NCBI GenBank assembly: GCA_965116875.1
Contig: OZ220733.1
Location: 3,872,001 to 3,936,000 of the forward strand
Origin: Candidatus Latescibacterota bacterium
Lineage (GTDB): Bacteria; Latescibacterota; UBA2968; GCA-2709665
Reading direction: 5' to 3'
Length of the DNA: 64,000 bases
Below are positions 1 through 64,000 of the stretch, one piece after another. Position 1 is the first letter of the stretch. Every line of letters begins with the position of its first letter. The position numbers and the translations under genes are program-made. The notes below the pieces were generated by a model. It did not search any database and was not told the DNA's origin. It was given only the letters and a program-made list of their open reading frames with translations.

Positions 1-981
1 TCCTGTCCGACCGCGGTCAAGGCCGTCGTGGATGCGCCACTTTCGCACCAGATCTGCAACGGTCTGGCCAATGCGCTTTGCCTGGAAGACCCGCTGGCGG
101 TGGAAGCGTGTATGCAACGCATGACGGACGCGACGAAGTACTACGGCGTCGATGGCGTGGGGCTGCACGCCATGGCGGGCGTTAATCAGGCGCTCTGGGA
201 TATTGCCGGCAAGGCCCATGACGTGCCGGTCTACCGGCTCATGGGCGGGCCCTTCAGGAAGCGTTTCCGTGCGTATTGTTCGATTCTGTTCGGGGATTCG
301 CCCGCGCAGACTGAAGAACTCGGGCGGAGATTCGCGGGGGAGGGCTTTACGGCGGTCAAATTCGGCTGGGGGCCGATGGGGGAGGGGGAGGAGACCGATA
401 TCGCCCTGGTCAGGGAGGCCCGCCGGGGCGTCGGAGAGGGGGTGGACGTGCTGATCGACGCGGGGCAGGTCTGGGACTGGAAGACGGCCCTGAAGCGGGC
501 GCGCCGGTTCGCGGAGTTCTGCCCGTTCTGGCTCGAGGAACCCCTGCATCCGTCCGACCTGCGCGGATACGCGAAGCTGGCGGCGGAAAGCCCCGTTCCC
601 ATCGCGGCGGGCGAAGCGGAAGCGCGGCTGGACGCATTCGAGCGTCTGGTGGCGGAAGGCGGGTTGGACTGGGTACAGCCGGACCCGGGCCGGTGCGGGA
701 TTTCGACCATGGTGGAGGTGGGAAGGATGGCCGATCGCCGCCATGCAAGAGTCGTGAACCACAGTTTCAAGAGCGGGATTACGATCGCCGCGTCGCTTCA
801 CGCGCTCGCCGCGGTACCGGGCGGGGAGATGTTCGAGTATTGCATGTCGGAGTCGCCGCTCCGCCACGAACTGACGCACGAACGATTCGAAGTCGTCGAC
901 GGATGCGTGGCTGTGCCGGAGGGCCCCGGCCTTGGCGTGACGATCAACGAGGAGACGCTGGAGAAGTACCGGGTGGCATAG
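1..981 (+). CDS. Mandelate racemase/muconate lactonizing enzyme (enolase superfamily) protein, 5'-truncated by window edge
   Basis: Frame is open from base 1. Motifs ALWDIAGKA..PVY.L.GG, KFGWG, metal ligands DAG/EEP/GE, and C-terminal PxGPGLG. Confidence 0.9.
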   Translation, partial: SCPTAVKAVVDAPLSHQICNGLANALCLEDPLAVEACMQRMTDATKYYGVDGVGLHAMAGVNQALWDIAGKAHDVPVYRLMGGPFRKRFRAYCSILFGDSPAQTEELGRRFAGEGFTAVKFGWGPMGEGEETDIALVREARRGVGEGVDVLIDAGQVWDWKTALKRARRFAEFCPFWLEEPLHPSDLRGYAKLAAESPVPIAAGEAEARLDAFERLVAEGGLDWVQPDPGRCGISTMVEVGRMADRRHARVVNHSFKSGITIAASLHALAAVPGGEMFEYCMSESPLRHELTHERFEVVDGCVAVPEGPGLGVTINEETLEKYRVA

Positions 982-993
982 CAGGGCTTCCCG

Positions 994-1890
994 TCACCTG
1001 CAGGCCGTCGTCCGGTTCCCGTCCTGAAGTTCCCTGACAAAGGCCGGACTCAGCGTGCCCTGAGCGACCTCCGAGACCGGTCCCTTCATCGTCATGCGAA
1101 ACCCGGGGTCGACCGCGACGTGGAGGGCGCCGCCCGGTGCGTTCACGGTAACCGGAGATGCAGCCAGACCCAGGCGGACGGCCGCGCTCGCCGCCGCGCA
1201 GGACGAGGACCCGGATGCCTGCGTCTCGCCGGCGCCGCGTTCCCAGATGAGAATGAAGATCTCGTTCGGACCCGTGGGTACGGCCAATTGGACGTTGATG
1301 CGATTGGGGAAGAATTCGTGATTCTCCAGGGCGGGGCCGAGCTCGAGCAGGTCATCGCGGGTCCAGGACTCGTGCGCGGCTTTGAAGATGACGCAGTGCG
1401 GATTCCCCACGCTGACCCCCGTGAATCTCAGTTCGCGGCCGGCGGCGGCGATCGACCGTTCGATGAGCTCGCCCCCCGTCAACGTACACGGCAGCGCGAC
1501 GGGATCGAAGTCGGCCTGTCCCATCTCGACGGTCGCGAGGCCGGCATCGCCGTGACGGTCCAGGTGTACCTGGATCTCCACGCGGCCGCCGATCGTGTCC
1601 ACCGTGAAGCAGCGTTTTCGCGTCCGACCGGTGGCGTGGAGGAACCGGGCGAAGATGCGCAGGCCGTTGCCCGACTTCTCGGCCTCGCTGCCGTCCGGGT
1701 TCAGGATGCGCAGGCCGAAGTCGGCGCCATTCCCGGGTTCGAGGGTGAGGATGCCATCGCTGCCGATGCCCCGGTTGCGATCGCAGATGGTGCGGATATT
1801 GTCCGGTGTGAGTTCAAATTCCAGTTCGGCCGGATCCATGACGATGTAGTCGTTGCCCAGACCGTGGCCCTTATAGAAACCGTTTTTCAC
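994..1890 (-). CDS. dapF: Diaminopimelate epimerase-family protein with both catalytic Cys replaced by Ser
   Basis: KGHGLGNDY, GIGSDG, NPDGSEAEKSGNG, VGNPHCV, ERGAGETQASGSS. GTG start at 1890 follows GGGAGG; the ORF-track extension to 2109 runs through a MITE. Confidence 0.8.
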   Translation of the reverse strand: MKNGFYKGHGLGNDYIVMDPAELEFELTPDNIRTICDRNRGIGSDGILTLEPGNGADFGLRILNPDGSEAEKSGNGLRIFARFLHATGRTRKRCFTVDTIGGRVEIQVHLDRHGDAGLATVEMGQADFDPVALPCTLTGGELIERSIAAAGRELRFTGVSVGNPHCVIFKAAHESWTRDDLLELGPALENHEFFPNRINVQLAVPTGPNEIFILIWERGAGETQASGSSSCAAASAAVRLGLAASPVTVNAPGGALHVAVDPGFRMTMKGPVSEVAQGTLSPAFVRELQDGNRTTACR

Positions 1891-1914
1891 AAGACCTCCC
1901 GAACCCGTCCTTAG

Positions 1915-2074
1915 CAGCCCGTTGAAAAAGTCCATCCGGGCTACGGCCGGCCCTTGCGGTCGAAATACTGCGTTGCGCTCCCTCGCCGAATCAAAGGATG
2001 GGACTCGGTCGCGCGCCTTGTCTTCGGCCACAATGGCTCGGCCTCGCCTGCAGAGCGACTTTATCAACGGACTG
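1915..2074. mobile_element. MITE family A copy 1 (160 bp)
   Basis: TIRs CAGCCCGTTGAAAAAGTC / GACTTTATCAACGGACTG, with TTAG on both flanks (1911-1914, 2075-2078). Near-identical to 57629-57788. Confidence 0.9.
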
Positions 2075-2134
2075 TTAGGGGCTGTCCGACGGGAGTCGGA
2101 AGCCGGCATTTCCCCGGACGGGCGTCACCGGTAT

Positions 2135-3103
2135 TCACTTCCATACAAGCAAGACGCCCATCGTCTCGCCCAGACGGGTATACAGCAGGTCGAAGGCCTC
2201 TGCCGCTTCCTGGTAGGGAAAGCGGTGGGAAATCATCTCTTCGGCGCGGATCTTTTCCTGGGCGAGAAGCTGCAGGGCGCGGTCGGAGCCCGAAGAACGT
2301 CTTCCGCCGTCCGAATACCCGCCGACGATCCGCCGGCCCTGGATCTTTCCGGAGTCCAGCGGCAGGGGCTCGTCCTCATACAGGCCGATCACCTGAATCA
2401 GGCCCTTTCGTTTCACCATATCCTGCGCCTGTGCGAATGCCGCCGCCCCCGCGCGCCCGCCCACAGCCTCCACCACGATTTCCACGCCCGCGCCGCCGGT
2501 AAGGTCTTTGACGGCCCTCACGGGATCTTCGCGCGATGCGTCCACCACGTGTTCCGCCCCCAGACGTCCGGCCAGTTCGCACCGGAAGGGCAACGCGTCG
2601 ACCGCGATCACACCGGGGTTCACTTCCGCGTTCAGCGTTTGCATACAGATTGAGCCTACGAGACCCTGACCCAGAATGGCCACCGTGTCTTCCCTGCGTG
2701 CCTCGAGTTCCCGCATCCAGAGAACGGAACTGGTGCTCAGCGGCCAGAACGTCGCGGCTTCCGAGGAGACCGCGTCCGGAAGCTGCACAACGGGGTTCAG
2801 GTGGCGTGAACCCACGATTTCGACGGCCACGTATTCCGCGTGCGGCGCAAGAGCCGCCACACGGTCGCCGATGGAGAAGCCGTCCACGCGCGCGCCGACC
2901 TCGACGATGTCACCCACGAACGAGTACCCCATGCTTTGATGGTCGATGGCTTCGGGACGGATGTAACGGCGCCAGATCTCGGAGCCACGGCTGATCAGGC
3001 TGCATTCCGCACGGATCAGCACCTCCGTGGGCGCGATTTCAGGAATGGGAACGTCTTCAATGACGATATTGTATTCGCCTTCCGGCTTTGCGACGCGTTT
3101 CAT
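2135..3103 (-). CDS. Medium-chain dehydrogenase/reductase (MDR), probably lacking the canonical catalytic zinc site
   Basis: GroES-like N-terminus with SLISRGSE and MGYS in place of GHE; Rossmann motif ILGQGLVG; VEAVGG. Confidence 0.85.
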   Translation of the reverse strand: MKRVAKPEGEYNIVIEDVPIPEIAPTEVLIRAECSLISRGSEIWRRYIRPEAIDHQSMGYSFVGDIVEVGARVDGFSIGDRVAALAPHAEYVAVEIVGSRHLNPVVQLPDAVSSEAATFWPLSTSSVLWMRELEARREDTVAILGQGLVGSICMQTLNAEVNPGVIAVDALPFRCELAGRLGAEHVVDASREDPVRAVKDLTGGAGVEIVVEAVGGRAGAAAFAQAQDMVKRKGLIQVIGLYEDEPLPLDSGKIQGRRIVGGYSDGGRRSSGSDRALQLLAQEKIRAEEMISHRFPYQEAAEAFDLLYTRLGETMGVLLVWK

Positions 3104-3215
3104 GACGGGGTTCCCTGAGTTGGAGATTTGAAGACTTCAGGCGCGGGCATATCGAATCACGAGGAAGGGAGCCGCTCAACCCGTCCTCTGCTGGCAGTCG
3201 CTGCGTGACTTCCGC

Positions 3216-3953
3216 TCAGTCAACCCGCTCGAGGTCCTGGATGTCGCGGCGAAACACCCATGTCCCCTCTCTCACATAGTGAATGGCGAATGCAAGCCGG
3301 GGCCTGCCCGAGGAGCGGTTCGCGTAAGAGCCGTGAATGGTTCTGCCGGTAAAGAACACGCCCGAGCCTCGCGGCACCGTAAGGAAGGTGAGTTCATCGC
3401 GGCCTACGCCGTCGACCTCGTGCGAGTGCATGGTTTCGGTCCACTCCGTGCCGTCGGGTCCTCGCATGGCGTACTCCTTCACCCAGGAGGCGTGTTCGCT
3501 GCTGTCCTGAGGGGGACGGGTATTCCGGAGGGGGGCAAGGTGGCTGCCGGCGGCGACGCAGAGACCGCCGTTGCTGCTGTCGGTGTCGCTCAATGCAAGC
3601 CAGCAGGCCATGAGTGTGCCGGGTTCGTTCCGGATATAGTGAGCGTCCTGATGAAGCGCGATACCCGTGCCCCCGCGCGGCGCCTTTTCCATGTACATGG
3701 TCTGGACGATCATTGGAGTCCCGCCCAACAGCCGGGACGCGATGGCGGAGATGCGGGGATGCGACGCCAGGTAACGCCACTGTGGATCCGCCGTGTGCCT
3801 GCGCAGACCGAGTTCCAGGACTTCCGGTGCCGCCGCTTCCGACTGCGCTTCCAGGAAGGCGTTGATTTCAGACGGCGTCAGCAGATCCTGTACCTGTACG
3901 AAACCGTCCGCACGGTAGGATGCCACCTGCTCCGAAGTCAGGGAGAGTCCCAT
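3216..3953 (-). CDS. Phytanoyl-CoA dioxygenase (PhyH) family Fe(II)/2OG dioxygenase
   Basis: LTSEQVASYRADGF start, HQD triad motif, NGGLCV..GSH, distal HGSYANRS..R. Confidence 0.9.
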   Translation of the reverse strand: MGLSLTSEQVASYRADGFVQVQDLLTPSEINAFLEAQSEAAAPEVLELGLRRHTADPQWRYLASHPRISAIASRLLGGTPMIVQTMYMEKAPRGGTGIALHQDAHYIRNEPGTLMACWLALSDTDSSNGGLCVAAGSHLAPLRNTRPPQDSSEHASWVKEYAMRGPDGTEWTETMHSHEVDGVGRDELTFLTVPRGSGVFFTGRTIHGSYANRSSGRPRLAFAIHYVREGTWVFRRDIQDLERVD

Positions 3954-3966
3954 CGCGGATTCTCAG

Positions 3967-4914
3967 TCAGGTGAGGTCGAACGGGTTGGACCAGGCTTTC
4001 GCGCCGTCCGTTCCGATGACTTCGAAACGGACCCAGCGTGCGCCCGGCCGCAAGGTGAACGTGGCGCTCGTGAAGGGGTTGCCGGAATTCCTGTATTCGG
4101 TCCCGAACGTATCGCAAATGGCCAGGATACGCCTGGCCTCGGAGCATTCTACGGTGGCCTCGACCGGCCGTTTCTCCTCGCCGCTGCTTCTCCGGAGAGT
4201 GATGTTTCGAATCACGGCGCCGGTACTCGAGTAGCTCGCGCCACGTAACATCGCGTCGAGAATGGCCCCGGGAGACCGGTCCTTCACGCGCACCATCGTC
4301 CAGCCCCCGTACGTGTCACGGTTGTCCGATTCGAGGGCGTGGGAATCGTCGTTGGCAAGGGCGGGATAGAGCCTGTTCTCCAGGTCCATCCAGTCGTCCC
4401 AATGAACGCCGGATTCCCCTCTGCCCGCGCATCGGCAGGTTGTGTTGAACACCTCAACGCCGGCAAATCCCGTGAGCGGAACGGCGTCCCGCAGGATATT
4501 GACCGAACTCCAGTACGGGTGGGCCAGCCACGTGCAGCCCCCCTGCTCCTGAACCGCGTCGATCACGTGCTGGGGCGGCATGTTCTCCGAGTCCATGTCT
4601 TCGTGGATGTTCAGGCAGAGAAAATGGTGTTTCTGTCCGCCGAACGGATTGTCCGGATGCAGTTCGGCGCCCTGAATGAGCACAAAGTCGTCCGGACAAT
4701 CCACGGAATCGATCCGTGTGATTCTGTAATGGTCCGAGAGACACAGAAAGTCGTACCCCTGGCCCACGTAGCCGTCCAGGCGTTCTTGCGGCGACGCCTT
4801 GCCGTCGGAGTTCGTTGTGTGGGAGTGGAGGTTGCCTTTCAGCCAGACATAGCCGTCGTCGGCATCCAGGTTGAACGGGTCCGCGAGGTTCTGCCGGGGC
4901 GCGTTGCCAGCCAT
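3967..4914 (-). CDS. PHP-domain metallohydrolase (CehA/McbA-like)
   Basis: WLKGNLHSHTTNSDG, LSDH, GAE, AHP, EVFN, NDDSH metal motifs. Confidence 0.85.
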   Translation of the reverse strand: MAGNAPRQNLADPFNLDADDGYVWLKGNLHSHTTNSDGKASPQERLDGYVGQGYDFLCLSDHYRITRIDSVDCPDDFVLIQGAELHPDNPFGGQKHHFLCLNIHEDMDSENMPPQHVIDAVQEQGGCTWLAHPYWSSVNILRDAVPLTGFAGVEVFNTTCRCAGRGESGVHWDDWMDLENRLYPALANDDSHALESDNRDTYGGWTMVRVKDRSPGAILDAMLRGASYSSTGAVIRNITLRRSSGEEKRPVEATVECSEARRILAICDTFGTEYRNSGNPFTSATFTLRPGARWVRFEVIGTDGAKAWSNPFDLT

Positions 4915-4992
4915 GGACGTTCTCCAAATGAATTTCGAGTGGCGCGATCAGGGCAAGGTTTCGTCTATGCCCGTGCGGATATGCTTCTCGGG

Positions 4993-6162
4993 TCAGGTCT
5001 GGTGCACGATTGGGGACAACTGGGTTGCGGGACACGCCCGCGCTCCCTTGACGTCGTACCCCATGTCTTTGAGGATGCAACTGATCTGGGATTCGAGCTG
5101 GAGGAGGTATTCCCTTTCTTCCCCGCTCATGGTCTGCCGCGGCGGACCGACGTCGAATCCGCGCACGGCCACACCGGTTTTGAATCCCTCGGGAAAGTTC
5201 ACACCCAGCAGCATGAGGTTGATGAGATCCAGGATGCGGTATTGCATGCTGCGTGCGTTCTCGAGGTCGCCGGACAGCGTCTTTTCATAGATATCCACAA
5301 TGACCTCGGGAATGATTCCGGACGTCGCGATCGTGCCTCCGCTGGCGCCCATCATGATGGATGGACACAGGATTTCCTCGCAGCCGACCAGGACCACGTA
5401 ATCGGGGCGCTGTGCGCGCAGTCGATGCATGGTATTGATCAACCGCGGCATATCCCTGCTGGAATCCTTGGTACCCATGATGCGTTCGAACGGCAGCAGA
5501 CGTTCCATAATGTCCAGCGTGAGTTCCTGCGTGAACTGGGGGATATTGTATAAAAGGACGTCGAGAGGGGTCTGTCTCGCAATTTCAGAGAAGTACTCGA
5601 AGAGGCTTGTGTCCGAGATCTCGTAATAGTACGGGGGTACGAGAGAGATGGCGTCGACGTCGATGCCCGCGTAATATTCGCTCATTCTGAGCACGTCGCG
5701 GAGGTTGGCTTCGCTGGCGCCCGCAAGAACCGGAATCCTTCCCTGGTTGACGTTCGTAACCAGGCGCACGACCTCCTTGCGCTCGTCGCTGGAAAGACGC
5801 ACGAATTCGCCGGTGCTGCCGTTGGGATACAGCCCGTGGATGCCGGCCTCGATGAGCCAGTTGACGTAGCGCTCCATTTCCCCGTAGTTGATGCGATCAT
5901 TGCCGTCGAAAATGACGATGTTGGGGCAGAAGATGCCCTTGAATTCCTTCCTCTCTCCGGATTTGCGACGTACGGCCGGCGTTGAAGCTGGCGGTCCGGC
6001 GGCTGTCGCTTCTTTCCTGGATACCTGGACCTGGCGGGCCGCAAGGTAGTCCAGCGCAAGCGGCGTCAGCTTTGCCCGCGGGCAGATTTCGACTTCCCGC
6101 TCAGAGCCCAGTTTTTCCTTGAGCAGTTGTTCGGTAACAACCGCGTCGTCAATACGGATCAT
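4993..6162 (-). CDS. DapA/N-acetylneuraminate-lyase-family class I aldolase with an extra ~50-aa N-terminal domain
   Basis: NGSTGE, PPYYY, LYNIPQ and GTKDSS (Schiff-base Lys). N-terminal VVTEQ..LTPLALDYL segment followed by an Ala/Pro linker. Confidence 0.88.
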   Translation of the reverse strand: MIRIDDAVVTEQLLKEKLGSEREVEICPRAKLTPLALDYLAARQVQVSRKEATAAGPPASTPAVRRKSGERKEFKGIFCPNIVIFDGNDRINYGEMERYVNWLIEAGIHGLYPNGSTGEFVRLSSDERKEVVRLVTNVNQGRIPVLAGASEANLRDVLRMSEYYAGIDVDAISLVPPYYYEISDTSLFEYFSEIARQTPLDVLLYNIPQFTQELTLDIMERLLPFERIMGTKDSSRDMPRLINTMHRLRAQRPDYVVLVGCEEILCPSIMMGASGGTIATSGIIPEVIVDIYEKTLSGDLENARSMQYRILDLINLMLLGVNFPEGFKTGVAVRGFDVGPPRQTMSGEEREYLLQLESQISCILKDMGYDVKGARACPATQLSPIVHQT

Positions 6163-6192
6163 CGATCATTCCCAAGAGGGTTCAGCGGCGGA

Positions 6193-7353
6193 TCAGTGGA
6201 TCAGCCGCTCTTCCAGCGCCGGATAGGGATGGGGAATAAGGTGTGCGGACACCAGTTCGCCGTACCTCTCCGCCTCCCCGGCGCCGATTTTCAGGGCGGT
6301 ACGCACCGCGCCGACGTCTCCACGGACGACGCTTGCCGTGAGAAAGTACCCTACCTTGTACCGGCCCTCGTACTCCACGTCCGCGGATTTCAACATCTGA
6401 TCCACGGCTTTCACCAGGGCCACCGTGCTGCGCGTTTCGATCAATCCCATCGCCTGATGCGGGCCCGAGGCGTTCCTGACGGTGTTCCCGCCGAAACATG
6501 CCATGATTTCGGAGGACGGGCGGGAAACGACACAGGATGCATTCAGTTCCCCGGCTTCCCGCGCGCCATCGATTCCCGCTTCCACGGCTGCCTGGACGGC
6601 GTCAAGTGCGCCTTTCACGAGCGCGTCGACCCGGCCGCCGCTGGCGATGACAAGCCGCATGAGGTCCACGTCGGCCGCTTTGACCATCGCATCGGATCCC
6701 CCGACCGCGGACGCATAACCCGTTGTTTCAAGAACACCCAGCGCGCCAGCGTCTTCCTCGTGCCCGTTGGAAACCGGCGCATCGGGAAGCAGCGGTGCGA
6801 TACCCGCTTCCGGTCTGGGAATTGCCAGGGTCCCGTAGACTTCCCCGGCTTCATCCGCACACACTTTTCCGGCCTCAAGCGCCGTCTGGACCGATGAAAT
6901 ATCGCCACGTACCACGAGATGAACCAGCGCGCCGCCAACGGACGTCCAGCCGGCGACGCGGACGGGCGCGCTCTTGACCATTGCGTCCGCGCCGCGTATC
7001 AGGGGTACCATGCCGCGCGTTTCAAGGATTCCCATCGCCTGCGCGCCAACCGGTTTCGCCGTGCCACCGCCCGCCATGTGCGGCATGGACTCGAGGGCGC
7101 CGGGGGCCGGGCCGGCGATCACGTCGGCGCGAATCAGTTCGCCGTGGGTTTCGGCTTCGGATCGCCCGATCCGAATGGCGGCCTCCACGTCCGAAACAAC
7201 GCCTTCGATCACGACGGTCAGCCAGCCGGATCCCACGCCGTGACGTCCCTGAACCCTGACGTCCACGGTCTTGAGCATGGCGTCCAGAGCCGCGACAAGC
7301 GCGGTCATGCCGCGGGTTTCCAGAATTCCCAGGGCGTGATTCCTTGCGGGCAC
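6193..7353 (-). CDS. Bacterial microcompartment shell protein with four tandem BMC (Pfam00936-type) domains
   Basis: Four repeats of A(L/M)G(I/V/L)xETxx...DxMxK...GxxxxV...xxP in 386 aa. Confidence 0.92.
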   Translation of the reverse strand: MPARNHALGILETRGMTALVAALDAMLKTVDVRVQGRHGVGSGWLTVVIEGVVSDVEAAIRIGRSEAETHGELIRADVIAGPAPGALESMPHMAGGGTAKPVGAQAMGILETRGMVPLIRGADAMVKSAPVRVAGWTSVGGALVHLVVRGDISSVQTALEAGKVCADEAGEVYGTLAIPRPEAGIAPLLPDAPVSNGHEEDAGALGVLETTGYASAVGGSDAMVKAADVDLMRLVIASGGRVDALVKGALDAVQAAVEAGIDGAREAGELNASCVVSRPSSEIMACFGGNTVRNASGPHQAMGLIETRSTVALVKAVDQMLKSADVEYEGRYKVGYFLTASVVRGDVGAVRTALKIGAGEAERYGELVSAHLIPHPYPALEERLIH

Positions 7354-7361
7354 GACGGCGC

Positions 7362-7919
7362 TCAGGGTCCGAACGCCCGCAGGACGTCGGGCAGGGGTTT
7401 GGGGATGAGGGCGTCGCCCAGGAAGTTTTCTCCGCCCTCGACGCTGGCGCGGCCCACGGGCAGGGCCTCGGCCACGGACGCCACGTCGCCAAGAATAAGG
7501 GAGCAGACCACCCGGTTGTGAACGGTGAGCACGTTATAGACCCGGACGTCGGCCGCCTTCACCATGTTGTCGTTGGCGGTGACGTGCGAGCCGTATCCTC
7601 TTGTTTCGATCAGACCCAGCGCGCCGGACGGCGTCTGCCGCTGTGTATCGTTTGCATTGGAAACGTAATCCCGGCAGGCGGGTTCGGGGTGCGTCATCGG
7701 CGCCGCCACGACCTGCCCTGACACTTCCCTGGCCGCTTCTTCGCCGCACTCGAGCGCCGTCGCCACCCTGCTGATCGATCCGCCGAGAAAGACGGTGGTA
7801 AATCCGCCGATGGACTCCCAGCCCAGGAGATCCACGCCGGCAGCCTTGCAGGCGGCGTCGGATGCGAGAATTATCCCCGCGACGCCTTCGACTTCGATCA
7901 TGCCGATCGCGGCTGACAT
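7362..7919 (-). CDS. Bacterial microcompartment shell protein with two tandem BMC domains
   Basis: AIGMIEVEG..DAACKAAGV..THP and ALGLIETRG..DNMVKAADV..IPKP. Confidence 0.92.
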   Translation of the reverse strand: MSAAIGMIEVEGVAGIILASDAACKAAGVDLLGWESIGGFTTVFLGGSISRVATALECGEEAAREVSGQVVAAPMTHPEPACRDYVSNANDTQRQTPSGALGLIETRGYGSHVTANDNMVKAADVRVYNVLTVHNRVVCSLILGDVASVAEALPVGRASVEGGENFLGDALIPKPLPDVLRAFGP

Positions 7920-8006
7920 GCTGCCGTCCTGGTGTGTTTGACCGAACGATTCGGTACCGAAAATTCAATCGGACATCATCAAAACGGGTGGAACCAAAGC
8001 CAATGC

Positions 8007-10427
8007 TCAGAACAACAATACCGAGACCGCCTTCTGGATCATGGCAATGGAGACGGAGGCCATGCCCACCAGGGACATGCCCACCGAAAAACCGACGTAC
8101 AACACCGCCGCGTAGAGGCGCCATTGCTGTCTGCCGAAGCGCTTCCAGAAATAGTACCGCGCGAGGAGCGCGCCGATGATCTCGGTGATCATCACGTGGG
8201 GAATGCTGGTCAGACTCCGAATATATCCGAAGATGAGCAGGACCGGCAGGCCCAGGACGGACAGAACCACGAACGAGAACAGGCCGACGGCGAGTCCGAT
8301 GGCGATCACGATCGGCTTGATGGCTTCGAACAGGATCGGCTCGTCGTCCGAACTCTGCAGAAAGGAACCGTCGAAGGAGGGCACCTGGTCCACTTCGAAC
8401 TGATAGACAAGGTCCCGCCCCTCCGGATCCCGCGCGGCGAGCACGACCAGGTTGGGGTTGGGGTTGTCCGCGTGGCTTCCGTCATCCGGACCCCGCAATA
8501 CCGGCGCCGAAGGCAGCCCCCTTTCCAGAGCTTCGGATATGTCCGGCGCCGACCGGTCCACCGGAAGCGGCGGCACGAGCGGCTTCTCGGTACTCTTGAA
8601 GTTTGTATAGAAATACCCAACGCGGGACCACGGGCCGTACGTGCGTTGTTCGTGGTCGTCGATGTGCGCGTCGGCCGAGGCGCGGGCACGCCAGTACCAC
8701 CAGTTGCCGTCGGGCAGATTGCTCGGCTGGAAGGATACCGTCCCGGAGGATGCTTCGTGCTCCACCTCGCCCTGCATGGTACCCGTGTACCAGACGCTGC
8801 TCTGGAGCGCCCGCAGCGGCCACATCATCTGGACGTAGGGGTAGGAGGAGGAGGGAATGGGCGCCAGTTTCCAGATATAGGACCAGTACATGAAACTGGT
8901 CAGGAGGATCAGCGGGATCATGAAAACCTCCGCTTTCAGGATCCCGGTGAATTTCGAGCCCGTGAGTTCGATCTGACGGAATGTTTCGGCCTGTGCGCCC
9001 CAGTTGGCCAGGGGGAACGGCACAAACCAGATTTCGATACCCCTGAACCCACTCAGAAAGATCGTGGCTTCCTTGATATAGGGGATATTGACGTTCTGCC
9101 CGACCAGGCCGTCCAGACGGGCGTTGACGAAGGAGATCAGCGGCGTGTAGACAAAGGCGAAGATGAAGAAGAAGGCGAGCAGAAAGGTGCTTACGAGGTC
9201 GGGGAAGAGAATCTTGGCCAGGATTATGGTATACAGGCTCGCAAGACTGAAGAGTACGACGCAGATCCAGATCCGGAAGTCTCCCCGGCCGGGCGGCGGC
9301 GTCCAGCTGCCCTTTTCTTTCTTCTCCACGCGCGCGGTACGGACGCCCGTCCAGACCTGGTAGAATCCGATAATCGCAATGGCGAAGGTGATGCCGATCC
9401 CGAAGCTCATCCAGAAATCGATGCCCGTGACGAAGTGGGTCATGATGGTATCCATGCCCATGTACCAGTTGGGCATGTACCCGTAGGAATACAGGATGGG
9501 GCCCGCCGCGGTGTGGATGACGACGCCGATGAATGCGCCCATGACGGCCCAGAAGGGCGCCAGCAGCCCGGCGAAGATGGGGGCCAGGTGCAGCGTGAAA
9601 CCCAGCGGCGTGGCCGGCAGGAAATATCCCGTGTACTGGGTGAAATCCACCCACGGGATGGGAATGAGCTGAAGCGGGCTCTCCATGAACGCGCCGGTTA
9701 TGGCGGGCACCGCCACGTAGACGGAGCCGAATACCACGCCGATCACGGCGCCGATGCTGAAGACCCGCCATCGCCAGCTGTACTGGCCGCTGCTTTCTTC
9801 CGCGAGCGCCATGGCGCCCTGGGCGTTGATCGGCGCGAAGGGAAAGGGCAGGCGTTCGTAGTCGGAGGTGATGCGGAAGAGGACGTAACTCGCGGTGAAC
9901 CACTGGATGCGCCCCATGATCATTCCCAATACGAGCAGGGAGATGGGCAGGAGCCAGTCCTGATGGAGAAAGGTCCGGTCGATCAACGCCGGAGAATCGG
10001 GCGGGGGCGCCCACCAGCGGGGGATGAGGTGGGAGATGCCGAATTGCTTCGCTGCGGGAGACTGAACGTAGTACTGCTGCCAGAGCAGGCCTTCGAACAT
10101 GCCGGTTTCGCGGGCGACCAGGGCGCTGGTGACGTAGTAGAGCAGGTAGAGTTCCTGCTTCTTCAACACGGTGAACGAGCGCTTTGCCAGTTCCAGAAAC
10201 AGGATGATGGTCACCCACTGGGCGGCGGCGCCGACGGAATGTCCCACCATGAGTTCCAGGTAGATATTGCCCGGAACCATAATGACGGAAACGAAAAGCG
10301 CGCCGAGAATCGTCTTGGAGTTGAAGCCCTCTTCGAACTCCTTGGGGACTTCAAGCAGATCCCGGTACTCTTCGATTTCCTGGTACGGATTGGATTTCCG
10401 CCTGCGAATTCGATCCAGAAAGGCCAT
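8007..10427 (-). CDS. Polytopic membrane protein, OPT/peptide-transporter-like, with an inserted Ig/FN3-like loop
   Basis: Many TM segments; ERLPFPFAP motif matched by ERLAFPAMAP in the upstream DUF6785-like protein; soluble beta-rich insert near the C-terminus. Confidence 0.7.
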   Translation of the reverse strand: MAFLDRIRRRKSNPYQEIEEYRDLLEVPKEFEEGFNSKTILGALFVSVIMVPGNIYLELMVGHSVGAAAQWVTIILFLELAKRSFTVLKKQELYLLYYVTSALVARETGMFEGLLWQQYYVQSPAAKQFGISHLIPRWWAPPPDSPALIDRTFLHQDWLLPISLLVLGMIMGRIQWFTASYVLFRITSDYERLPFPFAPINAQGAMALAEESSGQYSWRWRVFSIGAVIGVVFGSVYVAVPAITGAFMESPLQLIPIPWVDFTQYTGYFLPATPLGFTLHLAPIFAGLLAPFWAVMGAFIGVVIHTAAGPILYSYGYMPNWYMGMDTIMTHFVTGIDFWMSFGIGITFAIAIIGFYQVWTGVRTARVEKKEKGSWTPPPGRGDFRIWICVVLFSLASLYTIILAKILFPDLVSTFLLAFFFIFAFVYTPLISFVNARLDGLVGQNVNIPYIKEATIFLSGFRGIEIWFVPFPLANWGAQAETFRQIELTGSKFTGILKAEVFMIPLILLTSFMYWSYIWKLAPIPSSSYPYVQMMWPLRALQSSVWYTGTMQGEVEHEASSGTVSFQPSNLPDGNWWYWRARASADAHIDDHEQRTYGPWSRVGYFYTNFKSTEKPLVPPLPVDRSAPDISEALERGLPSAPVLRGPDDGSHADNPNPNLVVLAARDPEGRDLVYQFEVDQVPSFDGSFLQSSDDEPILFEAIKPIVIAIGLAVGLFSFVVLSVLGLPVLLIFGYIRSLTSIPHVMITEIIGALLARYYFWKRFGRQQWRLYAAVLYVGFSVGMSLVGMASVSIAMIQKAVSVLLF

Positions 10428-10551
10428 AATAGGTCAACGTGTCATAAAGGGTAAGGGCCTGAAAAATACAAATAAAGCGGCGTTTTGCAAAGCCTATTTC
10501 CGGATTGCAATAACGGGAAAACGCGACTGTTCACCGGCGCCGTGACGATTC

Positions 10552-13500
10552 TCACGCCGGTTCCGCTTCCGGTTCGTCCGATACCAGTATCCGCATGCCT
10601 TTTTTCCGGTATGCCGCTTTCTCGGCGGGGTCGACGGTTCTCCAGATGAGGAACTGCTTGCGGAGGGTATTCATGAAACCCTGGTTGACCCGCCGCCAGG
10701 AAGCGACTTCGCCCGAGCGCCGCCTGAGGGTGAGCTTCAGGGTGTAGATGTCGAACTGGCCGGTGGGTTCGGCCTCGAAGCGAAGCTCCTCGCTGACGCC
10801 CAGATCGAACGGCGCCAGCCATAGGGTCGTACGGATGGCGTATCCGGTCTCACCGGCGCCGCCCTTCCCGTACAGATGGGCGCCGTCCGTGTAGAACGCA
10901 CCCATTGCTTCCCCGCTGTGGGAGTCAAAGTAGTCCGTAAGGAACACGCAGAGCCCGAATACGTCGTTTCCGCCAACCGTAAAGGGGAATTCGAAACGCC
11001 AGTCGTCGCCGTCGGGCTCCGGGATCTTCCACCGGCGGGACACGTCCGGCACGGCCATCAGCGAGGCCTGCCGGGCCGGATAGAGGGTGGACAGGATGAC
11101 GACGGCCATGACCAGGGCGGACGAAACGACGGCCGATTGGGCGGAGTAGTTGACCGTGACGCCGGAGAGCCAGCCCTGCCACAGGAGCAGCTTGGCAACG
11201 CCCTGGCCCAACACGTAGCCGCTCACCGTGCCGAGGACGGCGTAGACGCAGGCTTCCGCGATAAACAGAAAAGCGACGTGGACCGGCGCCAGGCCCACCG
11301 CGGAATAGACGCCGATTTCCCGAAACCGTTCGTACACGGAACCCATCATGGTATTCAGCACGATGAGCGAGGCGATAAGGATTGGAATAAAGAGATCGCT
11401 CATCCCGCGTCTCGATGTATCGCCCAGCGAACTGAAAATGGAGACGCTGACGCGACCGTCCGCGTCCGGAAGACCCGCGAACAGTACGACCGAGAGCCTG
11501 GACAGAAGCTCCTTGACAATGCTCTCCACGTCCGATCGGGCGTCGAACCGGAGGGCGACCGACTGGAGCGGGCTGCCCACCTGGCGCAGGAACGCGTACG
11601 GGACGATCAGGACGTCGTCGGGGTTGATGTGCTCGAAGGGCATGATTTCGACTTCAGGTTGTTCCAGGCCCTGTTTTTCCCTCGTTTCCTGGGTCGTCAT
11701 CTGTTCGATGGCTAACTCGTCGGTCAGCTTGAAGTCGGCAGGACTGAGGGGTTCCTCATCGAGGTCCTTGAGTTCGCTGAACGCCCCGGCGTCGATCAGG
11801 CCGATCACCGGCAGGGATTCCCCGAATACCCGGACGCGGGTCGCCTCCGGGCGGGCGGGGTCCACGCCAAGGAGCTCCGCGATCTTCCCGGGCAGGATGC
11901 ACGCGGATTCACCCGGTCGAAACCAGCGCCCGCTCTTGAGGGTCCTGTGTATGCCGGTCACGTCCGCCTCCTCGGGCGTCATTCCCAGAACGCCGAGTAC
12001 GTGTGTCGACCTGTTTTCGGACTCGACGGGGATGATCTTTTTCTCCCGCGTATAGTACCAGCTTCTTGGGGCCGTAATCGCGGATTCCCGGAAGTGGGTG
12101 ACGGCATAGTCGTAGACGACGTCTTCCAGCGGGCCCCAGAACTTGCTGCGGATGAGCATTCCGGGGTACGGTCCCTCCATGCCCAGGGGAATCCGGCGAA
12201 ATTCGAGAGCCGTTTTGATGGACGTAAACGAGAGTACCGTAAACGTGAGGAGCAGGAGCGTGGTGAACGTAAGCGCCGTGCGCAGTTTGCGGCGTTTCAT
12301 GTTTGCGATGCCGAGTTGAAAGGCCGCCAGGGAGGCGGAGATTCGACCCACGTCGGTTTCATGCAAACGCACGTCCGGGACCCGTAACCGGCGCATGGTT
12401 TCGTTGAACCGGCTGAAAACGAGGGAAATCACGAACACTGCGAGCGCCAGAATGACGAAGGCGAGCAGCACCACCAGGGGATTGGAGATTTCGAACGCCG
12501 GATGCACGTTTGAAAGGAAAACCCAGATGAGCACGAAAATACCGATAAATCCCGCAATCTGTCGCCGGATATCCACGGCTGTAAAGATGAGGCGTTCCGT
12601 GAAGAATGCGCATGGGATGACCAGGGCCATGAAGAAGACGACGCCGCGCACCACGTCGTTCTGCGTGTCTTTGACGTCCGGATAGGCGCGCGATTCGATG
12701 CCGAGGGCCGCGCGGGTGTGTTTCATGAAAACGTCCCAGCGACTTTGGGTCATCGCGGCTTCGGCCATGTCCAGGTGAACACGAGCCCGGCTGTGCAGCA
12801 TGTTCAGGCGCTGGTTTTCGATGGCGTATTTCTGCATCTCCTGCTTCCGGGCTTCGTTCAGGGTCCACATGTCACGTGCGGCCAGAAAGGAGGTGCGCGC
12901 AAACGACCCGTGGGTGAGCGTGGGGTAACCCGTGCCGCGGGCGATTTCTTCGCTTTCGGCGCTCGTCGCATTCAGCAGCAGGAAGCGGATGCCGACTTCG
13001 CCCGAGCCCGCCGCGCCGCCGCCTGCTCTCATCGCGACCTTGATTCTCTCTCCCGGACGCGTGAACAGGGTGCCCACGGGTTCCGTCGGACCGAAGCCGA
13101 TCGCGTACCCGTATTCCTGCGGCGTGACGTTGCCGCTTCCGTAGACGCTGATCTGAGACAGCTTGGTCAGAAATCGCGGATCGACGGTATCGTAGAAGTC
13201 CGTGGCGATACAGGGAAAGAGGATGATATTCCGCTTGGAGATCCACCAGTCCATGTCGAAGTCGCCGCGGTAGATTCTCGCCTGCTGTCCGTAATTTGGC
13301 GCGTAGGTGATCTCACCGGTCTCCGGATCCTGAAAGTAGGCGCTGACGGAGACGCGGCGTTCGGCGATCCCGGGCATATAGAATTCACCGTTTTCGTCGG
13401 CAAGGTCGTAGTAGATGCGCCGGACGCCCTTGACCGATTTGTCGATGCCCATCCGGAGCGCGGCGATGGCGCCCGGCTTGGGCCGGTCGGGTACGATGCT

Positions 13501-15087
13501 GCGCCTGGGAAAGGTACGTACGAACCCCTTCAGGCCGCGCATCCGGTCATCGGGATTGAGCCGGTAATCCGGGATGAGCGACGGGTCGTTCAGGGCAATG
13601 TCGAGTACGCCCGCAATCAGGCGGATCTGTTTTGCGAGATTCTCGAAGTTTACCCCTTCCGGCCGGTCCAGGGGCGTATCGACCCGGAAGCGGGCATCGT
13701 TCAGCGTGACCAGAGACAGGGCGAGCGTGCCGGCTTCGAGAACGACTTCGCCGTCGGTCTTCAGGTTCGCGCCGGGGATGAACATATCCCAGGTCATTCC
13801 GCCCGTGGGATTGATGCCGTCCAGCAGCGCCTGATCGGGGTCGAGGCCGAAAGCGGGCGCGATCGCCTTCGAAACCCGGACGAATTTCTTGCCGAAGGGC
13901 GTGAAGAACCGGTTGTAGTAGAAGTTGCGCGTGCTGTTCCAGACGCCGATTTGAGCGGTCTGGCTCGACAGGTCCAGACCGATGAAGAGACGAATGTCGA
14001 TGGGGTCGGTCATCAGCGCCGCGAAGTGTCTTTCCTTCCTGGCGTGGCGGCCCAGAAAGTCGCAGATGCCGCGGAAGCCGAGATGGTGGGCGGACGTGGC
14101 CAGAAAGAGCACCGTACGCCCGGGGGGGTATCGCTTGAAGTAGTCGACCAGTTCCAGCAGGGCGACCGCGCCGCTGGCCATCTCGGCGCCGGGCGCCAGC
14201 GCCGGGACGACGGACATGGCGTCGTAGTACGCGTTGATCACGACGATCTGTTCCTTCAGGATCGGATCCGAGCCCGGAAGGAAGCCCAGAATATTGTGGG
14301 CGGTGTGTTTCTCCCACTCCATTCTCGCGTGCAGTTCGATCTCCAGTTCGCCGCGTTGTTCAAGAAGTGCCTTCAGAGCCTGCCCCGATGCTTTATCGAT
14401 CCAGAACCGTTCCACGCTGTTGGGCACCTGCAGGAATTTCTGCTCGGCTTCGGTATAGAAAGTTGAATCGGGCTCGATGAAGATGATCTGCCCGGCCCCC
14501 AGGGTGGCCGCATTCAGCCAGCTGTTCCGGGTATTGAATTCCATGAGGACGGCGGCGCCCTCGAGCGCGTGACCGTTGAAGTCGGCGAATTCCCCGGTCG
14601 CGCCGTAGATCAACCGCGTGCGGACCCCTTCGCGCGGCAGCGTGGAGGTCTTGACGAGGTTTGGCCAGATCGCGTGCATGGGAAACGTGATTTTGTCCGG
14701 CAACAGCGTCAGGCTGCCGCCCTTGTCAACGGGCGAGGTGACGTCGAACGGCTCGGCCCGGACGTCCTGGAGACCGGCGCTCTCGAAACGGCGCCGGATG
14801 TACTCCGCGGCCGCGGCGTGTCCGGGGTATCCGGGAACTCGCGACCGGTGCTCCGTAAAGCGGGCAACGTGCGATCTCACGCCGGCGTCCGATACGGTAT
14901 CGAGTACGCGAACCGAAGTGGCGTTCGCTTCCGGAATGGAAGGGGACGGTGGGGAAACCGGCGCTCGGAGTCCCAGGATTGCGGCAAGGTAGGGGTTGAC
15001 GCGTTCCGGTCCCACCGCAAGGCCGGCAAAGGCCCCGGCGGCGAAGAGAAGCGCCAGTACAAGACCGATGCGTGGACGGGTTTTCAT
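10552..15087 (-). CDS. 1511-aa fusion: signal peptide, PA/M28 peptidase-like domain, TM bundle and FtsX/MacB-like ABC permease
   Basis: SRVPGYPG, NILGFLPG, AYYD..PGAE (M28-like). NMKRRKLRTALT and SVYERFREIGVYSAVG..EA (FtsX permease). Confidence 0.82.
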   Translation of the reverse strand: MKTRPRIGLVLALLFAAGAFAGLAVGPERVNPYLAAILGLRAPVSPPSPSIPEANATSVRVLDTVSDAGVRSHVARFTEHRSRVPGYPGHAAAAEYIRRRFESAGLQDVRAEPFDVTSPVDKGGSLTLLPDKITFPMHAIWPNLVKTSTLPREGVRTRLIYGATGEFADFNGHALEGAAVLMEFNTRNSWLNAATLGAGQIIFIEPDSTFYTEAEQKFLQVPNSVERFWIDKASGQALKALLEQRGELEIELHARMEWEKHTAHNILGFLPGSDPILKEQIVVINAYYDAMSVVPALAPGAEMASGAVALLELVDYFKRYPPGRTVLFLATSAHHLGFRGICDFLGRHARKERHFAALMTDPIDIRLFIGLDLSSQTAQIGVWNSTRNFYYNRFFTPFGKKFVRVSKAIAPAFGLDPDQALLDGINPTGGMTWDMFIPGANLKTDGEVVLEAGTLALSLVTLNDARFRVDTPLDRPEGVNFENLAKQIRLIAGVLDIALNDPSLIPDYRLNPDDRMRGLKGFVRTFPRRSIVPDRPKPGAIAALRMGIDKSVKGVRRIYYDLADENGEFYMPGIAERRVSVSAYFQDPETGEITYAPNYGQQARIYRGDFDMDWWISKRNIILFPCIATDFYDTVDPRFLTKLSQISVYGSGNVTPQEYGYAIGFGPTEPVGTLFTRPGERIKVAMRAGGGAAGSGEVGIRFLLLNATSAESEEIARGTGYPTLTHGSFARTSFLAARDMWTLNEARKQEMQKYAIENQRLNMLHSRARVHLDMAEAAMTQSRWDVFMKHTRAALGIESRAYPDVKDTQNDVVRGVVFFMALVIPCAFFTERLIFTAVDIRRQIAGFIGIFVLIWVFLSNVHPAFEISNPLVVLLAFVILALAVFVISLVFSRFNETMRRLRVPDVRLHETDVGRISASLAAFQLGIANMKRRKLRTALTFTTLLLLTFTVLSFTSIKTALEFRRIPLGMEGPYPGMLIRSKFWGPLEDVVYDYAVTHFRESAITAPRSWYYTREKKIIPVESENRSTHVLGVLGMTPEEADVTGIHRTLKSGRWFRPGESACILPGKIAELLGVDPARPEATRVRVFGESLPVIGLIDAGAFSELKDLDEEPLSPADFKLTDELAIEQMTTQETREKQGLEQPEVEIMPFEHINPDDVLIVPYAFLRQVGSPLQSVALRFDARSDVESIVKELLSRLSVVLFAGLPDADGRVSVSIFSSLGDTSRRGMSDLFIPILIASLIVLNTMMGSVYERFREIGVYSAVGLAPVHVAFLFIAEACVYAVLGTVSGYVLGQGVAKLLLWQGWLSGVTVNYSAQSAVVSSALVMAVVILSTLYPARQASLMAVPDVSRRWKIPEPDGDDWRFEFPFTVGGNDVFGLCVFLTDYFDSHSGEAMGAFYTDGAHLYGKGGAGETGYAIRTTLWLAPFDLGVSEELRFEAEPTGQFDIYTLKLTLRRRSGEVASWRRVNQGFMNTLRKQFLIWRTVDPAEKAAYRKKGMRILVSDEPEAEPA

Positions 15088-15174
15088 TGAGTCATCCAGT
15101 TCAAGGCTTCCGCAGTACCGCTTCCGTTGTGGATACCCGGGTTCCGATCGCGGACATCCGCCGGCGGATGCGTA

Positions 15175-17181
15175 TCAGAAGCGGTGAACGCTGTGGCCCC
15201 GTTCCGGGAACCAGAGGACGTCGATAAAGGCCGAGAGGGCGACGCCGAGTATATAGCCGGCGAGCAGGCCGATGAACAGGGGACGCGATTTCCTGTATAC
15301 GGAAGGCCCGCCCATCTTCAGCATCACCAATTTGACCAGCCAGGCCAGCAATATCGTCAGGCTGGTTCGCCGGGCCAGATACGAACCGGATATGGCCAGT
15401 CCGACGGGATGCAGCGGCCACCAGACGAATCGGTGACGCAGAAAAATGAGCAGGAGCGTGGCCAGGCCGCCCAGGCCGAAGAACACCATATGGTCCGGAT
15501 GTTCCCGGTAGACGGGCGGATCGGGCGGTTTTGTCAGGAAGTTCTTGACGGACGTCGCGGTGCCTTCGAAATGCTTGGGCCCCGCGCGCACGATTTCCCA
15601 GGAGTTGAAGTTGTAGGCGCCGTCCCGGTATCCCAACTGGATCGTGAGCAGCAAACTCGCGATCCAACTGGCCAGAAAAGCCAGTACGACGGCATACGCA
15701 AGACGCCGCCGGCCGCCCCGGACGCCCTCCGCAACGCGTCCCGCGTGTGCGAGGGCGGGCAGGAAGAGTCCCTTGAAGTGGGAGGTGATCCTGGAAGCGA
15801 ACCTGCGAGCGACGCGCGTTCGCTCGTTTATGATCGATCCCTCAAGAAAAGGCGATACGAGACCCCACGGGCCCGCCGGCACGTTGGTGTACGGCATGCC
15901 GGTTTCCGCGAGAATCTTGGCCAGGCCAACGTACGTGAAGATGACCGCCGGAAGGAGCAGGGCCGCCAGAAGCGGGTCGAAGCCGATGCGCCAGAGCCAG
16001 AGCCACATGAACGCGAGCCCCACAAGCAGGGCGACGACGGCCGTACGGCAGGAGAGCGGATCGTCCCGGTCGTCCATCGGATGGTCCCGGTTCCAGGCCT
16101 TGCGGAACACATCCCTGATGTGGCGTCTGCCTACCCAGAAGACGGAGGCGGCCAGCATGGCGAATGCGCCCTTGGTCTGCCAGTAATAGACGCCGCGGTA
16201 ATAATACGGCGATATGGCCGTAAACCCCCGGCGGTGCAGCCAGCCGCCTTCGGAAATGAACAGCAGGTCGAAGAACCAGATGCTGAACAGAACGTCCAGG
16301 CTGGCGAAATAGGAGAAGAAGATGGTAAACAGACCGATGAAGAAATAGCCGGGCGGATGCTGACGGTCGATCCAGAGCCAACGGCCCCGATAGACCGGAA
16401 ACCGTGGAAAGCCGGGCAGGAAATAGTTGATGCAGTTCCAGGCGATCATTCCGAAGGCCAGCCCGAAGCCGATCCAGAACAGGTAGTTCTTCGTGAAATC
16501 AGGGAGTGCGAATCTTCCGCTGCCGGGTTCTTCCGCCATGTGAATCAGGGGCGCCATCGCCGGAAATGCCAGGCGTTCGTTCTGCACCCACTGTCTGCGA
16601 AAGACGACGGCCACGCAGCCGAGGACCACGAATGCCGCGACGATGAACGTGGTCCACCACAACAGCGGAAGCACCCATGCATCCCAGGGGACCTGCGCGC
16701 CTTTGGGTGCGCCTTCGAAGAACCAGGTGACGGCCTTGTTTTCGTCTGAAGGGATCAGCCACGGGTTGATATACGGATGCAGGTAGATATGCCACTCGTT
16801 GACTTCGGTCGCGAAATAGTACGGGGATGCGATGTACCCAAGCAGATAGCCGCTCAGACCGAAACCGGGAACCGCCGCGCCGACGACGCCCATGGCCAGA
16901 ATGACGTGCCATTCCGCCGGCGCAAGCTTCCACCGGAAAATCCGCGCCAGGAGCGCGCATGCCATGATCATCAGCACAAACACGATGAGCATGGCCATCG
17001 GCACGTGGCTGTACGTCATCAGCGAACCGTGTACGACGTACCGGAGATGGATCGCAAGCGCGTCCAGGCCCAGGACAAGCACCAGGCCCGATGCCACGGA
17101 CCGGACCGTGACGCCTCCGGACGATTTCGTGGAGGCCGTGTCCGTTTCGGTAGGGACGGCTGTTCGTTCAGCGCTGGCCAT
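15175..17181 (-). CDS. DUF6785/DUF6784-like polytopic membrane protein
   Basis: RRQWVQNERLAFP, WWPLHPVGLA, GGPSVYRKSRPLFIGL motifs and many TM helices. Start taken at ATG 17181. Confidence 0.75.
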   Translation of the reverse strand: MASAERTAVPTETDTASTKSSGGVTVRSVASGLVLVLGLDALAIHLRYVVHGSLMTYSHVPMAMLIVFVLMIMACALLARIFRWKLAPAEWHVILAMGVVGAAVPGFGLSGYLLGYIASPYYFATEVNEWHIYLHPYINPWLIPSDENKAVTWFFEGAPKGAQVPWDAWVLPLLWWTTFIVAAFVVLGCVAVVFRRQWVQNERLAFPAMAPLIHMAEEPGSGRFALPDFTKNYLFWIGFGLAFGMIAWNCINYFLPGFPRFPVYRGRWLWIDRQHPPGYFFIGLFTIFFSYFASLDVLFSIWFFDLLFISEGGWLHRRGFTAISPYYYRGVYYWQTKGAFAMLAASVFWVGRRHIRDVFRKAWNRDHPMDDRDDPLSCRTAVVALLVGLAFMWLWLWRIGFDPLLAALLLPAVIFTYVGLAKILAETGMPYTNVPAGPWGLVSPFLEGSIINERTRVARRFASRITSHFKGLFLPALAHAGRVAEGVRGGRRRLAYAVVLAFLASWIASLLLTIQLGYRDGAYNFNSWEIVRAGPKHFEGTATSVKNFLTKPPDPPVYREHPDHMVFFGLGGLATLLLIFLRHRFVWWPLHPVGLAISGSYLARRTSLTILLAWLVKLVMLKMGGPSVYRKSRPLFIGLLAGYILGVALSAFIDVLWFPERGHSVHRF

Positions 17182-17350
17182 CGTTTGGCGTTGGAAGATC
17201 AGTGACGGGTGCGTGACTGAAAAGGCGTCCGGCCCGGTCTCGAAGCTCGATTCGGACGTGAGACCGGACCGGCGGGGGCGAAGACTCAATGATTCCTGAT
17301 TTTCGCAATCGGGCGATCCGGTACTGCCCCTGGTAATTTACAGCAACTGT

Positions 17351-17379
17351 CTTGACATCCTCAAATGGTTTTGTTAGAT
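17351..17379 (+). promoter_or_regulatory. sigma70-type promoter of tRNA-Phe
   Basis: TTGACA-17 bp-TAGATT about 50 bp upstream of the tRNA. Confidence 0.65.
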
Positions 17380-17428
17380 TTCCGCCTTTGTCGTACCACG
17401 GAAACGATGCATTTTCCCGTGGAATGGA

Positions 17429-17504
<76 letters not shown>

Positions 17505-17640
17505 TTTCTTTACTAACCAATACCCGGTCGAATCCGCGTCCATCCGCCCATGCGCCGCGGATCGCGGGAATTTACGGTCGGGTGGGGGGGCGCCGCTTCG
17601 TCATGGGAATCGGCGAACTCCCCGGAGACGGAGAACGTTG

Positions 17641-17832
17641 ATGGCCGTTCCCGAACTCATCGTGAGCCGCGACCGCCTGATCGAACTGGTCAGAGAAGGC
17701 CGGACGCCGCTTGAGATCGCCGATATGTTTCGTGTCGACGAAGCCATCATTCGCGACATGATCCGCCGGCTCGAGCAGAACGGGTACTACGACCTGCTTT
17801 ACGGCCCGGCCGTCGATCGGGGCGTGGAGTGA
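17641..17832 (+). CDS. Small (63 aa) helix-turn-helix protein
   Basis: GGAG RBS before ATG; EGRTPLEIADMFRVDEAIIRDMIRRL fits an HTH pattern. Confidence 0.65.
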   Translation: MAVPELIVSRDRLIELVREGRTPLEIADMFRVDEAIIRDMIRRLEQNGYYDLLYGPAVDRGVE

Positions 17833-17879
17833 CTCCCGGATCGGCTTTTCGAGCCGACGTGGAAACCGGGGTACAGGAA

Positions 17880-17914
17880 AGGCGTTCGTCGTTCAGACGA
17901 ACGCCTCGTTTCTT
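17880..17914. terminator. Hairpin/terminator between convergent genes
   Basis: AGGCGTTCGTC-GTTCA-GACGAACGCCT, 11-bp perfect stem. Confidence 0.6.
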
Positions 17915-17932
17915 GCCGTGCGCCGCTGCGTT

Positions 17933-18721
17933 TCAGTTGCTCAATTCTTCGATATCCAGCCCTTCGATCCGTCCTTCCTGGATGTCGATCTCATCCCGCC
18001 TCCGCACCAGTTCCACCTGTCCGTCCCGCAGGTCCACGACCCGATCTGATGCAACGAGCATTTTGTGGTCGTGTGTGTTCGTGACGATGGTGACGCCGCT
18101 CTCGGACTGGAGTCTCTGCAGCAACTCGATGATTTCCTGGCCGGTTTTGAGGTCCAGGTTGCCGGTGGGTTCATCCGCCAGGACCAGGTCCGGGTCGTTG
18201 GCGATGGCGCGGGCGATGGCCACGCGCTGCTGCTGCCCTCCCGAGAGTTCGTAAGGGTTGTGCTTCAGGCGTTCGCCCAGGCCCACCTGGGTGAGTTTGT
18301 GAGCGGCCCTTTCTTCGTATTCCGACTTTTTCATACCTGAAAAAACCATGGGAAGCGCGACGTTCTCCAGGGCGGTCATCACGGGGATCAGGTTGAAGCT
18401 CTGGAATATGTAACCGATATTGTGACAGCGCAGATAGGCGATCTGCGCCTGGCTGAGCGATCCCATTTCGATCGCATTGACGACGACCGTACCCCTGGAG
18501 GGCCGATCCAGGGCGCCAACCATGTTGAAAAGCGTTGTCTTGCCCGAACCCGATGGACCCATAATGGAGAGGTACTCGCCCCGGATGACGTCCAACGAGA
18601 CGCCGCGCAGCGCGTGGACTTCCTGGTCTCCCATCGAATAGGTTTTCCAGACGTCATGCACCTCGATGATGTGGTCTTCGTTTTCCTGATCCGCGGATCG
18701 GGCGTCGGGCGCCTGCGCCAT
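17933..18721 (-). CDS. ABC transporter ATP-binding protein (LolD/MacB/FtsE-like)
   Basis: Walker A GPSGSGKTT, signature LSGGQQQRVAIARA, LADEPTGNLD, H-loop THD. Confidence 0.95.
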   Translation of the reverse strand: MAQAPDARSADQENEDHIIEVHDVWKTYSMGDQEVHALRGVSLDVIRGEYLSIMGPSGSGKTTLFNMVGALDRPSRGTVVVNAIEMGSLSQAQIAYLRCHNIGYIFQSFNLIPVMTALENVALPMVFSGMKKSEYEERAAHKLTQVGLGERLKHNPYELSGGQQQRVAIARAIANDPDLVLADEPTGNLDLKTGQEIIELLQRLQSESGVTIVTNTHDHKMLVASDRVVDLRDGQVELVRRRDEIDIQEGRIEGLDIEELSN

Positions 18722-18769
18722 AACGGCTTCTCCTGAACGTTTTTCTTGGATTTTGTCAATAGCCCGATT

Positions 18770-18798
18770 ATGTTAGAGAAAACAGGGTCTTCTGTCAA
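18770..18798 (-). promoter_or_regulatory. sigma70-type promoter of the ABC ATPase
   Basis: Minus strand TTGACA-17 bp-TAACAT. Confidence 0.5.
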
Positions 18799-18883
18799 GG
18801 ATTTTGTCGGCGCAGAACTGTCGCGGAATCCGGCCAGGCCCTGGCGCCCGGTTTGTGTTCCGGAAAGTCAGGAGGGTTCGGCG

Positions 18884-19711
18884 ATGAAGCTTGCGGTGTG
18901 CAACGAGTTTTTCGAAGGCTGGGAGATCGAGCGGGTGTTCGACTATGCCGCCGGGATCGGATGCGACGGGGTGGAGATTGCGCCGTTCACCCTGGCGGAG
19001 TCCGTACACGACATTTCATCGGCCCGGCGGCGGGACATCAGACAGGCGGCGGAAGCGGCCGGCGTGGAGATCGTTGGTCTGCACTGGCTGCTCGTAAAAC
19101 CCGCCGGTCTGTACATCAACCATCCGGATCGCCAGGTGTGGCAACGTACTCAGGACTACGTGAAGTCGCTGATCGATTTCTGCGGCGACCTCGGGGGAAG
19201 CGTGATGATTCACGGTTCTCCGCAACAGCGGAATATTCAGGAGGGATGGAACGCCGACGACTGCCTTGCCCGCGCCGTGGAGTTGTTCGCCGGGTGCGCG
19301 GATCTGATGGCCCAAAGGGGCGTTACGTATTGCATCGAGCCGCTGACGGTTCAGGAGACCAATTTCGTAACCGGTGTGGCGGAAGCTCTGAAGCTGGTTG
19401 AGGCCGTCGGGCATCCGAATTTTCAGACCATGGTGGACTGCCGCGCGGCGTCCACCGAGGCCATGTCCCATCCCGAAGTCATCGCACGGGCGGGAAGTGC
19501 GATGCGGCACGTACACGTGAACGACCCCAATCTGCGGGGACCCGGATTTGGCGAGCTGCAGTTCGCCCCCATACTGAAGAAGCTTAAGGAATTACGCTTC
19601 GGCGGATACGTGTCGGTTGAAGTCTTCGATTTCGAGCCGGACCCTGAGACGATTGCCGCAAGAAGCATCGGCTACCTGAAGGGCATTCTCGAAGGCCTTG
19701 ACGCAGGTTAA
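18884..19711 (+). CDS. Sugar phosphate isomerase/epimerase (D-psicose/tagatose 3-epimerase-like TIM barrel)
   Basis: GGAGGG RBS; DGVEIAPF, IEPL..ETNF, HVHVND..GPGFG, VSVEVF. Confidence 0.88.
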   Translation: MKLAVCNEFFEGWEIERVFDYAAGIGCDGVEIAPFTLAESVHDISSARRRDIRQAAEAAGVEIVGLHWLLVKPAGLYINHPDRQVWQRTQDYVKSLIDFCGDLGGSVMIHGSPQQRNIQEGWNADDCLARAVELFAGCADLMAQRGVTYCIEPLTVQETNFVTGVAEALKLVEAVGHPNFQTMVDCRAASTEAMSHPEVIARAGSAMRHVHVNDPNLRGPGFGELQFAPILKKLKELRFGGYVSVEVFDFEPDPETIAARSIGYLKGILEGLDAG

Positions 19712-19958
19712 CCTTGATTCCTCATTTTTCGAGGACGTTAATTCGAATATGTGTCAGTAAAAAAGGCGATTAAACTGCTGATTACCAGGATACACCAGGA
19801 CACTGTACGTGAACGGAAAAAATGTCCTTCATGACGACCATTTCGGCCCGTTTCGAAAGGTTTCGTCGCGGTGCCGCGTTGCGGCTTTCGCGGAATTGAG
19901 GTTAATGCGCAAGGGGTTTCGCCGGAACGGTGACCGGTTCGTTATGTGTTCGTGGGGA

Positions 19959-21395
19959 TCAGAATTCGCCCGTGTCTTCAGGCGTGATCGGCGTCAGGCG
20001 AAGTACGGTCCCGGGGTTGTTCAGGACGACGTAGATGGCCCCGTCGGGGCCGCTCGCCACGTCGCGCACGCGGCCGGCATTCTTGAGAATGGTCTCCTGG
20101 TAGATCACACGGTCGTTCTCGATGGTGAGGAGGCGGACTTCCTCATACGCAAGAGCGCCCACGAGCAGGCGGTTTTTCCATCTCGGGAAAAGGTCGCCGC
20201 GATAGAAGTCGATGCCGCACACGGCGATGGAGGGCCGCCAGAACAGAACGGGCTGTTCCAGACCCGGTTTGCTCTCGAATTCCGACACAAGCGTCCCGTT
20301 GTAGTTACGCCCGTAGGTGATCGTCGGCCAGCCGTAGTTGACGCCCGCCGTGATCAGGTTGATCTCATCGCCGCCCATCGGCCCGTGCTCGCTCTCCCAT
20401 AGCGCGCCTGTAACCGGATGCACCGCCAGCCCCTGCGGGTTTCGCTGGCCGAAGCTGTATATGCTGGGAAGCGCGCCTTCCCGTTCCAGGAAGGGGTTGT
20501 CATCGGGAATCCGGCCGTCCCGGTGGATGCGGTGGATCTTGCCGCCGGGGTGTCCCAGGTCCTGTGCGTACCTGGGGATTCCCCGGTCTCCGACGGGGAA
20601 ATAGAGATAACCCGCGGGATCGAAGACGATGCGGCAGCCGTAATGGTGCCGGGTTCTGTCGTAGGTCTCGTGCGGCGCTTCGTAGATGACCTGCTGATCG
20701 GTCCAGGCGTTGTCTTTCATTCGCCCCCGCACGAGGCGCGTCATCGCGGGCGGGCGGTCGCTTTCTGCGGTGTCCCTGAGCGCGTGGCTGTAAGACAGGT
20801 AGATCCACCCGTTCTCCCGATAGTCTGGATCTACCGCCGCATCCATAAGGCCGCCCTGCCCCTGGTGCAGAACGGGTGGCGTATTTGAAACGGAATCGGG
20901 TTGAAGTACGCCGTTCTTCACCACGCGAAGCCTTCCGGGCCGCTCGGTGATGAGGGCGGTGGCGGCGTCCGGGAACGCGATCGACCAGGGGAGCCGAAGG
21001 CCTTCAACCCAGCGTTCGACACGGATGCGGTAATCGTAGGTGTCAAGGCTGTCCGGAATGGGCGGTTTTGTGGCGCCCGCGGATCTTTCGGTCTCCCGGA
21101 TGAATGCCGAGATGGCGTTGATCTGGTTCCGCGTGAGCGCTTCTCCGAACGCGGGCATACCCTGCTGGACGATGCCGAACATGATGTTGCGGGCGATGTT
21201 TCCCCGTCCGCCATAGATCCAGACGCCGTCGATCAGACTGGGCGCCGTGACGCCCTCCAGGTTCTGGCCGTGACAGGTCGCGCAGTATTGGACGTAGAGT
21301 GTCCGGCCGTCGGTCGACGGTTCGTCGGCCGCGACCGGGAGTATGCCGTCTGCATACAGGGTGAAAAGCAGAAAGCTGATCGCCGCGCGCAGCAT
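19959..21395 (-). CDS. PQQ-dependent sugar dehydrogenase (GSDH/YliI-like) with N-terminal cytochrome c domain
   Basis: Signal peptide, CATCH heme motif, GQGGL, RNPQGL, EHGPMGGDEIN, NYGWP, GRVRDV. Confidence 0.9.
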   Translation of the reverse strand: MLRAAISFLLFTLYADGILPVAADEPSTDGRTLYVQYCATCHGQNLEGVTAPSLIDGVWIYGGRGNIARNIMFGIVQQGMPAFGEALTRNQINAISAFIRETERSAGATKPPIPDSLDTYDYRIRVERWVEGLRLPWSIAFPDAATALITERPGRLRVVKNGVLQPDSVSNTPPVLHQGQGGLMDAAVDPDYRENGWIYLSYSHALRDTAESDRPPAMTRLVRGRMKDNAWTDQQVIYEAPHETYDRTRHHYGCRIVFDPAGYLYFPVGDRGIPRYAQDLGHPGGKIHRIHRDGRIPDDNPFLEREGALPSIYSFGQRNPQGLAVHPVTGALWESEHGPMGGDEINLITAGVNYGWPTITYGRNYNGTLVSEFESKPGLEQPVLFWRPSIAVCGIDFYRGDLFPRWKNRLLVGALAYEEVRLLTIENDRVIYQETILKNAGRVRDVASGPDGAIYVVLNNPGTVLRLTPITPEDTGEF

Positions 21396-21474
21396 AAACC
21401 CTCCTGACGCGTTGTCGAAGAGACCGCGTTCAGCATCCCTCGCGACGTGACTCGAACTCATTTGCGGGAATCCG

Positions 21475-22503
21475 ATGGCAAAACCGGTGGAACCATTGGG
21501 CGTCGCCGTTATCGGCCCCGGAAGGATGGGCGGGCTTTATTCCCGGCTCCTCGATCAGTGCGCACTGACAAGGCTGGTGGCCGTATGCGGTCATGGCGAG
21601 GTCACCGCCCCGAAAGTCGCGATGGAATCGGGCGTACCGTTCTATACCGGCGCCCGTTACCTCGACATGCTCGCCGACCATCCGCAGATCGAGGCCGTCG
21701 TCGTCGCCACGTCCGAATGGGCGCATGCGGATCCGGTTGGCGCCTGCCTGGCGTCCGGGAAACATGTCCTGGTGGAAAAGCCGATGGCGACGTCTCCCTC
21801 AGATGCCGTCCGGATGGTTCGCGAAGCCGGCCGCGCCGGCGTTCATCTCATGGTATGCCACAGCCTGCGTTTCGACCCCCGGTTCGCCGCCATGCGGCAG
21901 GCCGCCGTCCGCGGGGACGTCGGCGAGGTTCTCCATATCTACAGCCGCAGGTCCTCGCACCCCGGAGCGGTGGATCGGGTACTCGGCCGTTTTCCCCTCG
22001 CGTACTGGCTGCTGCCCCACGACGTCGATCTGGCGCTTTGGACGACCGGGAGCGCGGTCGACCGCGTCAGGGCCTACGCCCGGTCCGGCGGGCGAGGCCG
22101 GCAGGATCTGATCGTCGTTGTGCTGACCTTCGAATGCGGCGCCGTTGCCGTCCTGGAAAACGTATGGGGTTCGCCGACAACGGCGGGACGGCCGCAGAAC
22201 CAGTTGTTTACCGTACGCGGCACGGCCGGAGCGGTGGAAGTGCTTCCGTACGAAACGGGAATTGCGGTCTACCGCGGGGGCGACGCCGCGTATCCGGACA
22301 CATCCGCCGCACCGGACGTCCACGGGCAGACAGAGGGTATGTCACGCTCGCTGATACGGCATTTCGCGGGTGTGGTTCGGGACCTCTGGAAGCCGCAGAT
22401 CACGCCGAGGGACGGGCTGGCGGTCGTCCGGGTGGCATCCGCGGTCGATGCTTCGCTTGAAGAGGGCCGCGAAATCACCATGTCTTCGATGGGGGACGTA
22501 TGA
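21475..22503 (+). CDS. Gfo/Idh/MocA family oxidoreductase
   Basis: IGPGRMG, VLVEKPMA, LRFDP, HDVDL. Confidence 0.9.
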   Translation: MAKPVEPLGVAVIGPGRMGGLYSRLLDQCALTRLVAVCGHGEVTAPKVAMESGVPFYTGARYLDMLADHPQIEAVVVATSEWAHADPVGACLASGKHVLVEKPMATSPSDAVRMVREAGRAGVHLMVCHSLRFDPRFAAMRQAAVRGDVGEVLHIYSRRSSHPGAVDRVLGRFPLAYWLLPHDVDLALWTTGSAVDRVRAYARSGGRGRQDLIVVVLTFECGAVAVLENVWGSPTTAGRPQNQLFTVRGTAGAVEVLPYETGIAVYRGGDAAYPDTSAAPDVHGQTEGMSRSLIRHFAGVVRDLWKPQITPRDGLAVVRVASAVDASLEEGREITMSSMGDV

Positions 22504-22883
22504 TCCGGTCGATTGAGCATATCGCAATTGTTGCGGCCGACTCCGGAACGCTCGCGCGGTGGTACTGCGACGTCCTCGGTTTTGAGATGATCCTCGAAAA
22601 CGAAGAGAGCCTGACGTATTTCGTGCGCCTGCCGGGTGGAGGTATCCTGGAATTCCTGCCGTCAAACGATCGTGCGCCCGCGGTCTGCGCCGCCGACGAC
22701 GCGGGCATCCGGCACATTGCGCTGAAAGTGGATGACTTCGATTCGGCGTGCAGGATGCTGGAGGATCGCGGCGCCGTATTTGTGGGGCCGTACCGGGAGA
22801 CGTCCGCGGGGACCCGGTTCAACTTCGTGGCGGATCCTGAAGGCAATCTGTTGCAGATTGTCTACCGGCCCGATCCATTATAA
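22500..22883 (+). CDS. VOC (glyoxalase) family protein
   Basis: IEHIAI..WYCDVLGF, GIRHIALKVDD, DPEGNLLQI. Confidence 0.9.
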   Translation: MIRSIEHIAIVAADSGTLARWYCDVLGFEMILENEESLTYFVRLPGGGILEFLPSNDRAPAVCAADDAGIRHIALKVDDFDSACRMLEDRGAVFVGPYRETSAGTRFNFVADPEGNLLQIVYRPDPL

Positions 22884-23045
22884 GAAGTTGTTTTAAAATT
22901 ACCGGTGAGTTCCCGAGCGCGAGCGAAAAAGTGGCGGTCAAGGCGGGAAAATCCGCCCCTATTTGTCTATACGGGTGGATTTGCCCAACGCCGACCGGCG
23001 CTTTTGCAGCCGCGCGAAGACCGCTGGGAATTTTAAGACAGCTTC
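22884..23045. mobile_element. MITE family B copy 1 (162 bp)
   Basis: TIRs GAAGTTGTTTTAAAATTACC / GGGAATTTTAAGACAGCTTC; TAA on both flanks, the left TAA being the VOC stop codon. Confidence 0.9.
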
Positions 23046-23099
23046 TAATAGCGGTATGTGCCGTATCGGCGAACGCACCGGTTCCGTTATCCGTCCGGC

Positions 23100-24182
23100 T
23101 CATTCCTTGCGTTGATATTTCGGCTCTCGAGGCGGCCGGTCTCTTTGCAGACGGTACCCGCTGCCGCCTATCGGTAACGCCACCCTCGCCCCGCCGCGCA
23201 CGTGCGACTCGACGAACGCGAAGATGAGTTCGGTATTGGCGCGCGCCGTTCTGACGCCCCCGCGCGGCGGATCTCCGGTATCCAGCGACCGGACGAGGTC
23301 TTCGATCAGCCGAACGGTTGAACTGGCCCGCTCGAATGGAGGGAATTCCCCCGGCACAAGCACGGACCGGCCGCGGTGGTCCCGGGCGCCGTGTTCGCGC
23401 AGGCGCCATTCTTTGTCGTTGAGCAGGCCCGTGACCACGCCCGCGTCGCCCACCGCTTCCACTTCCATGCCTCGCCCTGAATTGAGCGCGTACGCGGTGA
23501 CGCCGTTTTCAAACTGCAGGATCCCGTGTCCCACCGGGTCCTCGGTCAGGCGTTCGCCTTCGATCACCCGGTCCCCGTTCGGAAGGTGGGCCTGGACCCA
23601 CGCCACGGGATTGTCGCTGTTGAGCCTCATCAGCAGGTCGAAACTGTGGCTGGCGCCATTGAACAGCGGGCCCGTCTGATGCACGATCAGCGATCTCAAT
23701 CGACCGACGCGTCCGGAGTCGATCACGTCTTTCATCGCATCGAATCCCGGATGCCAGCGCCGGTTCGTGCCCATATTGAACACCGCGCCCGCCCGCTCGA
23801 CCGCTTCCACCATCGTATCGGCTTCGTCGAGCGACGCGGCCATGGCCTTTTCGCCATAGATCGCGCCTGCCCCCCGTTCGGCGGCAAAGACGACGATTTC
23901 CGCGCGATGTTCGGGCTGGGTGGCTACGCTGACGATATCCGGTTTCTCGCGTTCAATCATCTCTCTGTAGTCAAGGTACTGCTTATGTTCAGGGACCCCG
24001 TACCGGATACCGACCTGTCTCATCGCTTCCGCCCGCAAATCCGAACAGGCGATCAATTCCGTTCGCTCGCACGCCTCGTATCCCGCGGCATGCGAATAGG
24101 CGCCATATGAAGGCGGTACTTCGTTGTCGATGAAGGCGCCCATTCTGCTGCATCCGACCAGCGCGGCCTTATAGATTTTCAT
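23100..24182 (-). CDS. Gfo/Idh/MocA family oxidoreductase
   Basis: VGCSRMG, KPDIVSVAT, YGEKAMA, TNRRW, SHSFD. The ORF-track start lies upstream of a MITE remnant that the frame reads through. Confidence 0.88.
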   Translation of the reverse strand: MKIYKAALVGCSRMGAFIDNEVPPSYGAYSHAAGYEACERTELIACSDLRAEAMRQVGIRYGVPEHKQYLDYREMIEREKPDIVSVATQPEHRAEIVVFAAERGAGAIYGEKAMAASLDEADTMVEAVERAGAVFNMGTNRRWHPGFDAMKDVIDSGRVGRLRSLIVHQTGPLFNGASHSFDLLMRLNSDNPVAWVQAHLPNGDRVIEGERLTEDPVGHGILQFENGVTAYALNSGRGMEVEAVGDAGVVTGLLNDKEWRLREHGARDHRGRSVLVPGEFPPFERASSTVRLIEDLVRSLDTGDPPRGGVRTARANTELIFAFVESHVRGGARVALPIGGSGYRLQRDRPPREPKYQRKE

Positions 24183-24224
24183 CGAATCCTCTATCTTTCT
24201 GTAATCGGTCTCTCCGAGCCCTGA

Positions 24225-24282
24225 CAGCCCGATGGAAAAGTCCATCCGGCCTCGCTTGCAGAGCGACTTTATCAACGGACTG
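24225..24282. mobile_element. MITE family A, internally deleted copy (58 bp)
   Basis: Both TIRs retained (CAGCCCGATGGAAAAGTC..GACTTTATCAACGGACTG); about 100 bp of interior missing, joined at a CGG microhomology. Confidence 0.8.
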
Positions 24283-24450
24283 CCAGGCGACGATTCCGGG
24301 CGCACACGATTCATGGCTGTGGCGCTCCGGACGTTCTTTTGCGCGTCATCGGGCGCGGGATCGCTAATATTCGTCTATCGATCGGGGATGTCAAGGGCAA
24401 ACGACTGAAACCGGGGTGGTCCGATTGGGCGTTGCGATCCCACATTCCGC

Positions 24451-24479
24451 TTGACTTCGCCCATGGTTTCGTATAGATT
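24451..24479 (+). promoter_or_regulatory. sigma70-type promoter of tRNA-Val
   Basis: TTGACT-17 bp-TAGATT. Confidence 0.6.
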
Positions 24480-24511
24480 TGCGAATTCGGAATTGAGGGT
24501 TGAAAGCGGAT

Positions 24512-24588
24512 GGGCGATTAGCTCAGGTGGTTAGAGTGCTTGCTTGACATGCAAGAGGTCACTGGTTCGAGTCCAGTATCGCCCACCA
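24512..24588 (+). tRNA. tRNA-Val(GAC)
   Basis: Acceptor stem GGGCGAT/ATCGCCC-type, anticodon arm CTTGC-TTGACAT-GCAAG, GTTCGAGTC T-loop, CCA. Confidence 0.97.
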
Positions 24589-24609
24589 TTTTAAATTGCT
24601 GATATTAAT

Positions 24610-24642
24610 GGGCCTGTGATGAAACCATCACAGGCCCCTTTT
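24610..24642 (+). terminator. Rho-independent terminator after tRNA-Val
   Basis: GGGCCTGTGATG-AAAC-CATCACAGGCCC followed by CTTTT. Confidence 0.85.
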
Positions 24643-24808
24643 GTATGTTCGTCGGTGACGACGCTACATCCGGGTCCGGGTGAATTCGTTGTTGTTCTTG
24701 CATCAGGCGTCACATTTCAGTACCATACCGCCGGTCGGGGCGGCGTCCGGATCCGTCGGCGCCGTCCGCGAGGATCCGTTTCCAGCAACCTCCTAAGGAA
24801 CAGGCCCC

Positions 24809-25969
24809 GTGCGGGAAACAAGTGAGCAGGGTATGCGATATACCGAAGACCTCACGGCGTCGCCGCTGGGTTACGGGAGCGCGGTTTTCGACAGAGTGAA
24901 GTTCGTCCAGGCGATCGACGACATCTACGGCCAGACGGACGTGGACTCGTTGAGGAAAAAAACGTTGCGCGTCCGAAAGGTTGTTGAATCACCGGAACGC
25001 GGTTCCGGCGGCGCCTCGAAGATGGGCCCGGGCGCCGATACGGTGTCCCTTCGCAGGGACGTGCTTTTATCGGAATTGAATCAGATCCTGGAAGCGCAAA
25101 CGTTCGAACGCGCCAGGTATTACGTCAGGCGGTTGCGTAAGGGCGTACAGAAGGTCAGGAAGACGGAGATCAACGACATCAATCTCCTCAGGTGGAAAGA
25201 GTACGAGAACGTCGTCACGGACAGTCTCTGGATCATCGATCGACGGGACACTTCGGGAGGACATCTCGGGTGGTACTGGGGCAATTTCGTTCCGCAGATT
25301 CCACAGCAGTTGATGCTTCGCTACACGCGGCGGCAGGACTGGGTTGTCGATGCATTCGCGGGCAGCGGAACGACGCTGATCGAATGCAGACGGCTCGGGC
25401 GCAACGGAATCGGTCTGGAACTGAATAGGGAAATCGCCGTGGAGGCGGAGAAGCTCGTGGAGTCATCGCCCAATCAGGAGGATGTGACGACTGGAATCGA
25501 AGTTGGCGACAGCAGGGACCTGGACGTCGGCGGCATCCTGAAGAGGCACCGGGTGGAGAAGGCGCAGCTCCTGATCATGCATCCTCCGTACCACGATATC
25601 ATCCGATTCTCGGAAGACGGTGACGATCTCTCGAATGCGGGGAGTACGGAGGAGTTTCTCCGCATGTTCGGCCAGACCGTGGACAACCTGACACCGTATC
25701 TGGAAACCGATCGATACCTCGCGCTGGTCGTCGGCGACAAATATTCAAGGGGAGAGTGGATCCCGCTGGGTTTCTATTGTATGAACGAAGTACTCAGCAG
25801 ACCATTCGCGCTGAAGAGCATTGTCGTCAAGAATTTCGAGGAGACCCGGTCCAAGCGCAACCAGGCGGAACTCTGGCGATACCGTGCTCTCGCGGGCGGA
25901 TTTTATGTCTTTAAACATGAATACATCTTTCTGTTCAGGAAAACGGGGGACGCGTCAAACGCCGCCTGA
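24809..25969 (+). CDS. N6-adenine/N4-cytosine DNA methyltransferase (orphan)
   Basis: GNFVPQIP, motif I DAFAGSGTT, motif IV HPPY, HEYIFLFRK. Start may be ATG 24833. Confidence 0.85.
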   Translation: MRETSEQGMRYTEDLTASPLGYGSAVFDRVKFVQAIDDIYGQTDVDSLRKKTLRVRKVVESPERGSGGASKMGPGADTVSLRRDVLLSELNQILEAQTFERARYYVRRLRKGVQKVRKTEINDINLLRWKEYENVVTDSLWIIDRRDTSGGHLGWYWGNFVPQIPQQLMLRYTRRQDWVVDAFAGSGTTLIECRRLGRNGIGLELNREIAVEAEKLVESSPNQEDVTTGIEVGDSRDLDVGGILKRHRVEKAQLLIMHPPYHDIIRFSEDGDDLSNAGSTEEFLRMFGQTVDNLTPYLETDRYLALVVGDKYSRGEWIPLGFYCMNEVLSRPFALKSIVVKNFEETRSKRNQAELWRYRALAGGFYVFKHEYIFLFRKTGDASNAA

Positions 25970-26084
25970 TCCCTTCATCGGTACCGCGAGGTTCCGGTTC
26001 CGGTCGGTTCGGGAAGGCGGCTTCTGTCGAGCCTGTACGATGAACCGGCCGCAACCCGACTGACCCTGCGAAGGAGCGCCTGCA

Positions 26085-26900
26085 ATGAAAACCACGAACG
26101 GACGACCGGCGGATAGCGAAATCGTCGAATCCGCGTCGATTGAACCCATGACGGAATACGAAAAATTCCTCTTCGACCTCAAGGGCTTTCTCGTCATACC
26201 CGGTGTGCTCACGGGGGATGAAGTGCGAAGCGTCCGCGAGCACCTCGACGTCTACATGAAAGAACCGGAAAGCCTGGAGGATCACCTGAGGGCGCCCATT
26301 GCGGGGCCCGCGGAATTCCTGATCGATCATCCCAGAGTCATGGGGATACTGCAGGAGGTCATTCATCCCGAGCGCGATCGCATCCGGCTGGAAAGCGTCT
26401 TTGTTTCGGCCCGATCGGCCGAGACGACCGCGAATCAGTGGCGGCCCCACGTGGGTGGGACGAATCTCGATCCCTCCCATTCCTACCGTTTTCACAACGG
26501 GCGGATTTATAGCGGGATGACGCGCATCGTATGGGAACTGAACGAAGTCCGGAAAGGCCAGGGCGGTACGTGCCTGGTGCCCGGTTCTCACAAAGCCAAT
26601 CTGGTTTCCGCCCAGGATGGGACCTGGCCGGAAAGGGCAGACGACCCCGGATCGGGTCTCTGGGAGACCTACGGGTGTCCGCCGGGCAGTCTTGTCGTAT
26701 TCTCCGAGGGGGTGCGGCACACCGGTTCGGCCTGGACGAACCCGGACAATCCCCGCCGGGCCATTCTGATCGCTTACAACTACGTGACGGTCCGGTTCCA
26801 CGAACCCAAACCCTGTATGAATCCCTCCGTAATTGGTGGTATGGCGGAAGCGCGTCAGAGGTTTTTCAGGGACGTCTGGATCCTGCCCAACAGGAGATGA
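26085..26900 (+). CDS. PhyH-family Fe(II)/2OG oxygenase with HxG motif
   Basis: FLFDLKGFLVIPGVL, PHVGG, GGTCLVPGSHK, RHTGSAW..RR. Confidence 0.85.
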   Translation: MKTTNGRPADSEIVESASIEPMTEYEKFLFDLKGFLVIPGVLTGDEVRSVREHLDVYMKEPESLEDHLRAPIAGPAEFLIDHPRVMGILQEVIHPERDRIRLESVFVSARSAETTANQWRPHVGGTNLDPSHSYRFHNGRIYSGMTRIVWELNEVRKGQGGTCLVPGSHKANLVSAQDGTWPERADDPGSGLWETYGCPPGSLVVFSEGVRHTGSAWTNPDNPRRAILIAYNYVTVRFHEPKPCMNPSVIGGMAEARQRFFRDVWILPNRR

Positions 26901-26928
26901 CCGGCAGGTCATCCAGGACACGAAACCC

Positions 26929-26964
26929 AAAAAGCCCGGCCAGACCATCGGCTTCGGGCTTTTT
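26929..26964. terminator. Bidirectional terminator between convergent PhyH genes
   Basis: AAAAAGCCCG...CGGGCTTTTT. Confidence 0.7.
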
Positions 26965-27000
26965 CGGTCTCTGAAGCTTCAATTCGGATTTCGGCTCCGG

Positions 27001-27873
27001 TCAGCCCTTCCATCGCCCCGGATCGATTGCGGTTGCGTCGGTTTGCATCCCCCTGGGTTTGTGGGGCTGGTTCCAGTCCAGTCCGGTTGTGTTGGGGCTT
27101 TGCAGAAAACGCCTGGTTGCCGCCGGCGCCCCGGACACGAGTTCCGGGTCCCACTCCGGCATGGGTTGTATAGGACCCGCCCACGCCGGCCGGTACCCCA
27201 GCTGAACCAGCGTGCGTTGGGAACGCGACCTGTTCGGATGGGTGCCGTGGAACAGATTGATGGGGATAACCAGCGCCGTACCCGCCTTTACGCAGAGTGT
27301 GACCTCGCCCGGGTGGTACTTGTAGCGCACGTAGGGGTTGGCTTCGGCGTGAAACGAGAGGTGGGATCGCGGTACAAGGCGGAATGGCGCCCGTTCCGGC
27401 GTCAGATCGTCAAGGTAGTACAGAACGCGCAACAGGCGCGGACAACTGCCTTCGTAGCCGAAGATGGAAGATCCGAACGGCTGGCCGTCGGTGTGCAGCG
27501 ATATGGGCGGCGAACCCGAGAGCGTCCTTGTGAAGAGTCCCCGGGTGAACACGATGTCGTCGCCGAGCAGCGTTTCCAGGAACGCGATCATGGGTGGATG
27601 CGCGATCAGTTCGGCCAGGGCCCGGCTGCGCCACTGCGGCTCCAGGCAAAAGGTCTGCGCGTCGCTGTAATCCTTCGTCTGCATCGGCGCATCGGCCATT
27701 TCGCGTTTGATCCGGTCCATGTGTTCCGCATCGAGGATGTCGGGAAGAACGACGTACCCCTCCACCTCGAGGCGGCGGATTCGTTCTCCCGTCGAAAGGC
27801 TGCCGTAGTCGGTTTCGTCCAGGTTCATGAAACCGATTTCTTCATTGGGGTCGATTCGTACGTCGGCTTGCAT
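27001..27873 (-). CDS. PhyH-family Fe(II)/2OG dioxygenase
   Basis: EGYVVLPDIL, LHTDG, VPRSH, FHGTHPNRS..R. Confidence 0.87.
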   Translation of the reverse strand: MQADVRIDPNEEIGFMNLDETDYGSLSTGERIRRLEVEGYVVLPDILDAEHMDRIKREMADAPMQTKDYSDAQTFCLEPQWRSRALAELIAHPPMIAFLETLLGDDIVFTRGLFTRTLSGSPPISLHTDGQPFGSSIFGYEGSCPRLLRVLYYLDDLTPERAPFRLVPRSHLSFHAEANPYVRYKYHPGEVTLCVKAGTALVIPINLFHGTHPNRSRSQRTLVQLGYRPAWAGPIQPMPEWDPELVSGAPAATRRFLQSPNTTGLDWNQPHKPRGMQTDATAIDPGRWKG

Positions 27874-28060
27874 GGTGGTTCTCCTTTTTCCGGCCGCCGC
27901 CGTGGCCGCGGAAACCCTTACGGAAGTCTCCTTTTCCGGATCAGGATCCTTTCAGGGAAGACGTCCGGGAGAAGCCTTCCGGTTTCGGTATCACGAATCT
28001 GGCGAACGTTCTCTTTCCGCGTTCGTCGTTCAAAGATAACCATAGCGATTGGATTGGGCA

Positions 28061-30727
28061 ATGGATGGATTGGGCGTGTTTGTCGGCATTCTGGCCCTTT
28101 TCTGGCTCCGGCCCGGCAGGTGTGCGGCATCGGGGACGCCTCCTCCGGTCTTCGACGCGTCGTCCCCGGACGAATCAACGGAGAACCTGCAACGGGCCGT
28201 CGCTCCCCTGATGGCGATGTCGGAGGACGACCTGGTTGCCCTGGTGCCGGATCGTACGGGTTTCCGGTACGTGGCCTGCGCCGGTTGCAGAAAGGGCGTT
28301 CGAGAACGGCAACTCGACTGGTCGATCGAGGACCCGTTTCGAGTGCGGTGCCGCCATTGCGCAGCGATTTATCCCGGGGGCAGGTTTGCGGAGAACAGGA
28401 TTCTGCGCCTGATGAATCCACTGGGAAACGAAGTCGTCTACCCGTTTTACGAGGACGGGTCCGGCAGGAGATATTTCTTTCGCGCGAGGGCCTGGTGGTG
28501 CGCAAGGTTCTATCTTGCGGACCGTGCGCGGGATCTCGGTCAGCTGTACCAGGTGACCGGCCGGAAACCATACGCCCGGCGGTCGGCGGTGATACTGGAT
28601 ACATTTGCGCGGGTTTATCCGGGGTTTCTCGTCTGGACGGACGTTGCGAATGCAGCAAAGCGGGTGTGTATGAACCCGCCCTTTCCACGCCGCGGGGGGA
28701 AGTGGGGAGAGTGGCGCTACGCCGAGATTCCCACGCAGATGATCTACGCGTACGATTCGATTCGGAATAGCGGTGAACTGGATCGACTCTCGAAAGAACG
28801 AGGCGAGGATGTCTGCCGCCGCATCGAGGACCGGTTTTTCCGGGGAGGAATCCGGCAGGACGCCCACCATGGACTCCTGTTCACCAATGCCAGCCCGGAG
28901 ACCTACGAAGGATACGCGGTTGCAGGCCGCGTCATGGAAGACCCCGCTCTGGTTCACCGCGCGGTTCGGTGCGCACACGGCCTCTTCCGGCGATTCTCGG
29001 CGGACGGATTCTGGTGCCAGGGCAGCCCGGCGTATCATCGGTATACACTGTCAGGCCTCCTGCGCGTCATGGAAGCCCTGGACGGATATTCCGATCCGCC
29101 GGGCTATCTGGATCCGGACGAAGGCAGACGCTTCGACGGTCTGGATCCGGTTCGCGAATTTCCCGACGCGGAACGATGCATGGCGGTTCTCGACCGCTTC
29201 AGGTACCCGGACGGGAGGTTGATACCCGTGCATGATTCCTGGGCGAAGTTTGAGGACCTGAAGCCCCCGGACCGATCGCGCCCGGACCTGTACGCCGGTA
29301 TGGGGCATGCGTGGCTCGGGCTGGGCGAGAAGAACCGCCAGACGCAAATACACCTTCACTTTTCAGAGGGGGGCCACGGACACGACCATGCGGATATGCT
29401 GAACGTGATGCTGTACGCGTTTGGAGAGGAGTTGCTGTCCGACCTGGGTTATACCCATACCCGGTACAGACCGTGGACCGTAAGCACGCTGGCGCACAAT
29501 ACCGTGGTCGTCGACGGGCAGGAACAATACACGAGAGGAAACAGAGGGCCGTCTCGAGGCGGACTCATGGCGTATGAGACGACGAACGATACGGTTCAGT
29601 GGATGGAAGCAAGCGGCGAGCGCGCGTACCCCGGGCTGGCGCGGGAATACCGGAGAATGGTCATGCTTGCCGACGCAGGCGACGGGAATGCGTATTCTCT
29701 GGATATATTCCGTGTGCGGGGAGGGACGCGGCACGACTGGACGCTGCACGGGAGCGCGGACCGGGACGGATGGATCAGCCTTGACGTGCCGCTGGAACCC
29801 GCCGGACGCCACCTGCTGGACGGTGTCGCGGTACGGCTGCCCGAATTTGAAGGGGACCCGGGGGACGCCGAAGGCAGCAACATAGCCTACGGATTCGTAC
29901 AGAATGTATCCCGCGGACGGGTTGACGCCGGTTTGATGCTGCGGCTCGGCCTTGCCGGTCGGCGAACCGGATTGCGGTGTCATCTCCCGGGTCTTTCAGA
30001 TGCCGACGTGCTCCTGGGCGACGCGCCATCGGTACGGCGAACGGACGAGAATGAAGACGAACTGGACCGGTTCAGGATGCCCGTTTTTCTGGCCCGGCGC
30101 CAGGGTCGGACGCCTCATTCAAGCGTGTTCGCCGCGGTTCACGAGCCCTTCGACGGACGTCCGTTCATTGAGTCGGTCCGGCAGGAGTACGCGGATGGTC
30201 GGACAATCGCAGTTGAGGTCAGACATGGAGGGTACACGGACCATATCGTACATCGTTCGACATGGAACCATGAACCGCTGGAGGTGGGGAACCTCAGCCT
30301 GAAAGGCGAGTTCGGTTTCGTTCGTGAGCGGGACGGCGCCCTCGTGTTCGCCGGGCTCTGGGGCGGGGACGAGTTGAGATGGAAAGACACGGTGGTTGCG
30401 GGCGGAGGCACCCGTGACCTGACGGTGGCGGGTGTACTCAGAAAGGCCGACGGAGATCCGCTTGACGGCCTGGTTGTGATCGGGGATATCGTCGACACCA
30501 CGGGCGTTGAGGAAACAACGGCAATCGTAAGATTCGGCGATGGTTCGACGATGGGATGTGCGGTTGAACGCGTCATCCACGATGCACGCGGACTCACGCT
30601 GGCGACAGCGCAGGACCCGGGATTCTCAATTGAGAATGGAGGAATGCGCCACCTTTACTTTCCGCTGCGTTCGATTCCGGGGCCGGTAAGCTGCCGCATC
30701 CGCAGTTCGGCGTTCGTGTCTGTATAG
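28061..30727 (+). CDS. Heparinase II/III-like polysaccharide lyase (secreted)
   Basis: Signal-like N-terminus; DGFWCQGSPAYH, HGHDHADMLN, DLGY, LAHNTVVVDG. Confidence 0.8.
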   Translation: MDGLGVFVGILALFWLRPGRCAASGTPPPVFDASSPDESTENLQRAVAPLMAMSEDDLVALVPDRTGFRYVACAGCRKGVRERQLDWSIEDPFRVRCRHCAAIYPGGRFAENRILRLMNPLGNEVVYPFYEDGSGRRYFFRARAWWCARFYLADRARDLGQLYQVTGRKPYARRSAVILDTFARVYPGFLVWTDVANAAKRVCMNPPFPRRGGKWGEWRYAEIPTQMIYAYDSIRNSGELDRLSKERGEDVCRRIEDRFFRGGIRQDAHHGLLFTNASPETYEGYAVAGRVMEDPALVHRAVRCAHGLFRRFSADGFWCQGSPAYHRYTLSGLLRVMEALDGYSDPPGYLDPDEGRRFDGLDPVREFPDAERCMAVLDRFRYPDGRLIPVHDSWAKFEDLKPPDRSRPDLYAGMGHAWLGLGEKNRQTQIHLHFSEGGHGHDHADMLNVMLYAFGEELLSDLGYTHTRYRPWTVSTLAHNTVVVDGQEQYTRGNRGPSRGGLMAYETTNDTVQWMEASGERAYPGLAREYRRMVMLADAGDGNAYSLDIFRVRGGTRHDWTLHGSADRDGWISLDVPLEPAGRHLLDGVAVRLPEFEGDPGDAEGSNIAYGFVQNVSRGRVDAGLMLRLGLAGRRTGLRCHLPGLSDADVLLGDAPSVRRTDENEDELDRFRMPVFLARRQGRTPHSSVFAAVHEPFDGRPFIESVRQEYADGRTIAVEVRHGGYTDHIVHRSTWNHEPLEVGNLSLKGEFGFVRERDGALVFAGLWGGDELRWKDTVVAGGGTRDLTVAGVLRKADGDPLDGLVVIGDIVDTTGVEETTAIVRFGDGSTMGCAVERVIHDARGLTLATAQDPGFSIENGGMRHLYFPLRSIPGPVSCRIRSSAFVSV

Positions 30728-30743
30728 ATGCGTATTTGAAGGA

Positions 30744-31907
30744 TCAGTCAACGTCAGCGCTCGACGCGGCGCGGTATACATCGAGAATGGGGACCCCCTG
30801 CTCGTTGGCGATTCTGGCGCAGTCTTCGAATTCGGGCGCAAGGCGCGTCCTTCCGCCGTAGCTGGCAACCTTTACGGTCACGGGTCCGAAAGCGGTTTCA
30901 ACGACTTCCGTTCGCCTGGAAACGGTCTGACGTTCAACGCGGCGGATCCGCACGCCAAGCGTCGTGGTTTCACGGAGAATCAGGTCCGTGGCTGACTGCG
31001 TACGTTCCGGATCGGCGAGCACGCTGAGGACCACCCCGGGTCGTCCCTTCTTCATAATGACCGGCGTGAGATACGCGTCTCTGGCGCCTTCACCGAGCAG
31101 GCGATCGATCAGGTAGCCGTAGATTTCAGGCGTCATGTCGTCGATATTGGTTTCTATAAGGTTGAGCGCGTCTGTCTGCGGGGACGACTCGGTGTCACCG
31201 ATTTCCAGGCGGAGCATGTTCGGTACCTGATCCAGATCCCGGGCGCCCGCTCCGTAACCGATCCGGCGCGTCCGAAACGGTGGCGTGCCCGCGCCGATCT
31301 GCCGTGCCAGCGTGGTCAGAACCGCGGCGCCCGTAGGGGTGACCAGCTCAAACGGTATGTCGGTTCGTTCTCCAGGAACGTCCCTGCAGAGCGCGACAAC
31401 CGCGGGAACCGGAACAGGCAGTACGCCGTGGGCGCTTCGCGTCGTTCCCCTGCCGAATCGAAGCGGCGAGGCGAAGACGCGTTCCACGCCAAGCCGCTCC
31501 AGTCCGATGACGGCGCCGGCGATATCCGCAATGGCGTCAGCCGCGCCGACTTCGTGAAAATGGACGCGTTCGACCGAAATGTCGTGTACTTCGGCTTCCG
31601 CCTCGGCGAGGCGGCGGAAGATTGCGCCGGCCTTCCGTTTGGCTCTGCTCGAGATATTCGCAGCGTCGATGATGCCCAGCACGTCCTTCAATCGTCGGTG
31701 ACACTGTCCTTCCGCGGCGACGACGTCGACTTTTGTCGCCGCAATGCCGTGCCGCTGAACCTTCCCGGCCCTGAGACGGATTCCCTCCAGATGGAGTTTG
31801 TCGAGTTCTCTCTGCAACTCCTCGATGCGCAGCCCCGCGTCCACAAGCGCGCCAAGGATCATGTCGCCGCTCACTCCGGCAGTACAGTCGAAGTACGCCA
31901 GTCTCAC
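30744..31907 (-). CDS. larC: Nickel pincer cofactor biosynthesis protein LarC
   Basis: AYFDC..GVSGDMILGAL, VHFHEVGA.D, ELVTPTGAA, ETNIDD, MKKGRPG, ETTTLGVR, PEFEDC. Confidence 0.93.
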   Translation of the reverse strand: MRLAYFDCTAGVSGDMILGALVDAGLRIEELQRELDKLHLEGIRLRAGKVQRHGIAATKVDVVAAEGQCHRRLKDVLGIIDAANISSRAKRKAGAIFRRLAEAEAEVHDISVERVHFHEVGAADAIADIAGAVIGLERLGVERVFASPLRFGRGTTRSAHGVLPVPVPAVVALCRDVPGERTDIPFELVTPTGAAVLTTLARQIGAGTPPFRTRRIGYGAGARDLDQVPNMLRLEIGDTESSPQTDALNLIETNIDDMTPEIYGYLIDRLLGEGARDAYLTPVIMKKGRPGVVLSVLADPERTQSATDLILRETTTLGVRIRRVERQTVSRRTEVVETAFGPVTVKVASYGGRTRLAPEFEDCARIANEQGVPILDVYRAASSADVD

Positions 31908-31942
31908 GGGTTCACCTCAATCCTCTATCCTGCCGCGGGATG

Positions 31943-33304
31943 TCAGGGTGGGGCCTGCAGGTTGGTCGCGAGCAACGTCGCCGGGTCGTCGAACAGCGCC
32001 AGCAGCCGGTCGCGTTGTTGCCGGAAGTCAGTCATCTGATCCGGGGAAAGCTGTCTGGCACGGGAGCGATTGGCAAATCCGGCCGGGTTGACGAGTTGAT
32101 AGCGCTTGCCGTTTCTGACGAAGAAGTTGTAATGAAGGTGCGGCCCCGTGGAGCGTCCGGTCGATCCAACGAAACCGATGGTCTGCTTCTGCCTGACGTT
32201 TGTGCCCACCTTCAACCCGCGCGGGAACCTGCTCAGGTGGCCATAGCCCGTCTTGTAGCCGTTTCGATGCCGGATTTCGACGTAGTTGCCGAGGGCGCCT
32301 CTCCAACCCCTGAAGACGACGATGCCCGGGGCGGTCGCCCAGACACGCGTGCCGTACGCCGCGGCGTAGTCGATGCCGTGGTGAGGAAGGTACCGCTTCA
32401 GGATGGGGTGGAAACGCCGGTTGGAATAACCGGAACTGATTCGACGATAGTTCAATGGAGATTTGAGAAACAGGCCGCGCAAGGACTTTCCGTTCGCATC
32501 GTAATAGGCCGTATGACCGTCTTCGGATTCGAACAAAAAGGCCTGATGACGCTTCCTGGCCGACTGGTACTCGGCGGAAAGAATATCTCCGTATCGAAGG
32601 AACCGGCCGTCTTTATAGAGTTTTTCGAGTGCGAGGGCAAATCGGTCGCCCGCACGACAGTCGACCATAAAATCAATATCGAATTCAAAAATGCGGGTCA
32701 TCTTTCCGTTCAGTACGTGCGGATTCTCGCCGGTTTCAGAAAGGGCATTCCAGAGGGAACTGCGGATTTCACCCGTGACAACGTCAATCCTGCGATCCAG
32801 GGGTATCTGCTCGCTGCGTGCGGTCAGCCTTCCGTTCGACCGTGTGGCTACAAACCGGGTTTCGAAAGCGCCTCTCTTGATAAATTCAAAGGTCTGAACG
32901 GTTCCGATGCTGTCCGTTCCCAATGCGTAACGGTCACCGCTCCGGACGATTCGGGGGTTGAATTCCGACCGTGGGATCCCCTCCTTGATCGCATTCAGCA
33001 ACTCATGGATCTGAGACCGCGCAACGTCTTTCCGATTCAATGCGTCCCAGAACGTCTCTCTGTGGCGGATGCGGCCGTCAATTACCGAGAGCCGGGGTTC
33101 AGGCGAGGCGGGAATCGAATCCGGAAACGCTGAAATCTCCCGGGCGATTTCGGAATTCTGCGCGATTTGAGGATCGGGCGGTCGAGCAGCTACGAGCCAG
33201 GCCAGTACAGCTGCCGGCACAACGATAAACGCAAACTTCGGCAGCCGGAACCGGAAACCGGATCGAGCAGACCGGTCCGTGGGATCACACTCGCGATTAC
33301 CCAT
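31943..33304 (-). CDS. M23 family peptidoglycan DD-endopeptidase (MepM-like)
   Basis: RFHPILK..HHGIDYAA, YGHLS, STGPHLHY; N-terminal TM anchor. Start uncertain. Confidence 0.9.
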   Translation of the reverse strand: MGNRECDPTDRSARSGFRFRLPKFAFIVVPAAVLAWLVAARPPDPQIAQNSEIAREISAFPDSIPASPEPRLSVIDGRIRHRETFWDALNRKDVARSQIHELLNAIKEGIPRSEFNPRIVRSGDRYALGTDSIGTVQTFEFIKRGAFETRFVATRSNGRLTARSEQIPLDRRIDVVTGEIRSSLWNALSETGENPHVLNGKMTRIFEFDIDFMVDCRAGDRFALALEKLYKDGRFLRYGDILSAEYQSARKRHQAFLFESEDGHTAYYDANGKSLRGLFLKSPLNYRRISSGYSNRRFHPILKRYLPHHGIDYAAAYGTRVWATAPGIVVFRGWRGALGNYVEIRHRNGYKTGYGHLSRFPRGLKVGTNVRQKQTIGFVGSTGRSTGPHLHYNFFVRNGKRYQLVNPAGFANRSRARQLSPDQMTDFRQQRDRLLALFDDPATLLATNLQAPP

Positions 33305-33397
33305 ATCAGTGATTACCTGGAATGCCGCCATGGGTCCGGGGAATTGAGATGACCCGACGGCAACAAGCGGAATAACCTCAGGGAAGAACGGCTTCTC

Positions 33398-33426
33398 AAG
33401 ATAGGCCAAAACCTGACGTCTGTCAA
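33398..33426 (-). promoter_or_regulatory. sigma70-type promoter of the M23 gene
   Basis: Minus strand TTGACA-17 bp-TATCTT. Confidence 0.5.
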
Positions 33427-33499
33427 CCTGTAATTTCTCTTGCATCCGGAACGCTGCGCCCTTAACCTGACGTCAACTGTAAAACAAGGAGACGCGCAA

Positions 33500-34582
33500 A
33501 TGGCCGACGTTTCGCAGGCTGGCGACCGCGTGGAACTGAAGGGACTCTATCCGGGAGAGATCGAGGAATTCGTCGCTTCTCTCGGGTTGGAGCCCTATCG
33601 GGCCAGGCAGATCGCCGCCTGGATCTACAATCGCGGTTCAACCGACTTCGCCGGGATGACCGACCTTTCCAGGGGGGTCCGCGCCAGGCTCTCGCAACAC
33701 GCGTCGATTTTGAATCTTGAGGCGGCGGCGCGACTCGGCACGGATGACGGCGAAACCGTGAAGTATCTGTTTGAGCTGCCGGACGGCAGGCGCGTAGAAA
33801 GCGTTCTGATGCGCGACGGGAGGAGGCGGACGCTTTGCGTTTCGTCACAGGTGGGATGCCCGCTTGATTGTACGTTTTGCGCCACGGGACGGATGGGGCT
33901 TCTCCGAAACCTCTCCGCCGGTGAAATCCTCGACCAGCTCGTCTTTGTCCGGCGCGAACTGAGAGCACGCGGGGACGATTTGACCAATGTGGTCATGATG
34001 GGCATGGGAGAGCCGTTGTTGAACTACGTGAACGTCGTTCGCGCAATCCGTCTGATGAACCTGGATTACGGGCTGGCTATCGGGATACGAAGGATTACCC
34101 TGTCGACGGTCGGCTACGTGCCCGGCATTTTGAGGTTGGCGCAGGAGGGATTGAAGGTTGGCCTGGCGGTTTCGCTCAATGCGGCCGACGATGTAAAGCG
34201 ATCGCGAATCATGTCGATCAACCGGCGCTGGCCGATCGCGAAACTTCTCGCGGCCGTCAGGGCGTATCGGAAGCGCATCGACAGACGGGTGACGTTCGAA
34301 TACGTGCTGTTGCACGAAGTAAACGACTCGGTGGAGGACGCCGGGCGTCTGGTCGCGCTCGTACGCGACATACCGTGCAAAGTCAACGTCATCCCCTGGA
34401 ATCCGGTCGAGGACACGGCATATGTACGGCCGCCCCGGGAGGCCGTGGACCGGTTTGTGCGCTCCCTCAGGAATGCGCGGTTGACAACGACGGTGCGTTA
34501 CAGCAGGGGCGTGGATATCGCGGCGGGATGCGGGCAGCTGTATATCCGTCCCGGCGCGGCCGCAAATGCATCCGGCCCCTGA
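33500..34582 (+). CDS. rlmN: Dual-specificity RNA methyltransferase RlmN
   Basis: CVSSQVGCPLDCTFCATG, MGMGEPL, DIAAGCGQL; AAGGAG RBS. Confidence 0.95.
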   Translation: MADVSQAGDRVELKGLYPGEIEEFVASLGLEPYRARQIAAWIYNRGSTDFAGMTDLSRGVRARLSQHASILNLEAAARLGTDDGETVKYLFELPDGRRVESVLMRDGRRRTLCVSSQVGCPLDCTFCATGRMGLLRNLSAGEILDQLVFVRRELRARGDDLTNVVMMGMGEPLLNYVNVVRAIRLMNLDYGLAIGIRRITLSTVGYVPGILRLAQEGLKVGLAVSLNAADDVKRSRIMSINRRWPIAKLLAAVRAYRKRIDRRVTFEYVLLHEVNDSVEDAGRLVALVRDIPCKVNVIPWNPVEDTAYVRPPREAVDRFVRSLRNARLTTTVRYSRGVDIAAGCGQLYIRPGAAANASGP

Positions 34583-34643
34583 ATGGACGGCGGGCGGCGT
34601 CTCCGGTTGCACATGGCCTGGGGCGCCTCGGCGGAGAATTCCC

Positions 34644-34672
34644 TTGATTGTTATGTAAAGATATGATATATT
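34644..34672 (+). promoter_or_regulatory. sigma70-type promoter of murA
   Basis: TTGATT-17 bp-TATATT in an AT-rich patch. Confidence 0.5.
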
Positions 34673-34739
34673 GTAACTTACCGAGAAATACGCAGGATCC
34701 GGTTTCACCAGTCCGAGGCGCATCGGGACGTGGGTCTCT

Positions 34740-36032
34740 ATGGAACAGTTCGTGATCGAGGGCGGATATCCGCTATCCGGCACCATCAGGCCGCTCGGCA
34801 ACAAAAACGCCGCGCTTACGCTTCTCGCCGCCACGCTCATGACGGACGAAACGGTGGTCTTGAAGAATGCGCCGCCGATAGGCGACGTACTCACCCAGAT
34901 TGCAATCCTGCGCGATCTGGGCGTCTCGGTCCAGCATCCTGTACGAGCCGAACTGACCGCCTGCGCGGCTTCCCTCAGCAAGACCGCCCTGAATCCTGAC
35001 TTCTGCAGAAGGGTACGCGGCAGCATCCTTCTCGCGGGCCCGCTTCTGGCGCGCCACGGCCGTGCCACGATGCCCAGGCCCGGCGGCGACAGAATCGGGC
35101 GCCGGCGCCTCGATACCCACCTTCGCGCGCTGGAGGCGTTGGGTGCGCGCATCGAGACCGGCCACGGCTATGAAATGAGGGCGCCGGGCGGATTGACCGG
35201 CGCGGACATTTTTCTGGATGAGCGAAGCGTGACCGGAACGGAAAACGTCATTATGGCATCCACCCTGGCGAAAGGCACAACCATCATCCGCAACGCGGCC
35301 TCTGAACCGCACGTGCAGGAGTTGTGCCGGTTGCTCAATGCCATGGGCGCCCGGATTTCGGGTGTGGGTACGAATGAGCTGACCGTCGAAGGCGTTCATG
35401 CGCTTCACGGCGGCGAACATGCGATCGGTCCGGACTATATGGAGGTGGGAAGCTTCATCGGTCTCGCGGCGGTTACCCGGGGCGAGATACGGATCAGAGA
35501 CGCGGCGCCGCATCATATGCGAAGAAGTCTGATGGTATTTGAGCGACTCGGGGTCGAGGTGATGGTCGATGGAGATGACATTCTGGTTCCCGACGATCAG
35601 AAGCTAGAGATTGTCCGGGACGCCGGAGACGCGATTCCGAAGATATTTGACGATCCATGGCCGGGGTTCCCCGCGGATCTGATGAGCATTGCGATTGTTG
35701 TGGCCACACAGGCCCGGGGAACCGTCCTGTTTTTCGAGAAAATGTACGAGAGCCGGCTTTTCTGGCTGGACCGCTTGATCGAAATGGGGGCCGAGATCAT
35801 CATCTGCGACCCGCACAGGGCCGTAGTGGTGGGTCCGTCCGGGCTGTACGGGGAGCGAATTACAAGCCCCGATATCAGGGCGGGGATGGCGTTGTTGATC
35901 GCCAGCCTGTGCGCGGAAGGCCAGAGTGTGATTCGAAACATCGAACAGATCGATCGCGGTTATGATCGCATCGACGAACGACTTCGCACGCTGGGCGCCC
36001 GGATCGAACGGGTTCCCGTTCGCCTGGACTGA
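34740..36032 (+). CDS. murA: UDP-N-acetylglucosamine 1-carboxyvinyltransferase (Asp-type active site)
   Basis: [41 protein letters not shown]. Confidence 0.96.
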
Positions 36033-36037
36033 ACGCA

Positions 36038-37390
36038 ATGGCTTCTGCTCTCGATACGGCGATTGAGGTGGTTCGACGACTCGATGCGCGAGGTTTCCGG
36101 GCGTTGCTTGCCGGAGGATGCGTGCGGGACCTCCAACTCGGGCTGGAGCCGCGCGACTACGACATTGCTACCGATGCCGATCCTCATCAGGTGGCCGGTA
36201 TTTTTCAGAACGCCCGGGCCGTCGGCGCGCACTTTGGCGTGGTGGAAGTGCGCCTGGCGGGGCATGGATTCGAGGTTGCCCGTTTTCGGCGCGACCTGGG
36301 GTACAGCGACGGCCGGCACCCGGACGCGGTCGAATTCGCTGACGAGACCGAGGATGCCAGGCGCCGTGATTTCACGGTGAACGGGATGTTCTGGGACCCC
36401 CTGGCGGATCGGTTGCTGGACTACGTGGGCGGACAGGCGGATATCAGGCAGAAAACGATCCGGACGATCGGACCGGCAGAGGACCGGTTTGCGGAAGATC
36501 ATCTGCGAATGATGAGAGCGGTCCGGCTCGGCTGCCGTCTGCACTGGCGGATCGATGCAGCCACGTTTGCCGCGATTCGGCGATCGAGTGACGATCTCGC
36601 ACAGGTCAGTGTCGAGCGGACCCGGGACGAATTCGTAAAGATCCTGACGGAAGGAGGCGCGCCGCTCGGGGTGCGATGGCTTATCGATTCAGGGCTGATG
36701 ACGCAGTTGGCGCCGGAGGTCCTGGAACTCGAGGGCGTCGCGCAGCCGCCTGAGTATCATCCCGAAGGCGACGTGTTGACCCACACGTTGATCATGCTGG
36801 GGCTGATGCGCAACCCGTCGCCCGAACTGGCCGTGGCAGTGCTGTTGCACGACGTGGGGAAACCGCGGACGTTCAGATCGGCCGACCGTATCCGGTTCGA
36901 CAATCACGCCGGCGTGGGTGCCCGGATCACGGATGAGATCTGCCGCAGGCTGCGATTTTCCGGCGAGGCGACCCGGCACATCGTCCGGTTGGTGGCGGAC
37001 CATCACCGATTCATGCACGTTCGACAGATGCGTGCGAACAGGTTGAAGCGGTTCCTGCGCATGGAGCGATTCGACGAACACCTGGAACTGCACCGGGTGG
37101 ATTGTCTGTCAAGCCACCGGAACCTTGAAAATTACCATTTCTGCCGCCATGCTCTGGAAACAATGGAGCCCGAGGAGATACGTCCGGAACCGATGATTAC
37201 CGGCAGGGACCTGATCCAGCTCGGGTATACGCCGGGGCCTGCGTTCACGGCCGTCCTGAGGGCAGTGGAAGACGGTCAGCTCGACGGCAGCGTCAGGGAT
37301 CGGGAGAGTGCGCTGCTCGTCGCTCGAGGGGTGTTTGAACGTGGGGCGGCGCCTGGGTGCGACGTTCTGGACGAAAACGGGGCCGCGTAA
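36038..37390 (+). CDS. cca: CCA tRNA nucleotidyltransferase/poly(A) polymerase family protein with HD domain
   Basis: GGCVRD..DYDIATDA, RRDFTVN, EDHLRMMRA, LLHDVGK. Confidence 0.88.
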   Translation: MASALDTAIEVVRRLDARGFRALLAGGCVRDLQLGLEPRDYDIATDADPHQVAGIFQNARAVGAHFGVVEVRLAGHGFEVARFRRDLGYSDGRHPDAVEFADETEDARRRDFTVNGMFWDPLADRLLDYVGGQADIRQKTIRTIGPAEDRFAEDHLRMMRAVRLGCRLHWRIDAATFAAIRRSSDDLAQVSVERTRDEFVKILTEGGAPLGVRWLIDSGLMTQLAPEVLELEGVAQPPEYHPEGDVLTHTLIMLGLMRNPSPELAVAVLLHDVGKPRTFRSADRIRFDNHAGVGARITDEICRRLRFSGEATRHIVRLVADHHRFMHVRQMRANRLKRFLRMERFDEHLELHRVDCLSSHRNLENYHFCRHALETMEPEEIRPEPMITGRDLIQLGYTPGPAFTAVLRAVEDGQLDGSVRDRESALLVARGVFERGAAPGCDVLDENGAA

Positions 37391-37578
37391 TGATCCGTCC
37401 CGGTTGACGGGTTCAGGTACAGACAACCCGGGACTGGCGAGTTGGCGGCCGGCGCACGCGATTGCCGGATTCCGGCGCCGACCCGCGTGTCTGGAACCAT
37501 GACCGGGCAGGGGCGTTTCCAGATTAGAGAAGACCGCTCGCCGTACCCGTTTCACCCATGTTATCCGAAGGGTTTTCC

Positions 37579-38154
37579 ATGTCAGGACTGATTCGATCCG
37601 TACTTGCGATATCCGTCCTCGCCGTCTGGATACCGCAGGCGGAGGCGACAACCGTGGAACGGTTCGCTTTCGATTCGCTCTGCGAACGGGCGGAGACAAT
37701 CGCCCACGTCCGGTGTGTGTCCGCAAACAGCTTTATGGATGACGGACGCGGGGAAATCGTAACGCGGCACCGGTTCAGGGTAATCGCACCGGTCAAGGGC
37801 AATCCGGGCGGCGAGATCGTCCTCACGCTGCCCGGGGGAACCGCCGACGGCCGGAGGCTGTATATCCCCGGCATTCCCGAATTCGGCGTCGATGAAGAGG
37901 TCGTCCTGTTCCTCACGGGTCGGGACCGCCACGGATCTCCGTGGCCGCTGGGGCTCGGACAGGGCTGTTACCGCATCCTCGGAGCGCAGGATGGCCACGC
38001 TCAGGTCAGGCTGCAGCAAGGGTCCACGCCCCTGCCGGCCGGTGCGCTCTTCAAGCCGGCGCTGAACCGGCGCTCGCGGCCCTTCAATGTGCCGCTCCAA
38101 TTGTTTCTTCATCAAATCCGTCTGACGATACCCGAAGCATCCGACGAGCGGTAA
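37579..38154 (+). CDS. Secreted hypothetical protein
   Basis: Signal peptide ending AEA; LPGG...IPG.P.F...EEVVLFL..LGQG pattern. Confidence 0.7.
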   Translation: MSGLIRSVLAISVLAVWIPQAEATTVERFAFDSLCERAETIAHVRCVSANSFMDDGRGEIVTRHRFRVIAPVKGNPGGEIVLTLPGGTADGRRLYIPGIPEFGVDEEVVLFLTGRDRHGSPWPLGLGQGCYRILGAQDGHAQVRLQQGSTPLPAGALFKPALNRRSRPFNVPLQLFLHQIRLTIPEASDER

Positions 38155-38484
38155 GCCCGCCCGCAGGCTACAGCGGGTTCGGGGACCCCGGGACCGCCGG
38201 CTGTCAAGTGCCCGTCCGGGACGGAATCCGGGGGTCGAGTCCATCGCCAGACCCCAGTGTCCCGCTCCGGGAATTCCGGCAACCGGCTCCCGGGACGGAA
38301 CACCGGATCTGTTTTATTTCGCTTGACTTTGTTCCCGCGTTTTTGCATCATACCGGTGCGATTTATGTGCCCACTATTGCGCGTGTAAGGTTATGAATTT
38401 AAGTGACTTTGGCACATTCGGCATGCTTCGGGGGCGGCGTTATGCCCTTTTTTTGTTGGCCTCGGACTGTAAGGGGGGTGTGTA

Positions 38485-39675
38485 ATGTCCAAGCTGCATT
38501 TTGATATACGGGACATCTTTCAGGTGGTCCGGCTCGGCTGGTCCGGAAAAAAGATATGGGTTGGGTTGTGCGGTACGCTGATTGCCTGGGCCGGATATTC
38601 CATCCTGGCCATCGCAGACCACCTTCTGGCCGGGGCCCGGATGGGAGAGATCTGGCACAGGTTCGGGCTCTTTCCCGGACCAGCGCCATTCCCGGCCACG
38701 CTGGCGGGCATGGCGATCGACGTGCTTGCAATGCTCTATGTCTGGCTGGTCATGCTATTAACGACGTGCATGATCTGCAAGATTGCGTACCAGCAATTGA
38801 AAGGAGACGACTTCTATTCTTCGGGCGACGCATTGGGCTTCATCAGAAAGAATTGGGGCGGCGTTGTCTGGGGTCCGGTGGCCACACTGGCGCTGCTGGT
38901 CTTTTTTGTTGTCGCGGGCGTCGTGATCGGATGGCTGGCGGGTCTGATTCCCTGGGTCGGCGAACTGGCATTCGGGGTATTGTTCATTCCAATCTTCTTT
39001 GCCGCGCTGGTTGCCATCTTCGTATCGATCGCATTTATCGTGTCCCTGACGATGTCGCCTGCGGTTGTGGGTACGGTCGGCGAAGACGCGCTCGAGGTGG
39101 CCATCCAGTCTTTCTCATTGGCCTGGAGCCAGCCCTGGCGGCTGGTGTTGTATATGGTCTGGATGAAGATTTCAGTTTCCATCGGTTCGGTCCTTCTGGG
39201 AATCTTCATGGCCTCTTCGCTCGGTCTGGTGAGCTGGACCTGTGGCCTGTTCATGAAGGAGAAGCTGGCCAACATGGTCTATGTGGCGGGAACGTATGTT
39301 CCATTTGACTTTACGCGTTCCGATTGGTTGTCTCTGGACATAACCACGTTTCTGCCGGCTGCCGGCATCCCCTCCGGTTCCGAACTGATGGCCGGCGGAA
39401 TTCTTGCCGTGATGCTGATTCTTCTCACGGTGATTTTCAGTTCATACGTGCTGTCCGCCTATGCCTCCGGTCTCAGCCTGATTTACGTGATTCTCCGGAA
39501 GCGCAAGGACGATGAGAACCTGCTCGAATGGGAGGACGACGAGGCGGAGGACGAGGGGCAACCTGAGGAAGCGGAAGCGACGGAAGGCAGCGTCGGCGAG
39601 ACGGATAAGGACACGTCCGCCGAATCGGAGAACGGAGACGGTGAGTCGCCGGACACGGAAACCGAAAAGCAGTGA
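38485..39675 (+). CDS. Multi-pass membrane protein with acidic C-terminal tail, function unknown
   Basis: Several TM segments, an E/D-rich tail and a good RBS. Confidence 0.8.
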   Translation: MSKLHFDIRDIFQVVRLGWSGKKIWVGLCGTLIAWAGYSILAIADHLLAGARMGEIWHRFGLFPGPAPFPATLAGMAIDVLAMLYVWLVMLLTTCMICKIAYQQLKGDDFYSSGDALGFIRKNWGGVVWGPVATLALLVFFVVAGVVIGWLAGLIPWVGELAFGVLFIPIFFAALVAIFVSIAFIVSLTMSPAVVGTVGEDALEVAIQSFSLAWSQPWRLVLYMVWMKISVSIGSVLLGIFMASSLGLVSWTCGLFMKEKLANMVYVAGTYVPFDFTRSDWLSLDITTFLPAAGIPSGSELMAGGILAVMLILLTVIFSSYVLSAYASGLSLIYVILRKRKDDENLLEWEDDEAEDEGQPEEAEATEGSVGETDKDTSAESENGDGESPDTETEKQ

Positions 39676-40690
39676 CACCGGGCATTCGGGAAACGTACTC
39701 GCGGACGTTGCGGCCGATGCGCGGCTCGACGAGGGTCCCGAAGGGGTCCGTCGCGTGTTGCGGGCGATTTATCGTGCGGGCACGATGCCCGTACGGGACC
39801 TGTCGCGGGAGACGGGTCTGCCGGTTCCGGTTGTGGCGGCGGTCCGGGGCGAGTTGGAAAAGAGGGGCTGGCTGGAGCGGCGAGGGGGTGTGGTCCTGTC
39901 TTCGTCCGGCCGGGATGCGGTGGAAGAACAACTGGGTCTGAGCTGCCGCCGCCGGTTTCAAAGACCGGTTTTTCCCGTTCTGGACGACGAGATGCGTTCG
40001 TTACGCGCCCGGATGGAAGCATTGGGGGAGCGGAGACCGGCCGTCGACGTGCGGTTGGATCAGTCTCATGCAACGGCGGAAACCGCGTTGCGGCGCGCCG
40101 TGTATCTGTACGAACACGACGGGCTGGAAGGGCGGGACGTCCTGATACTGGGAGACGACGACCTTACCTCTCTGGCCATTGGCCTGCTGGCGGACTTTTT
40201 CGGGATTTCAGTGCGCAGGGTGGTGGTGCTGGAATGCGACCCGCGTCTTGTGGCCTTTCTGAACGCCGCGTCACGCGAGACACGACAGGCGGTCGAGGCC
40301 GTCGAGCACGACTTGCGGGCGGAACTGCCAGCCGACCTCCTCGCGGGTTTCGACCTGTTCTTTACCGATCCGCCATACACGCTTCCCGGCTTGTCATTGT
40401 TCGTTTCACGCGGCGCCGCCGGGCTTCGGCCGGAGGTGGGCAAGCAGGGCATTGTCTGTTTCGGCAGCCGCAGGCCCGACGAGACGGCTACCGCCGTGGG
40501 AACGATCACGGAGACCGGGCTGGCGCCGGTCGAGGTCATTCCGGATTTCAATCGGTACGTCGGCGCACAGATGCTTGCCGGTGTCAGTCACCTCATTCGA
40601 ACGGTTGCGACTGCACGGTTGACACCCCGTGTCAATGGCTTCTACGAGGGTTCGCTCTACACGGCCGACAGGTCACGGAAGAAGGGATGA
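39641..40690 (+). CDS. Branched-chain polyamine synthase (BpsA/DUF43)-like aminopropyltransferase with N-terminal HTH
   Basis: LDQSHAT.ETALRR, LGDDDLTSLA (GDDD motif), TDPPYT. GTG start inferred at 39641 after GGAG. Confidence 0.8.
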   Translation: MSRRTRKPKSSDTGHSGNVLADVAADARLDEGPEGVRRVLRAIYRAGTMPVRDLSRETGLPVPVVAAVRGELEKRGWLERRGGVVLSSSGRDAVEEQLGLSCRRRFQRPVFPVLDDEMRSLRARMEALGERRPAVDVRLDQSHATAETALRRAVYLYEHDGLEGRDVLILGDDDLTSLAIGLLADFFGISVRRVVVLECDPRLVAFLNAASRETRQAVEAVEHDLRAELPADLLAGFDLFFTDPPYTLPGLSLFVSRGAAGLRPEVGKQGIVCFGSRRPDETATAVGTITETGLAPVEVIPDFNRYVGAQMLAGVSHLIRTVATARLTPRVNGFYEGSLYTADRSRKKG

Positions 40691-41595
40691 ATCTGCCGTT
40701 CGAAGCGGAACCCATTCACCCCCGTCATACGCGCCGGCTGCAGGGAGTATTCGAGTCGGCCCGGAAGAGCGCGTGGTGCTATTACGCTCCCTTTCTCTGT
40801 TGTTTCAGCCTGGCCCCGGCGCGGGAAGTGTTTCTTGCCGAACACGATGGCGCTCTCTGGCTTCCCGTGCGTCGCGTTGACAGAAGCGGCCGCGCCTGGT
40901 TCGATCTGGTCGTACCTCCGATGCCACTGTCGGCCGAACCGCTCGCCGACGTTCTGAACCGGTTTCGTGATATCAATGGAGGCCGGTACCCGCGTATCCT
41001 GTGGGTGGACGAGGCCGACAGGCGGTGTCTGCCGCCGGACGGGCTGGAAGTTCGGATCAGGTCGCGAGAGTACCTGTACGATCCGTCGAAGGTCGCGGCG
41101 GCCACGGGCCGGCCGTACCGGGATCTGAGAAAGAAACTGCGTCGCTTCCGAAGAGGGGCGGACCCGCTTTTCCGGAAACTGACGCCCGCCGATATCACGG
41201 CCTGCCGGGCGCTGTTGCGGCACTGGCGGAAGCGGCAGGGGCGCAAGAGAGATTTCCTCCTCGATTGGGGATATACCCGGTCGGCGCTGTCGATGTACGG
41301 ACATTGGACGTCCGAGGAACTCCAGGGCTGGTGCGTGGAGCTCGAGGGCCGGGTCGCGGCCTTCGCGATTGCCGGCCGGATGCACGCCCGGCTGGCCAAT
41401 TTCTTTATCGCCAAAACGGACCCCGATGTGCGGGGACTGTCGGAATACCTGCGAATGGAGGTCTACCGGGCGCTGGCGGATTTCGACCTCGTCAACGACG
41501 CGGGTGACCTGGGGCTGCAGGGATTGCGGCAACATAAGCGGAAATTCCGGCCTGTCGAGTTGATTCCGGTTTACAGCGCGTCGTTTTCGGATTGA
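40687..41595 (+). CDS. DUF2156 / aminoacyl-phosphatidylglycerol-synthase C-terminal (GNAT-like) domain protein
   Basis: EYLYD......GRPY..LRKK..RF and NDAGDLGLQGLRQHKRKFRP; ATGA overlap with the upstream gene. Confidence 0.75.
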   Translation: MNLPFEAEPIHPRHTRRLQGVFESARKSAWCYYAPFLCCFSLAPAREVFLAEHDGALWLPVRRVDRSGRAWFDLVVPPMPLSAEPLADVLNRFRDINGGRYPRILWVDEADRRCLPPDGLEVRIRSREYLYDPSKVAAATGRPYRDLRKKLRRFRRGADPLFRKLTPADITACRALLRHWRKRQGRKRDFLLDWGYTRSALSMYGHWTSEELQGWCVELEGRVAAFAIAGRMHARLANFFIAKTDPDVRGLSEYLRMEVYRALADFDLVNDAGDLGLQGLRQHKRKFRPVELIPVYSASFSD

Positions 41596-41703
41596 TGACG
41601 CGTTTCCCCGACTTGCCGTGGGGTCTGACCCAACGGCCGAGTTGAGTAACGTCAGGGTTGGCTGTTCCGAGTTGAAGATGACGTAACAGGGAGGCGGTTC
41701 CCG

Positions 41704-42330
41704 GTGGCTGCAAAAGCGACGAATATCGTGTGGCATGAAGGACACGTGAGTCGAGCGGAGCGGGAGAGTCTGTTGGCTCAGGCCGGGTGCCTGGTGTGGC
41801 TGACCGGTCTTCCGTCATCCGGGAAGAGTACCATTGCGTTTACCGCAGAGCACGCGCTGGTCGCGCGGGGCCGGATGGCCTATGTTCTGGACGGGGACAA
41901 TATCAGGCATGGTCTGAACAGAAATCTGGGTTTCTCGGCTGCTGACAGGGCGGAAAATATCCGCCGTATCGGCGAGGTGGGGAAGCTGTTCGTGGATGCG
42001 GGGATCCTTGCCATAAGCAGCTTCGTGAGTCCGTACAGGATCGACAGGGACGGCGTTCGCGGGATGCTGGATCCAGGGGAATTCCTGGAGGTTTTCATCG
42101 ACACACCCCTGGAGGTCTGCGAAGAAAGGGACCCCAAGGGACTCTACAAGAAAGCGCGTGCCGGAGAGATACCCGGCTTTACGGGTATCTCGGATCCTTA
42201 CGAGCCGCCGGAGAATCCGGAACTGGTCATCAGGGCGGCCGAATGTACGCCCGAGGACGCGGCGCAACGAATCCTCGAGTTGCTCGAGTCTCGTGGAAAG
42301 ATCCCGGCGCGGGAAGGAAACGAACCATGA
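41704..42330 (+). CDS. cysC: Adenylyl-sulfate kinase
   Basis: WLTGLPSSGKSTIA, LDGDNIRHGL, RDPKGLYKKA, FTGISDPYEPP. Confidence 0.96.
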   Translation: MAAKATNIVWHEGHVSRAERESLLAQAGCLVWLTGLPSSGKSTIAFTAEHALVARGRMAYVLDGDNIRHGLNRNLGFSAADRAENIRRIGEVGKLFVDAGILAISSFVSPYRIDRDGVRGMLDPGEFLEVFIDTPLEVCEERDPKGLYKKARAGEIPGFTGISDPYEPPENPELVIRAAECTPEDAAQRILELLESRGKIPAREGNEP

Positions 42331-43703
42331 TGCCGCTGGACGGGCGGCGGGTACTCGTGATGGGGCTGGGACTGTTTGGCGGGGGCGCGGGTGCGGTTCG
42401 GTTTCTGTGCAGAGAGGGCGCGCGGGTGACCGTTACCGACCTGCGGCCCGCAGAGGCGCTTCAGGAGTCGCTCCGGACGCTTGAGTCGCTGCCGGTCGTC
42501 TACAGGCTGGGCGGACACGAGGAGGCGGATTTTCGGGCTGCGGACCTGATCGTGGCGAACCCGGGGGTCCCCCGGTCTTCCCCGTTCCTGAATGACGCCG
42601 GGAAAAGGGGAATCCCCGTGACAACGGAGATATGCCTGTTCGCGGAGCGTTGCGAGGCGCCGGTGGTGGGAATTACGGGCAGCAGCGGAAAGACGACGAC
42701 CACGTCGCTGGCCGGAGAGATGATGCGACGCAGGAACCCGCGGACGATGGTGGGCGGAAATATCGGTGGATCTCTACTGGATGCACTGGATGACATAACG
42801 GCAGACACTCACGTCGTCCTCGAACTCTCAAGCTTTCAACTGGATCGACTGGCCGATCTGAAGTGGAGCCCGCAGACCGCGGTAATTACGAATTTCGCCC
42901 CCAATCATCTGGACAACCATGGCTCGCTGGAGGCATACAAAAGGGCGAAACGACAGATCGTCGCGCATCAGGATGTACGGGACGTCGCGGTGTTGAATGG
43001 AGACGACCCTGAAGTGCGTCGGTGGTCCGGCGCCGGGCGCCGCATCGTATTCAGCGCGCAGCCGGCACCGGGGTCCCACGTCTTCCTGGACGACGGAGTC
43101 ATACGACACCGGATCGGCCGTTCCGAAAAAACCGTCTGTCCGTCGGGCGCGGTGGCGCTTCCGGGAAGGCATAACCTGTCAAACGCGCTGGCCGCCTGCG
43201 CAGCGGCGCTTTCCAACGGCGTGACCGAAGCGGATATTGCGGCCGTACTGCGTACATTCAAGGGCGTTCCCCATCGGTTGGAACGGGTTGCCGAAATCCG
43301 GGACGTAACGTACTATAACGATTCCATTGCGACCAGTCCGGACCGGACGCAGGTGGCGCTTTCGGCCCTTCCGCCAGGTGTGGTGTTAATCGCGGGAGGA
43401 TACGACAAGGGTCTGGCGTTTGACGGGCTTGGACGTCAGATCGGGCGACGGGTGTCGCATCTCATCCTGACGGGCAAGACGGCGGACGCGATCGCGGCAT
43501 CGGTACCGGCCGGATCCCCGATACGCATCCTGAGGGCGAATTCACTGGACGATGCGGTGTCCGCGGCGGCGAGATTTGCAGCGCCGGGCGGCACGGTGCT
43601 TTTTTCTCCGGCCTCGGCCAGCTACGATCGCTTTCGCAATTTTACCGAACGCGGAGAGCGGTTCAGGCAACTGGTTCTGAATATGAGGACGTGTGATGGC
43701 TGA
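42327..43703 (+). CDS. murD: UDP-N-acetylmuramoyl-L-alanine--D-glutamate ligase
   Basis: GITGSSGKTTT, GGNIG, ELSSFQL, HRLE, NDSIAT, SPASASYD.F.NF..RG. Confidence 0.94.
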   Translation: MMPLDGRRVLVMGLGLFGGGAGAVRFLCREGARVTVTDLRPAEALQESLRTLESLPVVYRLGGHEEADFRAADLIVANPGVPRSSPFLNDAGKRGIPVTTEICLFAERCEAPVVGITGSSGKTTTTSLAGEMMRRRNPRTMVGGNIGGSLLDALDDITADTHVVLELSSFQLDRLADLKWSPQTAVITNFAPNHLDNHGSLEAYKRAKRQIVAHQDVRDVAVLNGDDPEVRRWSGAGRRIVFSAQPAPGSHVFLDDGVIRHRIGRSEKTVCPSGAVALPGRHNLSNALAACAAALSNGVTEADIAAVLRTFKGVPHRLERVAEIRDVTYYNDSIATSPDRTQVALSALPPGVVLIAGGYDKGLAFDGLGRQIGRRVSHLILTGKTADAIAASVPAGSPIRILRANSLDDAVSAAARFAAPGGTVLFSPASASYDRFRNFTERGERFRQLVLNMRTCDG

Positions 43704-44535
43704 AAAAATCGACTTGCGGGCGATCGCTCCCACCATTTCCCGCGTACTCGACGTACCCGTACCCAGAGGCGCCGAGGCGGCGCCGATCGATGACGTCGTC
43801 GATACCCTGTATGCCGCCGACCGGCTTGCGCTGGTGGTGGTTGACGGATTCGGCTCGTCGCTTTGGGCGCATGTTCGCGGCGCCGTGCCGGTTTTCAACC
43901 GAATCGCGGCGCTTCGGCATCGTGAGATCCGGTCCGTGCTGCCCTCAATGACCTACATATGCATTTCCACGATGTTGACCGGCGTATCGCCGTCCTCGCA
44001 CGGCGTAACGGATCTGAAGACGATGATCCGTGCAACCCGGTCCCCCCTCATGGATTCCGTCTTCAATCGGGTTCGGGATGCCGGCGGGCAGACGTTGATG
44101 GCCGTCCACAAGAGGGACGTGGCGGGGTTGGACGTCGAGCGGTTCGCCGACCGGACGGTACTGGCAAGGGAACGAAATGACCTTGAGATCTACGCCCGGG
44201 TCCCCGGTCTGATCCGCAGTCATTCACCGGCGTTCGCGTTTGTTCATCTGCTGGACGTCGACGAAGCGGGTCACCGGTACGGTCCTTATGCGCCGGAAGT
44301 CCGGCGGGCCGCCTCCGAGATGGACCGGAGTCTGAACGGGCTGCTGGCCTGTCTCGCGTCTTCCGGATACGCGGTGGTCATCGTAGCGGACCATGGCATG
44401 CATGAGTCTCAGGAGGGCTCCGCAGACGAGGGCGGGAATCGCGGTACCCACGATGGCTCGGTTGAGGAGGACCTGGCTGTTCCCCTGCTGTGGGCCACCG
44501 CGGAAGAACTCGGTGAAATCACGCAAGGAACATGA
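43696..44535 (+). CDS. Alkaline phosphatase superfamily (nucleotide pyrophosphatase/phosphodiesterase-like) protein
   Basis: VVDGFG, PSMT, LTGVSP..HG, DEAGH.YGP, ADHG, THDG. Confidence 0.82.
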   Translation: MAEKIDLRAIAPTISRVLDVPVPRGAEAAPIDDVVDTLYAADRLALVVVDGFGSSLWAHVRGAVPVFNRIAALRHREIRSVLPSMTYICISTMLTGVSPSSHGVTDLKTMIRATRSPLMDSVFNRVRDAGGQTLMAVHKRDVAGLDVERFADRTVLARERNDLEIYARVPGLIRSHSPAFAFVHLLDVDEAGHRYGPYAPEVRRAASEMDRSLNGLLACLASSGYAVVIVADHGMHESQEGSADEGGNRGTHDGSVEEDLAVPLLWATAEELGEITQGT

Positions 44536-44572
44536 AAAAAAGCCGGACGTTTCTGTCGTCCGGCCTTCTTTT
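44534..44572. terminator. Bidirectional terminator
   Basis: AAAAAAAGCCGGACG-TTTCTGT-CGTCCGGCCTTCTTTT between convergent genes. Confidence 0.75.
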
Positions 44573-44589
44573 CGCTGGGAGATCCCTGT

Positions 44590-45462
44590 TCATGCGCCGT
44601 CTGAATAGGGCATGAGTTTTCGGCCCCGAGTGGGGTGGCGGAGCTTTCTGAGCGCCTTTTCCTTGATCTGCCTCACGCGTTCTCGGGTGAGCCTGAACCG
44701 GACGCCGATTTCCTCAAGGGTCATCTCTGCGTCGCCGCCCAGGCCGAAATAGAGGCGAATGACCTCACGTTCCCTTTCTTCCAGCGTGTCCAGCGCCGCC
44801 AGGATCTCATCTTCCAGTGAATTCTGCAAGAGCAAATGGTCGGGCGATTCCTGGTTTTCGTCCGTCATGACTTCCAGCAGGCTGTTTTCTTCGTCTTCGC
44901 CGAAGGTCATGTCCAGCGAGAGGATGCGCTGTCCGCTCGCAAGGGTATCGACCACCTGCTCAACCGTGATTCCGAGCTCCTCGGCGATCTCTTCCTCGGG
45001 GGGTCGGCCGGACGTTTCCTGTTGCCGGTTGTTGACGTAGCGGGATATGCGGCGCAGAAGGTCCACCCGGTTGAGCGGAAGGCGAACGACCCTGGAGTGT
45101 TCGGCCACTGTCTGCAGGATGGACTGGCGAATCCACCAGACCGCGTAGGATATGAACTTGAAACCCCTGGTTTCGTCGAATCTTTCCGCCGCCGTAATGA
45201 GTCCGAGGTTGCCCGCGCTGATCAGATCCGCCAACGGCACCCCCTGGTTCTGGTATTCCCGGGCTACGGTGATGACAAATCGAAGGTTGGCCTCGACAAG
45301 CTTCCTGCGGGCTTCGAGGTCTCCCTTCCTGATGCGACGGGCAAGAAAGACCTCCTCCTGGGACGTCAGCGGCTTTGACGTGGCAACGTCTTCCAGGTAG
45401 CGGTGCAATGAATCCTTCGCCTCATTGCGGTAGATTCCGCTCTTTCCGGCCACGAAGATCAC
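44590..45462 (-). CDS. RNA polymerase sigma-70 factor, RpoD/SigA family (short form lacking region 1.1)
   Basis: LVEANLRFV, DLISAGNLGL, FKFISYAVWWIRQ, TLEEIG..TRERVRQIKEKAL. Confidence 0.94.
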   Translation of the reverse strand: MIFVAGKSGIYRNEAKDSLHRYLEDVATSKPLTSQEEVFLARRIRKGDLEARRKLVEANLRFVITVAREYQNQGVPLADLISAGNLGLITAAERFDETRGFKFISYAVWWIRQSILQTVAEHSRVVRLPLNRVDLLRRISRYVNNRQQETSGRPPEEEIAEELGITVEQVVDTLASGQRILSLDMTFGEDEENSLLEVMTDENQESPDHLLLQNSLEDEILAALDTLEEREREVIRLYFGLGGDAEMTLEEIGVRFRLTRERVRQIKEKALRKLRHPTRGRKLMPYSDGA

Positions 45463-45664
45463 CTCTGGCGGATGGGTTTTCGATGGATGGGATTCTGCAG
45501 CCGGCGGGAGGATGTCTGATCAACAACCAAATTGAATATTCCGTGTTTCCAAAGTGATGTCAAGCGAAATCTCCTGCGCGGACCGCATTGAATCCCGGGT
45601 TGTACCGCGGTGACCGCGGCCGGGCTTTTGGAACGGCTTCACGGAGACGTCTGGAGGCATTTCG

Positions 45665-46723
45665 ATGGATGTGTCAATTGATCGACCCCGTCTCATGAAA
45701 TTGCTGGAAAGACTTCTGACGGCCCACGCCCCGCCGGGAGCGGAGGGCGAAGTGGACGCCATCGTGATGGAGGAGGTGCGCCCTTTCGCGGCTTCGGTGT
45801 GGCAGGATGCGGCCGAGAGTATCGTGGTTCACTTCAGGGGACGGGGCGGCGGCGCGCCCGTTGCCGTCACGGCGCACAAGGACGAGATCTCGCTCATGGT
45901 CAGGCGCGTCCACGACGATGGCCGCCTCCGTGTCCGGCCGCTGGGCGGGCTCCACGCGTGGGCGGTCGGCGAGGGGCCGGTTGACGTGCTGACCGAAAGT
46001 GAGCCGGTCACGGGCATCTTGTCCGTGGGCTCCAAGCATGTTTCCAGCGAGAGTCCCGCAGGTCCATTAAAGTCGGGAAAGGCGGTCGAGTGGGAGAAGT
46101 TCTGGATCGAGACCAAGCGCACCGCTGCCGAATTGCGGGATCTGGGCGTACATCGAGGCAGCAAGGCGGTGCTGGCGCGTTCCCGGAAACCTCCGGTGTT
46201 TATGGGGGACTTCATCTGCGGTTACAATCTGGATTGCAGGGCGGGACTCGCGGTTCTGATCGAGGCGGCCAGACACCTGGAAGAAACGCCGCCGCCGCAT
46301 GACGTGTATCTCATCGCCAGTTCAGAGGAGGAAATAGGCGCGCAGGGCGCCGCGTTTTCGATCGGTCAGTTACCGGCTCAGACGGCGGTCGCGCTGGACA
46401 TCGCACCCGTGGCGGAGGAGTATCAGATTCGGAACTGCGAAAATCCCGTCCTGCTCTGGGGCGACGCGACGGGAGTTTACCACGAGCGGACATTGCGCCA
46501 CCTGGAAGCGCTGGCAACGCGCCTGGGATTCGAAACGCAACCGGCTGTCGTAACCTCCTACGGTAGCGACGCCAGTATTGCCAAACGTACCGGGTCGGCC
46601 GGACGGTCCGCCTGCATCGCGTATCCGGGGGAGAATACCCACGGGTACGAGATCTGTTCTATGGAAGGGATCGTCAATTCGGCCCGGCTGCTGATGGCGT
46701 ACCTGAGAAACCCTCTGGAATGA
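45665..46723 (+). CDS. M42 family metallopeptidase/hydrolase
   Basis: AHKDEI, LDCRAG, SEEEIG, LDI, GSDA, NTHGYE. Confidence 0.88.
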   Translation: MDVSIDRPRLMKLLERLLTAHAPPGAEGEVDAIVMEEVRPFAASVWQDAAESIVVHFRGRGGGAPVAVTAHKDEISLMVRRVHDDGRLRVRPLGGLHAWAVGEGPVDVLTESEPVTGILSVGSKHVSSESPAGPLKSGKAVEWEKFWIETKRTAAELRDLGVHRGSKAVLARSRKPPVFMGDFICGYNLDCRAGLAVLIEAARHLEETPPPHDVYLIASSEEEIGAQGAAFSIGQLPAQTAVALDIAPVAEEYQIRNCENPVLLWGDATGVYHERTLRHLEALATRLGFETQPAVVTSYGSDASIAKRTGSAGRSACIAYPGENTHGYEICSMEGIVNSARLLMAYLRNPLE

Positions 46724-46774
46724 ACGTCTGCACGCTGACGCTTCGCTCCCGGCGGACATCCACGGGTGTTATTT

Positions 46775-47524
46775 ATGCTATTTGAGAATATAAAGGGACA
46801 ATATCAATTCCTGAAAGGAATCGAACCCTATTCGTGCGGCGCCGTCGCTACGCATGGATACGAGGTTGTACACGCGACATTGTCGGAACCGGTTCCATGG
46901 CGCGAGGGGTTCGAAAGGGTGGATGTTCATCTTCGTGAGTCGGGTCGGGAGCGGCACGCGCTCTGCGGGGTGGAACTCCGATGCCCGAAACCGCATCCGA
47001 TGGACGGATTCATCCGGTTCAACGAGGAGTATTGCGAACTTTTGGCATCCTGGGACCTGCACGTGGACGGGATGAATCCGGTAGCGCGAACCAATGTCGC
47101 GCCGTTGTACAATCCGCCCGAAGAGACCACGATGCACGGGTTTTCATACACGACGCCCCGTCATGAGGAAACCGGCCGTACGTTCGTCATCGCGGGCGCG
47201 GGTGAACTGCTTGAAGGAGAACTCGTGCGCGACGGCATCGTCAGGCGGGGAGAGACGGGTACGGACGCGATGCGGGAAAAGGCGGAATACGTGGTGAAGG
47301 TGATGGCGGACCGGCTGGCGGGTGTGGGAGCGGCCTGGAGTGAGGTGACAGCCGTGGACGTGTACACGGCGCACGGTATGGACCGCCTGCTGGACGAGGT
47401 TGTTGGGCCTGGCGTCAAGGCAGCGCAGCGTCATGGCCTCACGTTGTACTTTGCGCGCCCTCCCGTGATCGGGATTGAATTCGAGATGGACATCCGTGGC
47501 GTCAGGCGCGAGATACGCATTTGA
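46775..47524 (+). CDS. CnbZ-like (2-amino-5-chloromuconate deaminase-like) RidA-fold protein
   Basis: PYSCG, ELRCP.P...GF..FN, NPVARTNVAP, FVIAGAGE, RPPV..EFEMD.RGV. Confidence 0.7.
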   Translation: MLFENIKGQYQFLKGIEPYSCGAVATHGYEVVHATLSEPVPWREGFERVDVHLRESGRERHALCGVELRCPKPHPMDGFIRFNEEYCELLASWDLHVDGMNPVARTNVAPLYNPPEETTMHGFSYTTPRHEETGRTFVIAGAGELLEGELVRDGIVRRGETGTDAMREKAEYVVKVMADRLAGVGAAWSEVTAVDVYTAHGMDRLLDEVVGPGVKAAQRHGLTLYFARPPVIGIEFEMDIRGVRREIRI

Positions 47525-47574
47525 GGCCGAATGACGCGGTACGAATCTGCCAGGCCCGCCATTTTAAAGGCATT

Positions 47575-48543
47575 CTACGGGACAAGAAGCACCTTGCCCG
47601 TCGTCCGTCTGCCTTCCAGGAGCCGATGGGCTTCCCGTGCATCCGACAGGGGCAGCGTTCGGTCGATCCGCAGATTGAGCTTCCCGGATTGAATCCAGCC
47701 AAGCACGTCCCCGGCGCGTTGTTCCAGCTCTTCCCGGTTCGCAGTGTAGTCGACAAGGGTGGGGCGCGTGATGAAGATCGAGCCGAGACGGGAAAGCAAC
47801 AGCGGATCGACCGGCGGCACCGGACCGCTGGCATTGCCGAACAGTACGAGGTAGCCCCTGGGACACAGGCTGTTCATGCTCTTTTCCCACGTGGTCTTAC
47901 CCACCGAGTCGTATGCGACGTGCACGCCCCGGCCGTCGGTGAGCCGATTGACTTCGGCTTCGAAATCCTGCTCGGTGTATCTGATGACTTCATCCGCCCC
48001 GGCGTCCCGTGCCAGTTTCGCCTTTTCTTCCGTTGACACCGTTCCGATGACGCGCGCGCCCCGCATTTTCGCCATCTGAACCAGAATGAGTCCCACGCCC
48101 CCCGCCGCCGCGTGGATGAGAACGGTGTCGCCTTCCAGGACGTTGCACGTACTGTGAACGAGATAGTGGGATGTCATACCCTGGAGCATGGCGGCCGCGC
48201 CGGTCACGGCATCCACGCCACCGGGGAGTCTGACGAGTCGTTCCTGCGGGGCCGCGACGAACTCGGCGTAGGAACCGGGTACTCCCGCGTAGGCGACAAG
48301 GTCTCCCACCCGGAAGTCCGTGGCGTCGGTACCCAGGGCCGTCACCGTGCCCGCGGCCTCGAGGCCGGGAATGAAGGGCAGGTCCAGTGGATAGAGACCC
48401 GTGCGATGGTAGGTGTCGATGTAATTCAGACCGATGGCTTCGATTTTGACCAGTACCTCGCCCGGTCCGGGATTGGGATTCGCAACGTCTTTATAGCAGA
48501 GGACCTCGGGTCCGCCTGTGCGGGCAACCTGAATCGCTTTCAT
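47575..48543 (-). CDS. qor: NADPH:quinone oxidoreductase (zeta-crystallin/Qor)
   Basis: GGPEVL, GLNYIDTY.R.G.Y, HAAAGGVG, YDSVG, GRRTTGK. Confidence 0.92.
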   Translation of the reverse strand: MKAIQVARTGGPEVLCYKDVANPNPGPGEVLVKIEAIGLNYIDTYHRTGLYPLDLPFIPGLEAAGTVTALGTDATDFRVGDLVAYAGVPGSYAEFVAAPQERLVRLPGGVDAVTGAAAMLQGMTSHYLVHSTCNVLEGDTVLIHAAAGGVGLILVQMAKMRGARVIGTVSTEEKAKLARDAGADEVIRYTEQDFEAEVNRLTDGRGVHVAYDSVGKTTWEKSMNSLCPRGYLVLFGNASGPVPPVDPLLLSRLGSIFITRPTLVDYTANREELEQRAGDVLGWIQSGKLNLRIDRTLPLSDAREAHRLLEGRRTTGKVLLVP

Positions 48544-48565
48544 GGAAAACTCCTTCAGGGTTTTA

Positions 48566-48727
48566 GAAGCTGCCTTAAAATTCCCGGCGGTCTTCGCGCG
48601 GCTGCAAAAGCGCCGGTCGGCGTTGGTCAAGCCCACCCGTATAGACAAATATGGGCGGGCTTTCCCGCCTTGACCGCCGCCTTTTCGCCCGCGCTCGGGA
48701 ACTCACCGGTAATTTTAAGACAACTTC
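48566..48727. mobile_element. MITE family B copy 2 (162 bp)
   Basis: Reverse-complement match to 22884-23045; flanks TTA/TCA, the TCA being the TGA stop of the TonB receptor gene. Confidence 0.9.
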
Positions 48728-50887
48728 TCAGTGCCTGGCCGTAATGCCGAGTGAAATGCGTCTGGGCGAACCCAGATTGCGTTCGACGACGGCGTAGTTG
48801 TATTCCAGAGCATTGTGCGCCTTCAGCACCACCTGGACCTCACCGAAAGCGTAAGCGGCCGAGAGGTCCAGGAGGTAGACCGGTATGAGATCGCGGTTCC
48901 CTTCCGGTAACAGACCGGATGCGCGCAGGATCCGGCTTCTGAATCTCAAGCGGCCTGCCAATGTGAGCCGGCCGAACGTGGTCTGCAAACCGGCGGTGGC
49001 AATGTGCCGGGGGCGGTAGGGCAGCGGAAGATCGCCTTCCGGAAGGTTTTCAATCGCGGCGATGAAGGTATAGTTCCCCTCAAGGCGAACCGGATCGATC
49101 GCCGCGGCCAGGCTCGCCTCGACGCCGGCGATACGGCCCTTCGCCACGTTCCTGAACTGCACGACGCCGGCGGCGTCCGGCCTGGCCTCCACGAGATCCC
49201 GGTACCGACTCCAGAATGTCGCGGCGCTGATGACCGACCAGGGCGACGGACGGTGATCCAGTGCGACTTCTGCGGAGATGCTCCTTTCTGCCGTGAGGCC
49301 GGTATTGGGAATAATGGGAATCGCGGAGAAGGTGGCGTCGGTGTAGATTTCGGCGATTGAGGGACCCCTGAAACCCCATCCCAGGGTTCCGCGTAACGTT
49401 GTGCTTCCGGATGTTCGATACGAGAACCCCAGCTTGGGGCTCAGCCGGTTTTCCGCGTCCCTGTCGTCTGTGCGATATCGGTCGTAGCGGCCGCCCGCCG
49501 AGAGCGTCATCCGATCCGAGGGTTCGATTTCGGCCTGGCCATAGGCCGCCAGGTTGAGCCCCGTGTGGTCGCCGAAGAGATGATCTGACGAGTGTACGAC
49601 GTCATGAATCCACTGTGTGCCGAACGTAAGCGCCACGTTCCCGGTCGGCTGGAGATCCAACTGGAGTTCCTGCCCCATCTTGTATGCTTCCGACGACGTT
49701 CTCCCGCCGATTTCGTTGTCGAATTCCGTGCGATACACGAACGATTTGAGTCGATAGCCCGATTGCGGATTGAACAGATGGTAGAAGTCGACGTTCAGGT
49801 TCAGTTTCTGGGATACGGTCTTGTCTCCCCTGGCGCTCTCCGGCACCTCAAGGGGCTCGTTTCTGTCTTTCCACAGCACAAACGTACCGTGATCGTCCAG
49901 CGCCCAGTTGCAGGTTGCCGTAAGCGTTGCCGCTGCCTTGAACCGGTGTTGGAGTTTGCCGAAGAGCTTGTATCTCCTGTGCCACGCGTTTTCCCTGAAA
50001 CCGTTGGTCCACTTCTGCCCCGCGCCCAGAATGAACCCGGTGTTCCCGGACTGCCTGGAATGGCTGATGTACGTGCCTTCGTAGTATCTCCCGCTCGACG
50101 ACCAGCGCCACTCCTGATGGACGGGCTCGCTGTATCGGCCGCCCAGGAACCGGAAGAGCGTTTCCGGTTCCGGAGACGGATCCCGGGTGATGACGTTGAT
50201 GATGCCCCCGAGTGCGCCCGTACCGTAAAGTGCGGAACCTGCGCCCTTGATGATTTCCACGCGTGCGATCTGGTCGATTGGAATGGCGTCCCATTTGACG
50301 TCGGCGTTATCGGCCGACAGCGCCGGAAAGCCGTCGATCAGCATGAGTACGCGGCTTCCTGTACCGCGGGAATAGCCGCTGGACCCCCTTATATTGACCT
50401 GGCCTCCCACCATATTGACGCCGGGAACGTATTCCAGGGATTCGTTCAGCGTGGCAGAGTTGTCGGACTGGATTTCCTCGGAGTCGATGAGCGAAACGCT
50501 TGTCGGCGCGTCGACGAAGTTGCGTGCGCGTTTGCTTGCGGAGACCACGATGGCGGGCATCCGGATCGGCGAGGGCGTGAGCCGGACGGAAAGCCTCACG
50601 GTATCGTTTGCGGCAACCTGAACGTCCTCCATGACGTGGGGTATGAAACCAAGCAGCGAAACGGAGAGGGTATAGAGGCCGGGCGGCAGACCCGTCAGGC
50701 CGAACGCTCCTTCGACGCCGGTCTCGGTTCCGATACCAGTGCCAAGCAATACGACGTATGCGCCCGGCAGGGGTTCACCGGTCGTTTCGTCGGTTGTCCG
50801 TCCGACGATCGTGCCGGAGGCTTCCGCCTGCAGCGCCGAGCCCGGAAAGAGAAGGCAGAGGAGGCAGAAAACCCATGCAAATTTCAC
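48728..50887 (-). CDS. TonB-dependent receptor with carboxypeptidase-regulatory-like N-terminal domain
   Basis: Signal peptide from GTG 50887; TGEPLPGA, VVSASK, IRG, IDG.P, EIIKGAGSALYG.GA.GGIIN plug, beta-barrel. Confidence 0.9.
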   Translation of the reverse strand: MKFAWVFCLLCLLFPGSALQAEASGTIVGRTTDETTGEPLPGAYVVLLGTGIGTETGVEGAFGLTGLPPGLYTLSVSLLGFIPHVMEDVQVAANDTVRLSVRLTPSPIRMPAIVVSASKRARNFVDAPTSVSLIDSEEIQSDNSATLNESLEYVPGVNMVGGQVNIRGSSGYSRGTGSRVLMLIDGFPALSADNADVKWDAIPIDQIARVEIIKGAGSALYGTGALGGIINVITRDPSPEPETLFRFLGGRYSEPVHQEWRWSSSGRYYEGTYISHSRQSGNTGFILGAGQKWTNGFRENAWHRRYKLFGKLQHRFKAAATLTATCNWALDDHGTFVLWKDRNEPLEVPESARGDKTVSQKLNLNVDFYHLFNPQSGYRLKSFVYRTEFDNEIGGRTSSEAYKMGQELQLDLQPTGNVALTFGTQWIHDVVHSSDHLFGDHTGLNLAAYGQAEIEPSDRMTLSAGGRYDRYRTDDRDAENRLSPKLGFSYRTSGSTTLRGTLGWGFRGPSIAEIYTDATFSAIPIIPNTGLTAERSISAEVALDHRPSPWSVISAATFWSRYRDLVEARPDAAGVVQFRNVAKGRIAGVEASLAAAIDPVRLEGNYTFIAAIENLPEGDLPLPYRPRHIATAGLQTTFGRLTLAGRLRFRSRILRASGLLPEGNRDLIPVYLLDLSAAYAFGEVQVVLKAHNALEYNYAVVERNLGSPRRISLGITARH

Positions 50888-51365
50888 GATCCGGACGATC
50901 GGCGCCCTGCACGAGGTCGAAATAGGTCTGGATATCGACATTTTTCGTGGTTTCGCCCAGGTGAACCTGCACCGGTGTGGGCAGGGTGTCATTGCCAACG
51001 TGGTAACAGCCGAGCAGAGAGTCAAAGTTCCAGAAACCGCCTCGAGGCCGCCAGGCCACGACAATCCACTCATAGACGCCCGGCTCTTCCAGTGGGACGA
51101 AATAATCGAATCGCACCGCCCCGATGGTCACGGTTGTGTCCCAGCCGGCAATATTGAAGAAGTCGGCCAGCGCCTGCGGGCGTCGCCGGTATACCGCCAC
51201 AGCCACGTCATCGGTCTCCGGCGGCCACTCCCCATTGAAAACGAGGGTTCCCTTGATACCCGTACCGTCGGGGGGCCCAGGCCCGAGGCCGCCTCCGCAG
51301 GCGATCATGACCAGGAAGGCCGTTGGTATCAAACGCTTTAAAAAGGACTCGCCACGGGGCGGCAT
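50775..51365 (-). CDS. Putative lipoprotein
   Basis: Lipobox-like LVMIAC followed by a GIKGTLVF beta-rich domain. Confidence 0.65.
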   Translation of the reverse strand: MPPRGESFLKRLIPTAFLVMIACGGGLGPGPPDGTGIKGTLVFNGEWPPETDDVAVAVYRRRPQALADFFNIAGWDTTVTIGAVRFDYFVPLEEPGVYEWIVVAWRPRGGFWNFDSLLGCYHVGNDTLPTPVQVHLGETTKNVDIQTYFDLVQGADRPDREICMGFLPPLPSLSGLGAAGGSLRHDRRTDNRRNDR

Positions 51366-51491
51366 TTCAGGGTTCCTCGCCCGGCCGCTGCCGGAAAAAG
51401 CGGTTTTTCTTGACACGAAGAGGAGTAGAAAATATGTTTCAAGCGGGACTCGTGCGTATCATTTCATGTGTCAAATTCAGGAGGTCGGCCA

Positions 51492-52553
51492 ATGACGGTT
51501 ACAACGCTGCGGGCAGCCAAGGTTGCGGCGGGCGCCGTATTCGAACGGATCGGCGGCCTGGAGGCGGCTGCACATTACGGCGATTCCGCATCCGAGTATG
51601 CGGCGGTTAGAGAGGCCGCGGGTCTGGTTGATCGGAGCGACAGGGGTCACCTGCTGGTAACCGGCTCGGACCGTGCCCGTTTCCTGCACGGGATGTTGAG
51701 CAATACGGTGGAAGGGCTGGAAACCGGAGCGGGCAATTACGCAACGATGACGACCCCCCGGGGTCAGACATTGTCGGACGTATGGGTCTATTGCCGTGAG
51801 GAAGGTTTCCTGCTGGAGACCGAGCCCGGATTACAGACGAAACTGATGTCCTCCCTGGACAGATACCTGGTTGCGGATGACGTCCGGATCACGGACGTTA
51901 CGGGGTTACAGGCGACGTTCGGCGTCCACGGACCGGGCTCCCGCGCGCTGATTGCACGGGTGCTGGGTGAGGTTTCCACCGATCTTGCCGAATGCCAGAC
52001 GGTCGTCCGGACCCTGGGACGCACGGATGTAACCGTAACCGCGCGTTCCTATTCGGGAGAGCCGGGGTATGACGCGCGGATCGAGGCGGACGGTGCGCTT
52101 CGCCTCTGGAATGAGCTGACATCCGCCGGGGCGCGTCCCGTGGGTACCCTGGCTATGGAGGCGTTGCGAATAGAGTCCGGCATTCCTCGATACGGCGTTG
52201 ACCTGGACGAACGGGTCGTGCCGCTCGAAGCGGGCCTTCACCACGCGGTCGACTTTACGAAGGGATGTTTTATCGGTCAGGAAACAATCGCCAAGATGCA
52301 CAACCTGGGCAAGCCCAGACGGTTCCTGGTTGGTTTACGCCTGGAGGCGGATACGGTTCCGCCCTCGGAAACACCGCTTCGAGACGGTGAAAAACAGATC
52401 GGATGGATTACCAGCAGTGTCCGTTCGCCTGCCCTGGGTCGGGTGGTATCGCTCGCATCCGTCCGCAGGGGGTATGAGCAGCCCGGTCTTTCTTTGTCTC
52501 TGGAATGCGGAGGCCGTGCCGAGGTGGTCGAACTGCCCTTTTATAGACGGTAG
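51492..52553 (+). CDS. ygfZ: Folate-binding GcvT/YgfZ family protein
   Basis: GSDRARFLHG, LRIESGIP, KGCFIGQE signature. Confidence 0.85.
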   Translation: MTVTTLRAAKVAAGAVFERIGGLEAAAHYGDSASEYAAVREAAGLVDRSDRGHLLVTGSDRARFLHGMLSNTVEGLETGAGNYATMTTPRGQTLSDVWVYCREEGFLLETEPGLQTKLMSSLDRYLVADDVRITDVTGLQATFGVHGPGSRALIARVLGEVSTDLAECQTVVRTLGRTDVTVTARSYSGEPGYDARIEADGALRLWNELTSAGARPVGTLAMEALRIESGIPRYGVDLDERVVPLEAGLHHAVDFTKGCFIGQETIAKMHNLGKPRRFLVGLRLEADTVPPSETPLRDGEKQIGWITSSVRSPALGRVVSLASVRRGYEQPGLSLSLECGGRAEVVELPFYRR

Positions 52554-52670
52554 CGGACCCGTTTCGACGCCAGTTACAATACAGGCGCAAATTGGGGATG
52601 TCAAGGGCTTTCTGGCACAGCGAAAGGTTGTGGCCCGGACGGTGGTTTCGGGCCGGAATCCATCGCGTTG

Positions 52671-52699
52671 TTGACTCTGCACATTTGTTCATTTATATT
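52671..52699 (+). promoter_or_regulatory. sigma70-type promoter of the folB operon
   Basis: TTGACT-17 bp-TATATT. Confidence 0.6.
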
Positions 52700-52793
52700 G
52701 ATATCCAGAAAGGAAAGGGTGCCGCGTGTACACGGCGGCGCTGGTTGATGATTTGAGGCTGGAAGCGCGCCCGGGAATTGTCTGAGACCGTCG

Positions 52794-53150
52794 ATGGGAA
52801 ACGACGTATTGCGCCTTAGAAATATGAGGTTCTTCGCCTACCACGGGCTGTTTCCCGAAGAGGCGAAACTGGGGCAGTGGTTCGAAGTGGACGTTGAGGT
52901 TTTCTCGGACTTCCGTGGCTATGCCCGGAAAGACGACGCCGGCGCCCTGGACTATGCTCGCATCTACGAAACGACGAAGACGGTCGTTACGTCCGAGCGT
53001 TTCGGACTCGTGGAGGCGCTTGCCGACCGTATCGCGGAGGTCCTGCAGTCGAGCTTTCATCTGAAGCGTCTGCGAGTCCGGGTGCGCAAGCCCAATCCGC
53101 CCATACAGGCAATTTTCGACGGCGTCGAAGTCGAAGTGGAGCGGGGATGA
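52794..53150 (+). CDS. folB: Dihydroneopterin aldolase
   Basis: FFAYHGLFPEE..LGQ.FEVD, DYA, LVEALA, VRKPNPP. Confidence 0.95.
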   Translation: MGNDVLRLRNMRFFAYHGLFPEEAKLGQWFEVDVEVFSDFRGYARKDDAGALDYARIYETTKTVVTSERFGLVEALADRIAEVLQSSFHLKRLRVRVRKPNPPIQAIFDGVEVEVERG

Positions 53151-53153
53151 CCC

Positions 53154-53666
53154 ATGGCGATTTCCTACATCGGTATGGGTGCGAACCTGGACGATCGCGC
53201 AGATGTGTTGCGACGGGCCGCTGTCGCGCTGGATCGGGACGATCGTCTCGAAGTGAAGGCTGTCTCCCCGGTATACGAGACCGCGCCGGTTGGGGTAACG
53301 GCGCAGCCGATGTTCCTGAATGCGGTGCTTGCAGCGGAAACAGACCTCGATCCGCACGCGCTGCTGGAATGCCTTCTCGCGGTCGAAAGAGGGTTCGGAA
53401 GGGTCCGCGGACAGAGGTGGGGGCCTCGGTTGCTGGATCTGGATATTCTCCTTTACGAGAATGACATCGTTCAGGGTAGAGGGCTGGAAATTCCACATCC
53501 AAGGTTACACGAGCGGGCTTTCGTGCTGGTTCCGCTGTGCGATCTGGCGCCTTGTGGTCTCCATCCGTTGTTCAACAAGACCTTTTCGGAATTGGCGGAA
53601 ACGATCGTTCCGACGCAGGAAGTACGAAAGCTGGACGGCGTTTCGCTGTTGTCGGTTTGCGCATAA
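53154..53666 (+). CDS. folK: 2-amino-4-hydroxy-6-hydroxymethyldihydropteridine diphosphokinase
   Basis: YIGMGANL, YETAP, FLNAV, WGPRLLDLDIL, PHPRLHERAFVL.PL. Confidence 0.96.
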   Translation: MAISYIGMGANLDDRADVLRRAAVALDRDDRLEVKAVSPVYETAPVGVTAQPMFLNAVLAAETDLDPHALLECLLAVERGFGRVRGQRWGPRLLDLDILLYENDIVQGRGLEIPHPRLHERAFVLVPLCDLAPCGLHPLFNKTFSELAETIVPTQEVRKLDGVSLLSVCA

Positions 53667-53677
53667 GGGCGTATTTC

Positions 53678-54319
53678 GTGGCCGTACGTTACCTCGCGAT
53701 CGAAGGTCCTCCCTGCGTGGGCAAGACCGAGTTGGCGCGCCTCCTCGGAAGGTCGATGAAGGCCCGTCTGGTCCTTGAGGAGGCGGAGGAGAACCCCTTT
53801 CTGCCCCTGTTCTACGAAAACCCGGAACAATACGGATTCCAGACGCAGGTTTTCTTCATGCTGCACCGGTACCGGCAGCAACAGGACCTTCACCAGATGG
53901 ACCTGTTCGAATCCACGGTGGTCAGCAACTATCTGTTCGCCAGAAGCGGGATATACGCCCATGTCTGCCTTAACGACGCCGAACTTTCCCTGTACGAGCG
54001 CGTGGCCGAGACGCTCGATGAAAAGGTGCCGAGTCCCGATCTGGTCATCTACCTCCACAATTCAACCGAAAGTCTCCTTCAGCGCGTTCGCAAACAGACG
54101 CCTTCGTACGAACGTCTGATGACTGAATCGTACATGGCCAGGCTCGTCGAGGCGTACACTCACTTTTTCTTTCACTATTCCGAGTCGCCTTTGCTCATCA
54201 TTAACGTGTCTCAGGTCGACTTCGTACGGAATCCCGAGGGCCTGGAGGAACTGCTGCAGCAGGTGAAGGCGCCGCCCGCGGGCACCCGCTATTATCGCCC
54301 CTCTCAGATTAAGGCCTGA
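53678..54319 (+). CDS. Deoxynucleoside kinase
   Basis: IEGPPCVGKT, ENPFL..FY, FQTQVFF, PDLVIYL. Confidence 0.9.
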   Translation: MAVRYLAIEGPPCVGKTELARLLGRSMKARLVLEEAEENPFLPLFYENPEQYGFQTQVFFMLHRYRQQQDLHQMDLFESTVVSNYLFARSGIYAHVCLNDAELSLYERVAETLDEKVPSPDLVIYLHNSTESLLQRVRKQTPSYERLMTESYMARLVEAYTHFFFHYSESPLLIINVSQVDFVRNPEGLEELLQQVKAPPAGTRYYRPSQIKA

Positions 54320-54356
54320 TCACGGAACGCGCGTTGAAAAACGGATACGCAGGTAA

Positions 54357-54465
54357 GAAGCTGTTTTAACATTCACGGTGAGTCCCGACTGGCGCTTTTG
54401 CAACCGCCTGCCTTGCCCGCGGCAGCAGGCAGGCGCGATGCCGCCGGGGGTCTTAAGACAGCTTC
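54357..54465. mobile_element. MITE family B degenerate copy carrying a nested 27-bp palindrome
   Basis: Ends GAAGCTGTTTTAA / TTAAGACAGCTTC; internal blocks GGTGAGT and GGCGCTTTTGCA retained. Confidence 0.75.
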
Positions 54466-54481
54466 CAAGGGAGTTCAAGAG

Positions 54482-55324
54482 GTGTCCGACGAGGAATCAC
54501 GTACCACGACAGGTGTCTTGCCGGAGATGAAGCGGCGGGGCGAACCGATCGCCATGTTGACGTGTTACGATTTTCCCACCGCCATCCAGCAGGATGCGTC
54601 GAACGTGGATGTCATCCTGGTTGGCGATTCGGTGGGGATGAACATCCTTGGATACGAAAGTCCCCAGCAGGTAACCATGGAGGATATGCTGCACCACACC
54701 CGTGCCGTCAGACGTGGCGTCCGGAATGCAATCCTGCTGGCGGATCTGCCCTACCGGTCCTACGAGACCGACGCCCAGGCGGTTGCCAACGCCCGACTGT
54801 TGGCGGACGCGGGCGCCGATATGGTCAAACTCGAAGGCGCGGAAGAGGTGGCGGGAAGGATGGGCGCGATCACGGCGGACGGCATCGCTGCGGTCGGCCA
54901 CGTGGGCCATATGCCTCAGACGTGGACGGGAAACAGACACGTCTACGGTGACCGCGCCGACGAGGCTGCCCGTGTTCTCTCGGGAGCGCTCGCGCTCGAG
55001 GCCGCGGGGGCGTCAGCCGTGGTGCTTGAATGCGTTCCCGAACGGGTGGCCGGCGTGGTTTCGCGCGCGTTGAGTATCCCTACAATCGGCATCGGGTCGG
55101 GTCGACGGTGCGACGGCCAGGTGCTGGTGGCGCCGGATCTGTTGGGGCTCAATGATTTTTCATTCAGGTATTCCAAACGGTACGCGGAACTCGGGGGCAC
55201 CATCCGCAAGGCTTTTGCGAAATACGTCGTTGACGTGAAGGAAAAGCGTTATCCGGCCGAGGAGCATCGTTATCGTATCCGAAACGAAGAGTTGCGGAAG
55301 TTCAAGGCGCTCGCGGAAGAGTGA
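54482..55324 (+). CDS. panB: 3-methyl-2-oxobutanoate hydroxymethyltransferase
   Basis: MLTCYD, ILVGDS.G, DLPY, VKLEG, GHVG, LECVP, IGIGSG..CDGQVLV. Confidence 0.96.
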   Translation: MSDEESRTTTGVLPEMKRRGEPIAMLTCYDFPTAIQQDASNVDVILVGDSVGMNILGYESPQQVTMEDMLHHTRAVRRGVRNAILLADLPYRSYETDAQAVANARLLADAGADMVKLEGAEEVAGRMGAITADGIAAVGHVGHMPQTWTGNRHVYGDRADEAARVLSGALALEAAGASAVVLECVPERVAGVVSRALSIPTIGIGSGRRCDGQVLVAPDLLGLNDFSFRYSKRYAELGGTIRKAFAKYVVDVKEKRYPAEEHRYRIRNEELRKFKALAEE

Positions 55325-55401
55325 ACTCGCGGTCCACACGTTATTGATGATACCGTGGGGCGGGGATCTCTCGCCCTGCGTTTTTGTTTCAGGGGTAAGC
55401 G

Positions 55402-56283
55402 ATGGAAGCTGCCAGGGTCATTCGGAGCGTTCAGGACATGCATCGGGTTGCGGACCGGATGCGGAAGGACGGACTCCGGATCGGACTGGTACCTACGATG
55501 GGGTATCTCCACGAAGGACATGCCAGCCTGATGCGCCAGATCGGGCGGGTGACCGACCGGACGGTTGTGAGCGTCTTCGTCAATCCGGTCCAGTTCGGAC
55601 CCGATGAGGATTTCGAGACGTATCCCCGCGATTTCGAACGGGACCTGGCGATGGTCCGATCGGAGGAAGGCGCCCTGGTCTACGCGCCGCCAAAGGTGGA
55701 GATGTACCCGGACGGCTATGCGACGTACGTGGACGTGGAGCGGCTGGCTGACCATCTGTGCGGAGCGTCCCGTCCCGGTCATTTCCGGGGCGTGGCAACG
55801 GTCGTGACCAAACTCTTCACGGCCGTGAAACCGCACGTGGCCGTATTCGGCCGGAAGGACGCCCAGCAGGCGGGGGTTGTCCGCAGGTTGGCGGCCGATC
55901 TGAATCTGGACGTGGAAATCATGATCGCGCCAACGGTAAGAGAAGCGGACGGGTTGGCCAAGAGTTCACGAAACCGTTACCTGACGCCCCGCCATCGCCG
56001 TAGCGCCACGGTGCTATTCAGCGCCCTGCAGGCAGGTCGAGATCTGGTGCTGGGGGGCGAAAGACGCGCGTCGGTGGTCATCAACGACATGACTCGCCGC
56101 CTCACCCGGAGCCCGGGCGTGGAGGTTGACTACGTCGCGGCGGTCGATTCGGAGGATTTCCGGCCTGTTGAAGAGCTTGGAGACAGAGTGCTTCTGGCGG
56201 CGGCAGTCCGGATCGGCGAATCCCGGCTCATCGACAACATTGTCGTGGAAACCGAATGCCGGGCGGTTCTGGAACCACGATAA
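55402..56283 (+). CDS. panC: Pantoate--beta-alanine ligase
   Basis: VPTMGYLHEGH, FVNPVQF, RPGHFRGV, FG.KDAQQ, DGLAKSSRN, RLIDN. Confidence 0.96.
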   Translation: MEAARVIRSVQDMHRVADRMRKDGLRIGLVPTMGYLHEGHASLMRQIGRVTDRTVVSVFVNPVQFGPDEDFETYPRDFERDLAMVRSEEGALVYAPPKVEMYPDGYATYVDVERLADHLCGASRPGHFRGVATVVTKLFTAVKPHVAVFGRKDAQQAGVVRRLAADLNLDVEIMIAPTVREADGLAKSSRNRYLTPRHRRSATVLFSALQAGRDLVLGGERRASVVINDMTRRLTRSPGVEVDYVAAVDSEDFRPVEELGDRVLLAAAVRIGESRLIDNIVVETECRAVLEPR

Positions 56284-56323
56284 GTGTAAGTTTTTTTTAT
56301 AAGTAAGGCGGGATTGAAATCGC

Positions 56324-56352
56324 TTGACGACGTGCCCTTTCTTCGTTATATT
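56324..56352 (+). promoter_or_regulatory. sigma70-type promoter of sodA
   Basis: TTGACG-17 bp-TATATT. Confidence 0.6.
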
Positions 56353-56423
56353 TTTTTCTCGGATGTTTTACGGAAGTGTCCGGTTTTGTCTCCCATCCTC
56401 AATTACCTGAAGGAGTGTACTCA

Positions 56424-57038
56424 ATGGCTTATTCACTTCCCGATCTGCCGTACGGTTATGATGCTCTCGAGCCCCATATAGACGCCCGCACGATGGAAAT
56501 TCACCATAGCAGGCACCACAACACGTATATCACGAACCTGAACAACGCACTCAACGGGCACGCCGACCTGGCCGACCAGAGTGTCGAAGATCTCGTGAGT
56601 AATCTCGATGGCGTTCCGGAGGCAATTCGTACGGCGGTCCGGAACAATGGCGGCGGCCATGCCAATCACAGCCTGTTCTGGTCGGTGATGTCTCCGGACG
56701 GGGGCGGCGATCCGTCCGGTGATCTGGCCGACGCGATCAACGATGCATTCGGCAGCCTGGACGCGGCTCGCGACGAGTTCGTGCAGGCGGCAACGACTCG
56801 TTTCGGCAGCGGTTGGGCGTGGGTCGTCGTGAAGGACGGTGGTCTGGCGATTCTCAGCACCCCGAATCAGGACAGCCCGCTGATGTCCGGCGACGGTACG
56901 CCAATACTCGGACTGGATGTCTGGGAGCACGCTTATTACCTGAATTATCAGAACCGGCGACCCGATTATATCCAGGCCTGGGGAAACGTGATTGACTGGG
57001 ACGCGGTGGCGGCCCGATTCGCCGCTGCAACTTCCTGA
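56424..57038 (+). CDS. sodA: Superoxide dismutase, Mn-type
   Basis: [37 protein letters not shown]. Confidence 0.95.
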
Positions 57039-57137
57039 CCCGGTCCGCGGACACTGCGTGCCGGGGAAGCGCCTGCCGCTGTTTATTCGGTTCGGAATTC
57101 CGGTCGGCATGCTGGAAATACAAGAAAGGAACATCTT

Positions 57138-57614
57138 ATGGGGATCAATGTAGGCGATCAGGCGCCCGACTTCACCCTGAAGAGCAAGCGCGGTGAACTC
57201 GAGGATGTGGCGTTGAGCGGTTTCAGAGGTAAAAGGAACGTCGTGCTGCTGTTTTTTCCACTTGCGTATACTTCGGTCTGTACAGATGAAATGTGCTCGG
57301 TGAGCGGGGGCCTTTCCGAGTACGACGATTTGAACGCGCAGGTGCTGGGAGTCAGTGTGGACAGCCCTTTCGCCCAGGAAGCCTGGGCGGATCAGAACGG
57401 TATCTCCTTCCCGCTGCTGAGCGATTTCAACAAGGAAGTGAGCGCCGCCTACGGAGCTCAATATCAGGACCTTCTGGGTTTCAGGGGCGTTGCGAAACGC
57501 GCGGCGTTCGTTGTAGACCGGGAAGGGATCGTCCGGTACGCGGAAGTATCTGAAGACGCGACGGTAATTCCCGATTTTGACGCTGTAAAGCGCTGTCTTT
57601 CCTCAATCGGCTGA
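57138..57614 (+). CDS. Peroxiredoxin (AhpC/TSA family)
   Basis: FPLAYTSVCTDEMC (PxxxTxxC), FPLLSDF, RAAFVVD. Confidence 0.92.
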   Translation: MGINVGDQAPDFTLKSKRGELEDVALSGFRGKRNVVLLFFPLAYTSVCTDEMCSVSGGLSEYDDLNAQVLGVSVDSPFAQEAWADQNGISFPLLSDFNKEVSAAYGAQYQDLLGFRGVAKRAAFVVDREGIVRYAEVSEDATVIPDFDAVKRCLSSIG

Positions 57615-57628
57615 TCGACAGCGTTTAA

Positions 57629-57788
57629 CAGCCCGTTGAAAAAGTCCATCCGGGCTACGGCCGGCCCTTGCGGTCGAAATACTGCGTTGCGCTCCCTCGC
57701 CGAATCGAAGGATGGGACTCGGTCGCGCGCCTTGTCTTCGACCACAATGGCTCGGCCTCGCCTGCAGAGCGACTTTCTCAACGGACAG
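57629..57788. mobile_element. MITE family A copy 2 (160 bp)
   Basis: Same sequence as 1915-2074 with a few SNPs; TTAA on both flanks. Confidence 0.9.
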
Positions 57789-57817
57789 TTAAGAAGCCAG
57801 AATAGATCGAGGGTACA

Positions 57818-58141
57818 ATGGTTACGGTCACCGAGGCTGCCGCGGTAAAAATCAAGGATCTGCTGGACCGCGAAGGTGTTCCCGACGCGGGTCTCCGCAT
57901 GAAGGTGGTCGGGGGCGGATGTTCCGGGCTGCAGTACCAGTTGGGTTTCGAAAATGGTCCCGGCGAAGATGACGACACAATCGAATGCAATGGCGTCAGG
58001 GTGTTCGTGGACATGAAGAGCGCACTGTATCTCGCTGGATCTGAATTGGACTTTGACGACGGGCTGATGGGCACGGGTTTCAAGGTATCGAACCCCAATG
58101 CCACGAATCAATGCGGCTGCGGGGAGTCGTTTGGTGTATGA
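57818..58141 (+). CDS. erpA: A-type Fe-S cluster carrier (IscA/ErpA/HesB)
   Basis: GGGCSGLQY, NPNA...CGCGESF. Confidence 0.92.
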   Translation: MVTVTEAAAVKIKDLLDREGVPDAGLRMKVVGGGCSGLQYQLGFENGPGEDDDTIECNGVRVFVDMKSALYLAGSELDFDDGLMGTGFKVSNPNATNQCGCGESFGV

Positions 58142-58322
58142 TGAAACGAGCCGGACCGTTCTGCTGCAGCGGCCGGTTCGTTTCCGGTTTGGGACGGGGA
58201 GGGGTCCGCGCGGGATGCCTCCCTTTTTTGTCCGGACGAACAGTTGAACCGGAGTGTTATGCTGTTTTTGTTGCACATTGCAGGCCTGCTCCTTAACGGA
58301 AGCAGGCAGCAATTGGCTCCAG

Positions 58323-58484
58323 GAAGCTGTCTTAAAATTCCCAGCGGTATTCGCGCGGCTGCAAAAGCGCCGGTCGGCGTTGGTCAAACCCACCCGTATC
58401 AACAGATACGGGCGGAACTTCCCGCCTTGACCGCCCCTTTTTCGCTCGCGCTCGGGAACTCACCGGTAATTTTAAAACAGCTTC
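58323..58484. mobile_element. MITE family B copy 3 (162 bp)
   Basis: GAAGCTGTCTTAAAATTCCC...GGTAATTTTAAAACAGCTTC; flanks CAG/CAA. Confidence 0.9.
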
Positions 58485-58592
58485 CAATGGAGAATTCCGG
58501 AGAACCGGCGTCGCATCGCCTCAAGGAGCGAAAGCGACAATTCACCGTGGAGCCAAACGTGCGTCAATCGATTGACCTGGATCTCAATCTTA

Positions 58593-58754
58593 GAGGCTGT
58601 CTTAAAATTCCCAGCGGTCTTCGCGCGGCTGCAAAAGCGGCGGTCAGCGTTGGTCAAACCCACCCGTATAGACAAATATGGGCGGATTTTCCCGCCTTGA
58701 CCGCCACTTTTTCGCTTGCGCTCGGGAACTCACCGGTAATTTTAAAACAGCCTC
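58593..58754. mobile_element. MITE family B copy 4 (162 bp)
   Basis: GAGGCTGTCTTAAAATT...AATTTTAAAACAGCCTC; perfect TTA duplication. Confidence 0.9.
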
Positions 58755-58776
58755 TTACCGAAAACGGGAGGCTTCA

Positions 58777-60576
58777 ATGGCACTGGATGCATACTCAGTC
58801 GGTCTTGCCATTGCTTGCGCGATTCTCCTCTTCGCCGTCGGGTGGTTCCTGTCCGCAAGGCTCAAAGCCCGCAGAATTCAGGAAATTGAACACCACACCG
58901 AGCGTCGGATTTCAAAAATGGTCGAGAAGGCGGGTCGGGAGCGCAGGGCCGCATTTCTTGAAGAGAAGAACAAATGGTACGACGCCAAAACGACGTTCGA
59001 GCGCGAACTGGACAGCAAGAGGCGTGACCTGGAGCGACGCGATGAGGATCTGAACGAGAAAGAAAACGGCATACTCGAGCAGTACGAAAACCTCAAACAA
59101 CGTAACAAGGACCTGAATCGCAGGGACCGCGACGTCCGGCAGCGCGCGGTACGGTTGGATCAGAATCAGCAGGAGCTCGAACGGGTGCTGGGCGAACAGC
59201 GCGCCATGCTGGAACGCATATCCGGCATGAACGTGGACCGCGCCCGGGAAATGCTTCTGGAGACCATCGAGACCGATCTCCGGCATACGGCGACCGCGAT
59301 GGGCATGGAAATCATGGATCAGGCCCGGGAGCGGTCGGAACGTGAGTCGAAGAAAATCATCGCGCAGGCAATAGAACGATGCTCCACGGATCAGACGGTG
59401 CAATCGTCCATCTCGGTCGTGGCGCTGCCCGACGACGATATCAAGGGGAGGATCGTAGGCAAGGAGGGGCGGAATATCATCTCCTTCGAGGCTGCCACCG
59501 GCGTGAAGGTCATTGTGAACGATACGCCGGAAGCCGTTGTGCTTTCCAGCTTCGACCCCGTAAAGCGGGATGTGGCGAGGCTGGCAATGGAGCAGTTGGT
59601 GAAGGAGGGACGAATCAACCCCAGCCGTGTGGAAGAGGTCGTGGCCGAATGCGAGGACCGGATCGAGACCCTGGTCGAAGAGGAGGGCCGCCGAGCGGTC
59701 AGAGAAGTCGGCATCGATAACATGCACTCGGAGCTCGTATCGATGCTGGGACGTCTGAAATATCGGACGAGTTACGGTCAGAGCGTGTTGGGGCATTCAA
59801 AGGAAGTTGCCTTTCTGGCAGGCGCGATGGCTGCGGAACTGCGGATGGATGAAATGCTGGCGCGGCGGGCCGGGCTGTTGCACGACATTGGCAAAGCGGT
59901 GGACCAGGAACAGGAAGGAACCCATACCGACATCGGCGTGGCGCTCGTTCGCAAGCACGGCGAAGGGCAGGAAGTCGGAAATGCCATACTCTACCATCAC
60001 GGAGACGCCGAAGCCAGTTCTCCCATTTCATTCCTCGTAAAAGCCGCGGACGCCATTTCCTCGTCGCGTCCGGGCGCGCGCCGCGACGACGCGGAAGGGT
60101 ATATTCGAAGGGTGCGGGATCTGGAGGATATTGCCCGTGGTTTCCAGGGCGTTCGAGACGCGTACGCGATCAACGCCGGACGGGAGATCCGGGTGATGGT
60201 GAATGCCGGCCGCGTGGACGACGAACACGCCAAGGCCCTGTCCTTCGAAATCGCACAGCGCATCCGGGAGGGGATGACCTATCCCGGTGAGATTCAGGTT
60301 ACGTTAATCCGGCAAACCGTCGCCACCCAATGGGCCGGACGTACGAATAAGAGACGCAAAGGCCGATCCAGAAACAGGAGAGGAGAGCGCCGATATGAAA
60401 AAGGTCGGTCACGAAATGACGCTGACCGAAAGAATGTATCTTCCGGCAATCACAAAGGGTCTGTCCCTGACCTTCCGTCATCTGCTCGGAAAGAAGATCA
60501 CGATGCAGTATCCGGAGGAAACCTGGACAAAGCCCAGCGGATACCGAGGGCTGCACAAGCTCACAAAGGACGATAA
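58777..60576 (+). CDS. rny: Ribonuclease Y (with long basic C-terminal extension)
   Basis: N-terminal TM and coiled coil, KH domain KGRIVGKEGRNI, HD domain RTSYGQ..H..LLHDIGKA, SSRPGAR, YPGEI. Confidence 0.93.
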   Translation: MALDAYSVGLAIACAILLFAVGWFLSARLKARRIQEIEHHTERRISKMVEKAGRERRAAFLEEKNKWYDAKTTFERELDSKRRDLERRDEDLNEKENGILEQYENLKQRNKDLNRRDRDVRQRAVRLDQNQQELERVLGEQRAMLERISGMNVDRAREMLLETIETDLRHTATAMGMEIMDQARERSERESKKIIAQAIERCSTDQTVQSSISVVALPDDDIKGRIVGKEGRNIISFEAATGVKVIVNDTPEAVVLSSFDPVKRDVARLAMEQLVKEGRINPSRVEEVVAECEDRIETLVEEEGRRAVREVGIDNMHSELVSMLGRLKYRTSYGQSVLGHSKEVAFLAGAMAAELRMDEMLARRAGLLHDIGKAVDQEQEGTHTDIGVALVRKHGEGQEVGNAILYHHGDAEASSPISFLVKAADAISSSRPGARRDDAEGYIRRVRDLEDIARGFQGVRDAYAINAGREIRVMVNAGRVDDEHAKALSFEIAQRIREGMTYPGEIQVTLIRQTVATQWAGRTNKRRKGRSRNRRGERRYEKGRSRNDADRKNVSSGNHKGSVPDLPSSARKEDHDAVSGGNLDKAQRIPRAAQAHKGR

Positions 60577-60892
60577 GGGGCGTCCGAAGTGCGTTGCATG
60601 CTACATGTGCGCCACGGCCTGTCCGGCCGAATGCATCGCCATCGAGGCCGAGGAAGCGCCCTGGGAGGATCGTGAGAAGCATCCGAAGCGGTTCGACATC
60701 GATATGCTGCGGTGCATTTTCTGCGGCATGTGCGTCGAGGCCTGCCCTGAAGACGCGATCGTCATGACCGAGCGAACAGAACTGGCGGCGGAAAGCCGCG
60801 CCGAACTGATTTACACGAAAGAGAAACTGCTGGCCGTAGAAGACCGAGTGACGCTTACGCCGCCTCGAAGGCCACTCGAAAACACCCGATGA
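60395..60892 (+). CDS. nuoI: NADH-quinone oxidoreductase subunit I
   Basis: TMQYPEE, YRGLH, CVACYMCATACP, RCIFCGMCVEACP; GAGGAG RBS. Confidence 0.92.
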   Translation: MKKVGHEMTLTERMYLPAITKGLSLTFRHLLGKKITMQYPEETWTKPSGYRGLHKLTKDDKGRPKCVACYMCATACPAECIAIEAEEAPWEDREKHPKRFDIDMLRCIFCGMCVEACPEDAIVMTERTELAAESRAELIYTKEKLLAVEDRVTLTPPRRPLENTR

Positions 60893-60914
60893 GCCGACGG
60901 GTGGTTGGGCGACC

Positions 60915-61295
60915 ATGGCCGAGATCTACAGCGAGATTGCGCTCGATCATTTCAGGAATCCGCGCAACGCGGGGACCATGCAAAGTGCGGACGGCGCCGC
61001 CACGGTTGAGAATCCGGCGTCCGGCGCGGTGGTGTCGCTTCAGATGAGAATCGTCGACGAACGGGTCGTGTGCGCGAAGTTTCAGGCCCAGGGCTGCACG
61101 GCCACCATCGCCGCCGCTTCGGCAATAACAGAAATGGTGTCGGGTCTCCCGGTTGCGGCGGCGGCGGCGGTAACGCGTGCGGACGTGGAGGCCACGCTGG
61201 GCGGCCTGCCGCCCACGAGAAAGCACGCGGTCGCACTGGCACGAGATGCGGTCAGGGCGGCAATTGCGGACTTCAGGGCGCGGGTCGGGGTCTGA
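60915..61295 (+). CDS. IscU/SufU (NifU-N)-like protein with only one of three conserved Cys
   Basis: YSE..LDHF.NPRNAG, ENPASG, GCTATIAAAS, LGGLPP.RKHA. Confidence 0.82.
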   Translation: MAEIYSEIALDHFRNPRNAGTMQSADGAATVENPASGAVVSLQMRIVDERVVCAKFQAQGCTATIAAASAITEMVSGLPVAAAAAVTRADVEATLGGLPPTRKHAVALARDAVRAAIADFRARVGV

Positions 61296-61317
61296 CGGAT
61301 TTGATTCGATTGCAATG

Positions 61318-61351
61318 AAAAGGACAGGGCGCATCCGTTCCCTGTCCTTTT
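61318..61351 (+). terminator. Intrinsic terminator-like hairpin
   Basis: AAAAGGACAGGG...CCCTGTCCTTTT. Confidence 0.7.
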
Positions 61352-61368
61352 GGGCTTGTTTGGAGTCC

Positions 61369-62619
61369 ATGGCTACGTATACGGAAGACGACCAGCGGAA
61401 GTTGACGGCGCAGATTAAGCGAAAGGCGCGCGGGATGGGCTTCAGTCCCGTGGGCGTCGCCCCCGCGGGACCGCCGGAGCACTGGGGCTTCTATCTGGAC
61501 TGGCTCGCGAAGGGGTATGCCGGCCAGATGGCATATCTTGGCCGGAATCTCGACCGGAAGTCACACCCCGGGCAGGTTCTGCCGGGCGCCAGAACCATCC
61601 TCTGCGTGGGGATGAATTACGAACAGGCGAACGGCGCGCCACCGGCCGGTGTGCGCACCACGGGCAGGATTTCCAGGTACGCCCGGGGCGACGACTACCA
61701 CGACCTGATGAACGCCCGGCTGAAGAAACTGCTGGAATGGATTCAGACCCTGAAACCCGATGTGCAGGGCAGGGTTTACGTCGACACAGGACCCGTACTC
61801 GAGCGCGATTTCGCTGCCCGCGCCGGCTTGGGATGGTTCGGAAAGCACACCAACCTCATCCATAAGCGCAAAGGTTCGTGGTTTTTTCTCGGTGAGATTC
61901 TACTGACCCTGCCTCTGGTGTACGACCGCCCTGTTGCCGATCATTGCGGAACCTGCACTCTATGCATGGACGCCTGCCCCACCGATGCGATTCCGCAGCC
62001 CTACGTACTGGATTCCAAACGGTGCATCTCGTACCTGACCATCGAGTTGAAGGGCCCCATTCCACGGCCCTTCAGGGAACAGATGGGTGACTGGATTTAT
62101 GGATGCGATATTTGCCAGGAAGTCTGTCCGTGGAACCTCAAGCAGGCCGGACCGACCGCGGAGCCGGCGCTGAAGCCCCGTGCGGGTCTCGAAGCGCCCG
62201 AACTCGCCGAATTGCTTTCCATGGACCAGAAGGCGTTCAGCAGGAGATTTCGCGGAAGCCCGATCAAACGCGCCAAACGGCGCGGATTATTGCGCAATGC
62301 CGCCGTGGCTCTGGGCAATTGCGGCACGGCCGACGATATTCCCGCATTGACGGCAGCGTTATCCGATGGGGAACCTCTCGTCCGCGGCCATGCGGCCTGG
62401 GCCCTCGGGCGCATCGGCGGGACCGATGCGCGCCGCGCGCTTACCGAGGCGGGCGGCTCCGAGCCGGACGAGGCCGTCCGCGAGGAAATCGGGATGGCAT
62501 TGGATGCAATCGACCGGGGGGCCGGGCGGGGGAACGTCCGCGACCCCAGGCGCAAAGTTACCGAAACATCGGAAGTGGACGAATATTCCGGGGTGCCGCA
62601 TGCAGATTCTCGACATTGA
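61369..62619 (+). CDS. queG: Epoxyqueuosine reductase
   Basis: ISRYARG.DYH, VDTGPVLER, CGTCTLCMDACPT, CISYLTIE, GCDICQEVCPWN, HEAT repeats. Confidence 0.95.
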   Translation: MATYTEDDQRKLTAQIKRKARGMGFSPVGVAPAGPPEHWGFYLDWLAKGYAGQMAYLGRNLDRKSHPGQVLPGARTILCVGMNYEQANGAPPAGVRTTGRISRYARGDDYHDLMNARLKKLLEWIQTLKPDVQGRVYVDTGPVLERDFAARAGLGWFGKHTNLIHKRKGSWFFLGEILLTLPLVYDRPVADHCGTCTLCMDACPTDAIPQPYVLDSKRCISYLTIELKGPIPRPFREQMGDWIYGCDICQEVCPWNLKQAGPTAEPALKPRAGLEAPELAELLSMDQKAFSRRFRGSPIKRAKRRGLLRNAAVALGNCGTADDIPALTAALSDGEPLVRGHAAWALGRIGGTDARRALTEAGGSEPDEAVREEIGMALDAIDRGAGRGNVRDPRRKVTETSEVDEYSGVPHADSRH

Positions 62620-63976
62620 ACGCCAGCCGGACGTCAACGGGGCGAATGGCTCAGGTACTCCGGCTTCCGGCGCGGGACGCCGGATCTTTATCGAGACCTA
62701 CGGCTGTCAGATGAACGTGTCCGACACGGAACTGATGATGGGCGTACTGAAGAGCGCAGGATTCCGCCCGGCATCCGGTGTCGAGGACGCGGACGTCGTT
62801 CTGTTGAATACATGCGCCATTCGAGAGCGTGCGGAAGAGCGTGTGGTGGGCCGTCTTTCGCAGCTCAGCATGCTGAAGCGGGCGCGACCGGATCTCGTAC
62901 TCGGCGTGAGCGGATGCATGGCCAAGCACCTCGCCGAGGAACTTCTGAATCAATTGCCGTACGTGGATCTCGTGGTCGGGCCGGACTCCTATCGGCGGCT
63001 TCCCGAGTTGATCGGGGAAGCTGCCGGGAATCCCGCGCTGGACGTACGGCTCGACCGGCGCGAGGACTATTTGGAACTCGATCCCGTCCGCCGGGAGGGC
63101 ACGAATGCCTGGATCACGATCATGCGGGGATGCGACAAGTTTTGCACGTTCTGTATCGTACCCTACGTGCGCGGTCGCGAGCGAAGCGTGCCCGCGGGCG
63201 ACCTGTTGCGACAGGTGCGGATGGCTGCGTCGGAGGGGTTCCGGGAAGTTACCCTGCTCGGTCAGACCGTGAATTCCTACCATGACGGCGAAACCGATTT
63301 TGCCGATCTCCTGAAGATGGTTGCCGGTGTGGAGGGTATACGCAGGATTCGCTTTACGTCGCCGCATCCGAGCGATTTTTCGGACAAGCTGATCGGCACG
63401 CTGGCGGAAGAGAACAAGATCTGCCGATTCATCCATCTGCCGGTTCAGTCCGGTTCCGACAGGGTCCTCAGGGCCATGAAGCGGACCTACACAACCGGCC
63501 GGTATCTCGACCTGGTCGACCGTCTCCGGTCAGCCCTCCCGGGGTTGTGCCTGTCCACCGATGTCATCGTCGGGTTTCCCGGCGAAGAGGATTGTGACTT
63601 CGAGTCGACCATGGCGCTGATGAGACACGTTCGGTACGACTCGGCCTTCATGTTCAAATATTCCCCCCGGAAGGGTACGGTAGCCTACAGGGAGATTCCC
63701 GATACGGTCCCGGAGGCAGAAAAAGCACGTCGGCTCCAGGCCGTAATCGCGCAGCAGACGAGAATCTCCGGCGAGATCAACCGGCGCTGTATCGGACAAT
63801 TGCAGGAGGTACTCGTCGAGGGCGACGCGCGGCGCGGCGAAGGACAGGCAGTAGGAAAATCCGATGGATTCAAAACGGTTGTGTTTCCAAAGGACGGGGT
63901 TGGGACCAACACGTTCGTGGATATCAGAATCACAGACGCGACGTCTCATACGCTGATCGGTCGGCGGGAACGTTGA
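62600..63976 (+). CDS. miaB: tRNA-2-methylthio-N6-dimethylallyladenosine synthase
   Basis: TYGCQMN..D.E, NTCAIRE, GCDKFCTFCIVP..RGRE, TRAM domain. Confidence 0.96.
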   Translation: MQILDIERQPDVNGANGSGTPASGAGRRIFIETYGCQMNVSDTELMMGVLKSAGFRPASGVEDADVVLLNTCAIRERAEERVVGRLSQLSMLKRARPDLVLGVSGCMAKHLAEELLNQLPYVDLVVGPDSYRRLPELIGEAAGNPALDVRLDRREDYLELDPVRREGTNAWITIMRGCDKFCTFCIVPYVRGRERSVPAGDLLRQVRMAASEGFREVTLLGQTVNSYHDGETDFADLLKMVAGVEGIRRIRFTSPHPSDFSDKLIGTLAEENKICRFIHLPVQSGSDRVLRAMKRTYTTGRYLDLVDRLRSALPGLCLSTDVIVGFPGEEDCDFESTMALMRHVRYDSAFMFKYSPRKGTVAYREIPDTVPEAEKARRLQAVIAQQTRISGEINRRCIGQLQEVLVEGDARRGEGQAVGKSDGFKTVVFPKDGVGTNTFVDIRITDATSHTLIGRRER

Positions 63977-64000
63977 GAAGTCGCGGTATCGCCGGCGGGC

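Follow-up and report, generated by a model that had tools for sequence, protein, structure and literature searches.

A two-domain and a four-domain BMC shell protein encoded side by side may form one fully asymmetric pseudohexameric tile

Two adjacent genes of a Candidatus Latescibacterota bacterium encode BMC shell proteins with two and four BMC domains, designated here T (domains T1 and T2) and D (domains D1 to D4). We propose that T and D probably form an obligate 1:1 heterodimer that makes up one fully asymmetric pseudohexamer. In such a tile, one D chain would take four consecutive ring positions and one T chain the remaining two, giving a closed head-to-tail ring, a pseudohexamer of ~58 kDa without internal symmetry, that would carry six different, individually conserved pore loops. 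The evidence from gene adjacency, co-occurrence, and position-specific conservation is comparative, and the closure and order of the ring are predicted; the 1:1 stoichiometry in the cell and incorporation into a shell would follow if this reading is right. The window, that is, the whole stretch of 64,000 nucleotides that was analysed, covers positions 3,872,001-3,936,000 of contig OZ220733.1 (GCA_965116875.1), and a window position is the genome coordinate minus 3,872,000. Both genes lie on the minus strand, with the D gene downstream of the T gene:

7362..7919, minus strand: T gene, 2-domain BMC shell protein (ORF of 185 aa, ATG start, ~19.0 kDa)
7354..7361, minus strand: spacer from the T stop to the GTG start of D (8 nt, read from the sequence)
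6193..7353, minus strand: D gene, 4-domain BMC shell protein (ORF of 386 aa, GTG start, ~39.5 kDa)

Both proteins belong to PF00936 (BMC domain) by gathering score. Against a cut-off of 24.5 bits, Pfam matched D in four stretches (E 6.7e-75, 247.5 bits) and T in two (E 1.2e-32, 112.2 bits), and these matches are far beyond chance. The domains are non-permuted, as the best Pfam stretches cover profile positions 1-75 in order; moreover, the AlphaFold2 model of D displays strand-helix-strand-strand-helix-strand, repeated four times. The ORFs and the domain counts are thus the same as in the earlier note, which had described two and four tandem, non-permuted BMC domains encoded by genes 8 bp apart. 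A PF00936 scan of the whole genome placed the six domains as follows:

7704..7910, minus strand: T1, PF00936 domain; edge D21-x-x-x-K25 (DAACK); pore loop W34-E-S-I-G-G39-F40 (IGGF)
7395..7622, minus strand: T2, PF00936 domain; edge D117-x-x-x-K121 (DNMVK); pore loop T-V-H134-N135-R136-V (VHNR)
7108..7335, minus strand: D1, PF00936 domain; edge D24/K28 (DAMLK); pore loop H38-G-V-G-S42-G-W44 (VGSG), then a linker with M90-P91-H92
6811..7038, minus strand: D2, PF00936 domain; edge D123/K127 (DAMVK); pore loop W136-T-S-V-G-G141-A-L-V-H145 (VGGA)
6517..6744, minus strand: D3, PF00936 domain; edge D221/K225 (DAMVK); pore loop A-S-G239-G240-R241 (SGGR)
6226..6453, minus strand: D4, PF00936 domain; edge D318/K322 (DQMLK); pore loop K333-V-G-Y336-F337-L (VGYF)

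The six D-x-x-x-K edge motifs and the six distinct pore loops, to which the earlier note had drawn attention, are all present in the translations. Conservation was then counted over 99 sequences for D and 41 for T. The edge lysine of the D-x-x-x-K helix, which marks PF00936 shell proteins and serves in contacts between tiles (K26 of PduA; the PDB title of 4qif calls it 'edge'), is conserved here: at D1-D4, 97-99 of 99 sequences retain the edge aspartate and lysine (both 99/99 at D1), and 41/41 do so at T1 and T2. With this lysine at all six edges, the proposed tile should fit ordinary facets beside BMC-H hexamers. Each of the six pore loops differs from the others and is conserved at its own position. 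In T1, D21, K25, W34, G38, and G39 are each present in 41/41 sequences; in T2, H134 is found in 38/41, R136 in 40/41, and C139 in 41/41. For D1 the counts were 97/99 (H38), 94/99 (S42), and 98/99 (W44), with H92 of the linker in 99/99; for D2, 99/99 (W136), 96/99 (G141), and 98/99 (H145). G239, G240, and R241 of D3 are each invariant (99/99), and Y336 and K333 of D4 each occur in 95/99. Residues equivalent to S40 of PduA are G39, N135, S42, G141, G239, and Y336 (in the order T1, T2, D1-D4), and these positions are flanked by the conserved R136, R241, H134, W44, F40, and F337.

D homologues number at least 303, of which the best 120 listed have 366-424 aa, and the family occurs commonly among uncultured members of the Latescibacterota and Gemmatimonadota, some of them sponge-associated. 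It was found in 73 species-level loci, 68 of them with a full-length D gene. A T orthologue lies directly upstream of the full-length D gene in all 68. The estimated spacing in these relatives lies between -35 and +9 nt in all but one of the 68 loci (the exception has 172 nt), the commonest arrangement being a 14-nt overlap; such spacing fits translational coupling, and the overlap of the genes points to equimolar synthesis of T and D. Adjacency alone is also expected of any two shell genes in one operon. When 168 genomes of the phylum were compared, 84 carried T and 82 carried D, with D never occurring without T; the other 84 genomes carried neither. Only two genomes had T without D, and in both of them T lies at a contig end (contigs of 2,050 and 18,536 bases). 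T and D are therefore never apart where the assemblies permit judgement. D homologues lacking the partner, which the earlier note had named as evidence that would count against pairing, were looked for, and none was found in the 68 loci or the 82 D genomes. The same note had considered that the D ORF might be an assembly artefact. This can be dismissed, given that the family occurs in 73 species-level loci and that independent assemblies concur: DNA assemblies from three independent studies cross the T/D junction without indels.

Rosetta-stone evidence for the pairing was also sought, and the matches listed included no fused six-domain chain. Neither fused six-domain nor split 2+2+2 forms occurred among the best 120 of the 303 matches (366-424 aa) or among the top 150 representatives regardless of length. 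Of the shorter D matches that were checked, some are fragments from contigs 782-3,075 bases long and the others cluster with full-length members of 383-387 aa. At the transcript level, one RNA-library run yielded short contigs that match 6366-6577 and parts of the neighbouring aldolase gene at 95% or more; given that DNA carry-over is possible and that no RNA contig joins two genes, these provide no evidence for an operon transcript. A sigma-70 promoter scan returned 0 sites, and terminator-like matches were uninformative.

In a domain tree, each of the six domain positions formed its own clade (SH-aLRT 96-100). Hence the six-domain layout is older than the split of these lineages, and none of the positions can stand in for another. 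Very long stems (1.1-1.6 changes per site) separate T1 and T2 from ordinary BMC-T and BMC-H domains, and these long stems, together with conservation within the family, indicate a specialised role. Pairwise identity among the six domains is 27-44%, with D1 and D4 the closest pair. The two domain trees that were built do not resolve the deep branches. A duplicated three-domain unit (T1 with D2, T2 with D3, D1 with D4) was considered from motif likeness and the closeness of D1 and D4 only, and was dropped, as the trees neither favour nor oppose it. Kinship with natural three-domain BMC proteins was likewise set aside, since their domains group with no particular position of the six. Such proteins, and the general occurrence of gene fusions, make it conceivable that T and D are redundant shell paralogues, with D the neutral product of a fusion between two BMC-T genes that forms no special assembly or is not in shells at all. 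We regard this as very unlikely: the D family is old, with six clades, a mean column identity of 66%, and 46 invariant columns over its 99 sequences; a neutral fusion is not expected to preserve an invariant linker motif together with four pore loops that each differ; and a 4-domain chain alone cannot close a hexagon.

The D monomer was predicted with high confidence by AlphaFold2 (pLDDT 91.4, pTM 0.90). Its best matches in the PDB were nine chains of 6NER (TM 0.88-0.91 by target length, 179-190 columns, 38-40% identity), which suggests that adjacent D domains are placed like neighbours in one hexamer. When compared with natural BMC-T chains by Foldseek, the model superposed over one domain only (TM by target length 0.41-0.45, rmsd ~15 Å). 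These predictions bear on a further assembly, in which three D chains (12 domains) would build two linked or stacked hexagons, as a covalent bridge or a double layer, with T as a separate tile. The arithmetic allows this (3 x 4 = 2 x 6), and double-stacked BMC-T trimers are an existing class, BMC-T(dp), in which two trimers with a circularly permuted BMC fold are stacked face to face, according to the 2021 catalogue (PMC8217296). The known double-stacking trimers are permuted, whereas the D domains are not. Moreover, the four D domains are confidently placed relative to each other, with neighbours as in one ring; the three linkers, as read from the domain boundaries, are alike in length, with no longer inter-tile bridge; and the obligate T partner would be left unexplained. 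No result favours the covalent bridging that the earlier note had offered as an alternative, and we rate a D trimer as very unlikely.

The 1:1 complex put forward in the earlier note was then modelled. The prediction for D and T scored 0.74 (runs of 0.79, 0.74, and 0.73), and the best of three controls scored 0.00; these controls were unrelated proteins, not other BMC proteins. Among solved complexes, 58 of 80 attain a score of 0.74, as do 2 of 110 mismatched pairs; these counts are only rough because the alignments used were the analysis's own. Contacts agree between the runs to at least 91%, with a partner pLDDT of at least 88. In the model, the ring closes as T1-T2-D1-D2-D3-D4, matching the gene order. 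T is predicted to touch only D1 (residues 8-92, with residues 107-138 in T2) and D4 (residues 308-365, with residues 7-85 in T1), D2 and D3 being without predicted T contact. T1 would pack against helix A of D4, and helix A of T2 on the D1 sheet; the predicted interface also takes in two conserved linker motifs, M90-P91-H92 and P78. Many BMC hexamers and trimers have been solved, so that the method tends to ring up any six BMC domains, and the high score may reflect likeness to solved hexamers, not partner specificity. Inter-chain covariation between T and D placed 0 of the 60 top pairs in the predicted interface, versus 0.5 expected (Mann-Whitney p 0.17); with 69 paired sequences (~21 effective), the set is too shallow for this to count either for or against the pairing.

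Because the D+T prediction cannot distinguish one BMC partner from another, another filling of the ring has to be weighed. The two positions not taken by D might be occupied by two BMC-H monomers or, elsewhere, by a nearby ordinary BMC-T of 186 aa, with T forming its own homotrimer. T does have the standard two-domain, non-permuted layout of a BMC-T, two BMC-H genes are present in the genome, and most of the distant loci carry an extra BMC-T plus a BMC-H just upstream. Against this stand the constant company of T and D, the very long stems of T1 and T2 despite conservation within the family, the equimolar synthesis to which the gene overlap points, and the fact that the genome itself contains no BMC-T besides T. 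We consider a different partner unlikely. Taken together, the 68/68 adjacency, the co-occurrence across the 168 genomes, the position-specific conservation, and the predicted ring closure support the 1:1 heterodimer as one six-domain tile, as had been suggested from the sequence at the outset.

Among the known building blocks, BMC-H tiles have one PF00936 domain per chain and six identical chains; here the chains carry four and two. The BMC-T(s) class, with exactly two non-permuted PF00936 domains, fits the 185-aa T, not the 386-aa D. The permuted classes BMC-T(sp) and BMC-T(dp) do not apply, as the domains run in order 1-75 and permuted PduA ranks low. Like BMC-T(s) proteins such as PduT (PDB 3n79, 3pac), the proposed tile has non-permuted domains fused head to tail in a pseudohexamer of the size of a BMC-H hexamer, and the layout of T is exactly that of BMC-T(s). 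However, the BMC-T(s) tile consists of three identical 2-domain chains with threefold symmetry, whereas a tile of T and D would be 4+2, with six non-equivalent domains and no symmetry. The closest structural match to D, 6NER, is a synthetic BMC-H tandem fusion within an assembled shell of Haliangium ochraceum; it provides a precedent that serially fused BMC-H-like domains can take neighbouring ring positions and still build shells. This fusion is man-made and homotrimeric, each chain carrying the same domain twice; D is natural, with four different domains and a separate two-domain partner. The CcmK3-CcmK4 heterohexamers of beta-carboxysomes, said to have been described by Sommer et al. in 2019, reportedly mix single-domain chains in variable ratio. 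As in those heterohexamers, one hexagonal tile would arise from more than one gene product, with the sixfold symmetry broken; in contrast to their separate chains, the fusion in T and D would fix composition and ring order, with all six positions different.

As described at present, shell facets consist of tiles whose symmetry is six-, three- or pseudo-sixfold. The 2021 catalogue lists five hexagonal building blocks (PMC8217296). Its main text contains no 3- or 4-domain chains and 0 occurrences of pfam00701/DHDPS in the portions covered, and its supplementary tables might label such genes otherwise. Passages of PMC8217296, PMC4207490, PMC4454575, and PMC3909097 likewise contain no 3- or 4-domain BMC chains, and full-text literature searches returned no mention of them, with the proviso that other wordings may escape phrase searches. 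If the proposal is correct, a natural tile whose six positions all differ and are covalently ordered would be new among the building blocks. Its single pore would repeat no residue, its six edges would all differ, and each of its two faces would be unique. Such a tile could therefore serve as a selective conduit, sit oriented, or dock one enzyme at a single site. Engineers would gain a fully addressable tile of natural origin, each of whose six positions could be altered on its own; designers at present approximate such a tile with synthetic fusions, e.g., 6NER. The family also hints at an uncharacterised microcompartment function around an aldolase of the DHDPS family, encoded immediately downstream:

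4993..6162, minus strand: DHDPS/NAL-family class I aldolase-like gene (389 aa; PF00701 at residues 74-361), 30 nt downstream of D
6013..6162, minus strand: N-terminal domain of the aldolase (~50 aa, AlphaFold2), followed by a disordered linker (residues 53-70)

The aldolase matched PF00701 at 187.8 bits and fell below every NCBIfam equivalog cut-off (best, N-acetylneuraminate lyase, 160.9 versus 281); among solved proteins, the 2-keto-3-deoxy-sugar-acid aldolase YagE of E. coli is nearest to it (E 5.5e-36). It lies directly downstream of D in 64 of the 68 loci and carries an extra N-terminal domain, and it is likely the cargo or the signature enzyme associated with the tile. AlphaFold2 predicted strands and helices in residues 1-50 (block pLDDT 79-87) and values below 50 for residues 53-70, and we consider the N-terminal domain a candidate shell-targeting domain. 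Over 48 aa it shares 42% identity with the N-terminus of a 148-aa protein at one other locus (L028), where the gene lies between the BMC-H and T genes; this 148-aa protein, not the aldolase, has a weak match to TIGR02536 'ethanolamine utilization protein'. A search of the aldolase's own genome with its N-terminal 53 aa found only itself. A targeting domain shared with a nearby DapF gene was rejected, since the apparent N-terminal extension of DapF is unrelated; it is probably a long-ORF artefact, as the ORFs of relatives have ~298-330 aa.

The proposed tile might be a dedicated pore or dock for this co-inherited, YagE-like aldolase. In the fullest form of this idea, which we hold to be doubtful when all of its steps are taken jointly, T and D would constitute a sixth natural hexagonal tile class and a dedicated gateway for the YagE-like aldolase module. 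The six non-equivalent positions of the obligate heterodimer would give it one fixed orientation in the shell; its asymmetric pore, with arginines on opposite sides (R136 of T2 and R241 of D3) and an aromatic patch, would admit an anionic 2-keto-3-deoxy-sugar acid; and its unique inner face would dock the N-terminal domain of the aldolase, so that aldehyde would be released inside the compartment. Such a three-gene module could be added to an existing PVM-like microcompartment and thereby open it to a new substrate.

A PVM-like main locus is present in the same genome, at ~826-834 kb. Its shell genes are two further PF00936 genes (two BMC-H) and three PF03319 genes (three BMC-P), and the enzymes encoded there include an aldehyde dehydrogenase, acetate kinase, and a class II aldolase. 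FRAG loci, which are fragmented shell-gene sets with a BMC-P triplet, have been described in Gemmatimonadetes, Planctomycetes, and candidate phyla according to the 2021 catalogue (PMC8217296). Like FRAG and PVM-type loci, this genome has the BMC-P triplet, aldehyde dehydrogenase, and class II aldolase at the distant main locus; the T/D pair lies ~3 Mb from it, and thus qualifies as a satellite shell locus of a metabolosome.

The window carries three closely spaced minus-strand genes, encoding a two-domain BMC protein (T, domains T1 and T2), a four-domain BMC protein (D, domains D1 to D4) and an aldolase-like protein:

7362-7919, minus strand: T, 185 aa; PF00936 twice (Pfam, E 1.2e-32)
6193-7353, minus strand: D, 386 aa, GTG start; PF00936 four times (Pfam, E 6.7e-75)
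4993-6162, minus strand: aldolase, 389 aa; PF00701 (DHDPS family) at residues 74-361 (Pfam)

The stop codon of T lies 8 nt from the GTG start of D, and 30 nt separate D from the aldolase gene. The earlier note had described two and four tandem BMC domains in neighbouring genes 8 bp apart, and the PF00936 counts and the sequence bear this out in full; all of the edge and pore motifs that it listed are present in the translations. Its description of the domains as non-permuted also stands, given that PF00936 profile positions 1-75 were matched in order and that the AlphaFold2 model of D repeats a strand-helix-strand-strand-helix-strand pattern four times. Comparative genomics and the complex prediction both support the main reading, a single tile made of T and D at 1:1, and on that basis we regard it as quite probable.

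D is not confined to this assembly. A word-indexed search (E <= 1e-5, 8000 candidates scored) recovered at least 303 homologues, and the 120 listed of these were 366-424 aa long and 53-97% identical; among the matches listed, named homologues bore generic labels only and came from Gemmatimonadota or Latescibacterota MAGs. The ESM Atlas also contains a cluster of 382-aa proteins with 457 members. A scan of one genome per species yielded 73 D loci, several of them from closed long-read chromosomes, and the T/D junction was bridged without insertion or deletion by DNA contigs from three separate studies. By the 73 species-level loci and these junction contigs, the D ORF is neither rare nor an assembly artefact, a possibility that the earlier note had allowed for.

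When all ORFs of the 73 loci were translated and compared with T, D and the aldolase, full-length D was found in 68, and a T orthologue lay directly upstream of D in every one of them. The estimated T-D spacing was -35 to +9 nt in 67 of the 68 loci (most commonly a 14-nt overlap) and 172 nt in the other. In four loci (L076, L079, L081 and L082), a contig end falls inside D. In L075, from a Gemmatimonadaceae MAG, a frame change in the D3-D4 linker splits D (3258-4431), with T upstream and the aldolase downstream retained; the products are ORFs of 302 aa (three domains) and 86 aa (one domain), and the split could be a sequencing error or a genuine 2+3+1 variant. Among 168 genomes of the phylum, which are related by kinship so that the counts do not amount to a statistical test, T (E <= 1e-30) was detected in 84 and D (E <= 1e-60) in 82, while 84 carried neither. 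All 82 D-bearing genomes also carried T, and in the two T-only genomes T occupies the final few hundred bases of a contig. The expectation that a four-domain gene always has a two-domain neighbour thus held throughout, and neither the 168 genomes nor the 68 loci contained a case of T without D, or of D without T, where the assembly permits judgement. By itself T would count as a standard BMC-T, and D could instead be completed by two BMC-H chains or by another BMC-T while T trimerises separately; the predicted fold is compatible with this arrangement, which fits poorly with the never-broken pairing and with the length and specialisation of the T1 and T2 branches.

Pairwise identity among the six domains of the window was 27-44%. 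In a domain tree that combined 13 D and 10 T orthologues with ordinary BMC-T and BMC-H domains from the neighbourhood, every one of the six positions was recovered as a single clade (SH-aLRT 96-100). These lineages therefore diverged after the six-domain layout had arisen, and the positions have not been homogenised with one another. At each of D1-D4, the Asp and Lys of the D-x-x-x-K edge motif were present in 97-99 of the 99 D sequences, and at both T1 and T2 in 41/41 T sequences. The title of PDB entry 4qif assigns K26 of PduA to the edge and S40 to the pore; pore positions were accordingly assigned by counting 14 residues on from each edge Lys.

Pore residues at the six domain positions and their conservation
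D1: S42, 94/99
D2: G141, 96/99
D3: G239, 99/99
D4: Y336, 95/99
T1: G39, 41/41
T2: N135, N in 27/41 and D in the remaining 14

Conserved residues also flank these positions (W44, H145, R241, F337 or Y, F40 or Y, H134 and R136). It follows from the sequence that the pore would be asymmetric, provided that the six domains share one ring. D could also be a neutral fusion, a view contradicted by the strong position-specific constraint. In T, C139 was kept in 41/41 sequences and C82 in 35/41, and C24 falls within the edge motif DAACK. Some BMC-T proteins bind a metal or cluster, and these cysteines might do likewise.

The AlphaFold2 model of D (99-sequence alignment) placed its four domains confidently relative to one another (mean pLDDT 91.4, pTM 0.90). 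Among PDB entries, Foldseek ranked nine chains of 6NER highest (TM 0.88-0.91 by target length, 179-190 columns), a structure of an assembled shell containing a synthetic tandem BMC-H fusion; by this match, over two domains, adjacent D domains are predicted to sit as neighbours within one hexamer. Natural BMC-T chains (such as PduT and the Haliangium ochraceum BMC-T) matched the model over one domain only (TM 0.41-0.45, rmsd ~15 A), and the domains fused in D may differ in order or handedness from those of natural BMC-T.

Prediction of the D + T complex, with each protein supplied as its own alignment, scored 0.74 (runs 0.79, 0.74 and 0.73), compared with 0.00 for the best of three controls. 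Of 80 solved complexes, 58 attained that mark, as did 2 of 110 mismatched pairs; this calibration is rough here given the use of our own alignments. At least 91% of contacts agreed between runs, and partner pLDDT was at least 88. T was predicted to touch D at D1 and D4 only: helix A and the next hairpin of T2 (107-138) pack against the D1 sheet (8-48, 74-79) and tail (82-92), and helix A of D4 (308-322) against the T1 sheet (7-9, 35-42, 71-85). Within the predicted interface are invariant linker residues of both chains, P91-H92 in D and P78 in T. These contacts would close a head-to-tail six-membered ring in the order T1-T2-D1-D2-D3-D4. Since solved structures include many BMC hexamers and trimers, a passing score speaks for a hexamer-like layout being possible rather than for T as the specific partner; the specificity of T is argued from genomics. 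Three D chains could alternatively span two hexagons, as the earlier note had also proposed, but our results gave this bridge no support and it leaves T unexplained.

CcmK3 and CcmK4 reportedly form heterohexamers of single-domain paralogues. Synthetic two-domain fusions build shells (6NER). The proposed T-D tile resembles known tiles in fold and shape but differs in its chain architecture, which is new, and in having no internal symmetry left; a natural tile that is obligate and fully asymmetric would, if true, surprise shell specialists. The main text of a 2021 catalogue recognises five hexagonal blocks, namely BMC-H, permuted BMC-H and three kinds of two-domain trimer (PMC8217296), and D fits no class in that main text. 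Full-text searches turned up no mention of four- or three-domain BMC chains, though the genes may be listed uncommented in supplementary tables.

Natural three-domain BMC proteins were also encountered, as 14 representatives of 50%-identity clusters (P0133, P0135-P0138, P0140-P0142, P0144, P0150, P0158, P0163, P0165 and P0173) of 283-330 aa, each with three complete BMC domains by our own domain HMM; PF00936 x3 was confirmed in 6 of the 14. They are metagenomic, one cluster having a Dehalococcoidia MAG member. Such chains likewise fall outside the H/T/P classes, and could complete a hexagon only as a dimer or together with other partners.

This genome consists of one 5.45-Mb contig and has only eight PF00936 domains, the six of T and D and those of two single-domain BMC-H genes (~826 and 834 kb), which leaves T as its sole two-domain shell protein. 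Three PF03319 (BMC-P) genes lie at 826-830 kb, within the main BMC locus:

824-836 kb of the contig (G000:C1, outside the window): locus L085, in the order BMC-H, BMC-P, aldehyde dehydrogenase, BMC-P, BMC-P, class II aldolase, acetate kinase, then a second BMC-H

This gene set resembles the fucose/rhamnose-type (PVM-like) metabolosomes of the 2021 catalogue (PMC8217296). Given that the core shell and enzyme genes reside there, the T-D pair is a satellite locus. The class II aldolase of L085 bears a C-terminal extension, and the locus also encodes 475-aa and 253-aa proteins without a Pfam family.

The DHDPS-family gene lay directly 3' of D in 64 of the 68 loci (exceptions L030, L045, L064 and L074). 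Its product had a mean column identity of 72% (35 sequences), exceeding the conservation of the shell proteins, and matched no NCBIfam equivalog above its cut-off. The nearest solved relative was E. coli YagE (E 5.5e-36), whose deposition calls it a probable 2-keto-3-deoxy-galactonate aldolase; KDG/KDPG aldolase and DHDPS entries came next. In its model, a small folded N-terminal domain (1-50) and a disordered linker (53-70) precede the barrel. This N-terminal domain recurs (42% identity, 48 aa) in more distant loci, where it opens a 148-aa protein whose gene sits between BMC-H and T (L028:5545-5991; equivalent ORFs of 148-165 aa in many others, e.g. L031, L033, L053 and L061). The L028 protein has no Pfam family and matches TIGR02536 'ethanolamine utilization protein' weakly; the surroundings of the T-D pair lack it in the window's genus. 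In the distant loci, the T-D neighbourhood is a full metabolosome core, as in L028:

aldehyde dehydrogenase, PduL-type phosphotransacylase, BMC-T, BMC-H, 148-aa protein, T, D, aldolase, DAO-family flavoenzyme, second DHDPS-like gene

Outside the genus, conserved linkage is limited to T, D and the aldolase, and in 16 loci a CehA-like hydrolase and a PhyH-family gene lie beside them. As a candidate role, the aldolase would be an aldehyde-releasing cargo enzyme, with the tile serving as its pore, its dock or both.

The next gene upstream of T, on the same strand (8007-10427, minus strand), encodes an 806-aa multi-pass membrane protein with no match in Pfam or NCBIfam; this gene is kept beside T only within the genus and in L025, and could encode a transporter for the pathway substrate. 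Further upstream are a DUF6785/DUF6784 protein (15175-17289, minus strand) and an ABC ATPase (17933-18721, minus strand). A DapF (diaminopimelate epimerase) ORF at 994-2109 (minus strand) has an apparent 77-aa N-terminal extension. Kinship of this extension with the aldolase N-terminal domain was considered and rejected, as the two were unrelated by comparison; the ORF is ~298-330 aa in relatives, and the extension is probably an over-long ORF call on a housekeeping gene.
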